A stretch of DNA of 64,000 bases, from assembly GCA_000165425.1 (NCBI GenBank), contig CT868085.1, positions 434,001 to 498,000 of the forward strand, given 5' to 3'. This document shows positions 1 through 64,000 of this stretch, piece by piece. Source of the DNA: Paramecium tetraurelia (lineage: Eukaryota). Numbering within the stretch: position 1 is the stretch's first letter; the number at the start of each line of letters is the position of its first letter. Position numbers and translations under genes: made by a program. The notes under the pieces were generated by a model. The model made no database searches. It worked only from the letters and a program-made list of their open reading frames with translations, and was not told the DNA's origin.

Positions 1-1340
1 TTCTTCTTATAATTAATCTTTAATTTTTGCCTCCATTGATGATTTTTCATTTAATTTTTATTTCAACTCTGTTGTTGTTTTATCTAAGTATTCAATATCT
101 CTCGTTTTCTATTATAATTCCTTTCTTAATTCCTATTCTATTTTTACTAATCCTATAATTCTTAATTGATTGTTATCTAACTTATTTGCTTTCTAAATTA
201 GATTCTAATTTGTATCTTTATACGCATCTAATTCCTGTTAGAGTCCATCAATATAAGCTAATTTGTCTTTCAGAGTCTATTAAAGATCATCAATCACTTG
301 TTTTTATTTATTAAGAACTTTTTGATCTGTGTCTATTTAATTTTGGAGCTTAAACTTTTCTTCCTATTCAATTGAGATTTAACCTTAATAAAATGAGTTT
401 TCCTGCTTTAGAGAATTAATGATTTGCATTTAGATGTAGAATTTCTCCTCAAATTAATTAAAATCATGAGTCATCTAAATGATCTGTTCATTTCTTTAGG
501 ATTATTCTAATAATGTCCTTAATCTCAGAGTCTCCTCCTAAAATACATTAATTTCTTTTTCTAATTCTTAAATTTTGGTATATTTAATATCATGTTTCAG
601 ATTTTATATTTCTTCATTCTACTATTTAATCAAAGTTCTTAATTCTTTGATTTGCTTCTTCAATGTTATAGTTAGCAAATTCTATAAGAATTTAATTTAT
701 AATTGATACTTCACTGATTCCCAATTTAGTCATCAAGGCTAAATCCTACTTGTCAGCAACGTATTTTTATTGCAAATATCCTCCCACATTTTACACAACA
801 GTTTACATTCGCTCGGTATTTTTATTTAAAAACCTCATTTTTGCTTTTAGATCATAGTTTTCTTAAGTTAACTTGTTTATAATATCTTTCAAATAGACAG
901 TTTCTGCATATAAATCATCCTAGTCTGATAAATCAATTTATTTACTTTATCCTTAGCCATGTTAATTGGTATTTTTTTGCTCAAGTCTTACACAACGGGT
1001 GAATTTCTAAATGAATAGTTTGAAATAATACTTTACAATCTCTGTATGATTAGTTTTACTTTGCGTAACTGAACTATCATTAATTATATTAGTTTTTCTT
1101 GTAGATAGTGTTCTAAATTTATTAGGAGATGGTTTCAATACAAATTTATCTAAATCATTCTATTCTCCTCCTCCTGGAATTACCATCTTTAAACCATTAG
1201 GAGACACCTTTTCAAGTTTTTTAGTATCATATATAATCCCTGATTAAGGACGACTTCTAATATGACTGAAAGTCTTAGACGCAATCCTTTTGTTAATTAA
1301 TTTCTATACATTATAAAGCCTTTTGGATGTTATATGTTTT
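1..1340 (-). CDS. Coiled-coil hypothetical protein (3' end outside the window; start uncertain)
   Basis: Long code-6 frame (RIASKTFSHIRSRPQSGIIYDTKK...) followed by E/K/Q-rich heptads; start codon not resolved. Confidence 0.6.
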
Positions 1341-1654
1341 ATAAAATAAAAATAAATACTAAAAATTATTCATTTGGCATTCCTCGAAGATATTTTTTAT
1401 GTAGTTAATCAATCTAACCTGTATCCTACTTCTCTCAAAATACGTTAATGGGAATAAATTTTACTTATTTTATAACTCAGGTAGGTTTCAACTCTTATGA
1501 TTCTTAGTATTTTAATCAATCAGATTGTACCATTCTTAAAGCGCTTTGTTTAGAATAATTAATAGAAAAGAAAAAATGTTTTAATTATAATTATAACAAT
1601 TGATGTTTATTAATGTGGCAAAAATTTAATTCATATTTTAAATAAATCTAATTC

Positions 1655-2050
1655 ATGATTATTCTGATTTTGATCCTATTTTTTAAGCTGTAACTATATA
1701 TTTTTGTATTTATTTAGTGTTCAGCATATTCTCTAAACTTTAATAATATTAAATAAATTCTTATATTTAATCGTTGGTTTATATCCTTTAGTAGATAAAT
1801 ATAGAGTGAATCCCATTTTTCAGCATATTAATAGAATTAAAAGAATAATAGTGATCAGAATATAGAAGTTGCTATAAATAATTTCAGGCATATTTATGAA
1901 ATCAATTCAACAATAAATTTTGGGAAAAGTACTCAAATCAGATATTCTTTTTACGACTTTCTGAAATTCATTTATAGTATAAATCTAACCTTGGAGAGAG
2001 GAATAGTAGAGTAGGAAAATCAATTCAATATCATCCCAAGACTTAGATGA
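1655..2050 (+). CDS. Possible small hypothetical protein
   Basis: ATG..TGA frame of 132 codons in code 6 with a hydrophobic N-terminus; no recognisable motif. Confidence 0.25.
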
Positions 2051-2626
2051 AAAATAATAACAATCTGAAAAAAATAATATCATTAAGCAAGGTGGTTAAC
2101 TTTTTCAAGGGAAAATTTAAATTTACAAATATAAGATAGATATTAAAAGTTAAAAATAATTGAAAATTTTAAAAGTTTGTTATTCACTTTTAAATCATAA
2201 GTCCCAGGCTGATATTAGAAATGAAATCAATGGATAATGACGGAAATGAACTTTATGTTTTTTATCAAAAATAAAAATATTTAGTTTTAATTATTATGAT
2301 GTTATTAATACCTATATGATTATAATTGATAAACTTGCAAGATTCTTACTCATTGTACTAAGTTATTGAAAATTAGAAATGTTTAGTGTTTATTATTTGA
2401 GACATGCTTGCAAATGCTACAATCATCATATCCAAGTTTATTACTAATGATGACCTTTATAAAATAATAGAGATGTTATTTATTAAATTTAATGGTTTTT
2501 AGTTAATACGCATTTAATTATAGAAAGAGTTCAAATTCAAGATTTGATAATTAATTGAGTCAATCATCATAAGTGCTGAATTTTGAATATCTTTGAACCT
2601 ATAAAATTTATTTTTTTAATCTAGCT

Positions 2627-3079
2627 ATGGATTAAAGCGCATTCTTATACGATAATTTACCCCAACCTTTAGAGAATAATGACCTGAATTCAGAAGAATG
2701 TCATCGATACCTATCTAAATTGAATTTAAATAAAACCTTATTTAGAATTCATAGTCCTGAACCTTCCATTCAAGATGACTTCTTCTAAAATGAAATTGAC
2801 TAATCTTTTGATGTAGATTGCATGTATGTAAATGATAAGAATAAATGTGATTCTGATTCTGATGAAGACATTTAATCTTCTAAAAAGATTTAAAAAGCCA
2901 GAAAGTTAAAGAAGAAGAGTCAACACAGAAGAGGACCTCTCTCTGAGAAGGAATTTATAGATATAATCAAAAAATTGGAATAGTGCCAGTAAGTTATGAA
3001 TATGATTGACAATATGACCCAGATATTAAAAGGATTTAAGCACTAGTTATAGAAACAAAGCACTCCAAGTCTTAACTGA
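2627..3079 (+). CDS. Hypothetical protein, 150 aa, acidic then basic (possibly nuclear)
   Basis: Uninterrupted code-6 ORF MDQSAFLYDNLPQP...DSDSDEDIQSSKKIQKARKLKKK...STPSLN*. Confidence 0.7.
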
Positions 3080-3196
3080 GATAAGTGGATTATTTTGTTT
3101 CAATATTTTATATATAATTTGCTGTTGAACAGTTTATTCACTTATGAAAATTAAAGTGATTATTAATTTAAAATTATAAATGATAAAAAAAATATG

Positions 3197-5432
3197 TCAA
3201 ATGAGCATGAAAATTAAACTTACTACAATGTATGTTAGAATTGACACAATTAGCAGATTCACAGGCGAAGCTAACTTTCTAGGCCATTAGGTTGATGGAT
3301 AATCACTCTTTTCTAAACCTCGAATTTTATCTAGTCCTAAGCTTAAATACCACATAATCACTAAGAAGTAATAAAACTCATAATCTCTCAAAGGTGCTTT
3401 CCATTCATTAATTTAACTAATATTTTATTAATAATAATTACATTTTCGTTCTAGATAACCTTCCAGTACTTTTGGAGGGACTTTAATTTCTTATGGGCAT
3501 TACTTTTATAGTGGAGATTGGAATGTTAAATTGTTAACCTAAAAAAAACACAATTTTATCATTTTTAATCTTCTTTTGCTGCTAGAATTGCATCAATTGA
3601 ATAATGATTTGTTGAATCAATTTCTCAATATTCTCACATTATTTTATCAAAAAATCTTCCTCTTTGTTGTCTTAGATGTATATATCACAGAAGTTCTTGA
3701 CTTCAGAGAATGCAGGAATTTGGTAAGGCTAATTTTTCTAGAACTTCAATAAATCACAAAAGAAGGAATTCTAATCCTAAGAATATATAAATGTAAATAA
3801 ATGCATTATTCCTTGATATTCTGATTCACTAATGTAGTTTAAATTATTGATGGATTTAAAAATAGTAATTAATAGTTTAGTAAAGAATGGGTAATATACC
3901 CTTAGAAGATTTTTCATATGATTTTTATGTTAATCTAATTCTCTAAAATGAAAATCTAATTAATATTGATGTCCATTAAATTTAGTATCCATGCATTGAA
4001 ATAAATTTGAAGGTCTAAATTCTTTAAACAGTATCGCTTAAGGAGATTAACCAAATTTGTTTTTACATATTTAATATATAGGTTGCAATTCACTTAAGAT
4101 AAATCGAGTAATTGGATTATTACTTTTGAATTAAAAATTTTATTGTTTAGTAAGATAATTTAATATAGTATTTTGTGATATTAGGCAAGATATAAGGGCT
4201 TAATCAAATATCAAAACCTAATTATATATTTAATTTTCATAGACTGCAAATTATTATCTAAGAAATAAAACATATGTGGATAAATGGGAAAGTAATGAAA
4301 TTTGATTGCATTATCTTTCAGTGTGATAGATCTCAAAGGCATTCTATAAAAATTTATATAATCCTTATTAGTATGTGATTAACTGTTTTTGTCTTCCGCA
4401 TTCATAAAAGAATCCCCTGTTTTAATAGAATATTTAGCTTTGTTTATTGAAGATATCAGTATTCCTTACAAAATGTTTAAATTATGTATATGTGGCTTCT
4501 AAGTCTTATCCAAATCTATTATTAAAGAATATAGTTAGATATATTAACATCATTTGAGTATCTAATATAACACTACTTGGTTTGATTTTATAAAATAACT
4601 TTTATTATTCAGTTGTTAGATTTAAATCAATTAATTTTGATACATATAAATGTTCATACATAGAATATTCTTATAATAAGATTATCATTTATTGAAATGT
4701 GAAAATAGTAACTTACTTATTTTAATTATTTTAAAGAGGATTATTTGGTTTGATCTACGCAACCATATATTCAATGATTCTTCTAACCAAGATTAAGTAA
4801 GGATTAAAAGTTAGTTATTTTAATAAAAAGTCTTTGGTACTACTTTTATTTTTGCACTTACTAAATGCACAATCTAGAATTTTTTAGCTGTTTTCTGTAG
4901 TATGTAATGCGCTTTCTTTAAAATTTACAGCTCCATTTAATAAATAAATCCAAAACATCATTTTAGCGCTAACACAGAATTTAAGTTGATTTTTTTCTAC
5001 TAAAATGTTGTCCTAAAATATTTCTTAGAAAGTTTAAAATTATGAATTCATGTTAACAATAGAAGAATCCTTAAAATATAATTGTAAATGAGCAGGTAAA
5101 ATATCAATTTGAACTGGATTAAAGGGATATTCAGAGGGTAATGAGTGATAGAATGATGATTCATTAGGAGAGAGGATATTAAGAATTTTAATAAAAAATA
5201 GAGTATCCTCTATAGATCCAAATCTCATTTAGGTTGTTCTAAAACTACTATTCAATATGCCATCTTATTTGAAAATTAGTTCATACACCAAATGTTAATT
5301 TTTCAAAAACTCTTAACTATAGGAATATTCTTTCTATTTAATTAGTTCAAAGCTTAGATTCTGTAACCAATTCAAAAACTCATTTCCATTAGCTTTTTGC
5401 GCGTATTTCAAATCATCTTCAAATTTGTTCAT
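3197..5432 (-). CDS. Tail-anchored membrane protein, weakly SMPD4 (neutral sphingomyelinase 3)-like
   Basis: Long code-6 frame from MNKFEDDLKY; C-terminal WKAPLRDYEFYYFLVIMWYLS and a terminal hydrophobic helix (LLIVSILTYIVVSLIFMLI*); tiny intron near 3414-3438. Confidence 0.55.
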
Positions 5433-5664
5433 AAATTATTTTATATATAATAAAAGTCATATTTAAAGCTATCAAATTTATTTGATTAATTGGACAAATT
5501 TCTAGATGTTTAATTTAATTGATAACTACTCACACGAGAAACTAAAATAAAAGACAACTAAATAACCTAGAAATTTTGGTAAGTGAAAAAATGCATTAAT
5601 AATTTGTGTCTAATTACAATTTGTTATAAAAAAATTATTAATAAAATATAATAAAACCTTTGTA

Positions 5665-7219
5665 ATGAAAAGATCTAAATTGTAGTCCTCAGACATCTTA
5701 GATTGGTATAAGAAGAGGTAAATTGTGCATTCGAAATAGATTTCCTCAAAATGTAAAGCCAAATTATTTGTATTTGCCTGAAGAAATCAAATAATAAGTG
5801 AGAGCATAAGTTATATTTGAGAATTTGGATAAGAAGAAAGAAAGTATTGTAAATTAGAAAGTATTAATAGATAAATTAGCAATTGATAAATTATATGATA
5901 TTTGTGTGAAGAGTGGAATGAGCATTAATAGAAATTAAGTGAGAATGCTTTTTGAAAAGATTGATGAAGATAAGAGCAGTATAAAAGTATTATTAAAATA
6001 GAATGGATTGATTTGGAGGAATTTCAAAAATCAGTTCTTGATTAAGAAGTAGGAGAATGTAAATTTTAATTGAATATATAGAATTCACATAGGTTGCTAT
6101 GAAAGTGAGAAAGAACCTAGATGAAGGATATCTACCAATATATTATAAGAGTCTAATATCGCATTTAAGTTTTGTGTCTAATAGAGAAGAACTGATACAG
6201 TAGATAAATGATCAGAGTAGAAACAAAATAGAGAGATTCGAGAGGATTAAGGAAATAATGAAATTACCATATGATGACATAGAAAATGACAATAACCTAT
6301 AAGTTTAATAAGCAAGGAGGAAGTTGAGTGAATTAAAATAAGATTATGAAGGAGTTTAAAAGGTTGATGCAGAAACATAAGGTTTTATTACATCGATGAA
6401 TCAGAGATTAGAAGATACCAAGAAGAAAGGAGATGATGATTCAATATTGCTAAAAAAGCGAATGAAAAGAAAATCCTTACCTCACAATAGTTCCTTGATG
6501 TCTTTACCGAAAATAGATCAAAACCCTATAAAATGGCATAAGAATTTAAGTTTGATTGATAATCAAGTTCGTTAAAAGATCTTTGGTGAAGTGTAAAGTA
6601 AGAATAACAAAATAAATCAATTGCTCTCTCCAAGAAGCAAAAAGCACAAGGATTTAGCATAATTAAAAATTCAATAATCAAAATTTATAAAAAAAGCAAA
6701 AAAATAATTCGATATTCAATTTGATCCCACCAATGAGAATCAATAATCAATTGATTATACTGGTGGCAGAAGTTTCGAAGAAGGTATATTAAGTTTATTC
6801 CAATAATAACAATAACAAGGTGGTTTGTGTAACTTCACTAATATCTCGACAATAAAGAATGATAAGAATGACAGAGATGAAATTTTGGATTAATCTGGAG
6901 ATCATCTGCCAAAATCTATTTTGAGGAAAATTTAGTAATATAAAAATGTCACAAGAGATTCTACTTAAATCTTGTTAGACAAGTCAATCTTATCCAGTTA
7001 ATAATCGAAGCAATCTGGAAAATTGACTCCAATTTACTACCAAAGAATGATTCATCAAACTCATACAAATACGGATTCTCTAAACTCAAATGATATGCCT
7101 ACTCATCCCAAAAGAAGAACATATTCATAACAAGATTTAAAATATTAAACTGTATTATATTTAATTATATTATTTAGCCTCATTTTAAACAATCAGAATT
7201 TCAACTTCCGTATTTATGA
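5665..7219 (+). CDS. EF-hand-containing protein
   Basis: IFENLDKKKE... and LFEKIDEDKS..IDLEEF EF-hand-like pair; several tiny GT..AG introns; low-complexity C-terminus. Confidence 0.65.
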
Positions 7220-7311
7220 AATTATTTAATGATTATTATACATTAAATTTTGTTTTGATTGTTACAACTTTAATCAGTGAATATTTTTTTCAATTAATTT
7301 AATATAATTTT

Positions 7312-8282
7312 ATGGGGTTTTAGTGTTCTAAATGCTAAATTAATAATGAGAATGAACTCATACATGCAAACAATGTAGTTACAGAACATAAGCATTGGAT
7401 CTATATGGAAAATCTTGATGATAGTTTTGAAAGAGATCCAAGTATAATAAAATCAGTATATTATCGTTTTAGATTATCCACCTTCTACTACATTAAACAA
7501 GACTTTGGAAGAAAAAACCATTCAATTTTCTAAACCTTAAAAAGAAAGCCAACATACAACTATGCCATCAGAAAGCTACAAATCCGAGGAGTTATAAATA
7601 GACGAGGATTCCAAATTTTTCGGATAAATCAAAGATGGTTAAGCTAATGGAAGTGGAAAATTATGGTTAAAAAACGGGGATTATTATGAAGGTGATTTCT
7701 TGAATAATTATATGCACGGTAAAGGTATATATAACTATAAAAATGGACCGATTTTCGAAGGTCAATTTTTATATAATAAACCAGATGGATTTGGTATTGA
7801 GTCTTGGCCAGATGGTTCTGTATATGAAGGGTGCTTTAAAGAAGGCAAAAAGAGTGGGAGAGGATGTTATAAATGGTATTAAGGGTGTGTTTATATTGGC
7901 GAATGGAAAAATAATAAAATTCATGGCAATGGAAGATACGATTGGCCTGATGGAAGGGTATGTTGATAGATAATAATTCCAGTCTTACTCCGGGAGTTGG
8001 GTCAACAATTAAATGCATGGTAGAGGGAAGTACATTTGGTAGGATGGTAAATGCTATGATGGTGAATATTAAAATGATCGTAAACAAGGATTCGGAATAT
8101 TTTATTGGCCAGATTGCAAACAATATTAAGGTTAATGGAAAGACGGAAAACAACATGGAAAGGGTATAATGTTGTATCCAGATGGAAAAAAAAGGGCTGG
8201 ACAATGGGAAAACGGGAAACTGATTAAATACACTGAAGACGATAATATTCAAATAATACCAGAAAACTGGTTACAATAGTGA
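7312..8282 (+). CDS. MORN-repeat protein with N-terminal acylation-like motif
   Basis: MGFQCSKC start; repeated YEGxFxxxxxHGxGxYxWPDG units; tiny introns near 7447 and 7958. Confidence 0.9.
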
Positions 8283-8417
8283 TTATAATAACTTTTTAAA
8301 TATTTATATAAATTTTGGAATTAGTTGTGAATTGATATAGTTAGATAGCTTAAGATAATGTCTGATTAATATATAAATTATGATTCAAGTATGTTAAAAA
8401 TATATATGTTTAATAAA

Positions 8418-10531
8418 TCATTAGTTGAGCATTTAACCACCGAATTGAGGCAAATTTTAGGAAATGCCAGTTGATATAGGTTATTGGATAACTGTTTGTT
8501 GCACCTCTGTAGGAATAACATGATGTTTAATAACCACTCCTTTTCTAGCTTCGATGATTTTGCTTTCATATTTTGATTTTAACTCCTTTAAGTATCTCCT
8601 AAATTGTTCTTATTATTGGTTGTTGAAAGATCTACCATCTTCTACCATATATTCTAGTTCTTCGATATCAAATCTGAGTTTATCAGAGATTCTTCTCTCT
8701 TTAATAATTTCATTCTCCAATTTATTAGCTCTATCTTCCCAAATGCCAATGATTCTTTGCAATTCTCTGTTTTCAATATTCAACATTTCCAATTCTGCAT
8801 CATCCCTTACATATCTCTCAACAAATCTATCCACAGGAACTTCTACTATTTTTTCAACTGGCACTTCAACTATCTTCTCAACTGGAACTTCAACTATTTT
8901 TTCATATGGAACTTCTACAATTCTTTCATAAGGAACTTCCACTCTCCTTTCTACAGGCACTTCTACATATCTATCTACAGGCCTGTCTATATATCTGTCC
9001 ATATATCTATCTCTAGGCACCTCCACTATTCGTTCATAAGGCACTTCGACCACTCTTTCATAAGGATAAGGCACTTCATATGGCACAGGTACTTCTACAA
9101 CTCTGTCAACAGGAACTTCAACTATTCTCTCAACAGGCACTTCGACTCTCCTCTCTACTATTCTATCCACAGGCACTTCAATATAAACAGGAATTTCCTT
9201 TATGACCTCATAGGGCACTTCTTTGATGACTTCTTTAATCACCTCATATGGCACTTCCTTGATCACTTCTCTGACAACTTCATAAGGAACTTCTTTAATC
9301 ACTTCATAAGGAACATCTCTATAATAAGGGACCTCGTAAGGAACTTCAATTCTTTAAACTACAGGCACTTCAATAGTTTGCAATTTGGGAACTTCAATAT
9401 ACTAAGGAACTTGTTGATAAACATATTCAATTTTTGGAATTTCAATAATCTTTTCCACAATTTTAGGTTCTGATGGCACTTCTTTAATCACTTCCTTAAT
9501 GATTTCAACTGGTTTCACTTCTTACACTTGGTGAGGTTGGTTGACATGGACTGTTTTTATTACTTCTACAGGTTTCTCTACAATCTTTTCAACCACTCTT
9601 TCTTAAATCTCAATTTGCTTCTTCTTCTTCTTCTTTCTCAACCTCTCGACTTCATCCTCCAATTGCTTTACATACCCATTTTATCTTTCTAATTAGACTG
9701 TTAAGTCAAATACTCTTAAATTATTATAGCAAAATACTTTTTATCAGCCACCTTGAGTAGTGATTCTAATTCCCCTATTCTATCAAACATTTCTTGATTT
9801 TCTCTCTCCAACTACTGCTTTATTATTAAGGCTTCATCCCTTTATCTACCTACTTCATAAAGTTCCTTCTCAAGAGATTTAATCTTTTTACACATCTTCT
9901 TCAAGCACTTCTTGTTGTCTTCCAAATATAACTCTATCTCTGAGTTGCTTTATTATTTTGGCTATTATTCCATTTATTTTATGATTCTTTCCATCTCTTA
10001 AATTTCTCTTTTTATTGTATCTATTTCTGGATCTTACACATGCTATTACGGTCTTTATCTTTTTGGAGTTTCAGCTATTGTCGACACTATTACTTCTTCT
10101 TTGCTTTCTTTCAACTTCTTATTCTTTTTTTTCAACTTCTTTATCTCTTTTTCCAAATGTCTTTAATCACTCCCTCCCTAAACCACGTAAGCCTGAGGTG
10201 AGCACATTTGTTATTGTTAAAAACCAAATTATGGTTAACAGACAGATTAACACATTGGTTGACACATTGGCTAACATGGTTAGCAATAACTTGGAGCACA
10301 TGAATGTCCAGGACTTCTTGTTACTGTAGCCACGGATTCATTCAATTAATCTGACACCCTTGAAGATGTTAACTTTTATGCTTGATTATTAAAAGATGTT
10401 CTCAACTCTTGAATAGCTGACGTCACTTTGGTTAATTTACTTGACCCTGTACTAGTAGTATTTGTATTTACAGGCTATAAAATTTTATGGCCTTCATTGA
10501 ATCTCACAGATTTTGAAGACTAGTTATTCAT
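8418..10531 (-). CDS. Alveolin/articulin-like cortical cytoskeletal protein (VPV/EKIVEVP repeats) with coiled coils
   Basis: EVPYEVIKEV and EKIVEVPV repeats; code-6 frame from MNNQSSKSVRF to ...GGQMLNQ*; one tiny intron near 9715-9738. Confidence 0.85.
8820..9600 (-). repeat. Coding tandem repeats (EVPYEVIKEV / EKIVEVPV)
   Basis: Repeated ggcacttc/ggaacttc units at about 24-bp periodicity inside the alveolin-like CDS. Confidence 0.85.
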
Positions 10532-10791
10532 TATTTAAATTAATAACTGATAATGTATTAAAATATTTTATAAATAAAAATTATTTTTTTTTATCAAATC
10601 AATAGAAATATTTAAGATTTGTTTGTTAAAGGAGTGTCATCTCTATAGAGATATTTAAGAATTCATAAACTTTAGAAAAAAAATAATTTTCTTAGGATTT
10701 ATGCATTCAATTATAGATAATTAATTATAGAAATATTAATTTATGTGTATTTATAATTTTTGATACTTATGATATAATAATCACAATCCTC

Positions 10792-13074
10792 TCATTGCTT
10801 CTTTTCCTCTTCGAAGGTTGGGAAATCAGTGTATCCCTTTTCATCTCCTCCAAAATAAGTCTTGAAGTCAAAATTAGTATTGAGTTAGAAACCATTTCTT
10901 ACTCTGTATACTAGATCTGGATTGTTTATATATAATTGTCCAAAGGAAACTGCATCGTACAAGCCATCTTTGATATCCTGATTAGCTCTTTCAGGAGTAA
11001 TAGAATGGTTTGCAAACAATATTCCTTTGTAATGTGGTCTCAATGATTTGTAAAGGTTTTGAATCTGCTTATCAGAAGCTGGATAGCCATGTCCATCAGC
11101 ATTTTCTTAGCTCTTGTCTTCGACCAAAGTGACATAAGCCAAATTGAGTTTGGATAATTGTTGTAACAGATAGGTGTACAGTTGAATTGGATTGCTATCA
11201 TTCATGTCTCCCGTGTGACCAATAGGTGTTAGTTTGATACTAACTCTTCCTGGGAAGATGGTGTTCAACTTTTGTATAAGTTGAATTACAAATTTGCATC
11301 TATTTTCAACACTTCCTCCCCATTGATCTGTTCTTTTATTAGCACTATCTCTAAGGAATTGATCAGGAAGATGTCCATTACCACCATTGATTTCTACTCC
11401 ATCGAATCCAGCAGTCTTAGCTCTTTTAGCAGCATCTACAAATTCTTGTAATGTAAATTGAATTTCAGCTTCAGTCATCTCGTGTGGTTTTTCAAATGGT
11501 TTGTTTTAAGCACTATAGCAATTTCCTCTGATTGCAATGGCAGATGGTGCCCATGGTTCTAATCCATTCTACAATGAGGAATGAGTTTTTCTTCCTCCAT
11601 GAAATAGTTGCAAGAACAATCTACCTCCCTTATCATGTACAGCTTTTGTTACTAAAGCCCAGCCTTTAGCTTGATCATCATTATAAATGCAAGGTGATCC
11701 TGGATATGACATGGATCTTTGACTTACTGGAGTGGCTTCACAAACAATTAGCCCAGCTGTTGCTCTCTAAGCATAATATTTAACATTTAATTCAGTTGGA
11801 ATGTATGGAGCAGGAGTTCTGACTCTATCCATTGGAGACATGGTGATTCTATTTGGTAAAAACAAGTCATTGATCTTCAATGGGTTCATCAGTTCAGTTA
11901 GGATATTAGATGGCACTTGATATTTAGGGTAGTCAGTGTATCCCTTTTAATCTCCATAGAAAGCAGTTCCCCAATCAATACTTCTGTTTAATTAATAGCC
12001 ATTTCTAGCTCTATCAACAAGATCTGGGTTGGATATGAAAAGTTGACCAAAGGCAACAAAGTCGAATTTACCTGTTCTGATTCCTTCATCAGCTTCCTCT
12101 AAGGTGATTCCTCCATTAGCCACTATAGCTCCAGTGAAATAGTTTCTGAATGCTGAATAGACACAAGGTATTTGTTTCTTTGATGCTGGATATCCGAAGT
12201 CTTAGAAGTTTTCTGGATCACTTTCATTCTTTAGTACAACATAGGCAATTTTGAGATTGCTCAAAGCTCTCAACAAAGTTTAATATAACTCCAAAGGATT
12301 TGAATCATTCATATCACCATGATGTGTAACTGGAGTTAGTTTGACTCCAACTCTACCAGCTCCAAAGACATCAACTAATTATTAAACAACTTCTAATAAG
12401 AATTTGCATCTATTTTAAGCACTTCCTCCATAAGAATCAGTTCTTTTATTAGCACTATCTCTCAAGAATTAATCTGGTAAATGTCCATGTCCTGCATTCA
12501 ACTCTACTCCATCAAATCCAGCTTTCCTTGCTCTTTCAGCTGCCTCTTTGTATTACTTCACCACTAAATTAATATCTTAAATTGTCATTTCTTAAGGAAC
12601 TTCGAAGTCCTTCTTAACAATTTGATTCTAGCCTCTAATTCTGACGGCTGATGGTGCCAAAGGAGTTTAGCCATTTTATAAGCTAGAATGAGTCTATCTA
12701 CCACAATGAAGTAATTGGATGAAGATATTTCCCTTTACGGAATGTACCTTGTCTACAACCTTTTTCCATCCTTCAGTATGTGCATCATTGAATATTCCTG
12801 GTGCTCCACCATAAGCCAATGAACGATCACTTATTGAGGCTGATTCTGTTACTGTAAATCCACCAGCTGCTCTTTGGGCATAGTATTCGGCATGGTGATT
12901 TGTAGGGACTAAGTCTTGACCACATCTGCCTCTTGTCATGGCAGATAGAGTAATTCTGTTCTTGCACTCCAATCCAGGGGACACCACTGTTGTAGAAAAG
13001 CAGCCTGTTCTTTCGATCAGACCTAATTTGTAAGGTTAGAATAAGGCCTAATAAGGTGTATTTGATTTCTCCAT
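10792..13074 (-). CDS. Tandem two-domain Old Yellow Enzyme (NADH:flavin oxidoreductase/OPR family), 760 aa, intronless
   Basis: One TGA-free frame of 2283 nt; two complete OYE barrels (NRI..MTR/MDR, YYAQRA, QLxHxGR, AGFDGVE, NKRTDxxGGS, NPDLV, GYTDxP) joined by KYQVPSNILTE. Confidence 0.93.
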
Positions 13075-13208
13075 TTTTTCTTAATTAATTGATTACTTTC
13101 ATTTCCAAATTCCTAAAATACCCAAAAATACTGCGTACTATTTTTAGAAAAATTTAAAAAAATTTCACAAACATGATTTAAATTTATTATTATAAATAAT
13201 TATTTATA

Positions 13209-14429
13209 TCAATTTAAAAAGAATTTGTGATCCAAGGCTTAAGAACAACTTATTCTTTTATGAGGATCAATTTCTAGCATCTTGACTAATAAATCTCTAA
13301 GCAAAGGGTCAAGTATCATTTCCCTTAGACTCTGCTGTTTCTTCACCTTTAGTACACTTTCCTTTGTAGTTGTTCCCTATGGCCATATATAGTACTTTCC
13401 ATTAGTGGCATTTTTGACGTTGAAACAATGTTTTAAGCACCCCTTCACATTACTTGCCATCCAATGAGGAAAACTCTATTCAGTTACCTTCTCAACCAAA
13501 GCCATATGTTCGAATTCATTCTTCCTTGTTTAAAATAGTAAATGTCCTAGCATATAAAATTTATTGGTACCTGTGTACATTTCAAAGATGATGCAAGCTA
13601 TTCCCCACACGTCACTTTTCTAATCCCATCTACAACACTACAACTGAACCTCAGGAGCTCTATATTGACGTGTATTAATTATACAATTATGGTCTTCATC
13701 ATCGAATTCAGCTCCACCAAGGTCGATAATCTTGATCCTGTGATCTGCTGGGAGATACCTAAATGAGAATTTAAATATTATCATACAAGTCATTCTGTTT
13801 CTACAACTGACGAATTCTACTAAATAGAATGTTCTCTGGTTTTAGATCTGTGTGAGTCAATTTTATTTCATGTAAGTGCCCAATGCTTTTAATTAATTAT
13901 CTGCTGATGCTTCTAATCAAATGCATAGGAATCCCACGATTTTGATTCAGTCTTAGCATATCATTTAAACTTGGTCCAAGCTAAAAATCAATATAATTTA
14001 AACAATACTCTCTCAAACACCATACAATAATATCCTCTATGATAGAAGCTTTCAATTATTTCAACAAAATATCTATTTAAATCTTTCTTTTTCAAATAAA
14101 ATAGTATGTCTGCTTCTTACTACGCACTTTCAGCATGATTGCTTCTCACTATCTTCATGGCATAGGGATTTAGAAATTTCCTTCTTCTCACTTTCAAAAA
14201 CTCTTCCAAAAGTCCCATCGGAAATATGTCTTCTTATTTTATAATCCTTGATGTGTTCACCCTTTCGATATCTATAATGTTTGTAGTCATCACTAGAAGA
14301 ACTTCCATTTGATCCTTCATCAGTGACATTCGATGTACTTGTAGAACTACGATTCGATATGTATTTATACTATTTAGCTTTTCTATACGATCTTCGATTT
14401 GATCTTCTATGAGATTCTTTTGAGGACAT
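13209..14429 (-). CDS. LAMMER/CLK-family dual-specificity kinase; apparent +1 frameshift just after the Gly-rich loop
   Basis: DGTFGRV, YAMKIVR, HTDLKPENIL, IIDLGGA, TRQYRAPEV, EHMALVE; three tiny introns; frame changes near 14190-14200. Confidence 0.85.
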
Positions 14430-14458
14430 TGGTTTCTACTTAATATCTTAATTATTAA

Positions 14459-15308
14459 ATGTCATATTAATTTGGGATCAATCAATTATAGAGCACAACA
14501 GTTCCAAATGCAAAGTACAAAACCATCCTTTGTCGACATTATCAAGGTATTCTAATTCTAATTATCAAAAATAGCAACTAAATAATGTGCCATCGGTTCG
14601 AAATGTTAATTCGCTCATGGAATTGAAGAATAAAGACAAATGAATGGTAATGGATAAAACTATAATTCAAAGATCCCCTGCCTGCTTCAGCACTTTCATC
14701 GATAGCTACTGCGCCTCAAACCACAAACATTGAATAACAATAAAAAAATTAATAACCTTTGTTTAAAAGTAAGAATAATCAAATAAATAAGTACCTTGCA
14801 AGTACCATCAACTCAATTTTTGTAAGAATGGTTCAGGATGCCAATATGTCCATGGTATGTATATATTATTCTTAATCATATAGATTCTGACTCATAAACA
14901 CAATCAACACCATAGCAATAATAATAACAATAACAATAATAACAACAACAATCATAACAATAACAATAACAAATCTAATTATCATAACAATAGTAATAAT
15001 AGTAATTCTCATAATAATAACAACAATAACAACAACCAGTCGATGCGATGTCCGTAACCTTGTCGCATATCTTGATGGAAATGTAACAAATCTTCAATCA
15101 GGAAGTAGGTTAATTTAATTTTACATAGGATTTACTTTAAAAGGTAAGATTTGCCATTGAATAAGTGAGATAAGGAAATTTAACATTAGCGTGTGACTAG
15201 ATCAGATCCATTATTAACTCATCAGAGAGGACTGCAGATGAAATTCAATCATATACATTGTTATATAATTAATCAGTAGCATATTACAAATAACTATTAT
15301 AACAATGA
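14459..15308 (+). CDS. CCCH zinc-finger protein with poly-Gln tract
   Basis: KYKTILCRHYQATKQCAIGSKCQFAHG and PCKYHQLNFCKNGSGCQYVH after removing tiny introns. Confidence 0.85.
14911..15036 (+). repeat. Poly-Gln coding repeat made of mixed TAA/CAA/TAG codons
   Basis: (TAA/CAA/TAG)n run in frame with the CCCH gene. Confidence 0.8.
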
Positions 15309-15347
15309 TCATTTATATATATGTATTTCTATAAAAATTTTATCTAT

Positions 15348-16223
15348 TCATTGTCTTAAACCCTGCTTATATTTATTTTTCATAGCAATCCCTATAAATC
15401 ACTCTGATTAATGCCAAAGAGAAGAATGCTCCAACGAAAGGCAAAATCGAATATATCCACAAATTCCAAAATCTTGCCCAATGTCCATCCTTACAACACT
15501 CAAAGAACACCAAACTAATCACTATCATATATATCAATTACCCAAATGCAATCGCTGGATTCAAACTGCTCTTAGCCACATAACTAAGTGTTCTTCCGAC
15601 CCCATATAAAGCACTAATTATTATGCTATGTTCTAATCTATCAGATGAAAAATCCATTAATTCGTCATATTAAAATAGGAATCCTGCACAAAGAATAAGA
15701 GAACCCAATATTTCACCAATCATCACTGCGAAGTATTCTTCGATATTGGTCTACGATATATATGGAACATCATTCACACTATTGTTTGTAGTCTATAATA
15801 TTTACTAATTCTTAAAGCACAGAAAGCCAAACAAACTTGCAATAAAGGCTCCTCCAAATTAACTTACCTATAGCCACTGACACCCACAATCCTTTATCGT
15901 TTCCAGATAACACAGTTGTGATCGCAGGATTGAATGTGCATTTCTAGTTTTAAGCCACCAAGATTAACATTCCATAGGCACAAGCAAAAACAAAGGGATT
16001 ATTACTTAGTTATATTGGGACATGAATACTTGCTAGCATAGATGCAGAAAGTGAGCATGAATGTTCCTATGAATTCAAACCAAAATATATAGATTGCTTC
16101 CTTTTTCCTTTGACCAACCTTTGTTTGAGGCATGTTGTCCACTTCCCATTTAATAGGTTTATTTTACGTTATTTCTTGATTCACCAAATCACTATAATTT
16201 TATTGTTTTTATTCTTCTTCCAT
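15348..16223 (-). CDS. Aquaporin (MIP family); apparent frameshifts near 15867 and near the 3' end
   Basis: FEFIGTFML, FNPAIT, SQFGGAFIA, GEILGS, LNPAIAFG, WIYSILPFVGA; two tiny introns; 3' end tentative. Confidence 0.8.
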
Positions 16224-16248
16224 TTTATGATTATTATTAATAATAGTA

Positions 16249-17391
16249 ATGTTAGCAATATTCTTATGTACGTAAGTTTATTATCTCAAATTGTAGTTAT
16301 TATTTTAGCGAACTCTAACAATGCTATGGATCTCAGCAAGAGGGAAACCCAAAAATATCAATAATAGGTGAATCGCATTGAAAAACGATAAATTGGATCT
16401 TTGATTATTTCAATGATATAATTAGATTAGCCAAAGATAAAATAATTGATCGAATAATCCATAGAGGATTTTGAATCAGAATATTCAACTTTGCAGGATT
16501 TTCATATTAGTAGGAAGACATAAATTTATTAATCTATGTAGCAATTGAAAGCATAGCTCTTGGATTTAAATATGTTACAATCCTCCTTTATTGATGGACC
16601 TCAAGAGAAAGAGAGAGAGTTTCATGAATAGAAAATAGCAAGACTCAATTAACTGATCAATCAAAATTACAAAACCATAGACTAAAAGGAAGTTCAATTG
16701 ATAAAAATGTAAAACAGGTATAACTCCTATTTTTTGATTAGTTAGTTTAAGTTCTTTAATTGATGAATATGATCTAAATATCAATTACATAGATCAAATA
16801 CTGTAAACGATCGATTCTATTTTGTATGATGAAGAGAAAGTTGGCATGAAATTCTTCTAGAAGCGAGGAAGAGTCAATGAAATAATTGAAAATCTAGGAA
16901 AATCAACCATAAAAAATATCAAACTAGATTTACCCATGCTCAAACAGATAATATAGATTGGAATTAAAAGCAATTTCGCAGATAAGTCAACTTATAAATA
17001 AGTAAATATGTGTAATCATAATTAGACTCAAGAACTCTTGATTACCTTAAGGAAAATATTAGTTGGAGAACTAAATAAACTTAATACCGACAAGATTGAT
17101 TAACTTGAAATTAGTATCAATTAATTAAAGAGCGAAACCCTCAGATTGAAAAGTCAATTGTTAGAATCCAGTTAGAAGTTGCAAATTGAAAATAGAGACA
17201 TTAGTGCGATCACAGAATCTAAGAAGAGAATTGAACAAGAATTAGTAATTCTTGATGAGGACTTGAGATTGGAGAATGAATTGTTTAATTAGAAGGAGGC
17301 CTTTTTGATAGAGGAGGTTAATGAATTGATGGAGATTGAGGAACTTTTGAAAAATAGAGAATTGATTTAATACATCCAAGAATAATAATGA
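16249..17391 (+). CDS. Secreted coiled-coil protein, possibly trichocyst-matrix-protein-like
   Basis: Signal-peptide-like MLAIFLFIILANS (after a 29-nt intron), GSLIISMIQL, about 350 aa helical, ends RELIQYIQEQQ*. Confidence 0.55.
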
Positions 17392-17415
17392 TAATATAAA
17401 TTAATATAAAATTTG

Positions 17416-19202
17416 ATGGATCCTCAAATGTAACAAAAGGAGTTTTTGAAAAGACTGTATTAGTAGATGAAGTCTGCAGTGACTCTGTAATCGAAGATTC
17501 AAAATGTGAATTATTTGCTGTCATTCACATCTGATTTTTTAGATACGTATTCTTTATTATTTAATTGAGGTTTGCATAATCTAATTCAATGAAAATAATT
17601 ACATAGTACTTAAAGGACGCTTTGAAATCCATTCAAGTTAATGAAGAATTGATTGATAAAATTTTTGCTTTATTATTGAGGATGAATTTAAGCGAAGAAA
17701 TACTCAAAGAATCAGAGATTGCTTAGCCTCTATTAAAAATTAAAGATAAAAAGCTTTTTGATAACATAAGATCGAATCTGATTGAACAAATATAATAGAA
17801 GTGGTCTAGATGCTATATAAAATTCAAACCATTGCTTGAAGAGTGGAAAAGAAACAACAATTAGAAGGATAAATAAGAGGATCGAAAAAAGAAAGGGAAA
17901 AGAAACCAATCATCAAGTTCTAGTGAATCCTCCAATAAGAAAAAGAAGAGCAGAAAGAAATTTGTCAGGTAATATTTCAGAGTATTATTGAACAGATTTC
18001 AAAGAGATGATCTCTTGCTTAATTTTAAATATTTTAAGCGAGAGGATGAACCAAATCAAAGAGGAATGACCATGGAAGAAGTTGTTTAATTCTAGAAACA
18101 ATATGCTGGCGAGTTAAAACGTTTGGATCAAATAAATGGAGCCTATAATATAAAACATCGAGAATCATTGATGGAAGGCAAAGAACATAAACTGCAATTA
18201 GACATTATTCAATAGATGTTAGAATAAATACCATTTATTAAACCTACAAGTTATACTTTATTTATAATCTTAGAACTATTTTTGTAATCATAAGTATCCT
18301 ACGACACCAATTACATTGAAACTGCAATCTAATAAAAAAGAACGGAATCTAAAATGTCTGCATTTTACAATAGAGATGTATTTAATACCATTAAGCAATC
18401 TTTAGAACATACCAGAATAGCCTGGATATAATGAGATTTCTAATACTCAATCAGGCTTATAACCTAAAATAATCCATTTAGATCCTCCAAAAAGAGAGGA
18501 CCTTATGTATATGGTCTAAGTCATTTGCAACAGAGGTCTTAAAGAATTGGAAGAGAAGAACAAAAATGCCAATAAGAAACAAATTAAGGGAATTCTTAAA
18601 AAACAACCTGATGAATAAATGAAATAAAAGGATGTACTCAATCAAGCCAAGCAAGACTTACAACCAAAAATGTAATAATTAGTCCAAATGGTCGAGTAGA
18701 AACATTAACATAGCCAGGAAAGCATTCGTATTAATATTTCATTATTTAAGTAACTTTATTACATGATATTATATAAAAATTAAAGGATATTGGTGAGGAA
18801 AAATATATAAAAAATTTTAAATCTATCCTTGAAACAAAACTGAACGACAAGCAAACAATAATGAGTGAAATTGATCGCATTAAAGTACAATAAGATTAAC
18901 AGAGACTTCGACTTGAGTAGTTATAAACTATCAATCCTGCTCAAGCCCTACGATTAAAAGCTTACAAAACCAAGCATTGTCACAATTTTCATTCGCCCAT
19001 AGGTTGTGCAAGAGGAGATAATTGCAATTTCATACATGACTCTCGTTATCCAGGAAGACCAGCCCCAGTACTTTAACATCCCAATTTCCTGAACAAAACT
19101 CTATATCCCTAATCCAATGTGCCTGTAATAGTTCCACCTCTGCTTCAATAACTCAACCCTTTGATTCTGCTTGGAAGACAGAAAAAGTATGAAAGTCTAT
19201 GA
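17416..19202 (+). CDS. PNUTS/PPP1R10-like PP1 nuclear targeting subunit (TFIIS-N-like domain, RVxF, C-terminal CCCH)
   Basis: Helical N-domain ending QQKW; KKKSRKKFVRFQRDDLLLNFKYF; ETAIQQKRTESKMSAFYNRDNIPEQP..PKIIHLD; KGILKK; YKTKHCHNFHSPIGCARGDNCNFIH. Confidence 0.75.
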
Positions 19203-20095
19203 GTCAAAAATTATTATAAATTATAATATTATAAGAATGTAAGTTAAAACAGTAACCTTGAAATCATTAAATATATTACTTAAATTTTCTTCATTTCAAT
19301 ATTAATGTTTCCTTTAATTTTCAAATTATTAACAATACATTAAATAAAGCAAAATAAATTGTTTCAAACTATAAATATTTACTCATTACTCTATCTTTAA
19401 AAGCTTAGAATTAAAAAACGTACAAATGCCATTTTAATAATTTTATAATTAATAAAAATGTCCTTGTTTTCTTAACTAATAATTAATCTTGTTTTTGGAA
19501 TTTCGAAAGATTCAATCTGAAAATTTCTAATTATTATTAAATGTTTACTAAATTATAGCTAAAATATTAGTATTTTTTGTATTTTCTTAATGCAATTCAG
19601 ACAATCCCATATTTGTTGAATTGATATTTTTTTAATAACTCTAAAATAGTAGAATTAATGATAGAATACAAAGAAGTCCTTAATAAATCTCAAATAGTAC
19701 AATAGATTCCCTTTCAAATCTTTATTTAAACTAATTATTTTACAAAATAGCTTCAATTTAATTACTATCCTATTCCTCTTTTTATTTCGAAGTATAAAGA
19801 TTTGGGTATGAATAAAGTGTAATACTAATTATTTTTCAATTAGTTCACAAATAACTACTCTATTATAGGCTTACAACATTCAATTTGTTTTGGAGACTGC
19901 TTTACTTAATTATATTTTTAGTTATAATAATAACGATATTCAAAAATTGAGTAATCCTAATATATTTGATTAGAAACTCAATATGAAGTTTATTCTCTTC
20001 GTTTTCTTTCATCTTCTGAGTTTACTAAATATTCTTGATATTTTTATTCTTTTTAACTTTACGTATGTTGAGTTAATTTCTAAATTAAAATTTAT

Positions 20096-21764
<1,669 letters not shown>

Positions 21765-21802
21765 TGTAAAAATTATAATGATACTAATTAAAATAAAAGA
21801 GT

Positions 21803-22333
21803 TCATTTTTCTAATTACAACCTAAGCGAAGCTATTTCTTCTTAGTACTTTTTGATTATTTTTTGTATTTCAGGTTCAAGACCAAGAACTGTCAATTATC
21901 GTATTTCCTAGGTTTTATTTTTCTCCCATTACATCCTTGATGCTTTTTCCTTCTATGCAATTTATTATTTTTCTTACTAGAATAGAACTTATAATTTTTC
22001 AATCTCTTACGAATGAGATTACTATAACGTCTTGATCTCGTTGGTTAAATTAAGTTGTTCTTATTACAACTCTTTCTTATCTAAAATTAGCTATTCTATT
22101 ATTGTCAATTATCTTTATATAGTAATTTCATATTGATCATATGCTTATTTTGATAATGATTATTCAGTCTATTTTATAAAATTTATTTTTTCAGACATTT
22201 TTTGTGTGATTTCTTCTACTTATTCCTTTAAATGCAAGATCTCTTATTTTAAGGAAATGTTTTCTTCAATAATTTTCTGATACTTAAATTTGTGTTTTTA
22301 GAATAACTCCTCTTATTTCATCTAGTCATACAT
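21803..22333 (-). CDS. Short CEP131/AZI1-like coiled-coil protein, 176 aa
   Basis: YEITIQRQLTIIEQLILDKKEL and WEKNKTQEIRQLTVLGLEPEIQKII match the conserved CEP131 segment. Confidence 0.65.
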
Positions 22334-22364
22334 TGTTTATAAATAATATTATTAATCAATATAA

Positions 22365-22815
22365 TCACATTGCATAAATTATTGCTCCCATCACACCCAT
22401 AAATAAAACAAACATAATGGACATCAAAATCAAATACCAAAAGACCACATATCGTAATAAATTGCATGGTTCATTTTTACAATATTGAATAATCAGATAA
22501 ATATTGCTAATGACAAACCCAACAAGCAATATACCTGATACATAAAGTTTGATCCTTGAATTTGATGAGGATCTCCATTAAATCATAATACTAGTTATAA
22601 ATATAATAACAAATTTACCCAATTATAATGACATATACAGTGTATAGAAAGAATAAAAAATATGCACATTGTCTTAATGCAATGCACTCATCTCCTCCAT
22701 ACAGTTCTGGCTTGGATGTGAATTAGTAGAACAAAAAGCTAACTAATGAGAGGGAAACAACAGTGAATAGAGAAACTTTATCAAAAGCTTATTGATCTTC
22801 TGACTCTAATTGCAT
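22365..22815 (-). CDS. Small multi-pass membrane protein (about 4 TM)
   Basis: Code-6 ORF MQLESEDQ...IIYAM* with hydrophobic segments and one tiny intron. Confidence 0.65.
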
Positions 22816-22901
22816 GGATTTCAATTTATGTACTTATTATTTATAGTTTATTTATAAATTAATTTAACTTAATTTGGAAATACTAAATGTTATTATGAGT
22901 T

Positions 22902-24578
<1,677 letters not shown>

Positions 24579-25719
24579 TATTATATAATTTAATAGGATA
24601 TAATTAAATAATTTGATTTGTTTTGATTGAAAAAATTATGAATATTATGGGATAGATGTTAACGAGTATTCTTTGCTAATAAAGAATGCTTAGAACTTAG
24701 ACATTATAGTTAAAAAGATTTAGTTATATTGCTCATTTGATGCAAAAAATAATTGTGGATCCTTACTTTTTCATTGACTTTAATAGCTTCTTATCATCAT
24801 GCCAGACCCTTAGACTAATAAACTAATTGAAATTAAGTTTTTATGAAAATAATAGATACATTATGGTAATCAATTTAATGGATAATATGTATTTTACTTC
24901 TCTAATAATGTCAAAGAGGGCTTGAAAGTACTCCTTAATTTTTCTATTTTTAAATACTTGTTTGTTCATTAATAGATAAATTTAGATTAGAGTGGTATTT
25001 AATTTCAAGATCTCTTCAATTTTTAATCTGATACCTAAATATTTTTAATTAGTTTGTACTCCTTTGAGTTAAGCTATTCTTATAGAATTAATCTCACTAA
25101 ATTAGATTATAGTTTGCCTATGTCTTAAATTTGATTGACAGAACTTTCAAATATAATCCTTTTAATATAGATATAAGTATTATTCTGCTTAGTTTAAGGA
25201 TTTAAGCGTAAAATAGAAAGTCCTATTATCCTTTCTTCAAATTGTAATGAATCAGAATTACTTGAGGATTTCCTTTTAAATTTATTGAATTTTTATATTT
25301 GTGTTAGTATTCTATTATAAGATTTCGATTAATTTAGATTTTGAAAGATTTAAATGGACTTTAGATATACCATTTATTTATTCATTTAGTTACCAATAAT
25401 TTTATATCTCTAATTTATAAAGGAATAGGATATAAACCCCAATGTCCTTTTCAACATAATTTATTTGTGTGTAAGTTAATAAACATTTTTCAAAGTCTTT
25501 ATAAATTTTAACAGTAATTTATTGTAGTAATTTCTTCTAATAAGAGTTAAATCATTCCAATACTAACGAATTATGTTTTAAAATTTATGATAATAAGAAT
25601 TATTAATGTATTAATAATGTAAGTTATTATATTTATATATAAATTAAGAATGATATCATAACACATTATCAATATGATAATTAGTTGCAATGAGATTTAA
25701 TATTATTTTATGAATGTAA

Positions 25720-27406
<1,687 letters not shown>

Positions 27407-28649
27407 GGTTTATGAATATTAATGAGTGATTAAAATATTTTGATGTATAAAATTTTATATCTAATTCAGGTATTCATAAAATTAAAAGGCTCTCAATTTA
27501 CATATAACTAATTCCTTTTCACAAAATCTACTCTATTACTTTCATATCCTAACAATTAGACAATCTTTTTTTGGATCCTTTTCGTATTAACTAAAATCAT
27601 AGTCCACATTTTGCCCCAATCTATTGAATATCCCAAAACATTTACTATCATCATTTTAAGTATGTCAAAATAATTCAAAGGTTTTCGATTGTAAATAAAT
27701 AACCTTAAACAATCATATTTAAAATCCAAAAATCTAAAATTTTAATATAAATACTTCTCCAATACTGTAGATTCTGATTTTTGAGAAACATTAAATTCTT
27801 AACCTTTTTCTAACTATTTTACATAACTGAAGCCAGTAACATCTCAAAATTTCAAGAAAAATAATACTATTTCAAGAAAATAAAATAAGATTTTACTCAT
27901 TTTGGAACGATGATTAATTAAAACAATTTGATTATTGGTTTTAAAAGGCAACCCTAATTTTAAATGTTTTTAAGAGTAATATTGGAAATAGAATATTGTA
28001 TAATATTATCTAAAAAATATCAAGCATGTAAAAATATTCTACAAGGCAACCTTTAATCCCAAGTTATCAAAAAGCGAGTAGATCTTAATATGAATATGAC
28101 AATGACAAAATCATCTAAATCTAAATAGATGCAAATCTTAGGTAAGATTTGTCTCCTACTCTTTCAATTATAAAAACACATAATATATCTCTGTTAGCTT
28201 AAAATGCAATTAGAGAGCTTGAAGATAATACATATCATTTACTAAAAGAATAATATTCAAAATAGTCCATCATGATCTTTAATGGTTTTCACTAAAACTC
28301 TTTAAACTCCTGTTTGTGCTTAGCAATTAAACAACTAGTATAAAATACTCCTTATTTTCAATTATAATAAATTATTAGTGATTTGCTAAGGCTTCTAGAG
28401 GAAGTCTAAAAATTAGTAATTATAACATTTAATTTAAAAGTAATAAAATTAACAGATCACTAATGTTTTAGTAATTTAATGCTTCCAAAAAGATTTTCAG
28501 AATGAGATTTTTCAAGCAACACAATTGTATAGCCTTTATTCCCAACAAAGTAAATGATAAGCTTAATATTTATAGTATTGAATAGAAATGATAATTATCT
28601 ATTTATCAATTTCTCTGGTCTTAACACTATTGAATAGGATATTAAGATG

Positions 28650-30519
28650 ATGAAGGAACTTAGTTTACTCAAAAAAAGGAATATGGAAATGTATTATTTG
28701 TCATTTCACAAAAGAGAGTTTTAAAAAAAATAAAAAAAACACTTTAATTCTACTGAATCGTTTGAATAATATTTTCTGGAAAGTTAATAGAATCATCCAA
28801 TCACTTGGCCTTAACTAAAAGCTTACTTAAAACCTATATTAAAAAGAAAGATTAAATTATTTAATCCTAAAGTCTGTGTATTATAATTATTTGTGTCTTT
28901 AAATAACTTGGAGGATGAGGAAGGTCTAATATTTGAAAACGATTGTATTTTGAAAATTGTTCACTTTTTTAAGAAGTTTTCTTAAGATAAACTAATAATA
29001 AATTTATTAATCAAGGATCAAGATTCATCTGCCCCTGTTTCTGTATCAGAGTCGATTGAAATCAACAGCATTAATCATTAAGATGAAAAAAATTCTTAAC
29101 TGGCAAGAAAGAAGTTATGCTTAAAATAGGTTATAAACGCAATTGAGTAGGGTGTATTTGGACATATGGATGTGGATATAGTTGACAAAAGAAGTTATGA
29201 TTAAACCCTAATTGAATTTAAATGCCAACTAAACTAATTAAAAAATTAAGAATATTAACAAGTGGTTTAAAGGTCTTTGAATAATTTAATTTGTTAACAG
29301 GCAAATCAAATTAGAAATAGTTCTGAACCAGAGAATTTAGGATTTCATTACATACCCTTTATTGATAACAACAGATCTCTGCTATTTTTTGAATTTTATT
29401 ATAATAACGATAAAATCTTGGTAAATAATTCTACTTAAGTTTACTTGAAGCAGAAGGAAAAAATTGTAATAATATTTTAAGTCTAAGAATTTAAGCTTTA
29501 TTATTGCAAAATTCAGTGTAAATGCGTTAAAAAAGATTGGTAATTTTTAAATTATATTTTAAAGTAATTTCCTTAATTTATAGGAGTATCTCAATTTTGA
29601 TTAAATAAAAAATAATGAGTTCATAAAGGCTCCAATAATAGCAGTTATCGAAGACAAAATATTCTTAAATTATGGTTACTTAGGAGATTAAATCTTAGAA
29701 TTCAGCATAATTGACTAGAAGGTCATATTTAAGAATAGAATGAAGTTATCAAATTTTCCAAAATTATTAGATGTAGAAGAATAATAAAAATAATACATTT
29801 TAGAACGAGAAGGCGCTAGCGTTTTCTATAATTTATTAGAAAATAAGGAGGAGAATCATTATTTTATTGCGGGAGGTGAACTTGGTTAAAATAGCCCAGT
29901 GTGCAATATCATCGAAAGAGTAGTGCCAGAAAAAGAGGGTTTTTCTTCAGGATTTGTGTCTAAAAGCCTATTTAAAGTAAGTTTGAAGCCATTTCAACAT
30001 TCTTTAATTTTGGAGGATAATTAGTCTGTAATTTTTCTTCCTGGAGATTTTAATAAAAAACGATTTAAATACTCTTAAATAATAAATCATTAGCACTACC
30101 AATAGGCGTAGAGATTAAGTTTAGTAAGAAATAATTGGGTGTTAGAAAATATAAAGATTGTGTATGAGAATGAAGAACTTGGAAGACTTTATCCAATTCA
30201 TTTAATGCCAAAAAATTAATAGATTGTTTATAATGTTGAAAACGATCATTGGATAGCTTGCTTTTTTGGATTATAAATTCAATCTGTAGGGTCAACTAAA
30301 CTATCTTCTTAACAGATCTACATAGATGAGATCAATTAGTTTCATTATGAATCATCCAATAGCGGAAATGAGGGCAACTTAAGTAATGTAATTATAAAAA
30401 TGGAATTCAAATTCGATCAAAATTAACTGATTACTTCAATAACTCCATTTTAATTCAGAAAGAACAGAACAATAATAGAAAATACTGTCCAATTAAAAAC
30501 AGAGTAAAATGCATTATGA
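28650..30519 (+). CDS. Hypothetical protein with possible Kelch-like C-terminal repeats; 5' end unresolved
   Basis: Long code-6 frame from about 28750 (YFLESQQNHPITWPQLK...); YFIAGGELGQNSPVCNIIERV motif. Confidence 0.45.
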
Positions 30520-31243
30520 AAATTTTGTTAATATCTATATTATTATTATATATATTATATACATTTTTTAAATGAGGAACAGAAATTCATTTTAAGATCA
30601 ACAAAATTATTTCTCCAGATCTACTATTAACTAATTAAAGCCTCAGATTGACCAAATCTTTGATATTAATCTAAGGGAGCCACCGATATTAAAAAAGTAA
30701 TCAAAAAGTCAAAGCAACATTTTTAAAATGACCGATTAAGATAAAAAGAAAAATAAACTATTTAATTTCCTTAGGTTAATATGATAATATTTATGAAATA
30801 AAAAATCCATTGTACAATTTCATTTATAATGTCAAATTGCCAGATTAATTGATTAGGAAATGGAGCATAAGAAGAATAAGCTTTAGCAAAGATAAATTGA
30901 TAATTGATGTTTTTCAAGGACAACATATGCAAAAACATAAAGATATTAACACAAAATATGAATAGTTTTTATACCCTGCAATAATTGGAACTCAAAAGTG
31001 ATTGCATTATAATTTTAGGTTAGAGCAAGATCAATTACACTTGAATAGTATATTAAATGGATTCATGGTTGAAGGGAAAGCCCAAAAATAACTAGATGTA
31101 AATTTAAAATCAATTTAAGTATCCCCTGAGAGATAAACATGCAAATTAATATCTTTGGAGTGCCTTATTTTTTTTTTTGAAGTTTATGTATAGATTTTAT
31201 CAGCTAGAGACTAAATGAGCTATTAATATATATAATTATTTTA

Positions 31244-31724
31244 ATGGATAATAATTTTTTTGGAGACAACTTTGTCAATAAAAATGGCCCATGCAAAATC
31301 AAATTGTCAGACATGAAAGTTGTAGTTCTATACTTTTGTGCAAGTATATAAATTGTTAATCCAAGGTTGGTGCCCTCCTTGTGTGAACTTTACACCTACT
31401 CTTGTTGAGTTTTATAATGATGTGAATTTGGAAACCAAATAGCTAGAAATTATTTGGATATCTTATGAGGAATCAGAAGGTCAATTCAAAAAGTATCTAG
31501 AAGAGGTACAGACATTAAATAATTTAAAGATGCCTTGGCCAGCCATCCCTTATAATGATAAGAGAATCTAGTAACTGGTAGATAAATATGAAATTAAAGG
31601 AATTCCTACAGTGACCGTATTAAGGAAAAATGGAGACATAGCAAAGAAGAATGGGAAATAGGATATTCTAAAAGAAGGTGAAGGGGCTTATAATTTATGG
31701 GAATAAATAGTGAATAGTGAGTGA
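31244..31724 (+). CDS. Nucleoredoxin/tryparedoxin-like thioredoxin
   Basis: LYFCASWCPPCVNFTP, EIIWIS, MPWPAIPY, IKGIPTVTVL; two tiny introns. Confidence 0.92.
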
Positions 31725-31774
31725 ACTCAAATTTTTATTATAATTATTTATAAAATATTAATAATATATATATA

Positions 31775-32035
31775 ATGTCTGCTGGAATATTCATTGGCAC
31801 TATCATATTTATAGGTATTGGAATTGGGGTTACAGTATGGCTAAAGGGTGTTGTTACTAAGGCAACCAAAAATTTAAGCGATCTCAATGATAATCTATTG
31901 TAATGCAACAATCATAAATCTAGGCTAATGTATGTTTCAGTCATTTCAGGCACTATTCAATTTTGGCTTCTTTGGTTTTGTATGTATATGCATTAACTCA
32001 ATCCGATAATATCCCCGATAAGAGGGCATGAATGA
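31775..32035 (+). CDS. V-type ATPase V0 subunit e (Vma9/ATP6V0E-like)
   Basis: Two TM helices and WLLWFCMYMHQLNPIISP signature; one 24-nt intron. Confidence 0.85.
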
Positions 32036-32776
32036 GTTATTAATAAATCGAATTAAAATTTAATTTATAGATCATTCATTAGATATTCTTATTCTAAAAA
32101 TTACATAGCATTTTTGTTACAGGCATGCATTTGTTTTCTTTTGAACAAAATAATTCTTCTATTTTACAGGTAGAAATTTGATAAATTTAGGAATCTATAA
32201 ATTTACTAGAATAAATCTAATACTTAAAAATGAAAATTTGTGAAGTTAAATTCAAAAATCAATTTGTATTTATAAATAAACTAAAATTAAGAGATTATCA
32301 ATATCAATACTCAATTTAAGTTTATTTGCTTGATTAAATATTTGACTCAATTTCTTGATCAATGTTATGAATAAAATTCTTACTTCTCTTCTTTTATAGT
32401 CATCTGTTGACATTATTTATTGCATAATTAAATAAATTAGAAATCAGCTCCTTTATTATAATAAAATTACTTTGAAGGATTTATTAATATACTTATGCTA
32501 TTTATCCATTAATTTGGTTTTTTTTAAGCTGAGATTACGACATTAATGTGCTATTATTTGAAATCATAGTAGATGAATTACTAACATGTTATATATTATT
32601 TTGAATCATAAAGAATAAGTTCTTAAAATGTTAATCTTTGTTAATTTGGTATTTTAATGAAGAAGTAGACTTGATTAATAAAAGTGATAGGAGTTTATAT
32701 GAATGAGGTTGATGACAATAAAAGAGATATATTTATATATTTTTATTAAAGAGAATATATAATGTAATCTGTTTTT

Positions 32777-33819
32777 TCATACTTATTTTTTAATAATAAA
32801 TGATCTACCTTTGCTTGAGGCAGTCCTGGGTGGAGGATACATAGTTTTGTTAAAATATAATGAATATTCTCTTGAAACCCAATTAATAAGTTTGTCAGTT
32901 TCTTCAAATCTCCTTTTTTGATCCTTTGCTCCTATCAACACTACTATTATTGAGCCTAATACACTCTCATAGGAGACAGCAAGACAAGCACCAGCATTAG
33001 GTGTAATTCCAGTTTTAATTCCATTATAATTTTCAAAATGCAACAATTAATTTGTATTAAACCATTCATAATTTCTACAAGAGAAGGATTTGCTATTGCA
33101 AATTTATTTTAAAACGGGAATTTTTAAATAAGCTGAACTCATTCTACACATATCTGATGCTGTTGATTTATTAGCCTATATTTAATCTAATATGAATAAT
33201 TTACTTTTGAACTGAGACCATGTGGATTTGAAAATTAGGAGTCTCTCATACCTAATTTCATTGCATTTTCATTCATTTATCTTACAAACCTATTCATGTT
33301 ACTCATTTATGTATCATCATAGAATCCTTAGATGGTGTCACATGTGATGTAACTGGCAATCTTTTATTTCCTTTAAGTATTTAGAATAGATCCAAAATGC
33401 AGTGCAATGGATATTGCAGCATCATTTCCAGATGGTAACATCAATGCATATAACAATTCTACTAAGGATAATATGTCATCTCTTCTTAAAAAAGCAGATG
33501 TGCCTCCAATCTATGTCGCAATTCTAGGAATACGAATATTTATTTCATTCTAAAATTAGATTAAAATGCTTGAGTTACATAATCAAGGTTTAAATCTTCG
33601 CACAATTGTATGGCTGTATAAGCTGTCATTATTTTGGTGAGACTTGCCACTTCTAGCTTCAAAGAAGGAGATTTGCTAACTAGTTCATCTCCAATTTAAG
33701 TTACAATGCACCAAGATAAAGCTGTTGTTTATGGAGGGTTTACTATATTAATAAAAATAATTCATACATAATGATAATGCCGACTATCTTTTGGTGTGCA
33801 AAGATTTATTCTCATTCAT
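32777..33819 (-). CDS. D-alanyl-D-alanine carboxypeptidase (peptidase S11, low-MW PBP-like)
   Basis: ASLTKIMT (SxxK), LMLPSGNDAA (SxN), FSNPHGL, STASD, GIKTGITPNAGACL (KTG); three tiny introns. Confidence 0.92.
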
Positions 33820-33865
33820 TTGAAATAAATAATAATTTAAGAAATTAATAGCTTATTATCAATAC

Positions 33866-34189
33866 TCATTAACACTAATTATATTGCTCTATTATTTTTT
33901 ATAGTTCAATTCTCTTCAATTCAACCTACTATTTTAACAGCTGATTTTCTTCGATTAATGCCTTCATAAATTATGAATCATCGCTGATCATATTGCTAGG
34001 TAGATTATTTCCTCTTTGAGTAAAGTCATCCCTTGAAGTAAAGGACACTGTGTAAGCATTTGGTTTGTGTAAGACTGGAGTGATTGACCTCTATTATTGC
34101 ACTCTGGGAATTTATTATTAAGCAATATATTAAGTTTGTACAAAAATTGGTTACCTCTGAAATGGCTATGTTATTGATTATTGGTACAT
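33866..34189 (-). CDS. Small hypothetical protein, 107 aa, C-terminal coiled coil
   Basis: Clean ATG..TGA code-6 ORF of 108 codons (MYQQSITQPF...LIEENQLLKQQVEL...). Confidence 0.6.
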
Positions 34190-34289
34190 AATTATTTTAA
34201 TTATTAATAACTTGAAAAGTAGATATATTTCATCGATTCAAATTAAAGTATTATTAAACATGATTTCCCTTAATTTAATTATTTATTTT

Positions 34290-35218
34290 ATGAATCGAAA
34301 ACTTGAACTAAAATTATTAAGCCATTTTTAGAGTTTAGAAGGAAAATTATCTTTATTGTTCTTGCACATCTCAGACAATTCAGCTGGTTTCCAACATGTA
34401 GGCAGTCAAAAGGAATAGTTTACAGCCTTTTACAATATATGCATACAAAAGTAAAGAACATTTTTTATTTTATAAAGAATCACCAAAATAGTATTTCTCA
34501 AAAATGGTACTTAAAATCAACCCTTTGAATAGTCATGTATATTTTGTGCAAAATTAAAAACTCACTCCAGTTAATAATTAATTTTGCATTTACTCCTTTT
34601 TCACAAAATAAAGTATAGCTATAAATTCACTTACTATCAAAATGAGAAGGTTTTGCATATTGCTTATTTCCGACAATAACCCAAGATACTACCTAATGTA
34701 TTTAGACATTATAAGGCCATCAATCAAAATCAATTAGATTGCTTTATGTTCTTAACTTTGTTTTCTTAATCCAATTCGGAATTTTACTAAAAAAATAGTA
34801 ATAATTATAAAAATTACAATTAGCTCTTCCACTTGAACAAGATTAGTAAATCTCAAATTTGATGAGTTAAAAATAATTCTATTGTGGACCTGCCAAGAAT
34901 TTTAAGCCAGTCCAAAGAATTGAAGAATTCAAAGAGTTAGAAGCATTGGACTTTGAAGCATACAAATAAAATGAATTACTTTGTCTAACCAAATCCTCAC
35001 CAGAGTTTAAAGGGTCTCCAATTCAACAATTCATGATGCTCTATAATACAAGAGTCTTAGAAGAAAGACCATAATAATTAAAAGATTTTTTAAAGTAATT
35101 TACTAAATTGTAGGGAGAGTTGGCAATTTGTTTTTAGAATCATTTATTTACATTACTTTGTTACAGTATGATAGATTAGTAAACATTTGTAGAATTATCT
35201 CTTATGATATAAAAATGA
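34290..35218 (+). CDS. SUZ12-like PRC2 subunit (C2H2 zinc finger plus VEFS-box), 291 aa
   Basis: CIFCAKLKTHSSQQLILHLLLFHKIKYSYKF finger; QQFMMLYNTRV and CFQNHLFTLLCYSMID VEFS-like; introns 34451-34477 and 34798-34823 restore a 292-codon frame. Confidence 0.72.
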
Positions 35219-35736
35219 ATTTGAGACAATTTACATTATTAGTATAAACTTTAATTTTTAATCATAATATCAATTTCAATTTAATATTGTTCTTAAACAA
35301 TTTTCATTTAATAATATTGATGATTATTCATAATCAATAAATAGAATCGTTGATATGCTTATAAATTTATTAAGAAATATAATTACCAATACACAAAATT
35401 ATAATTCGTTTTGTGAAACAATTTATTAGATAGTTAATCTTCAAAATGGAATAATAATTTAATTGTTATCATTATTATTATATTTTACATGCTGGTTGGC
35501 AGCAATTACTTATGTAAAATTATTTACCATTCACTCAAGATCACTTACTATATTATAATAGTAAACTTCCTTTTTTTATAAGAGTATGGAATTAAAATTT
35601 AGGAATTTAAATATTGATTTATTATTGAGATTTGAATTCTGATAGAGATCTAGTGTCAAATAGTCTAAACTAGAATTTACATCTTCCTAAATTTAATAAA
35701 AAATTTTCATTTAACCAAATCAAATATATTTTTAAT

Positions 35737-37367
35737 ATGTAAAATACACATAGTTGTTAATTACAAACCTTGGGATTTGTAAAAAACTATTAGCCAGACT
35801 CCAATTCAAATAATATCATTAATCACACTCTTTATCATAAATATGCATCCTCTCAAAATTATTATTATACTAGAGAAATTAACGAGATTTTAAGTAAGCA
35901 ACGAACTTCATCTGTAATTTTGTTTTAAGTATCAAAGCGATCTAATAATAGGATTATCTGCATTATGATGATGAGGATGAATATCTTAGAAGATTCTATT
36001 TATAAGAGGTATATGCTAATAAAATGAAATTGCTTAAAGAGTTTTATAAATATCACAAAGATCTTCCAAGATTTACATTGACTTAAAAAATACTCTAAAC
36101 TCTAAATTATTACTATGATAAGCGTAGAAAATTAGATTATTATAGAATCTAGAGATAAATAGAGTTTGAAAATAAATAAAATCCCTAATTACCCTAAAAA
36201 GGAATAGTTGGAGACAAGCCTATGGAATCTGAAAGCACTCCAAGATCAGCAAGTAGTTCAACCTCAAATGCGAATGCTAATATTGAAAATATACTTAAGG
36301 ACATTACCAGATAGGAATCAAAGCAATAAATAGAGATCAGCAAAATAACCTAGATCTAAGAGGAATAACAAAGTGAGATCATTAAAATAATCAACATGAT
36401 TAGCACACCGCAAATCAAGAATTATTAGGTTTTTAAGAAATCTAAAAACAATTTCAAGAAGCAGTTGAAACTTGACGAATTAGGTCTATCACTATCGTCA
36501 AGAATACAACAGAACCCACAAGAAGCCAAAATGCCTCTCTCAGCGAGATATCCTTCTTATTCACTAAGCAGAGTTAACTACAAACATTAATCATTATCGA
36601 AGGAGAAGACTGCTGATACTCATTTAATAAAGGATAATTTATTATAATTATTTAACAAATGTCCAACTACAAAAAAGATGAAAGTTGAAAATAAAAGCAG
36701 TTCAAGAAATATTCAACTTGATTAAAAAAAATTAATACCTGAAATAAAGTAATTAGAATTGAAAATAATAAAATCACTCTAAGAAATAGAGAAAAATAAG
36801 AATACTTAAAAAATAGTGTCCTTAGATAGCAAAGCTTTGCACTAGATACTCAGTAAATTTAGTAAGCCTCAATCTTAAAGACACATTTAATAAGTTGACT
36901 CATTCAAAAGCACTTCTAACCAGTCTATTAAAATAACCAATAGCAAAATTGCAATGCAAAAGGCTTACACTCCAAGAAATAAATTCATGCACTCCAAACC
37001 TAATGAGACTAATCAATAACACCCTAAGAAATCTATAGAAAAAAAATAGTAATAATTAGTTAAAGCACTTGACCTCAAGAAGTTGATGGTCTATAAATCT
37101 GAGAAATCTGCAAAGACAGAAAGAGTAAAGAAAAATGTTCCTGCTTTGAATTTAAACGCAGTTTAGATCAACAATTAGTCTTCACTTACATCCAGAAATT
37201 AAAGTGGTAATCCGAGCTTCATCTAATTATTAACTCCAAAACCACAAACTAGTCGATCCAAAGTTAATAATCTTATTCATTGGTAAGTCAAGGCAATTTA
37301 AGCTGCATAAAGAGATTATAAATTATAGTTAAAAACTTAATAAATGAAAATAGAACAATTAATTTGA
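35737..37367 (+). CDS. Ciliate-type conserved hypothetical protein
   Basis: KYASSQNYYYTREINEIL..DYLHYDDEDEYLRRFY..FYKYHKDLPRF N-domain with a long low-complexity tail. Confidence 0.7.
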
Positions 37368-37432
37368 TATATTATATGAACTCATTTTAAATAGAAATTA
37401 TAAATTAATAATCATTAAAAAAATTAACTTCA

Positions 37433-38324
37433 ATGTCAATCATAAATTAAGAGCTTTTACAAAAAGCTATACAGCTAATAAACAGTTAACCCTCCATTTA
37501 TCAGCAATTGAATACAACTGAACTTGATAAGGGGATAGATCTCATTGATATCTATTCTGTTTATGGAGATGTAGATTAAAATATATATGAAGAACCAGGC
37601 GAAATTCAGTTCAATTTTGAAATGGAATAAGAGTAGCCATATGAAGAAGTCAAGGAAAGCATTCCTCCATAGAATCTAAAAAAATCACAAATCACTTTGG
37701 ATTACATAAAGAATTATGATAAATGCGATTAAGTATATAGAACAATAGCAGAAACGTAAGGTGAACTTGAGGTATTTCTGGATCGGAATCAAGATATCTA
37801 CCGGTCTTTTAAAATCTGGAGCGATTAATTAAATTATGGAGAGCTATATTCAAAGGACCCAAAGTACATTGAGAAAATTAAATTTACATTGATACTTGTA
37901 ATCATAATTATGTAATAATTAGTTATCCGAATGGTTGATTGCTGTGTGTTATAAGTCATAAGTGAAAAAGAGGATTTTAATATAAACTTAAACTTAACCA
38001 AGAGTATAATATAAAGCCAATATTTTCTTGGAATATATTTATGAGCCTAAGAAATCGAATGAAAGCAGAAGAACAAGTGAAGTGAGACGATAAACAGTGC
38101 ACGAAATTTTACTAGCCGCAACTCCAGATATGGCATATGTTCTGTCTGAAGGGTTTATAATTTAGAAATTAACTAATTAATTGATTGCTCCTATTCAAGG
38201 AGGCTATTGTAAAATAAAAGATTGGCTCATAGCAGTTAGGGGAGTCACAAATCTAAATATGAAGGAATTTTAAGAATTGCTTAAAATTAGTCGAGAATAT
38301 TTTTCTGAACAGAGTACTATTTGA
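37433..38324 (+). CDS. Hypothetical protein
   Basis: Long code-6 frame with one tiny intron near 37898-37922; an alternative in-frame ATG lies at 37376. Confidence 0.6.
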
Positions 38325-38666
38325 TTTTTTATATAAATTGTTTAAAGATATTTAATATTAATAAAGATCTCTATTATACTAACAATTGATCTTTCAATTG
38401 TATTTAGTTAGGTTCGAAAAACAATAACTGTTACGGAACTTTTTACATATAATATTGAAATTTAAATTAAATTAAAAAATGTTCCTAAAATATAGAATAG
38501 AAATAAAAATTCCAGAAGATGCAAAAAAAGAGTTTCTTAATTAAAAGGAATTCACAATAATCAAATTTGAATAATATCTTATTTTTGTATTTAATATAAT
38601 TATTAATTCATTTGATGACTAAATTGAAGTAATTACAATTATTATATAAAGTCTATATATTCATAT

Positions 38667-40667
38667 TCATTATTGATAAGATTGTTTTTTAACAGATAAA
38701 AATCCATTTCCATTTTTGGTTCTCACTGTTGTTGATTATTCTACATTCTCTTTTGAGATTAGTTTTTGATTTTTAATTTTTTATTAACTATTCAGTTTTA
38801 ACACTTAAGTGTAAATAGACTCACCGGGATGACTACATAATTCTTTTAAAATTCTTTCCTTTAAAGTATCTTCATTTGAAGCATGTTAACTAGTTTATGA
38901 TGTATATTATTAAGAATTTATATTTGCTAGTATAAATTACCGTTTGCCATCTATGTGATCAAACGAAGGCTACTTAACTTTAGAATTGGATCTTTTATTT
39001 TAATGGTTATCAGTCTTTTAATATTATTATTATTGTTGATTTATTCTAGCCAAAGGTTCTTAGTGAAGTGGAGTTAAGGATTTTTGATTAGGCAAAGAAT
39101 CATAATTAATTTTTTAGAATTCTTTCTAACTTTTTTGTTCAAGCAGATTGCTGTTCACTTAAGGATATTAGTATTAAGCTTAGATATGATAAAATAGTTT
39201 TACATCTTTAGCTAGCATGATTTGTAATGAGTTTAAAGGTTTAAGGACCTGCTGCTGTCATATTTTTTTAATGTTTGGGTGTTAATTATTATCTATCTTC
39301 AAAGCTTTTCCTTTCTGTATCTTTAGTATCTTTTTACATATACAATTAACTTAGATTTTTAATCAATGGCTAATTAGATTAATCATTAATTTTATCCAAT
39401 TCAGAGGAAGTCTTTTATTTGTCATTTTGCTACGCATAATACTTTTCATTCAGATCCAATTATTTGTTTAAGCATTTTTATGAATTCACTTATTCTCCCA
39501 CACTAATATTATGTTTGTAGCTTTCTCTTTCATTAGGGGTTATTAATGGATTATTCTTTTGAATGTAAGTATTTTAATGCCAGCTCTCAGGAGTATTTGC
39601 TCTACTCTCTCTTCTAGAGTATTGTATGGTTGAAGTGGGATTAGAGTAGGCATTTGAATTGGTTTTAGATATTTAAATCTATTGTTATTGTAATTTATGC
39701 ATTGTAATTGGAGATTGAGTATGATCTTTGATAGGATTAGAGCAAGTGCTTTAATAAATATCTTCTGCCTCTAAGATCTCAAATACCTTCATATCCAATG
39801 GAGAACTATTAGTATTCTGTCTAATCTTTGGACTGTTTTCTAATTTGATTTATAATGAATGCCTATCAGATGTTGATGAATCATCACTTTTTAATAACAG
39901 AAGATTGTAACACATTTTATTCATATCTGCCAAAATTTAACTTTGTTCAAATTTAATGGGTTTAAGCTGAAATTCTTAACTACATTCCTATAACTATTCT
40001 TTTGTCTACAGAACTCTCTTTTCATAGCGACTCATGATATCCTCAAAAGGTTTCATGTCCATTTTCTTCACTATATTTTCATGGTTTTTCTCAATGTCAA
40101 TTTAGAATTATTTTATTTGTGCATCTATTTATTTAATTTAAGTAGCTTTAACTTGAATAGAATTAAGTAGCATATGATGATCATTTTAGAACTTCTACAA
40201 ATAAGTTTATTTTAATTAATTTGCAGTCTATATAACAGAATCAAAAAACTATTAGCAACTTTCTTGATGTTCCAGTAGTTATTTGGCTGATATTTTCTCT
40301 ATGTTGTTAAATTCCATAGATTTAGATGTACATTAATCCATTACCTATTATAGTAGTTCTTAAAATCGATTTATCCGTTGTTCTCTTTGGATTTCATGTT
40401 GATTTTCTTGTGTCTCTTCTATTTTCAATCCTTTCAATGCCAAAGTCAATGCACATTTAGAACAAAATTATTTGCTTTTATCACATTATACATAATATTT
40501 TGCCTTAGTTAATTTATTGCATTTACTTTCTTATTTGGATGTTTGGCACATTTGTTATTACTTTATTCTTTTCGTTTAAATATGTTTGAACTCTTTAAAA
40601 TTCGTTCTTATTCAGTTAATGCAAACGATGTTTCTTCTGAGTCTGAAGATGAAATTGATCCACTCAT
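38667..40667 (-). CDS. B-box-like zinc finger plus coiled-coil protein
   Basis: CAKHPNKKAKYYVQCDKSKQFCSKCA after intron removal, then coiled coil and Q/S-rich tail. Confidence 0.7.
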
Positions 40668-40707
40668 TATCGGTTAAAAATTATTAAAAAATAATAAAAG
40701 AAATTTA

Positions 40708-42025
40708 ATGAAGCCATCATCTAATGCTTCTCAATAAGCGAATCAGTGGGCATTGAAAAAGAAGGAGCAAATGGAAAAGGCTGCTCAGATGAGAGCAGAA
40801 CGAAAACTAGCTGCAACTGGAGAAATGGCTTTGGGTACTAAAACAAATTATGGTACTTATATTAAGTATCCAAAGATTATGATAAACCTCCAAGTTAGAA
40901 TTCTTAAAAATAATATTACTAATCTGATTTAGGTAATAATAACGTACGATAACAATAATATGGTCAGTAGTAATTTTAAATGAATGATATTGGTTTTCAA
41001 AATGTTTAGCCTAACCGGCAATCATCCTTAGGAAAACAACAACCCTAACCCTCTTATGATAAGTATGGATATAACTAAAATCCTCAATTTACAAATAATA
41101 AACCACCTAGTTAAGAAGGCTAAAGAAGAGTTTAACAGGGAATCCAATAGAAACCATAAATGAATTAAGGACAACAGAACAGATAATAATATGGCAAAAT
41201 TGATGATGACTACGATTATCAAAATAGATAATATGGACAAATCAAACAATAATAATAATAACCATATAATGCTAAATAACCTCCACCAGTTTAAAAACAA
41301 TAATAATACAGACCACCTTCAGGAACATATGATTAATCTAATTCATATAATAAGCCTTCTAATTAAGCAATAAAACCCCCTGTTCAATCAACCAAGCAAT
41401 CAACAAATAATAAGTAATAAAGTAATCTTAGAAATAATTAACAACCCTCTTAATAACCCTAATAATAATACTACAATCCTATTGATGAAATTCCAATTAA
41501 AAAATCTGATAATTAACCTAACATTAATATTCAAAATCCTGAACCCTTATATGAATGTTCAAAAGGATGTGGCAGATCTTTTGCAAAACTTGCTTTATAA
41601 AAACACGAAAAGATTTGTGTGAAAGTTTTTTAAAAATAGAGAAAATAATTCGATGCTCAGAAGCACAGAATTATTAGCAATGAATAAATTAATCACATTA
41701 AAAACCAAGATAAAATTGAATAAAAATATGAAAAAGCTTTAGGTTTTTATTTATTTTATTATTTCAGCTAAAAAACAAAATTGGAAAAATCAATCTGAAG
41801 CATTTAGAGCTGCCATTATCGCTGCTAAAGGCGGAAAGCTAACAAACGATCAAAAGGTTCAAATTAATAATAATATAGAATGCAATACAAGTAGCAAGCA
41901 AATCAAATTTAACACAATGCAACTATTGTGGAAGAAGCTTTAATCAATAAGCAGCTGAAAGACATATTCCATTTTGTGCTTAAAAAGCAAAGATTCCTCC
42001 TAAGCAACCTTAAAAAAGGAGATGA
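40708..42025 (+). CDS. C2HC zinc-finger protein (ZC2HC1/FAM164-like) with Q/N-rich N-terminus
   Basis: CSKGCGRSFAKLALQKHEKICVKVF, WKNQSEAFRAAI, CNYCGRSFNQQAAERHIPFC. Confidence 0.85.
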
Positions 42026-42766
42026 TCATTAATAATTCAGATTTATATATTAATCGATTAATTAAATCTATCATTATGTATTTTCTAATAAAGCTATAAT
42101 ATTCGGTCTTTTCAATTAAAATAATCTATATTATCATCACATAAAGTTAAGATTTCTTATATTGCATTTTCATCAATTGATATTCTTGATTAATAACTTG
42201 AAATAGTGCTTTTAAACTTTCTTTCAATATCTATTTATCATAAAAACATAAAGGCAGACCTAAATTTAGTCTAATCTATTTGCTAGATCCACTTTTATCT
42301 AATTGATAGCCAAATTAAGTAATAAGTTTTTCTTATATTAAAATTAAGAATTGTTTATTTCAATTGTGTTTTTTCTTTTAGAACCAACACTACCATCAAA
42401 ATTAATTAAGGCTTTGCCGAGATTGTAACTGAAAGGAGTTAAAATTTTCTAGAATTATAACTGCAATTTGACATGCAAATGACTAAATTCTTAAATGTTA
42501 ATTTTTAATCATAACTTAAACCCTTTTTTACATAATTGAATCTAGAATTTATAAATAAAGGATTTTTTAATATTAAAAAGTAGATGTTTAGATTTTTTAA
42601 TTGTTTTTAAAATTTTGATTAAATATTAATTTTTATTTTATGTATGAAATAATGTTCATTTTTTTGAAATTTTATTATAATTTAATACTTATACCCTAAT
42701 AGCGTCCTTTAAATGGTAATGATATGATTGAACAAAATTGATTAATTAAAATATATCTCATTCAAA

Positions 42767-43872
42767 ATGTTACACATACCTGATGTTGCACTTGGCATTG
42801 AGAGAGCCGATCATAAACATTTTGATGACATCTAAGAGACTTCAAAGCTAGAACAACCTGTTAAAATTAGCGTGGTCAAGATATAATACAATAAAGATCA
42901 TATCATCGGAATCAAACTTAAGTACAAGGGAAATAATGGAAAATAAGTTAAAGGAAATTGCTCCATGAAGTTCAAACTTCTTGGAGGAGTATTTTCTGGA
43001 ACAAAGAAAGAGAAGTACAATATTGATGATGGTAATTATTTCAGCAATATTCTTAGATGATTATATCAAAGAGATACATGGATTTGTGGGCACAGAAATA
43101 AATCTTTTTGGATTTACTACCTATAAAGGAGTATCTCATTAATGTGGAGTAACTAAAGGTGTAGCATTTTCACATCACTTCCCACTTCACACATTCACAT
43201 CAGCCAGAGGATCATATGATAAATTCTTAGAATTCATTGCCTTTAGAGTATCCCCACTTAGTCCAGAATAGATCAAAAAATTAGTAATGAATATCCTAAT
43301 GATTTTAGGGATTGAGTTAACAATAAGGCAATGTCAACGTCACAACTCACACTGTTTAACCTCCACCCCCAGCACAAAATTTGCCTTATGGATAAATGCC
43401 ACCTCCTGGATAATAATACCCACCTCAAGGATAATAATACCCGCCTCAAGGACAATATCCACCACAAGGACAATACCCACCTCAAGGATAATATCCACCT
43501 CCCGGATAGTACCCACCTCAAGGATAATATCCACCCCAAGGATAATATCCTCCTCAAGGATAATATCCACCTCAAGGATAATATCCACCCCAAGGGCAAT
43601 ATCCACCCCAAGGGCAATATCCACCTTAACCAAACCCAGGATAATACCCACCCTAACCAGCTTACGCATAATATCCACCACAACCTCCATAGAATACAAC
43701 TGTTATCATAGAATAGTAAGCTCCACCTCCCGCACAAAAAAGTGGTGTGAGCGGCGGTGTCGTTGCAGGTGCCATGGTGGGAGGTGCTTTGGTTGGAGCT
43801 GCTTTAGCAACCAATCATCATCATAATCACCATCACGGTCCAGATGTCGTTGTTGTGAAGAAAGATCATTGA
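42767..43872 (+). CDS. Jacalin-like beta-prism domain plus PPQGQY repeats and a hydrophobic/His-rich tail
   Basis: HIIGIKLKY, IDDDDYIKEIHG, LFGFTTYKG; more than 10 PPQGQY units; GVVAGAMVGGALVGAALATNHHHNHHHG. Confidence 0.7.
43399..43660 (+). repeat. 18-bp coding tandem repeat (ccacctcaaggataatat-like, PPQGQY)
   Basis: Directly visible periodicity, in frame in code 6. Confidence 0.9.
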
Positions 43873-45041
43873 AAGATATATTCAATAATTACATCATAAA
43901 TTTTAATAATGTACAAAAAAAGTTCTCATTTGGAAAGAAAAATCAATCCAATTGATTCATTCATATGGATACACGAATAAAAGTGTTTTAAGTGAAAAGA
44001 AACACAATAAATTACTTAATATTAGAAACTAAAATGTTTGCTATTCATTTTTTAAGGTGAAGTTGTTAGTAATAAGCTCTTATAAAGACTGCAAATATAT
44101 TATTGAAATGCCCTATCGATGCTAATTATAAGACTTTACTATTCTTCAGATTTAGTAAAATCAAAATCTTTGATTATTTATCTTCTTGGCCAATTTTACA
44201 TGAATCAACTTCATAATTTTTCATATATACTCACTACATTAAGAAAAAGCAATCTCTATTCAATCTTTAAATTTTATAGAATCTTTATTACTTTATACAT
44301 TTACCATAAAGTGTTAATCAAATTACTATATATACCTGTCTCATGACAAATCATTAATGCTTGTATCTGTCTCTGTCTCTCAATTAAAAAACAGCGACCA
44401 AACATTAAAATTTTGAATATCTGAAAGAAAGTAATGTAGAGAATTTAGAAAATTGTTCTCTATAATTAGAGTATATAAAATAAAAAAGAGAGAACAGCTT
44501 GAAAGGTATAATTAAAAAGGGAGCAAAATTAGAACCCAAAATTATTCTTATCATTATTCTGAAGGAAATACTTCATATAATAGAATGCGATAAAACTTGT
44601 TTGCTAAATTTATAATATCTTGACTTATAAAATTATTTAATTGCAAGGACTATAAAATATGTATACGTTGAAAGACCTTCAAATTATAGATCTTCGTGTG
44701 ATTATAGTTTTTTCCAAAAATAATACATTATTAATTAATTTTATATAAATTTTAAGTTTAGAATCCTGAAATCAGAACAAAATATGTCAAATTAGTTTTT
44801 AAAGAATTCTTAATAAAAATATAATAATGAAACTTATAAATCAAATATAATATTCAGCTCTAGTAAATATATACGGAGTGATAAGCTAGGTTAATGAACT
44901 GTAATTTTCTATTAATTTAAACTAGTATTAGTAAATGGAATTTGGCGTATCTCTCATGAGATGATACAATTAAGCTTTTTATCAATAAGGGCTAATAAAA
45001 CAGTGTTTTAAATTTATTTGATATATTTCATTAATAATTAA

Positions 45042-48000
45042 ATGAACTCTCCGCCGCCCAATAGCAAATCAACTGATGCTCAATTCAAATTGGGATTGTT
45101 GAAAGTATTAAGGAGCAATTACTTTGCAGAAGTGGATAGGATGACAGAGGCACATAATTAAGGATTATTTGTAAAAATCAAAAATAGAAATAGGAATCAA
45201 TTATTGATGAGAAAGAATGGTTGAATTGCGGTAAACCTATAGTGGATAAACGACCTGTGCATGAAGCGAAGAGAGCTAATGAAAAAGAAGTTTAAGATGA
45301 AGGAGAGGAACAGAGAAAATAGAGATTGGAGAATTTGAATTTGTATTTGATGGATGGTGTTTTCAAGGCAGGTGAAGAGATGGGATTACAAGAGTGGAAT
45401 AAAAGAAGATTGGAAAAATCTCTGATTTCAGAATAAAAATTTTATTATTTCGATGATGATGGAAATCTGGTTGCAGATAGGGAATTTTTTGAGGAAAAAA
45501 TTTAAAGATTATTTCTAATTGATTTCGATGAAAACCTGGCATTGTAAACACACCAGAGACCTGCTTCAAGATGTGCAAGAGAAAACCAAAATAAACAGTT
45601 ACCATTCAGATTAGACATCTTTATTGGAGTATTACAATTCTCTTACCATCCTCAATTTTCAAGAGAAGATTAGTATGTTGCAGATCTCAAATATCTGATT
45701 AAGAAATATCGAAAGAGGGCAGATTTGGCTCTGATTCCACATTACTAAAAGACATTAAACATTTTAGAAAAAGAGACAACAGAGTTGTAAAGTAGACCAG
45801 ATGATACCAAGATGGAGATGGAAATGATTTAGTTGGAGAAAGAAAGATTAAGAGAGGAGTTAAGAAAAGAGATAGACAATTTACAGAAATTGATGGAATA
45901 GATATATGCAAAGTGGGATACCATAAAGGAGGAAAGAAAGACAGTTGGGGCAACTTCGTCTCCTTATAAGTTAGGAGTCAGATTTTACAATTCAACTGAT
46001 AATACAAAGGAAGTGGATTTTATATTATAATAAATAGAAATACATAAGGAAAGTAATAAGGATTAGATAATAAGTAAGGCAGAGGAGGCTAGAAGGTAGA
46101 CAATTAGAAGTTTTAGAGTTCAATTAGAAATTGTAATAAACAATCAAGTGGTTGCATAAACAAGAAAGGTTAATTTGGATTGGCCATCTTTTGAGGCTAG
46201 AATTATGGAGAAACTTTAGGTGTATGTGTTTACAAAGCCAACAAGTGTTAAACTGAGGATATGGAAAGTGCAATTGATTAATAAGTTAATAGATGAGATT
46301 GAGATAGAATTGCCAGGTGAGAAATCCTTTGCCATAACTAGTACTGGATTTGTTTTGAAGGAAGCATATTTTGCATAAGGTAGAAAGACAATAAGAGACA
46401 CTCGTTATTAGGACTTGATTAGTTAAAACAATAAAGCTTTGAATTACAAATCGACAGAGGAGGAATTTGAAGGGTTTATCTCATTCAGAACAGAATGGCC
46501 GGATTTTGGTCCCAAAATGCCACCTGAAAGTCTTGATATGCAGTATCATTAATTGGAGACTAAATATGAAGATGAATTGGGAGATGCTGATGATATTGAA
46601 AAGATGATTGTAGATGAGAAATACTTTGATATTAATGATCCTAGAAATGAGGAACTATTTGAAAAATTGACTAAGAAACAAGATAAGCAGACTGAAGTAG
46701 TTTCAGGTGAATGTGTCGTTCCGTATTCTAATATTAAGAGTAAGAGACAGCAATTATTGAAACTCAAATTTGTTTAACCTCAACTGAGCAAGTACAAGAT
46801 TCCTTTGTTGGAGCAATAAATAGAAAGAGATGGAGAATTAACCTAGTTTTTGGGTGAGGATGATGATTAAATGGATTATGAGAAGGAGTTGAGGAATTAA
46901 AATAAGGAAGATCAATTCCAGATTTTAGGAGATTATATCAATGATGAGGCAACTAAATAAAGATTATTGTCTATCTAAAAGACTCTATAAGCTAGAAAGA
47001 TAGAAGCCAAATTGAAGAGAGCCAAGAATTAGAGTGGTTTAATCTCAATTGAAAATGTAGTGAATGAATTTCATTTTGAAGCTGCTGCATCTCTATTGGC
47101 AGAATGCATCAAATCTATATTTACAAAGAGAAGAAAGTTAGGACCTTAAAAAAGAACTAATTTGGATAAGAAAAACCCTACTTAATTGTCTGAAGTTTAA
47201 ATAAGTGCATTAGTTATTCAGGGAAATAATGTCCCTATCAGATCATCTGATGTAAGTAAACTATTGGAAGTAAAATAAAAATTAAATCAATATAATTCAG
47301 TCAAAGAAACAATAGAATTATTGGGGAAAATCAAAAAGGTTAGTCCCATCATTTAAGTTTCATTAGACATCCAATCAGAGAATGTGAAGATCATTAGGAA
47401 CATTGATGTCCTCAAGAAGAAATAGAAGCCTCAATTGCCAGGTTAATTGTAAGCATTTGGTTAGTAGGAGGATGAGGAATATGAAGCTGACATTGAAAGG
47501 TTAATCATTGGATAAAAAGATGATTAATTGACATCTGAAGTTGAAGGAGTCAACCCAGAATGGAATGAACTTATTGATTTTCGAATTGGAAGAGAATTTA
47601 AATAGTAGTAATTTGATCCTGAAGATTTGATTAATTCAAGAAATAAGGTCACTTTCACCCTATTTGATCAAATTGGTTGGTTCAAATAGAAAGGTATGAA
47701 TACCTAGGAACATACACTCACAATCACAAGAAGATATATAGGTTCAGTGACCATACCATTATTAAATCTATTTTAATAAGAAAAAATGAGTGGAAGATTT
47801 AGGATCAATAGACCATTGTTCTTGTTAAATTATCGAACTTTGAATGTTGAGAACTTCTTGATGGACCAAAGGAATCAGACATCATAATAAAATGAATTAT
47901 AGAGTATATTCAATTAAAGTATATTTAGATTTGCATAATAATTTCGATATTATAGATCCTCATATCCCAACCACAATAGAATTAACAATGACATTGGAGC

Positions 48001-49476
48001 CTTCAATAAAAGTCAATGAGGATTTAAGTGCCACTACCTATTTTCCAGGAGCTGAGAGTACAAACCTGTTCTTATACGGAATTAGACAATTGAATAGATA
48101 CAGAGAATAGTTTAAAGATCGTTACATTAAATTCTGGGCTGAGAATCTAAAAGGTGAATCAGTATTCTTGCCAAGATTCATAACTCCTTTGAAACCACCC
48201 GAGATAGATTTCACTGCAAATTCAATAGAAAAGGCAGCGAGATATGTTTCATTGATTCCGTTTAGAAATGACACTGAAGTCTTTAGAGATTTACCTGACA
48301 TCTATTGTAACAGCCAAGAATTCATAGATTTAAGAGCAGGAGATTTTGAAGAACATGCCCTGTTATTGTGCAATTTCTTTATGTATATTGACGAAAAGAT
48401 ACTAAAAAGAGATGATATCAAAAATTATGTGGTAATGGGAAGGGGATTGCCCGAAGGCAAAACTTAGTATGTTATGAGAAGATTCACTAAGTCAAATTTT
48501 GTGGAATTGTGGAATCCATAGACTGGTGAAGTGTTTGTCTTTCAGAATTAAGAATACGTTAAAACATTATTCTGCTTTACAGTTTCAAAAGGATATAAAA
48601 ATTTAAATGATGTGGATGATGATGCATGTCCATTAACAAATATTGGATGCATTTTTGATAATTAGAACATTTATATTAACATTCAAAACACAGAGGCTCC
48701 AAGTGAAATGAATTTTAATATAGAAGACACTCACTTTTGGGAACCCCTCTTGAATAAAGATCAAATAAAAGCATTCTTCCCAAAAGGTATATTACCAATA
48801 TCAAACGAACTTGTATTTGATGTTCCAAGTGTGGAAAGATCAATTCTTGTCCAAGATGAATTGGATAAGTTCTTGAAGAATAAAATCAAAGACTATAGAT
48901 TTGAGGATCTAGGATAGAAGAAGGCTCACTTTACAACGACTTTCAACAATCAAAGATATGCATAATTGACTGAATTTATAAGAGATAGAGTGTTGTTTGA
49001 TCTGGAATCATTCAAGTTTAGAATTAGAACTACTGGATTAGCAGTATACATCCATTATTATTTTAGAGTGAATATGGGGCCAAAAAGAATAATGACTAAC
49101 AATAATAAGATCAATAGAATCATGAAGAGCAAGAACCAATAAATCATGAGAGCAATCAATAGTGGACATATTAGAAATCTTTGGATTACTTAAAGAAATT
49201 GTAGGAGATGTTGATTCGACAATAAGTAAGAATTGTACAATATTTAAGGAAAAACATGTGAGAGGAAGTAAAGAGATGTATGGATTTCCTCTGAACTTCT
49301 CCTTTGTTGATTACGAAAGAGCATGGGATGAGATCAAAGCCACAGGAATTGCAGATATTATGAGTGATGATATTGAATTTCTTTGCATTACTAGATGCTT
49401 CCCTTATCCTCACTATGTCTTGTCAACATGGGTATTTATAGCAGTCCTCTATAAATCGAAACCAGCTGATATGTGA
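45042..49476 (+). CDS. CC2D2A: CC2D2A/MKS6 ciliary transition-zone protein
   Basis: C2-type segments (GVNPEWNE, FTLFDQ, RRYIGSVTIP), AARYVSLIPF, AGDFEEHALLLCNFF, GRGLPEG, GFPLN and PYPHYVLSTWVFIA C-terminus. Confidence 0.88.
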
Positions 49477-49535
49477 TGACAACATTTTTATTAATTTTAT
49501 TCATTACCATCTTAATCATTAATTATTTCATTATA

Positions 49536-50144
49536 ATGAATTAGCAATTATAAGGAATTCCAGAAACCATTGATTTGAAACTAGAATTCTTTAATGAACG
49601 CAAACAATAAGAACTACATAAAAGAGCCAGAATGCTAAGATTCACACAGTTAAAAACTAAAGGTTATACCTTTGGTTTGGGTAGATATGTAACTTTATTT
49701 TTCTACATTCTAGCCATTGGAGAGGTAATTAGAAACTCCAGGGCCTGGTCACTATTCTACCCAATAACCAGAAACTCTGATCAGTTACAGTATGGGAGTG
49801 AGACTAAATTAAAAAGGTATTTATGATAAAATTTTGGTAAGTTCATAAATTTGAGGTTCCGCCTTTGGGTACGTATGAAATTAAAGGATTAGATAAATAT
49901 GGTTACTATTCCAATTCGAAATTTAAAAATGCTTGCGCAGCTCTCTTTAGTCCCCTGAAAAACAGTAGTGCTAAATAAGTACTGTGAATACATTAAAAAG
50001 TCAATTGCATCTCCTGGTCCTGGTGATTATGAATTGCCAGGTAGTATTAATTCAAAAGGGAAGCATTTCGTTTCTAATTTTAAAACGAATTAAGGTTGGG
50101 CACTTGGCAAAAAGTCACTCTTTCAAAGAAAACCTTATTATTGA
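49536..50144 (+). CDS. SHIPPO/STPG (PGPG-repeat) ODF3-like axonemal protein
   Basis: TPGPGHY, VPPLGTY, SPGPGDY repeats with GYTFG-type spacers; tiny introns. Confidence 0.75.
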
Positions 50145-50397
50145 AATAAGTAGATTTAAATTTTCTAAAATATTTATTAAATGTAAAATTGTCCTACAAT
50201 TATATAAATGTTTATATATCTTAAGTTTATAATGGTTAAAAGGTGATTTTACATTCGGATAAAATATGAAATTATTATGGGACAAATAAAATTGATTTTG
50301 AATATCATTAGAGAAATCATTTATTTTATATATAGATCCATAATATTATAAGGATTGTTTGTTAACACAATTTAATCTTCATAAATATCTATAAATT

Positions 50398-51619
50398 TCA
50401 GAGCAATTAATGAATTGCATTCAAATATTGCAAAACAGGTTTATAGTACCATCTTTTTGGATGCAGCACTCCTTCAAACCATGATATATGTCCACCAACT
50501 TGGGTCATTAAGGAAATTAGATTTGGATTCTTTAATATAGCGTCTCTTGGATAGACTGCCCTATTATTTATTACTGGATCATCGAAAGAACCCAAAAAAA
50601 ATACAGGGATTTTGACAAACTCCATATAGTTAGCACATTGAATTGATAAATAATGGAAGTCTACAGAAGGCGCACCAAATATTGGTTTAGTGAAGTAGGT
50701 ATCAAATTCTAAGGAAGTCTTGGCTTACTACACCTTATTCAAGTCCAAATTGATGTGCTTAGGTATCGGCAAGTATTGATCTATCTTTCTTACTATTAAA
50801 TTCATAAGATTACTCCCTCGCTATTCTTTATCTATGTTTTCTTATATAAGAATCAGACAAACTATCTTCTAAATATCGCATGCCAAGTTAAAAGTCATAA
50901 GGATTTCCAACACTGACAGCTACCTTAATCAATGGGTCAGTTCCATTGCTTCCACACATTCCCAAATACTTTAGAAGTGTATTGGAACCGAAACTATGGC
51001 CTATAGCATATATAGTGCTTTTATTATGTTGCTTTGCAATATATTCCAAAACCCTTCTAAAATCCTCTACATGATGAAAGTTTCCTATCTATGGCAGTAT
51101 TTATCTTTTTGGATCCAAATAGATCCTATTATTAAATAGTCTATCATTATATAATACAATCCTCCAATCAGATTAATTCTGGCAAAATTTAGAGAAAAAG
51201 TTAGTTATATAAGGTTCAACCCTTGAAGCAGTCAAACCACTTAAAACAACGACCAAAGGCTTACCTTCTGTTATTTTTGCTTCCTTCTCACTTATTTTCC
51301 CTTCGTAACTTCCCCAATCCAATGCGAAACAACCAAAATCCTTTCCGAAATCTACATATTCCCTCACGAATTTTAGTTTCGGATCCACATCTTATACTTT
51401 AGAAGCAATAATGGCTTATAACAATCCTGTGAATAAATATGGCGTATAGTAAAACATTTTCTATTTCGATTAAATGGATAGGCATACATTTTTAATAATA
51501 CTGCATCTATTAATGATTGAAGTGTTAAGGTCATTAGTCACATAATCCAATTAACATCTGCAAGTCCAAAAGTAATACAATATCAAGGCTAGCAAAATTA
51601 CGAGAATAATATAATACAT
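50398..51619 (-). CDS. Alpha/beta hydrolase, ABHD1-3/YheT/Eht1 family, N-terminal membrane anchor
   Basis: MYYIILVILLALIL; PLVVVLSGLT; GHSFGSN nucleophile; GSFDDP; GGHISWFEG. Confidence 0.88.
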
Positions 51620-52041
51620 ATATTAATTGTTTTAAAAATAACTTAATCAAGCTCTTTTCTTATCTTTAACTGAATTCATCCTTTGAGGTTATGCAGAGAT
51701 ATGGCAATTCATAAACAACTCCATTTTTACTTTGTTTATGTGTAAAATGAGTAAATATCAGTTACATATCTCTCAAATAACTTTATATAAGAATAAATGC
51801 AATTTAAAGATAGACATTGATTTGAATCGATAATTCTTACCTTTTTCTTATGTAGTTCTACAGACAAATTAATTTTGTAATTTATTTTGTTATCAATACT
51901 TTATTAAATGAGATGATTTTATAGAATACCAGTTAATCTTAGTTCTTTGTTTACGATATCTATATGATAATACTTTCAGTGTAGATACTAACATTGAATA
52001 AATGCTTTATAAAATTTTAAAAATCATTAAATAAATATAAA

Positions 52042-53006
52042 ATGAAAACCTCTCCATAATCATTTTAAAGGGAAATGGAGGAAACCGTTTGGCACACTAG
52101 AAAATAAAGATAAGAGACGGAGAAGGATATTCAATTAATGAAGAATCGTCTTAAGTTATTAAAGCGAGGGGATGCTCAGTTATCTAAGAGAATTGATGAA
52201 ACTAAAAAGAAAACTTAATCCATGATTGACTTAAAAACGAATCATCATTAACAGATTGAATAGGTAATGAAGTATATATATGTTTTATTAGAAAAAGCTA
52301 AATCAAAAAAATGGTGAGGCATAATTGAAGGAGAAATAGTAATTAAATTACGATCAAAAAAAACAATAAGAAGAACAACTAGAAATGATTAAAAAAGCAA
52401 TGGAATAAATTAAATTAGAGGAATATAAAAAAATTAAGTATCAATCTAAAATTATTAAATAGAGAGTTATCAATAAGAAATGCTGAGATGATTAATAAAT
52501 AAAAATAAGATTTCATGGTTAAGAATAGGGAAAAGAGAGAACACATCAAAGAGATTATGCATAAATCCAAATCCAATATTTCTCTTTATTGGAATGAAAA
52601 ATTATCTCACATATAAAAAGAAAATGAAAAGTATTTATATCTAATAATATACAATAGAGCAAAAGTAGAAAATAAAAAAGCATGTGAATAAAATAAAGCC
52701 TATTAAGAAAAGATGGAAATGGAAGAATCCTATATGATGTAGAAATTAATGAGATCCCAAGAAGTGTAAAAAAAATTAGCAATTAAATTGGAAAAAGCAA
52801 AGAATTTACCTCATGATGAATTTAATTAGATGATTAGAGAGGAGGAAGAAAACTCTAATAATTTGAGAGTAAATAAAAGTGCCGAAATTCCAAGATGGCT
52901 ACCAACTCCAGAGAAAGACTCTGCAATTATCCAAGATTTAGACACCGAACCAAAACAAGATTCAGATCAATAGAAAAATGAAGATAATTAACAATAACAA
53001 GAATGA
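52042..53006 (+). CDS. Coiled-coil hypothetical protein
   Basis: EKDIQLMKNRLKLLKR... heptads; two tiny introns restore the frame. Confidence 0.7.
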
Positions 53007-53130
53007 TCTAAATATAAATATCTAAATTTAATTAGATTAAATGATAATCTTTAAATAAATCTTATCAAAATACACTATAAAGATTTGTTTTCTTTAGTTG
53101 TAAGAATAGATTTAAATAATTAATTTTAAC

Positions 53131-54067
53131 ATGATTCTATTTAATAAATATAATATAATTATGATTTTAAACCAAACCTTCCACAAACGAAATATAATGT
53201 TAAAAATATCATTAAATATATTACTGATGATCTATTCATTAATAATAGAGATCTGTAAAGTTCTTACTCTTAATATTAAAGAACTATGAAAGAATAGAGA
53301 CTACTTTTTATTAGTATTCATTAGATATTAAAATAACATATAAAATTTATGTAAATTAATGGCCGTTTAACTTCAGGTGATAAATACCCTGAAGCCAATA
53401 TAGAAAAAGAGGCGGCTGAAATGGCATCGAGAATTATGGAGAGAGTTCGTTAAAAATCAAATGTCAAATCTGCTTAAAGGATAATAGTGAAACCAGAAAA
53501 TTTTAGATCAAGTGATTATAAACCTAGACCTTCTGATATTCAAATCGGTAGGGAAGGAACCACATCTATTACTGATCGTAATGAACTCAATTTTGAACCT
53601 AATTTCAATCAATTCAATCCCCTCAAAAATGGCTTTACATCAAAAAACAATTTAATCGAAACCATTAAAATACCTTAAAGATCATAGTTCAAATCGGCAT
53701 CTACAGGTATGTAAGACATCTTTTAAAAAACTGTTAAATTAAACAATAACAATTATTACGTACCTGAATTTTAATCATAATCTACTACTGATAAACCAGA
53801 TAGCACTAAATTAATTAAACTAACGTATACAATCTTATTAATAATAATAGTGATAGTGTAAGTAGTCTGGTAAATCAGAAATACGATCTATAAGCTAAAC
53901 ATAGAAGAGTAGAAAGTAATACACAATTTAAGCCCATTTTAAATACAAAACCGTATCAATTACACACTCCTGTTAAGTAGAATAAAGAAGACATAGTTTC
54001 ATAATTATTAGGAAGTTTACGAAATCAGAAGAAATACTCAGACTATAAAAATTCAGCTGAAAAATGA
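53131..54067 (+). CDS. Hypothetical protein
   Basis: Long code-6 frame that includes VKPENFRSSDYKPRP; one tiny intron near 53824; start uncertain. Confidence 0.55.
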
Positions 54068-55735
54068 ACTACTATATAAAAATTTAATTTACTCTAAAAT
54101 AAATAAGTACAAGATAAATCTAATTAAATCCATTTTCATGTAATAATTAAGTAAATTCACATAATTAAATCACATATAATAATTTATCTGATATTTTTTT
54201 AAATTTACTTTTTTTTATCATTAGGTAATTTGTTTAAAAAATAAATTTTAATACATCAATTATTAGGTTTAAATAAATTATCATAATAATATATATAAAT
54301 TTTATTAGAATAAGTATTTCTTGAATTAAAGCATTGGTTAATAATATTTGATTAAATTGTAATATTAGTAGTCATTACTTTGCGTGAGTTGTATATTTAA
54401 TATCTATTAGACTAAATATATTATTCTAAAAATAGTTATTCATGAAATTTACACTAAAATTCCATGCTAATATTGACGTATGTAGGAAATATATTCATCA
54501 CTTTTTAAAATTTAATATTTTTATTCCTTATATCAAAAATGTTTATTAACTCCTCTTATAACGTTTCGAAAAAAAAAATTATCATAAAAAATTTTTAGAC
54601 AACCCCCATAAATTTCCATATTTGATTTGAATTATAATACTAAGACAAAAGGCATCGATTTTTATCGAATTGATTTTTGAATTCATCAACAATTTATTGT
54701 CTTTAATTTATGTAATTTCTTTTTATTGAGGAATATAATATTAAATATCTTTAATTATATGAAAAAATTCTTAATTAACTTTGATCATAAGTCATGAATA
54801 TTTTATATGCTTAAGACTTCATATAAAAATTCAAGGTGAAAAGATAGAATTTGAAATTTAAAAATTAAATAACCATTAATTTTTTTAGGAAAACTTGAAT
54901 AGTAATAAATTCAAACAATTAAATTTAATTTAATCGATTTTAAAGCTTCTTGTATATCTATTAAATTCAAATTGACTTTGAATAAGTAAATACTTCTATT
55001 ATTCTTAATATTAATCGAGCTATTTAATTTGTTTGAGGCTTTTCTTAGAGCTGTAAACAAGGTCATGTTCAATTTTTTATCAGAAATTATGAATTTGTAT
55101 CATTAGGAAAAATTCAAGATATTAAGAAAGCATTTGTACCTTCTGTAATATATTTAAAAATCTATATGGGGGGGATCATTTTGATTTGAGATGTAAGTTA
55201 TATTTATGTAAGTATTAATTTTGAATGTTGCGTTTGAGGTATCAACAAGACAAAATATAAATAAATAACATATAAGGTTTATTGATTTTAAAAATATAAA
55301 TTAATCGAAACATTATGATAAAAAAATATAGCATTTAATTTGCTTCACAAGAAATAGAGTAAATATACAGGTCATCTCTATTGATTGGGATAAAATATCG
55401 ACGGGAATATACATATGGAATATTATGTATCTATCTAGGACTGATTATAATAAAGTATAATTTATAACACGTTTTGCTACCTCAAATATTTGCAGCTGTT
55501 GGAATAACATTAGAATTGGCACTGTTTTTTTTTATGAAGAAATATTGGTAATAGAAAGAAATATTGATTACTCTGAATATGATTTTTATGGCTGCGATCT
55601 GTGAAAGCTTGAGATTATTTGGACTTGAGGATTATCAATGGTATTATGGTTAACATTCCACTTCGCTTAAATTAAGTAAGATATCAATCTTAAGCTTAGT
55701 AATTTATTTGTAGGGAAGTTAGTTTTTAATTTAAT

Positions 55736-56550
55736 NNNNNNNNNNNNNNNNNNNNNNNNNNNNNNNNNNNNNNNNNNNNNNNNNNNNNNNNNNNNNNNNN
55801 NNNNNNNNNNNNNNNNNNNNNNNNNNNNNNNNNNNNNNNNNNNNNNNNNNNNNNNNNNNNNNNNNNNNNNNNNNNNNNNNNNNNNNNNNNNNNNNNNNNN
55901 NNNNNNNNNNNNNNNNNNNNNNNNNNNNNNNNNNNNNNNNNNNNNNNNNNNNNNNNNNNNNNNNNNNNNNNNNNNNNNNNNNNNNNNNNNNNNNNNNNNN
56001 NNNNNNNNNNNNNNNNNNNNNNNNNNNNNNNNNNNNNNNNNNNNNNNNNNNNNNNNNNNNNNNNNNNNNNNNNNNNNNNNNNNNNNNNNNNNNNNNNNNN
56101 NNNNNNNNNNNNNNNNNNNNNNNNNNNNNNNNNNNNNNNNNNNNNNNNNNNNNNNNNNNNNNNNNNNNNNNNNNNNNNNNNNNNNNNNNNNNNNNNNNNN
56201 NNNNNNNNNNNNNNNNNNNNNNNNNNNNNNNNNNNNNNNNNNNNNNNNNNNNNNNNNNNNNNNNNNNNNNNNNNNNNNNNNNNNNNNNNNNNNNNNNNNN
56301 NNNNNNNNNNNNNNNNNNNNNNNNNNNNNNNNNNNNNNNNNNNNNNNNNNNNNNNNNNNNNNNNNNNNNNNNNNNNNNNNNNNNNNNNNNNNNNNNNNNN
56401 NNNNNNNNNNNNNNNNNNNNNNNNNNNNNNNNNNNNNNNNNNNNNNNNNNNNNNNNNNNNNNNNNNNNNNNNNNNNNNNNNNNNNNNNNNNNNNNNNNNN
56501 NNNNNNNNNNNNNNNNNNNNNNNNNNNNNNNNNNNNNNNNNNNNNNNNNN
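55736..56550. other. Assembly gap (815 N)
   Basis: Run of N. Confidence 1.
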
Positions 56551-57672
56551 AGATTGAATAAAGAGATAATTAGTAATATGTATTAATATAGATTAGTTTA
56601 GTATAATTCAAAAGTAAGTTTATCATTAATTACTCAATAAATGCAGCTCATTTAATCATTGCTTAGTTAATTATAAACCTTTACTCCCTTTAAGTAAGAC
56701 ATATTGACTAAATTCTAATAGACCCTGTAAAAATAAACGTAAATTAGTTATTATTTGTATAATCTTAATAATAATTTGCTGAATCTTTTTAAAATATCTC
56801 ATAGATTAGTTAAATACGAATTTCAAGAAATCTAAATTGAATAATTTTTTAAAAGTCTGTGTGATAATCTACTTATTAATTACAAATCAACAAAGTTTAT
56901 AAACTTCTCAACGAAAAAAGAGTTAATAAAAACAGATAAGAATAAATTAATTTCTATTATCATGAACATAATGGAATTCATGAAAATTTTACTGTCCATT
57001 ATACATTCAGAAGACAGTATAATTTATTAGATGCATCCAATGAAGAAACCTTTTTGTCTATCCATAAAACAATCCAAAGTGCATAAAGATTCCATTCAAA
57101 TAACTTTGACTCATCCTAATTTAAACATTACCAATCAAATGATTACTCTAATTTAAAATATCTAACCAGTTTCTATTGATGATAAAAAAAGAAATTGGAA
57201 TAGTAAGAACTATTTTGAAATGATTAATAATTTAAATTAAACACTCTCTGAAATGATTGATCATTATAAAAATGAGATGTAATCTGTTACATCAATTTCT
57301 TTAGGATTACAAAATATCAAATACAACCATACCAATCCTCAAGATAACTAAAAGAAATAATTTAACACTTTAGGATATATAATGGCTTCATACTTCATTA
57401 GTCAATTAGGTCCTTCTAATAAAATTTTATTCAAATAAGCTCTAATAGAAAATGATATGTTGAATCCTTAATATGTTTCAGCGCTTTATTAGACAAAGAT
57501 ACAATTTACCATTTATAAGGATTTGCAAAATTTTTCAAAAGAGGTTTCCCAAATAAAGAACATCTCTGTTGATGAGAATCAGTATTTTTCTCCAAAAAAA
57601 TATACTAATTAAGAAATTACTGAAAGATTACTCCAAATCCAAGTGGAAGATTAGATAAAAAGATTATTTTGA
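56551..57672 (+). CDS. Hypothetical protein, 5' end lost in the gap; frame not fully resolved
   Basis: Coding-like frame over about 57170-57672 ending RLF*. Confidence 0.4.
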
Positions 57673-57703
57673 ATACTAAAAAGGAAAACTTACACTAAAA
57701 ATA

Positions 57704-58585
57704 TCATTGATTATTATCATTATCCTATTTTTATTATTAAAATCGAGGGTATTCAAATATCAGGTCTTATTGTAAAGATTTGTCTAAAATACTAGTTTCA
57801 AATACACTAGATCTTTTGGCTGCTATACTCTTTTATAAGCTTTATGCTCGCGTTTATTAAGAAAAAATGTATTTAGATTTGATATCTGAGTTAGCTATTG
57901 AATTAAATGAAGTGTGCTTTTTGTTAGAAGAATCGAATCTAGCTTTTCTTACACTTGCTTATATCTACTATTAATAGTCTTAAAGCAATTTTGGTTCATT
58001 AGTTAGTAGTTTAAAATTTTCGTTATAGTTCAATAGATATTGATTTTCTTACAATTCTTCTTTGAATTTTTAAAGTGTTAGTTTGAGTTTTTCGTTTTTC
58101 TGGACTTACTTGAATAATGCTTCTTTTGTGAACATTAATTCCTAAGATATAGTTAAATGAATACATTTTCTAAAAATATATTTGTTTTCTTAAGTGTTTG
58201 GACGTTCTACTTTAATTGTTTACATTATTCATTTAGTGAATGACATTCTTATCTAAAGAGTACCATCTTATTTTATGCATTAACAACCTGCTTAAATAAT
58301 ATCAATTACTTATGATTCTTATTCGTTCATTGCAATGTATTGATGAAATTTCTCATTGATTTATTCAATATCTTTTTTAAGGGTTTCCAAAACTTACTTA
58401 AATGCATTTAAAATGTTGTTTTGTTATGATTTTAACATCTAATTTACATTTTTGTTAGTTTCACCTATGAGACCTTACATTTCTTAACAAAGTTCCTACA
58501 TATTTTTGGCTTAATCTGGATGTATTTTTTCAAGAGTTGGTAATATATTTTTATTTTCAGTTATGAATAGTGGTTACTCTGTCAT
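57704..58585 (-). CDS. Coiled-coil hypothetical protein
   Basis: MTEQPLFITE... with VLFRQECHSL heptads; tiny intron near 58287-58308. Confidence 0.6.
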
Positions 58586-58642
58586 TTAATATTTTAATAA
58601 AATATAAAAATAAATTAATAATCATAATTTCTGCTCATGATC

Positions 58643-59346
58643 TCAAGCATTACTTTTTTGAGAATCATCTGACAAAATATTATAACAGGGATTTGTGATT
58701 TGTTTAAAAAAAGACAATCTAGATTTAGGATATATAAATAATTCTTGGTCTATGTGTTTCTTATTCATGGTTAGGATAAATCTTTAAATGTCGTTTCTTA
58801 CATCACTTTTTAATAATTCTAAATTTTTTTTAAATTAATACTTGAAGAAATTGGAGCTTTCATGCCAAGTTCTTTATATGAGCTTTACAAGAATCCATCA
58901 AATTCATTTTAATTTATCAATTCGTCATGAATATATTGACATCTTATCCCATAAGGACAATACCCCTATTAGAAGAATCTCTTGCACGGTTTGGTTTTAT
59001 ATTTGGAATGTAAGTGGGTTTTAGGCTGTAATTCAGTTTATCCATGGGCGAAAGAGCACTTTAAATTTAATAAAAGAAATACTTTATCCCCATATTTACA
59101 TCTACCTGTCATCACAAAATTCTTGCAGAGTTCAGTTTTTTTCTTTTTCGTGTACTCTTCTATATATTATTATTTTTCTTGTATTGTTTCGAAGTGCTTT
59201 TTTTGGGGTTTGACACTGATACTTTTTAAACAAATGTTTTACTCTATTTCAAAATTGTTATTCTCATTATCACTTGTATCTGTATCGAGTGTTGACGATT
59301 CATATTAGTTCTGCTTGATAGTCGAAGTAGGGTAGAATAAGTTCAT
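58643..59346 (-). CDS. Tristetraprolin/TIS11-like tandem CCCH RNA-binding protein
   Basis: [52 protein letters not shown]; C-terminal RLSFFKQIT. Confidence 0.9.
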
Positions 59347-59764
59347 TTATAAATTAAGTTATATAAATATTATAAAGAATATTGCCTATTTTCTTAAAAA
59401 GAATTTAAATTAAAACCGAAATTTAAAATGACCAGTATATACTCAAACATATAAATATAACAGCAAATTATTTTTAAATGATAAACAGAGATGAAAAATA
59501 CCTATTCAATGCTATTTCTATAAATATTCTTTATTTAAACTTATAATTATTATAAAAATAATTTAAGATTAGGAATCTAAAAATTATGTAATATAATAAT
59601 ATCCATATTATCGTATTTGAATGAAATAATATTAAAAGCCATTTCAATCTAAAATACTATATAATGTATAAAGAATTAATAGTCAATTAATTTCTATTAC
59701 CTTCTTCTATTATAATTGGATTTTTATAAATATTATTAACTATTTTGTTTTATAAATGTTAAAT

Positions 59765-60766
59765 ATGCTTGATGTCATTTCGACATTCTCTATTCATTCT
59801 TCTCAAAGTAAAAGGTATGAGGAAGATTATCTAATTAATAGAAACGGATAAACAGGAAATCTATCCAAAGGATCCACAGCAAGACAATCAACAAGACCAA
59901 CTTAGAAATTTCACAAAATACAATTAGATGATTAAGCTTTTAAAACTACTCCAAAAAGTGAATAAAGAGAATAGAAGGGGATTTAGACAATAAGTGAATA
60001 AAATAATTAAAGAGAGAATGAAAATGAAAACAAATTTGAAAGCAACATTTATCCATTGATCATTTTTTAAAAAAGTAAATATTAGTGATTAACAAATAAG
60101 TCTCCTACCGTCAGCTTTTGAAAGAAAGTAATTAATTCATAATTTTTAGTTAAGTTCGAAAAAGATATAAAATCTCTTCATCCATCCGACAAACGAAATT
60201 TAGTAATTTACAGAATTATTTGTGAACTTTTTTAAGAACTTTAATTTGAAATACAGAACATATTGATTTGTCAACATCCGATTACAAAACTATTTTACAT
60301 TTATTTTTCTGATACTAATTACTGTCCAATGTCCAAATGTTGTAACAAAAATGTAGTAATACGAATTGGAGAAGCATTAGGGGGAGAGATTAAATGTTTA
60401 AATCCTAGATGTCCTTTAGGGGTCTTAACTACCTTTGAAATAGAGGAGAAGATTCTTTGGAATTCTAAAGTTTAATAAAAAAGAGCTGTCTCAACATTTA
60501 TTTCAAGTGGAAAGTACAGAACCAGAAGTTTATTATAATCAGTTCAAGTTCCTGAAACTTATAATGCCTATGCTCCACCATAATAAAAATAAAATTAAAA
60601 TTCTTGGAAAAGTTCTTCATCTTTTTATTAAAAGGCTAGTTAAACAAATTAAGAATAAATTTATAAATATGAGTTATCCAAAAATTTATTACTAAACTCT
60701 TAAATATTTAATAAGAATTTCGATGATTAAATGGATGAAAAATATAGATATAAATGCAAATTTTGA
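59765..60766 (+). CDS. Hypothetical protein with a Cys-rich, RING-like central segment
   Basis: ICQHP..YCPMSKCC..KCLNPRCP; tiny introns; ends uncertain. Confidence 0.5.
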
Positions 60767-62019
60767 TGATTTTAATAAAATTTAATATATAGATTATTAT
60801 GAACAATTTAATAGATATATCTACATCGAATTCAAAATACTCACATTCTCTTTATTATCATTTTCAATTATTACTTAAATGTTAAATATTTTCAAAATTA
60901 GTTTTATTATTAATTCATTTTCCCCTAATGTTACACTTTGATTATTTGACACTATTTATATCATCATAATTATTTCCATGTTCTTCTCTATTAACTTCAA
61001 TTACTTTGATATTTATATGTTCTTAAACTATGAAATAAGACTTAACTCTTATTCATTCTGGTTGTCTACTATATTTAAAGTCAACATAAATTCCATTGAA
61101 ATATAATTCTTAAAACAATATTTTAACTGTTTTCATATTCAAGCTTGAATTTAAATCATTATTATGGATCGCACAGCATATTAATAATTCTCACTTTTTT
61201 TTCATCAAAATAAATAATATATTTGGTTATATGTCCAATAAGCAATTATATTCGACTTGGCATTTATTGGTTCTATTAACTTGATAGTAATTCTATGTTG
61301 CTCATTTATAAAATTTCAATATTTTATCTGAAAACCTAGCATCTTTATTTACTTGGTATGACTTGTGTATCTGTTGCATTCCATGTTGGTATTGTTCTTG
61401 TCTATTGATATATAATATATATTTAGAACAACTGTCCGTTTTATATATTTAGAATAAATATATCAAAAAATAAACTTGCAATCCAAATATATTTAGTTTG
61501 GTTGTTAAAGAATTCAACCAAAAATTAACTTAATATTGATAATATAAATAATTTAATAATTGATAAATAATTGATGATATAGTTTTCTTTGTTATGTTTT
61601 GATCTGAGTTTGACCTTAAAACATTTTTTATTTTTATCTCCATCATATATACAAATTCTATAATTGAATTAAATAAATAGGATACATAGTCTCTAGTAAA
61701 CCAACATGTTATAATTAAAATCTATGTAAAATTGAAACATAAAATAATCTTACTAATGACACTAATTTTAACAATGATAAAATATTTTCTTATTTTAATT
61801 TAGAATAGAGATCTCAAAGTTTTTGTGGTTGTTGTTTTATAGCTGAAATTACGGTATAAATTTGATAAAAATAGTTTTTGAGTTTAAAGAACATTTGTAA
61901 AATGAAGAATGGATTGGAAAAATGTTTAGAGAAAAATGAATCAATATAAAGAACTCATTATTATTTTGGAAACTATTTTATTGCTCATTTGTTAATTTTA
62001 AATATTCATTATTTAACTA

Positions 62020-62321
62020 TCAATATGGCGCACTAAATCCCGGGGGTGGTAAACCAGTATTTGGGTCAGTATTCTTGGGTCGTCTAAATAATAAGATGTG
62101 AGGTTCAGGTCTATGAGTTTCATAATGAACCCATCCTCTAGATTGTTACACTCCAATAGCTCTCCATTCCATTTCATTTAATAATTTTCCTATATTTAAC
62201 TAGTTTAAATACCTTTTGTAATTTTTTTAAATATGTGTTTGGGTAAGATAACGTGTCTATACTCATAATAATCATCAAAATATTTGTCAGAATATTCTAT
62301 CTCCTCTGGATAATGAGGCAT
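62020..62321 (-). CDS. CKS1: Cyclin-dependent kinase regulatory subunit (Cks1/Suc1)
   Basis: [50 protein letters not shown]; one 23-nt intron. Confidence 0.96.
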
Positions 62322-62984
62322 ATCCTCTACTTCAAATTTAAATTAAAAATATAATACAATCCGTGAATTAATTAAAAATATATTTATATTTCCCAAAGTA
62401 ATAATAAGGAACTAAATTTAAGTATTTATCAAAACTTAAAATTAATAAAAATAAAACCGATAAACAATAAACAATAACCAATAACCAATAGAAGATCTCA
62501 TATTTATTATAATTTTCTATAATATAATACATTCTAATAATAATATGTATTAAACACAATTTATGTATTTAAAAATAACTCCAAATGCATTTTTAACACT
62601 AAACTATTTTTAAATACTTAAGTTATTAATTCGGATTCAATTATTTCTACAGCTTATTAGCAAAACCTTATATTATGGATAAATTGTTAAATATAAAATA
62701 ATCAATATTGTCATTAATCTAAACTAATCATTCAAGAATATTGTACTTTAGTGCTAGATTATTTTTGTTTTAAAATCGCTCAAATAAATGTTATTTACAT
62801 TATTTAAAAATAAAAATAAATTATAAATGGCAAGAATGTCATCATAAAATACTCAATTTTGAGATTTACATCTAAACATTTAACAAGCTTCTTAGAACAA
62901 CATAATTCTTGAGAATAATCAAATTCTTAAAAATTCTAATAATTAAACCATGATTATTCAAGAATTTATTTGATATTTTAATTA

Positions 62985-64000
62985 ATGAAATTCATCCTTT
63001 AATGCTCAATATGCTTATAGAATTTAAAAAGTCCAGTCTCATTGAGTTGTGGACATACTTTTTGTTAGACCTGCATATAAAATTCTTTTGATACACAAGA
63101 ATTTTGTGCATGTCCCTTGTGTCGTTAACCAGCATTACTTAGTAGCAATAAAACTGACGAATTACTACCTTTAGTTCAATAGATTTATGAATAAGAAGGA
63201 ACCTAAGGTATTGTTGACCTTTAAATTAGGTTTATTGAATGAATTCCCAACTTTAATTATATGCCTTTGTTGCGGATTAACTCCAGTCAACCCAGTAGTG
63301 CTTTCTTGCTAACATATGTTTTGTTAGAAATGCATTGAAGAAAATTTAAAAGAAGAATTATTATGCCCTGCTTGTTCTGATTATAGTTTTAATATCAAAG
63401 TCAATACAAATAAGAAATATAAAGATCTCATTGATTGGTATTTAAAGGAATTCAAAATAGAAGAAGAATAAGAAGTTGTTAATAAAGATGTCTAAAATGG
63501 AAACATAAATGGTATTCCAATCTTTGTTTATGATCAATCAGTCATTATATATGGCTCTATAGAGTTGCAATTTTTAGAATTCAGATATCAAGAAATGATA
63601 AAGATGGTTAGTTCTGGTTCAGGGAACTTTATTATATCGAGTGATTTAATTAATGGAGACTTGGTACAAATAAGAAGCATCAAAAAAACAAAGAAAGGTT
63701 ATCAAGTCTAGGTTGATGGTTTATCAAGAATAAAAATAAAATAAATATATGGTTATATTGAGGGAGTCAAGACTTCATATTAATAGTGGAATGCTCAATA
63801 ATTATGGCTTGCTTAATGCGAATACATAAGAGATTAAACTTTCAAAGAGAATTGCTTTTAGCAATACAAATATATTGTGGCTACTTTATAAAAATTATAT
63901 TAAAATATCAACTTAGAAGTCGGAGATATTTTTAAGGCTTTCATGGGAAAAATAACAAGTCTATCAGATTCTGAAAGTAGTCTTATTCTATTAACTTCGC
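62985..64000 (+). CDS. LONRF-like protein (two RING fingers plus Lon substrate-binding domain), 3' end outside the window
   Basis: CSICLQNLKSPVSLSCGHTFCQTC..CPLCR; CLCCGLTPVNPVVLSCQHMFCQKC..CPAC; IPIFV..LQFLEFRYQEMIK..DGLSRIKI. Confidence 0.82.

Follow-up and report, generated by a model that had tools for sequence, protein, structure and literature searches.

A two-barrel gene and its transcript

In a 64,000-nucleotide stretch of Paramecium tetraurelia DNA (the window), the minus strand of positions 10792..13074 holds an open frame of 760 codons followed by TGA at 10792-10794 when read with the ciliate code (NCBI table 6), in which 22 TAA/TAG codons are translated as Gln. A first-pass annotation, made from the letters alone, had proposed a single TGA-free frame of 761 codons, which was borne out as 760 codons plus the TGA. 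It had also assigned two open reading frame fragments called under table 11 to this same frame; the differences 13074-12987 and 13074-11478 are both divisible by three, in agreement with that assignment. A tblastn search of the window for a second copy of the Old Yellow Enzyme (OYE) returned one match, the gene itself, and no copy elsewhere in the window.

The whole protein matched the Pfam profile PF00724 at 453.7 bits, in two stretches. OYE barrel 1 (residues 36-362; 11989..12969, minus strand) matched profile positions 12-341 of 342 at 231.5 bits, and OYE barrel 2 (residues 395-732; 10879..11892, minus strand) matched positions 2-342 of 342 at 225.7 bits. Both barrels exceeded the cut-off of 27 bits with near-complete cover of the profile, as expected from the two full OYE domains claimed at first pass. 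Between the barrels the sequence reads KYQVPSNILTE, an 11-residue linker (residues 384-394; 11893..11925, minus strand) lying where it had been placed. The two barrels are 52% identical over 353 residues (184/353, E 8e-136). Barrel 1 is preceded by 35 N-terminal residues (12970..13074, minus strand), the PF00724 match beginning at residue 36; these include a lineage-specific insertion, LIERTGCFSTTVVSPG (residues 19-34; 12973-13020, minus strand), which is identical in all six orthologs and was modelled as additional beta strands, with a pLDDT of 58 in the block 21-30.

No domain other than PF00724 rose above its Pfam threshold in the whole protein, and a match to ComA (16.4 bits) was rejected because it fell below the Pfam cut-off of 25.2. 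OYEs of the 2,4-dienoyl-CoA reductase/enoate reductase type combine an OYE barrel with Fe-S and FAD/NAD domains. Assignment to this Fe-S/FAD multi-domain type was also rejected, since PF00724 alone passed its threshold; both kinds of protein are longer than one barrel, but the module added here is a second OYE barrel.

A single, intron-free, polyadenylated mRNA, extending over about 10736..13094 on the minus strand, was delineated by transcriptome contigs and oligo-dT RNA-seq. One contig of 2379 nt (X3, record 2) spans both barrels from 10736 to 13094, and 20 loose T precede position 10736 in it, corresponding to poly(A) on the minus strand; a second contig (X8, record 4) maps to 10740-13052. 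Raw stranded oligo-dT reads from runs X21 and X22 were present in every bin from 10703 to 13126, and the flanks were silent, with a depth of 0 at 10602-10702 and of 0.09 and 0 (X21 and X22) at 13127-13227. Many RNA 5′ ends lie at 13071/13072, at the ATG or just within it. The first-pass annotation had named a transcript break within 11880-11940 as the observation that would speak for two genes. Depth was instead even across the linker bins (624 and 557 in X21; 116 and 123 in X22), and within that interval the reads neither start nor end and show no joint and no poly(A) tail. An in-frame intron at the linker was ruled out, as none of the four RNA runs contained a joint there. These results indicate that the two-barrel gene yields one abundant intron-free mRNA, uninterrupted across the linker. 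We infer that it encodes one 760-residue polypeptide, which may yet be cleaved post-translationally at the linker.

Orthologs of 760 aa are present in P. pentaurelia, P. octaurelia and P. sonneborni (two copies), and the P. primaurelia ortholog is an 881-aa gene model. The fused frame and the linker length are kept in all six sequences (that of the window and five from four other species); the linker region, residues 386-396, is unchanged in length, with 45-91% identity. Met396, at the start of barrel 2, occurs in the window sequence only and is Ile or Leu in the other five, indicating that barrel 2 lacks an independent start codon. Because a single mRNA is made and the 760-aa protein is conserved in other Paramecium species, the two-barrel frame is not due to chance; the locus is an authentic nuclear gene of a Paramecium aurelia-complex species. 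Identity between species is 87.4-94.5% in barrel 1 and 94.2-98.9% in barrel 2 (10 pairs), and from these alignments both barrels appear to be under constraint, barrel 2 more tightly.

Predicted fold and altered sites

We compared the protein with the classical OYEs NerA (4jic/5n6g), GsOYE (6s0g/7bo0), CtOYE (6s32) and NostocER1 (6uff), and with PETN reductase, NemA, morphinone reductase and OPR3. The best solved relatives of barrel 1 are structures of the GTN reductase NerA (5n6g/4jic, 266 bits) and those of barrel 2 are GsOYE (7bo0/6s0g, 293 bits) and CtOYE (6s32). Each Paramecium barrel matches such enzymes end to end (266-293 bits) and shares with them the TIM-barrel fold and the Q-L-x-H-x-G-R and G-Y-T-D-Y/F-P motifs. 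Classical OYEs, however, consist of a single barrel of about 350-400 residues, whereas two barrels occupy 760 residues here: for either barrel, the 60 top-scoring PDB chains, all classical-type enzymes by molecule name, have 355-410 residues, and no Foldseek target among the matches listed is longer than 381 residues. Typical plant OPRs are likewise described in one account as having a single domain (PMC2688005).

The full-length AF2 model had a mean pLDDT of 90.8 and a pTM of 0.62. In Foldseek comparisons with the PDB, the barrels superposed on solved single-barrel OYEs with TM scores of 0.88-0.96 on the target and rmsd of 1.3-3.8 Å, at 35-42% identity and with one barrel per match. Both barrels are thus confidently predicted to fold as (beta/alpha)8 OYE barrels. 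The pTM of 0.62 gives no confident mutual placement of the two. Prediction of a complex of barrel 1 with barrel 2, run without controls, scored 0.18/0.17 against a mark of 0.34 and was counted neither for nor against an interface.

The classical catalytic motif is H-x-x-N/H-G-Y, whereas the Paramecium barrels have N-x-x-H-G-H and N-x-x-N-G-H. In barrel 1 the motif is N193-A-G-H196-G-H198 (12481..12498, minus strand; aligned to 'veihaangyl' of 5n6g), and in barrel 2 it is N563-G-G-N566-G-H568 (11371..11388, minus strand; aligned to 'eihsangyl' of 7bo0). Instead of the classical substrate-binding pair H-x-x-H/N, barrel 1 therefore has Asn193/His196, in inverted order, and barrel 2 has Asn563/Asn566. 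The Tyr of G-Y, which we take to be the proton donor, as in OYE1, is replaced by His198 in barrel 1 and His568 in barrel 2. Among single-barrel relatives, the first position of the pair is His in 223/235 background rows and 115/120 further rows, the second is Asn in 197/235 background rows, and the donor position is Tyr in 209/235 and 116/120, respectively; the full H/N/Y combination occurs in 113/120 further rows. None of 355 single-barrel relatives couples a first-position Asn with a donor-position His. The altered catalytic residues in both barrels are a hint of unusual chemistry. They had gone unremarked in the first-pass annotation.

On the flavin side, the Thr of P-x-T-R, presumably a flavin-contacting residue in classical OYEs, is kept as Thr47 in barrel 1 and replaced by Asp416 in barrel 2 (11827..11829, minus strand; 'apltrnr' of 7bo0 against 'spmdrvr'). 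In the order Thr site, pair and donor, barrel 1 thus reads T,N,H,H and barrel 2 reads D,N,N,H. Cys in place of this Thr is given as a mark of YqjM-type OYEs in a large family screen (bioRxiv 10.1101/2023.07.10.548207); with Thr and Asp at the position, and with classical-type enzymes as the best structural matches of both, neither barrel belongs to this thermophilic-like class. No Asp was present in this column in any of the 355 single-barrel relatives. Asp416, which has no precedent in this sample, could impair or retune the flavin, so that catalysis by barrel 2 may depart from the norm. The flavin-side Gln of Q-L-x-H (Gln120 and Gln489) and the Arg of H-x-G-R are kept in both barrels. In both, however, several cofactor contacts depart from the commonest form, with Lys for the Arg of R-L-S and Gln at the F-G-Arg/Lys position, residues found there in 37/235 and 11/235 background rows, respectively. 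In P. octaurelia the donor position of barrel 1 is Thr, so this residue may not be essential.

Duplication in Paramecium and multi-barrel proteins elsewhere

The first-pass annotation had suggested an old internal duplication, and phylogenetic analysis of the separate barrels agreed: the clades of the two barrels were sisters in a 77-row tree (SH-aLRT 98) and in a more careful 42-row tree (100/98), about 1.2 substitutions per site apart. Their outgroup consisted of the single-barrel Paramecium paralogs P0187 (P. octaurelia) and P0212 (P. sonneborni), of 371 aa each, and P0395 (P. pentaurelia), of 369 aa, with support of 96/95. These are also the nearest standalone relatives among the matches listed, at 45-49% identity. 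Of 7667 matches, the best 120 include no standalone protein more than 48% identical to barrel 2, which is 52% identical to barrel 1. The nesting of sister barrels beside single-barrel Paramecium paralogs indicates a lineage-specific duplication and fusion.

All three paralogs share the Lys at the R-L-S position with the two-barrel protein. Unlike it, P0187 and P0212 retain H/H/Y and the F-G-Arg, and P0395 retains H/T/Y, with Lys at the F-G-Arg/Lys position. Reading the order of substitutions from the tree topology, we suggest that a ciliate OYE paralog was first altered, its first His becoming Asn, its donor Tyr becoming His and its phosphate-side Arg becoming Gln. This altered paralog would then have been duplicated in tandem and fused in frame, and barrel 2 would have changed further after the fusion, from the FMN-contacting Thr to Asp and from the second His to Asn.

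Multi-domain OYEs had been thought at first pass to add Fe-S/FAD domains and never a second barrel, but Gammaproteobacteria, fungi and trypanosomatids contradict this. Paired OYEs occur in Shewanella, Vibrio, Ferrimonas, Neiella, Aliagarivorans and Psychromonas (proteins P0005-P0008). The 15 gammaproteobacterial loci with long matches comprise four fused ORFs (L002, L003, L004 and L030; 731-753 aa, with two diverged tandem barrels) and 11 adjacent gene pairs. Some bacterial pairs (L001 and L011, in the same frame) are parted by no more than a stop codon and a few bases. Aligned over 98% of the Paramecium protein, the fused proteins show 36-38% identity to it. Their barrels, however, are sisters to one another (99 in the 77-row tree; 99/95 in the 42-row tree), indicating an origin independent of the Paramecium fusion, and their sites are the canonical H/N/Y and H/H/Y, unlike those of Paramecium. 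A model of the L004 fused ORF (pLDDT 71.5, pTM 0.58, from a 9-sequence alignment) was too poor for analysis of an interface.

Further multi-barrel proteins, known as gene models alone and with two to three PF00724 matches each, are predicted in the fungi Dipodascopsis tothii (748 aa), Panaeolus cyanescens (1161 aa) and Tetrapyrgos nigripes (1276 aa) and in the trypanosomatids Leishmania orientalis (1277 aa) and L. tarentolae (689 aa). In the tree they have independent origins, and their catalytic residues are mostly canonical. Multi-barrel PF00724 proteins thus apparently arose independently in each lineage. The two-barrel layout is rare and not unique to Paramecium. Whether double-barrel OYEs were already common and characterised had been raised at first pass; they do exist elsewhere, but they are rare, and we found no published description of a two-barrel OYE in the open-access literature, nor any publication there on a Paramecium old yellow enzyme.

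Candidate modes of action

Few flavoenzymes have been studied as much as the Old Yellow Enzymes, which are mainstays of biocatalysis, yet their physiological roles continue to be debated. The explanation that we favor overall, with a probability of roughly 0.8, is one gene, one mRNA and one polypeptide of two OYE barrels, with the history set out above and the mechanism that follows. Each barrel would bind FMN and follow the ping-pong scheme of the family as an NAD(P)H-dependent flavin oxidoreductase. Asn/His or Asn/Asn would hold the electron-withdrawing group of the substrate, and the acid would be His, or solvent, rather than Tyr. Tuning would differ between the two barrels, and the fusion would fix their ratio at 1:1 in one molecule.

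It is conceivable, if not probable, that the barrels divide the labour, one being a working flavoenzyme and the other a pseudo-enzyme with a structural, regulatory or substrate-binding role. Either could be the degenerate member: barrel 2, in view of Asp416 and its Asn/Asn pair, or barrel 1, whose donor residue varies. Barrel 2 has an Asp at the Thr site that is seen in 0/355 relatives and no His in its substrate-binding pair; barrel 1 evolves faster (87-94.5% against 94-99% identity) and has Thr as its donor-position residue in P. octaurelia. However, neither barrel has lost the FMN-side Gln or Arg, each is confidently modelled as a full-length fold, and barrel 2 is the more altered and yet the more conserved, unlike a decaying domain.

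An obligate intramolecular pseudo-heterodimer, as proposed at first pass, seems unlikely. Its barrels would be packed against each other at a defined interface and would work together, either by carrying out consecutive reductions or by one of them gating its partner. A Rosetta-stone argument points toward such a pseudo-heterodimer, the same bacterial paralog pair being adjacent in 11 and fused in 4 of 15 loci, as do separate fusions in several lineages and a linker free of indels across the six Paramecium sequences. Nevertheless, adjacency and fusion may mean co-expression alone, the bacterial pairs say nothing direct about Paramecium because their origin is independent, and the full-length pTM of 0.62 provides no confident interface.

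More doubtful still is the broader idea that paired, diverged OYE barrels are a recurrent, overlooked unit of obligate hetero-pairs, adjacent in many marine Gammaproteobacteria and fused independently in some of these and in Paramecium, as well as possibly in fungi and trypanosomatids. The retuned Paramecium sites would then cooperate, for instance with one barrel oxidizing NAD(P)H and the other reducing the substrate, or in successive steps; if true, this would be a mode of action undescribed for a much-studied family. Long sequences tend to be skipped in OYE surveys, and one large family screen reports excluding those of >555 residues as multi-domain (bioRxiv 10.1101/2023.07.10.548207).

Returning to the favored reading of one two-barrel polypeptide, the gene provides an RNA-verified, conserved natural OYE-OYE tandem, to be set beside the split-or-fused pattern in bacteria, and, as its new feature, a catalytic combination absent from 355 sampled relatives. 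It raises the questions of whether OYE paralogs act in pairs, what effect a His-for-Tyr, Asn-for-His site has, and how an Asp beside the flavin affects redox behaviour. If the barrels are merely tethered, independent enzymes, the protein would be a modest architectural curiosity.

Finally, although tandem OYE genes are common, some bacterial pairs (L001, L011) are nearly contiguous and an ATG (Met396) lies close to where barrel 2 starts in the window, it is very improbable that the locus consists of two genes, or of a tandem pair joined by faulty annotation or assembly, given the lack of an in-frame TGA, the continuous RNA depth, the single 2379-nt transcript contig, and a fused frame in five other sequences from four other species in which Met396 is not conserved.

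A single frame for two barrels

The minus strand at 10792-13074 carries a single open frame of 760 codons followed by TGA in the ciliate nuclear code, in which 22 TAA/TAG codons are read as Gln. A Pfam scan of the whole protein matched PF00724 (Oxidored_FMN) at 453.7 bits over two stretches. When scanned alone, each half covered nearly the full 342-position profile, at 231.5 bits for barrel 1 (residues 36-362) and 225.7 bits for barrel 2 (residues 395-732). The linker KYQVPSNILTE occupies residues 384-394 (11893-11925, minus strand). The first-pass annotation had placed two Old Yellow Enzyme (OYE) domains in one frame, joined by this linker, and was correct in every particular that could be checked. 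The two barrels share 52% identity (184/353, E 8e-136), and no further OYE copy was found elsewhere within the window. The existence of a two-barrel OYE is well supported.

RNA was mapped over 10400-13400 using two raw oligo-dT stranded RNA-seq runs (X21 and X22) and two small contig sets. Depth was unbroken from bin 10703-10803 through bin 13026-13126, including the two linker bins (624 and 557 in X21; 116 and 123 in X22), and the flanks were silent (0 in all four runs for bin 10602-10702; 0.09 and 0 in the raw runs for bin 13127-13227). No joints were reported in any of the four runs over this interval, indicating that the gene lacks introns. First mates lay on the plus strand, as stranded libraries usually give for minus-strand RNA; loose T runs before 10736 show where poly(A) is added, and a single 2379-nt transcript contig covers 10736-13094. 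Two genes would be expected to show transcripts starting or ending within 11880-11940; no pile-up of read starts or ends was present there, and the earlier reading of one gene holds, with one mRNA. Its depth, in the hundreds, was far above that of neighboring genes in the same runs (about 3-15).

Fragment ends at 13071/13072 (181/387 and 73/328 in X21; 34/72 and 17/66 in X22) coincide with the ATG (13072-13074) or lie just within it; one contig extends to 13094. Either trimming in the A-run that precedes the ATG or, for part of the transcripts, a 5' UTR that is very short or missing may account for them. The upstream neighbor (13209-14465, minus strand) encodes a protein kinase with a PF00069 match in its C-terminal part and is apparently split into several short-intron pieces, judging from ORF fragments; downstream lies a Gln- and Lys-rich ORF with no Pfam match (9638-10531, minus strand). 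Within the OYE gene (10795-13074, minus strand), the barrels differ sharply in Gln codon choice: TAA/TAG encodes Gln at 17/23 positions in barrel 1 versus 5/22 in barrel 2 (Fisher p = 0.00094). GC3 is equal (0.270 versus 0.264).

Conservation and origin in Paramecium

Public protein databases already contain the two-barrel sequence, labeled with a generic family name. Its 90%-identity cluster includes 760-residue proteins of Paramecium pentaurelia, P. octaurelia and P. sonneborni (two copies), together with an 881-residue P. primaurelia model, which places the window in the P. aurelia species complex. The six sequences compared keep the frame open throughout and show no indels in the linker. 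Across ten pairs of 760-residue sequences, identity was 87.4-94.5% in barrel 1, 94.2-98.9% in barrel 2 and 45-91% at residues 386-396. At the position of Met396, just before barrel 2, the other five sequences carry Ile or Leu, and a start codon for barrel 2 is therefore not conserved. The 121-residue N-terminal extension of the P. primaurelia model (P0122) is low-complexity and Gln-rich and looks as though low-complexity sequence upstream had been read through; the shared MEKTNTPYQ start falls within the model, which is probably over-extended.

For phylogenetic analysis, multi-barrel proteins were split with an HMM trained on 120 single-barrel hits. In a 77-row tree, the five barrel-1 sequences (SH-aLRT 100) and five barrel-2 sequences (100) were sisters (98). 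A careful 42-row tree supported the same pairing at 100/98 and joined the pair with three single-barrel Paramecium paralogs in one clade (96/95). With barrel 2 alone as query, none of the best 120 of 7667 hits was a standalone protein more than 48% identical to it. The sister placement and the lack of a closer standalone relative among these hits indicate that the barrels are each other's closest relatives. About 1.2 substitutions per site separate them. They arose by tandem duplication within one gene of the ciliate lineage, long before the aurelia species radiated.

Multi-barrel OYEs in other lineages

The architecture is rare but not unique. The first-pass annotation took multi-domain OYEs to add Fe-S/FAD domains rather than a second barrel, which is contradicted by predicted proteins with two and three PF00724 matches in other lineages. 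A length-matched search returned four gammaproteobacterial proteins of 752-753 residues (P0005-P0008), each with two full matches, and a 748-residue protein of the yeast Dipodascopsis tothii. It also yielded partial forms, as well as three-match proteins of 1161-1277 residues from Panaeolus, Tetrapyrgos and Leishmania orientalis. An exhaustive search of 1.84 billion representatives yielded 11,618 proteins at E 1e-10; only 5 among the best 150 had at least 700 residues and several matched stretches, showing that multi-barrel forms are rare. The solved structures listed include none with two OYE barrels in one chain, and we found no description of a two-barrel OYE in the open-access literature searched.

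The 752-residue family is gammaproteobacterial. Both barrels lie in one ORF at 4/79 loci (Ferrimonas aestuarii, Neiella litorisoli, Shewanella ulleungensis and S. metallivivens); among the 15 loci with a two-barrel-long match, these 4 are fused and 11 have two adjacent ORFs, separated by 8-49 nt or apparently overlapping, and sharing one frame at loci L001 and L011. A diverged OYE gene pair is conserved in marine Shewanella, Vibrio, Ferrimonas, Psychromonas and relatives (L001-L053; for example, L001 3001-5202 and L004 2956-5196). Other oxidoreductases adjoin it: an ADH_N protein follows the pair in L018, and a short-chain dehydrogenase precedes it in L002.

In the 77-row tree, each multi-barrel lineage paired its own barrels (Gammaproteobacteria 99, Dipodascopsis 100, Tetrapyrgos 100, Panaeolus 99, multi-barrel protein P0256 98), and trypanosomatid barrels formed a separate clade (100). 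This pattern suggests that OYE barrels fused repeatedly and independently, the fungal and trypanosomatid members being unverified gene models; concerted evolution between barrels is a possible alternative.

Active sites and proposed function

We take the roles of active-site positions (substrate-binding pair, proton donor and flavin contacts) to be those given in the OYE1/PETNR literature. N193-A-G-H196-G-H198 of barrel 1 aligns with H-A-A-N-G-Y of NerA, and N563-G-G-N566-G-H568 of barrel 2 with H-S-A-N-G-Y of GsOYE, both solved single-barrel OYEs. These catalytic residues are unusual: an HMM alignment of single-barrel relatives shows His at the first position in 223/235, Asn at the second in 197/235 and Tyr at the third in 209/235, the complete HNY triad is found in 113/120 further relatives, and the pairing of a first-position Asn with a donor-position His is absent from all 355. 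In both barrels, moreover, Lys replaces the Arg of R-L-S (as in 37/235 relatives) and Gln follows F-G (11/235). Asp416, at a flavin-contacting Thr position, is confined to barrel 2 and has no counterpart in the 355 relatives. Unlike both barrels, the Paramecium paralogs with one barrel retain His and Tyr; changes common to both barrels thus most simply predate the duplication, with those of barrel 2 alone following it, as judged from the tree.

The protein probably acts as an abundant flavin oxidoreductase of the cytosol with two sites. By analogy with its family, each barrel would bind FMN and carry hydride from NAD(P)H to an electrophilic substrate gripped by the Asn/His or Asn/Asn pair, with a proton supplied by His or solvent; tuning would differ between the sites, above all through Asp416. 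Simple decay fits poorly, since the more altered barrel 2 is the more strongly conserved. A division into one catalytic and one non-catalytic barrel is a serious, though less likely, rival. A true intramolecular pseudo-heterodimer, as first proposed, seems unlikelier still, its support being indirect and drawn from the bacterial OYE pair, split or fused. AlphaFold2, run with a 43-sequence alignment (mean pLDDT 90.8, pTM 0.62), modeled the barrels confidently and their mutual arrangement without confidence. Each modeled barrel superposes on solved single-barrel OYEs with TM 0.88-0.96 (target) and about 0.45 (query).

The lowest-confidence part of each modeled barrel (pLDDT 72-73 in barrel 1, 64-67 in barrel 2) is a loop motif common to both, G-Y-P-A-S-K/D-K-Q-I (residues 281-300 and 651-670; about 12175-12234 and 11065-11124), which is gapped and weakly aligned against NerA and GsOYE. 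Another non-canonical triad, Gln/Asn/His, occurs in 4/120 single-barrel relatives of barrel 2 (P0395-P0514, best 120 of 7667), so other family members too have a donor-position His. Site residues are identical across the five orthologs compared, save at the barrel 1 donor position of P. octaurelia (P0124), which reads G-H-G-T-L where His198 stands here and His in the other four; the Thr reflects either relaxed constraint on the donor residue or a sequencing difference.

What the first reader, a model, noticed from the sequence alone, without database searches (positions are those of the whole stretch)
10890..12960. Both OYE domains share a rewired active site
Seen: domain 1 reads GVELNAGHGHL (12481-12498) and domain 2 reads GVEINGGNGHL (11371-11388), where the family has GVEIHxAN/HGYL. 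In OYE1 numbering His191 becomes Asn and the proton donor Tyr196 becomes His in both. The flavin-contacting Arg243 motif (GxRLSP) is KLTP in both. The phosphate-binding Arg348 motif (GRxFIxNPDL) is GQLFISNPDL and GQLYINNPDL, encoded by CAA, so this is not a code artefact. The Trp116 position is L/F. Thr37 is kept in domain 1 (MTR) but is Asp in domain 2 (MDR). Inference: shared changes predate the duplication and have been conserved, which points to a distinct OYE subclass with altered chemistry or flavin properties rather than random decay.
Basis: partly seen in the sequence, partly recalled or inferred. Interest (0 to 1): 0.8.

Follow-up and report, generated by a model that had tools for sequence, protein, structure and literature searches.

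The report
Paramecium double OYE with rewired pocket
A well-expressed Paramecium gene encodes two fused Old Yellow Enzyme barrels that both replaced the family's usual catalytic histidine and tyrosine before they duplicated and have kept the new residues under strong selection, so it is a real but lineage-restricted variant of a well-known flavoenzyme whose chemistry is still untested.

Summary
Window 10792-13074 (-) is one intron-less 760-aa gene under the ciliate code, with two PF00724 barrels. Domain 1 reads N193/H196/H198 and domain 2 reads N563/N566/H568, where the family has H-x-x-N/H-x-Y.

- The two barrels are sisters, and together they are sister to Paramecium's own canonical single-domain OYEs. 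The rewiring therefore happened once, before the internal duplication.
- On that stem, 6 of 127 family-conserved columns changed. Four are pocket residues: the Trp116, His191, Tyr196 and Tyr375 slots.
- Selection is strong: dN/dS is about 0.05 against a metagenomic orthologue, and identity among aurelia species is 88-97%.
- The mRNA is abundant.

Lys at the Arg243 slot is present in all four canonical ciliate OYEs compared. Gln at the Arg348 slot occurs in 25 of 422 canonical relatives.

The Asn191+His196 combination was absent from 506 related domains. A DNA motif scan found it once more in Paramecium-like DNA and once, convergently, in a Fibrobacteria genome. So this is a lineage-restricted paralogue, not a broad subclass.

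It is probably still a flavoenzyme with altered substrate activation and protonation; that is untested. Moderate interest.

The parts
10792..13074 (-). Whole gene: 760 codons plus TGA stop, no introns, ciliate code (22 in-frame TAA/TAG = Gln)
   Evidence: exact match to a protein on record in a cluster with Paramecium orthologues; RNA reads show no joints
11917..13074 (-). Domain 1 (residues 1-386), OYE TIM barrel
   Evidence: PF00724; AF2 mean pLDDT 94.0, pTM 0.93; Foldseek TM 0.93-0.96 (target-normalised) to NemA 3gka, NostocER1 6uff, XenB 4ab4
10795..11916 (-). Domain 2 (residues 387-760), OYE TIM barrel, 52% identical to domain 1
   Evidence: AF2 mean pLDDT 95.9, pTM 0.94; Foldseek TM 0.90-0.96 (target-normalised) to NostocER1, GsOYE, CtOYE, XenB, NemA
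12481..12498 (-). Domain 1 pocket motif N193-A-G-H196-G-H198 (slots of OYE1 His191, Asn194, Tyr196)
11371..11388 (-). Domain 2 pocket motif N563-G-G-N566-G-H568
12709..12711 (-). L122, Trp116 slot of domain 1 (Phe in P. octaurelia)
11602..11604 (-). F491, Trp116 slot of domain 2
11959..11961 (-). F372, Tyr375 slot of domain 1
10852..10854 (-). F741, Tyr375 slot of domain 2
12934..12936 (-). T47, Thr37 slot of domain 1 (canonical)
11827..11829 (-). D416, Thr37 slot of domain 2; Asp seen in 0 of 506 related domains
12340..12342 (-). K245, Arg243 slot of domain 1 (ciliate background, not part of the rewiring)
11233..11235 (-). K614, Arg243 slot of domain 2
12043..12045 (-). Q344 (CAA), Arg348 slot of domain 1; spelt TAA in the orthologue L001
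10936..10938 (-). Q713 (CAA), Arg348 slot of domain 2
10737..13103 (-). Transcribed unit as covered by oligo-dT RNA reads; poly(A) trace at about 10736

Best explanation
This is a functional, highly expressed, Paramecium-lineage paralogue of the classical (class I) Old Yellow Enzymes.

An ancestral canonical ciliate OYE (His-x-x-His/Asn-x-Tyr, Trp116, Tyr375) was remodelled in its substrate pocket. His191 became Asn, Tyr196 became His, Trp116 became a smaller Leu/Phe, and Tyr375 became Phe. The remodelled barrel was then duplicated in tandem into one 760-aa polypeptide. Afterwards domain 1 turned the second pocket residue into His (N-H-H), and domain 2 turned the flavin-O4 contact Thr37 into Asp (N-N-H plus Asp).

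Shown here: the order of these events, their conservation, purifying selection, expression, and intact predicted barrels.

Inferred:
- Each barrel still binds FMN. Gln114 is kept, a positive Lys sits at the Arg243 slot as in canonical ciliate OYEs, and the NPDL phosphate loop is kept.
- Each barrel is still reduced by NAD(P)H.
- The acceptor side is changed. An Asn-based hydrogen-bond pair polarises enones and phenolates less well than a His pair. The proton comes from a His (or water) and not from Tyr. The pocket is wider and less polar.

My best guess is an NAD(P)H-dependent flavin oxidoreductase that has moved away from classical enone reduction, towards quinone-like or bulky lipid-derived acceptors or towards acid/base-assisted chemistry. 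The two barrels probably have different flavin potentials (Thr47 against Asp416).
For: Gene and family:
- One open 760-aa frame under table 6.
- Two PF00724 stretches, E 5.8e-136.
- 138 solved OYE sequences match at E <= 0.001, the best being NerA at 6e-78.

Fold:
- Mean pLDDT 94.0 and 95.9.
- TM 0.90-0.96, normalised to the target, to NemA, NostocER1, XenB, CtOYE and GsOYE.

Timing:
- D1+D2 are sisters at SH-aLRT 99 in two trees.
- The pair is sister to the canonical Paramecium single-domain OYEs P0439 (H-H-Y) and P0445 (H-T-Y) at 98.
- All are nested with the Tetrahymena and Stylonychia OYEs.

Targeting:
- 127 columns are >=70% conserved in 374 single-domain relatives.
- Six of them changed on the stem, meaning they are kept in both canonical Paramecium paralogues and changed in both domains.
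- Four of the six are the slots of Trp116, His191, Tyr196 and Tyr375.
- Hypergeometric P is 2e-5 to 6e-4 for 6 to 12 assumed pocket columns.

Rarity among 506 related domains from 491 proteins:
- Asn191 in 6.
- His196 in 2.
- Both together in 0.
- Asp37 in 0.

Conservation:
- Of the 18 slots tallied (nine per domain), 16 are invariant in 6 aurelia sequences. The two exceptions are L122F and H198T in P. octaurelia domain 1.
- 308 of 386 domain 1 columns and 339 of 374 domain 2 columns are invariant.
- All 11 pocket slots covered by the metagenomic orthologue L001 are identical. Four of them differ synonymously, including Gln344 as CAA against TAA.

Selection: Nei-Gojobori dN 0.090, dS 1.67, ratio 0.054 over 454 codons; 0.030 for the domain 1 part and 0.096 for the domain 2 part.

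Expression:
- Three oligo-dT RNA runs from one study cover 10712-13103 on one strand at bin depths of about 45-860 over the body of the gene.
- The two neighbouring genes reach <=17.
- There are no joints and no base differences.

Compatibility of single changes with a folded enzyme: PDB titles list PETNR H181N (3p74), W102F (1vyp), Y351F (3p8i) and Y186F (2abb), and a GluER variant containing T36E (8vcn).
Against: - No biochemical datum exists. FMN binding, NAD(P)H reduction and every statement about acceptors are inference from sequence and from recalled mutant work.
- Domain 1 of P. octaurelia has Thr at the Tyr196 slot and Phe at the Trp116 slot, so His198 of domain 1 is not strictly required.
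- Asp416 next to the flavin O4 in domain 2 is unprecedented in my sample (0 of 506) and could weaken flavin binding.
- Selection and expression show that the protein matters, not that it catalyses.
- dS is near saturation, so the ratio is rough.
- Both trees are quick IQ-TREE searches with SH-aLRT support only.
- The RNA evidence comes from one study.
Confidence: 0.68

Rival explanations
1. It is an ordinary ene-reductase. The Asn/His or Asn/Asn pair still binds the activating carbonyl, water or His supplies the proton, and the substitutions only tune substrate range.
For: - All family-wide structural features are present.
- 84 of 506 related domains already depart from the H-N/H-Y triad, so the triad is looser in nature than reviews state.
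- A review notes a natural homologue with Cys for Tyr196 (PMC9292831, passage read).
- Lab mutants at the equivalent PETNR, NemA and OPR3 tyrosine were crystallised (titles).
Against: - Four pocket residues changed together on one branch while both canonical Paramecium paralogues kept them. That pattern looks like a shift of function beside retained canonical copies.
- The Asn191+His196 combination is absent from 506 relatives.
- From recall, not checked here: OYE1 H191N and H191N/N194H lose most cyclohexenone reactivity, and Y196F slows the oxidative half-reaction greatly.
Confidence: 0.2
2. One or both barrels are non-catalytic: a flavin- or ligand-binding, sensing or structural protein kept by selection. 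Other OYE-like proteins are reported in such roles.
For: - A review describes a fluorescent FMN-binding OYE homologue purified from a brown-alga flagellum (PMC2781859, passage read).
- Earlier notes of this scan describe OYE-shaped barrels without catalytic residues that are kept by selection (not checked by me).
- Domain 2 has lost the His of the pair, the Tyr and the Thr37 contact, yet it is the more conserved half (95.6% against 91.2% mean pairwise identity).
Against: - Gln114, the positive residue at the Arg243 slot, the NPDL loop and the rest of the family-conserved columns are largely kept, unlike a gutted barrel.
- The replacing residues (Asn, His) are still catalytically competent types placed in the same slots.
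Confidence: 0.1
3. It is an artefact or decay: a mis-read genetic code, a wrong gene model or a pseudogene.
For: The frame needs 22 reassigned stops.
Against: - The key residues are spelt with ordinary codons (AAT, CAT, CAA).
- The same 760-aa protein is on record, and it clusters with orthologues from four other Paramecium species.
- dN/dS is 0.054.
- The mRNA is abundant, unspliced and polyadenylated.
Confidence: 0.01

Closest known systems
Classical (class I) OYE ene-reductases: NostocER1 (6uff), NemA (3gka), XenB (4ab4), NerA (4jic), CtOYE (6s32), PETNR (1gvo)
   Same: - Same Pfam family and the same TIM barrel: 33-41% identity, TM 0.89-0.96 normalised to the target.
- Gln114, the GFDGVE strand, YGGS, ENR and NPDL motifs are kept.
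   Different: - The pocket reads N-x-x-H/N-x-H where these enzymes have H-x-x-N/H-x-Y.
- Trp116 slot is Leu/Phe; Tyr375 slot is Phe.
- Two barrels sit in one chain.
- Domain 2 has Asp at the Thr37 slot.
Paramecium's own single-domain OYEs (P0439 from P. octaurelia, P0445 from P. pentaurelia)
   Same: - Nearest relatives in the tree, SH-aLRT 98.
- 49% and 45% identical to domain 1.
- Share Lys at the Arg243 slot and Lys at the ENRxR slot.
   Different: They keep His191, Tyr196, Trp116 and Tyr375, and they have one domain.
Laboratory mutants: PETNR H181N (3p74), W102F (1vyp), Y351F (3p8i), Y186F (2abb); OYE1 entries 1bwk and 1bwl
   Same: - Each natural change here has a crystallised single-mutant counterpart (titles).
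- 1bwk and 1bwl are distinct OYE1 sequence variants in the PDB.
- I recall them as H191N and H191N/N194H. The latter would be exactly the domain 1 pair.
   Different: - The mutants carry one or two changes on a canonical background. Here four to five changes coexist and are naturally selected.
- The identity of the residues changed in 1bwk and 1bwl, and their kinetics, are recalled and not checked. The paper is not held, and searches for H191N and H181N found nothing.
Natural OYEs without the catalytic Tyr: morphinone reductase (Cys; identity recalled), Paraburkholderia 'alkene reductase' cluster (L-Q-H), an unnamed metagenome cluster (H-S-H)
   Same: - The Tyr196 slot is replaced in a conserved lineage (for the Cys case as stated in PMC9292831).
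   Different: - These keep or change the 191/194 pair in other ways.
- They are single-domain and unrelated in the tree.
Fibrobacteria MAG OYE (L002 907-2094, minus strand)
   Same: Same N-x-x-N-x-H triad as domain 2, and Phe at the Tyr375 slot.
   Different: - Only 36% identical to domain 2, no closer than other bacterial OYEs, so it is convergent.
- Single domain.
- Keeps Trp116, Arg243 and Arg348, and has Ala at the Thr37 slot.
Other tandem OYE proteins: Bacteroidota (P0003-P0006) and trypanosomatids (P0002, P0007-P0009, P0013)
   Same: Two or three PF00724 barrels in one chain.
   Different: - They are independent duplications: separate clades, with each lineage's own domains grouping together.
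- The Bacteroidota ones are canonical. Among the trypanosomatid proteins, P0007 reads Q-N-F in both domains, P0009 reads D-N-S and Q-N-F, and P0002 reads H-N-Y and H-G-Y.

Membership tests
Old Yellow Enzyme family (Pfam PF00724, Oxidored_FMN) | Profile match above the curated cut-off | tested here: met
   453.7 bits against a cut-off of 27, two stretches, best stretch covering profile positions 13-341 of 342
Old Yellow Enzyme family (Pfam PF00724, Oxidored_FMN) | Eight-stranded alpha/beta barrel superposable on solved OYEs | tested here: met
   AF2 mean pLDDT 94.0 and 95.9. Foldseek TM 0.89-0.96, normalised to the target, to solved OYEs. These are predicted, not solved, structures.
Classical (class I) OYE clade | Groups with PETNR/NemA/NostocER1/OPR-type sequences and not with YqjM-type ones | tested here: met
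   The best solved matches are all classical: NerA, NostocER1/All1865, GsOYE, XenB, NemA, OPR3, PETNR. The gene nests among ciliate and bacterial class I-like sequences. No YqjM-type sequence was put in the trees.
Classical OYE ene-reductase (functional class) | Substrate-activating pair His191 plus Asn/His194 | tested here: not met
   Domain 1 reads Asn193/His196 (order swapped). Domain 2 reads Asn563/Asn566. 422 of 506 relatives have the full H-N-Y or H-H-Y triad.
Classical OYE ene-reductase (functional class) | Proton donor Tyr196 | tested here: not met
   His198 (Thr in P. octaurelia) and His568
Classical OYE ene-reductase (functional class) | Flavin contacts: Thr37, Gln114, Arg243, phosphate loop with Arg348 | tested here: inconclusive
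   - Gln114 is kept in both domains.
- Thr37 is kept in domain 1 and is Asp in domain 2.
- The Arg243 slot is Lys, as in 49 of 422 canonical-triad relatives and all four ciliate canonical OYEs.
- The Arg348 slot is Gln, as in 25 of 422 canonical-triad relatives.
- This is sequence only; no ligand was modelled.
Classical OYE ene-reductase (functional class) | NAD(P)H-dependent reduction of activated C=C bonds | not testable with these tools
   Needs purified protein.

The most novel reading that the evidence does not exclude
The tandem protein is a naturally evolved OYE that no longer works as an ene-reductase. A histidine acts as general acid/base over the flavin, an Asn-based pair is the oxyanion hole, and the pocket is widened and apolar. 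With this it carries out chemistry that engineers now try to coax from OYEs, such as redox-neutral C=C isomerisation, desaturation, or reduction of a non-enone acceptor. The two fused barrels are tuned to different flavin potentials (Thr47 against Asp416) and divide the work between them.
Probability: 0.15. Interest if true: 0.7.

Novelty: new variant of a known kind. Interest (0 to 1): 0.42.

Why it matters
OYEs are workhorse biocatalysts. A 2021 review treats the His/Asn pair and the Tyr proton donor as almost universal (PMC9292831, passage read). This gene is a natural, selected, highly expressed counter-example. Its history is unusually clean: canonical paralogues are retained in the same genome, a handful of pocket changes fall on one branch, and the remodelled barrel was then duplicated. 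That makes it a ready-made natural experiment on what the triad is for, with back-mutation controls defined by the sister paralogues.

It also corrects the picture for annotators. In my sample of near relatives, 84 of 506 domains are non-canonical at the triad, while Lys243 and Gln348 are harmless variants. The physiological role of OYEs in ciliates is unknown. Searches for 'old yellow enzyme' with Paramecium, with ciliate and with Tetrahymena found no paper on a ciliate OYE.

Tried and rejected
- Whole-genome search of the window's own assembly: no genome is held, so I could not count OYE paralogues in this genome directly.
- Yardstick for between-species conservation from other genes of the window: 0 of 10 long ORFs matched the collection exactly, probably because those genes have introns. 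I therefore have no local baseline for the 88-97% identity.
- Index of sequencing runs: no RNA holder was listed among the indexed runs. Expression evidence comes only from laying three raw-read runs.
- Literature: 'old yellow enzyme' with Paramecium gave 0 papers. With ciliate it gave 2 and with Tetrahymena 1, none about a ciliate OYE. 'H191N' with old yellow enzyme gave 0. 'C26D' with YqjM gave 0. 'H181N' with PETN reductase gave 0. The OYE1 His191/Asn194 mutant paper is not held, so its kinetics are recalled only.
- The SSN survey preprint (10.1101/2023.07.10.548207; abstract, outline and section 6 read) does not discuss these residues. Its supplements were not opened.
- Pocket geometry from the models: coordinates are not exposed to scripts.
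- The idea that Asn191 was inherited from the unnamed N-N-Y proteins P0142 and P0158 was dropped. They looked like neighbours in the first tree (support 86). Once the ciliate paralogues were added they fell into a separate clade.
- A complex prediction for domain 1 with domain 2 was not sent, because I make no claim that the barrels bind each other.
- Earlier notes for this place: none.
Full report
**What is there.** Read with the ciliate nuclear code, the minus strand from 13074 to 10792 is a single open frame of 760 codons containing 22 TAA/TAG glutamine codons. The exact protein is already on record. It sits in a 90%-identity cluster with orthologues from Paramecium pentaurelia, P. primaurelia, P. 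octaurelia and two from P. sonneborni, so the window comes from a species of the P. aurelia complex. Pfam's Oxidored_FMN model (PF00724) matches twice (E 5.8e-136). Residues 1-386 (domain 1) and 387-760 (domain 2) are 52% identical to each other. Each is 33-41% identical to solved classical Old Yellow Enzymes.

All the following were read directly.
- Domain 1 reads GVELNAGHGHL, with N193-H198 at bases 12481-12498.
- Domain 2 reads GVEINGGNGHL, with N563-H568 at bases 11371-11388.
- The solved relatives read GVEIHAANGYL in a gap-free stretch of alignment.
- A degenerate DNA pattern for the rewired motif hits the window twice, at exactly these two places, and hit none of 100 shuffles.

**Which of the changes are unusual.** I cut all relatives returned by four searches into domains and mapped each onto domain 1. 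This gave 506 domains from 491 proteins. It leaves out the tandem Paramecium proteins and the extra cluster members fetched.
- The triad is H-N-Y in 396 and H-H-Y in 26. The remaining 84 are non-canonical in many different ways.
- Asn at the His191 slot occurs in 6 of 506, His at the Tyr196 slot in 2 of 506, and the two together in 0.
- Asp at the Thr37 slot occurs in 0 of 506.
- Lys at the Arg243 slot occurs in 84 of 506, including 49 of the 422 canonical-triad domains.
- The Arg348 slot is Arg in only 267 of 506. Gln occurs in 26, and 25 of those have canonical triads.
- Solved FMN-containing enzymes read GKAF (NerA) and GTLF (All1865/NostocER1) at the Arg348 slot.

The sample is biased towards the nearest relatives of this protein and is not a census of the family.

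**When the changes happened.** A profile search brought up Paramecium's own single-domain OYEs: P0439 from P. octaurelia (49% identical to domain 1) and P0445 from P. pentaurelia. It also brought up a Tetrahymena OYE (P0465). A Stylonychia OYE (P0347) had already appeared.
- All four keep His191, Tyr196 and Trp116, and all four already have Lys at the Arg243 slot.
- In a 54-row tree, D1 and D2 are sisters (SH-aLRT 99). The pair is sister to P0439+P0445 (98). All lie in a clade with the Tetrahymena and Stylonychia proteins and unnamed, transcript-sized sequences (93).
- An earlier 83-row tree gave the same D1/D2 sisterhood. It also showed that the tandem OYEs of Bacteroidota and of trypanosomatids are separate inventions.
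- Both trees are quick IQ-TREE searches with SH-aLRT support only.

After the duplication, domain 1 changed Asn194 to His and domain 2 changed Thr37 to Asp.

**The changes are aimed at the pocket.** 127 alignment columns are at least 70% conserved in 374 single-domain relatives.
- Six of them are kept in both canonical Paramecium paralogues but changed in both tandem domains: Ala to Ser (44/413), Trp116 to Leu/Phe, His191 to Asn, Tyr196 to His, Ser to Thr in the R-L-S-P motif (247/616), and Tyr375 to Phe.
- Four of the six are residues that line the substrate pocket. His191, Asn194, Tyr196, Phe250 and Tyr375 are named as OYE1 active-site residues in PMC3915301 (passages read). His191, Asn194 and Tyr375 are named as ligand-binding residues in PMC9304392 (passage read). 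The role of Trp116 is recalled.
- If 6 to 12 of the 127 columns are counted as pocket, four or more hits out of six has hypergeometric P between 2e-5 and 6e-4.
- The pocket set is partly recalled, so the P value is indicative only.

**Selection and expression.**
- Among the six aurelia sequences, 308 of 386 domain 1 columns and 339 of 374 domain 2 columns are invariant. Mean pairwise identity is 91.2% and 95.6%.
- All nine tallied slots of domain 2 are invariant. In domain 1 two vary, both in P. octaurelia: L122F and H198T.
- The DNA pattern scan of 241 million metagenome records returned one contig, L001 (1365 bases). Under the ciliate code it is open end to end (454 aa, 21 reassigned stops) and encodes residues 96-549 of the same tandem protein at 85.7% identity.
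- All 11 pocket slots that L001 covers are identical. Four are spelt differently, among them Gln344 as TAA where the window has CAA.
- Nei-Gojobori estimates give dN 0.090 and dS 1.67 (near saturation), a ratio of 0.054. The ratio is 0.030 in the domain 1 part and 0.096 in the domain 2 part.
- Three oligo-dT RNA-seq runs with the same species label, all from one study, cover 10712-13103 on one strand only. Bin depths over the body of the gene are about 45-860, against at most 17 over the neighbouring genes. There are no joints and no base differences, and a few reads show a poly(A) trace at about 10736.

The gene is intron-less, abundant as mRNA and under strong purifying selection in both halves.

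**Fold.** AlphaFold2 with 91-row alignments gives mean pLDDT 94.0 (pTM 0.93) for domain 1 and 95.9 (0.94) for domain 2. Foldseek places both on NemA, NostocER1, XenB, CtOYE, GsOYE, NerA, PETNR and OPR3, with target-normalised TM-scores of 0.89-0.96. The same lists hold crystallised laboratory mutants that mirror the natural changes one at a time: PETNR H181N, W102F, Y351F and Y186F, and a GluER variant that includes T36E. I could not reach the model coordinates.

**How widespread it is.**
- A word search aimed at the 61 residues around the motif returned 120 listed hits, none with Asn191+His196.
- The exhaustive representative search lists no protein more than 45% identical to domain 1 among its best 150.
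- The pattern scan of one genome for each of 185,579 prokaryote species returned a single hit. It is a Fibrobacteria MAG whose 395-aa OYE reads GVEVNAANGHLLDQF, the N-N-H triad of domain 2. It is only 36% identical to domain 2, so it is convergent.
- His at the Tyr196 slot also occurs in a Paraburkholderia 'alkene reductase' cluster (L-Q-H) and in an unnamed metagenome cluster (H-S-H).
- The pattern is strict, and eukaryote genomes other than those in the protein collections could not be searched. Absence elsewhere is therefore not shown.

**How it most likely works.** Established mechanism, as summarised in PMC9292831 (passage read): the His191/Asn194 pair hydrogen-bonds the activating group of the substrate, hydride goes from reduced FMN to the beta carbon, Tyr196 protonates the alpha carbon, and NAD(P)H re-reduces the flavin.

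In this protein the hydrogen-bond pair survives in altered form, as Asn/His in domain 1 and Asn/Asn in domain 2. The proton-donor slot holds His, and two aromatic pocket walls have lost an indole and a hydroxyl. From recall, unchecked here: OYE1 H191N and H191N/N194H keep FMN and NADPH reduction but lose most enone reactivity and phenol binding, and Y196F cripples enone reduction but not oxygen or quinone reactivity.

I therefore infer a flavoenzyme that is still reduced by NAD(P)H. Its acceptor side has moved away from classical enone reduction, with His (or water) as acid/base. I also infer that domain 2's Asp416 shifts its flavin potential. The P. octaurelia Thr at the domain 1 donor slot suggests that domain 1 depends less on that residue than domain 2 does. 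Only the anatomy, history, selection and expression are shown. FMN binding and chemistry are inferred.

**Comparison and verdict.**
- By sequence and predicted fold this is a member of the OYE family and of its classical clade.
- It fails the two catalytic-residue criteria of a canonical ene-reductase, so I do not file it as one.
- It is a new variant of a known kind: a lineage-restricted, tandem, pocket-remodelled paralogue.
- No paper on a ciliate OYE turned up in searches for 'old yellow enzyme' with Paramecium, ciliate and Tetrahymena.
- Earlier notes of this scan record other non-canonical OYEs on other DNA, including a tyrosine-less bacterial lineage and flavin-less barrels (not checked by me). 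Departures from the triad are therefore not rare as such.
- Interest is moderate. The evolutionary case is clean and gives well-defined experiments, but the family is well known and the chemistry is untested.

Noticed in passing
window 12976-13020 (-), residues 19-33 of domain 1: Domain 1 carries a ~15-residue insert (LIERTGCFSTTVVSP) in the N-terminal hairpin. Domain 2 and the seven single-domain relatives aligned with it lack it. It is invariant in all six aurelia sequences but is modelled with low confidence (block 21-30 mean pLDDT 54).
   Followed up: partly
P0124 (P. octaurelia orthologue), domain 1: The two pocket slots that vary within the aurelia complex change together in one species: L122F and H198T (GHGTL). 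His to Thr needs two base changes.
   Followed up: partly
window 13071-13072: In all three RNA runs many molecules end exactly here, just inside the ATG at 13074-13072 (for example 181 and 73 molecules at depths of 387 and 328 in X21). This may be a transcription start next to the start codon, or read trimming at the A-run just upstream. It was not resolved.
   Followed up: no
L002 907-2094 (-), Fibrobacteria MAG: A bacterial single-domain OYE with the same N-x-x-N-x-H triad as domain 2, Ala at the Thr37 slot and Phe at the Tyr375 slot. It is the genome's only full-length PF00724 match.
   Followed up: partly
P0213 cluster (Paraburkholderia, some on plasmids) and P0261 cluster (unnamed, contigs of 1.1-1.5 kb): Two further conserved OYE lineages with His at the Tyr196 slot: triads L-Q-H (11 members) and H-S-H (25 members).
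   Followed up: no
P0002, P0007, P0009, P0013 and similar (trypanosomatids); P0003-P0006 (Bacteroidota): Independent tandem or triple OYE proteins. Among the trypanosomatid ones, P0007 reads Q-N-F in both domains, P0009 reads D-N-S and Q-N-F, and P0002 reads H-N-Y and H-G-Y. The Bacteroidota ones are canonical.
   Followed up: partly
window 13209-14400 (-): The upstream neighbour translates to a protein-kinase-like sequence (HTDLKPENILF). It is expressed at about 2-17 reads deep, against hundreds for the OYE gene.
   Followed up: no
window 20613-21764 (+) and 23652-24704 (-): Two ORFs on opposite strands share a nearly identical kinase stretch ([55 protein letters not shown]). The first continues into EF-hand-like sequence, so they look like a pair of calcium-dependent kinase paralogues (translations).
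   Followed up: no
window 54001-58000: The G+C content drops to 0.17-0.18, against 0.23-0.35 elsewhere. Long overlapping ORFs appear on both strands under the ciliate code at 55100-57672.
   Followed up: no
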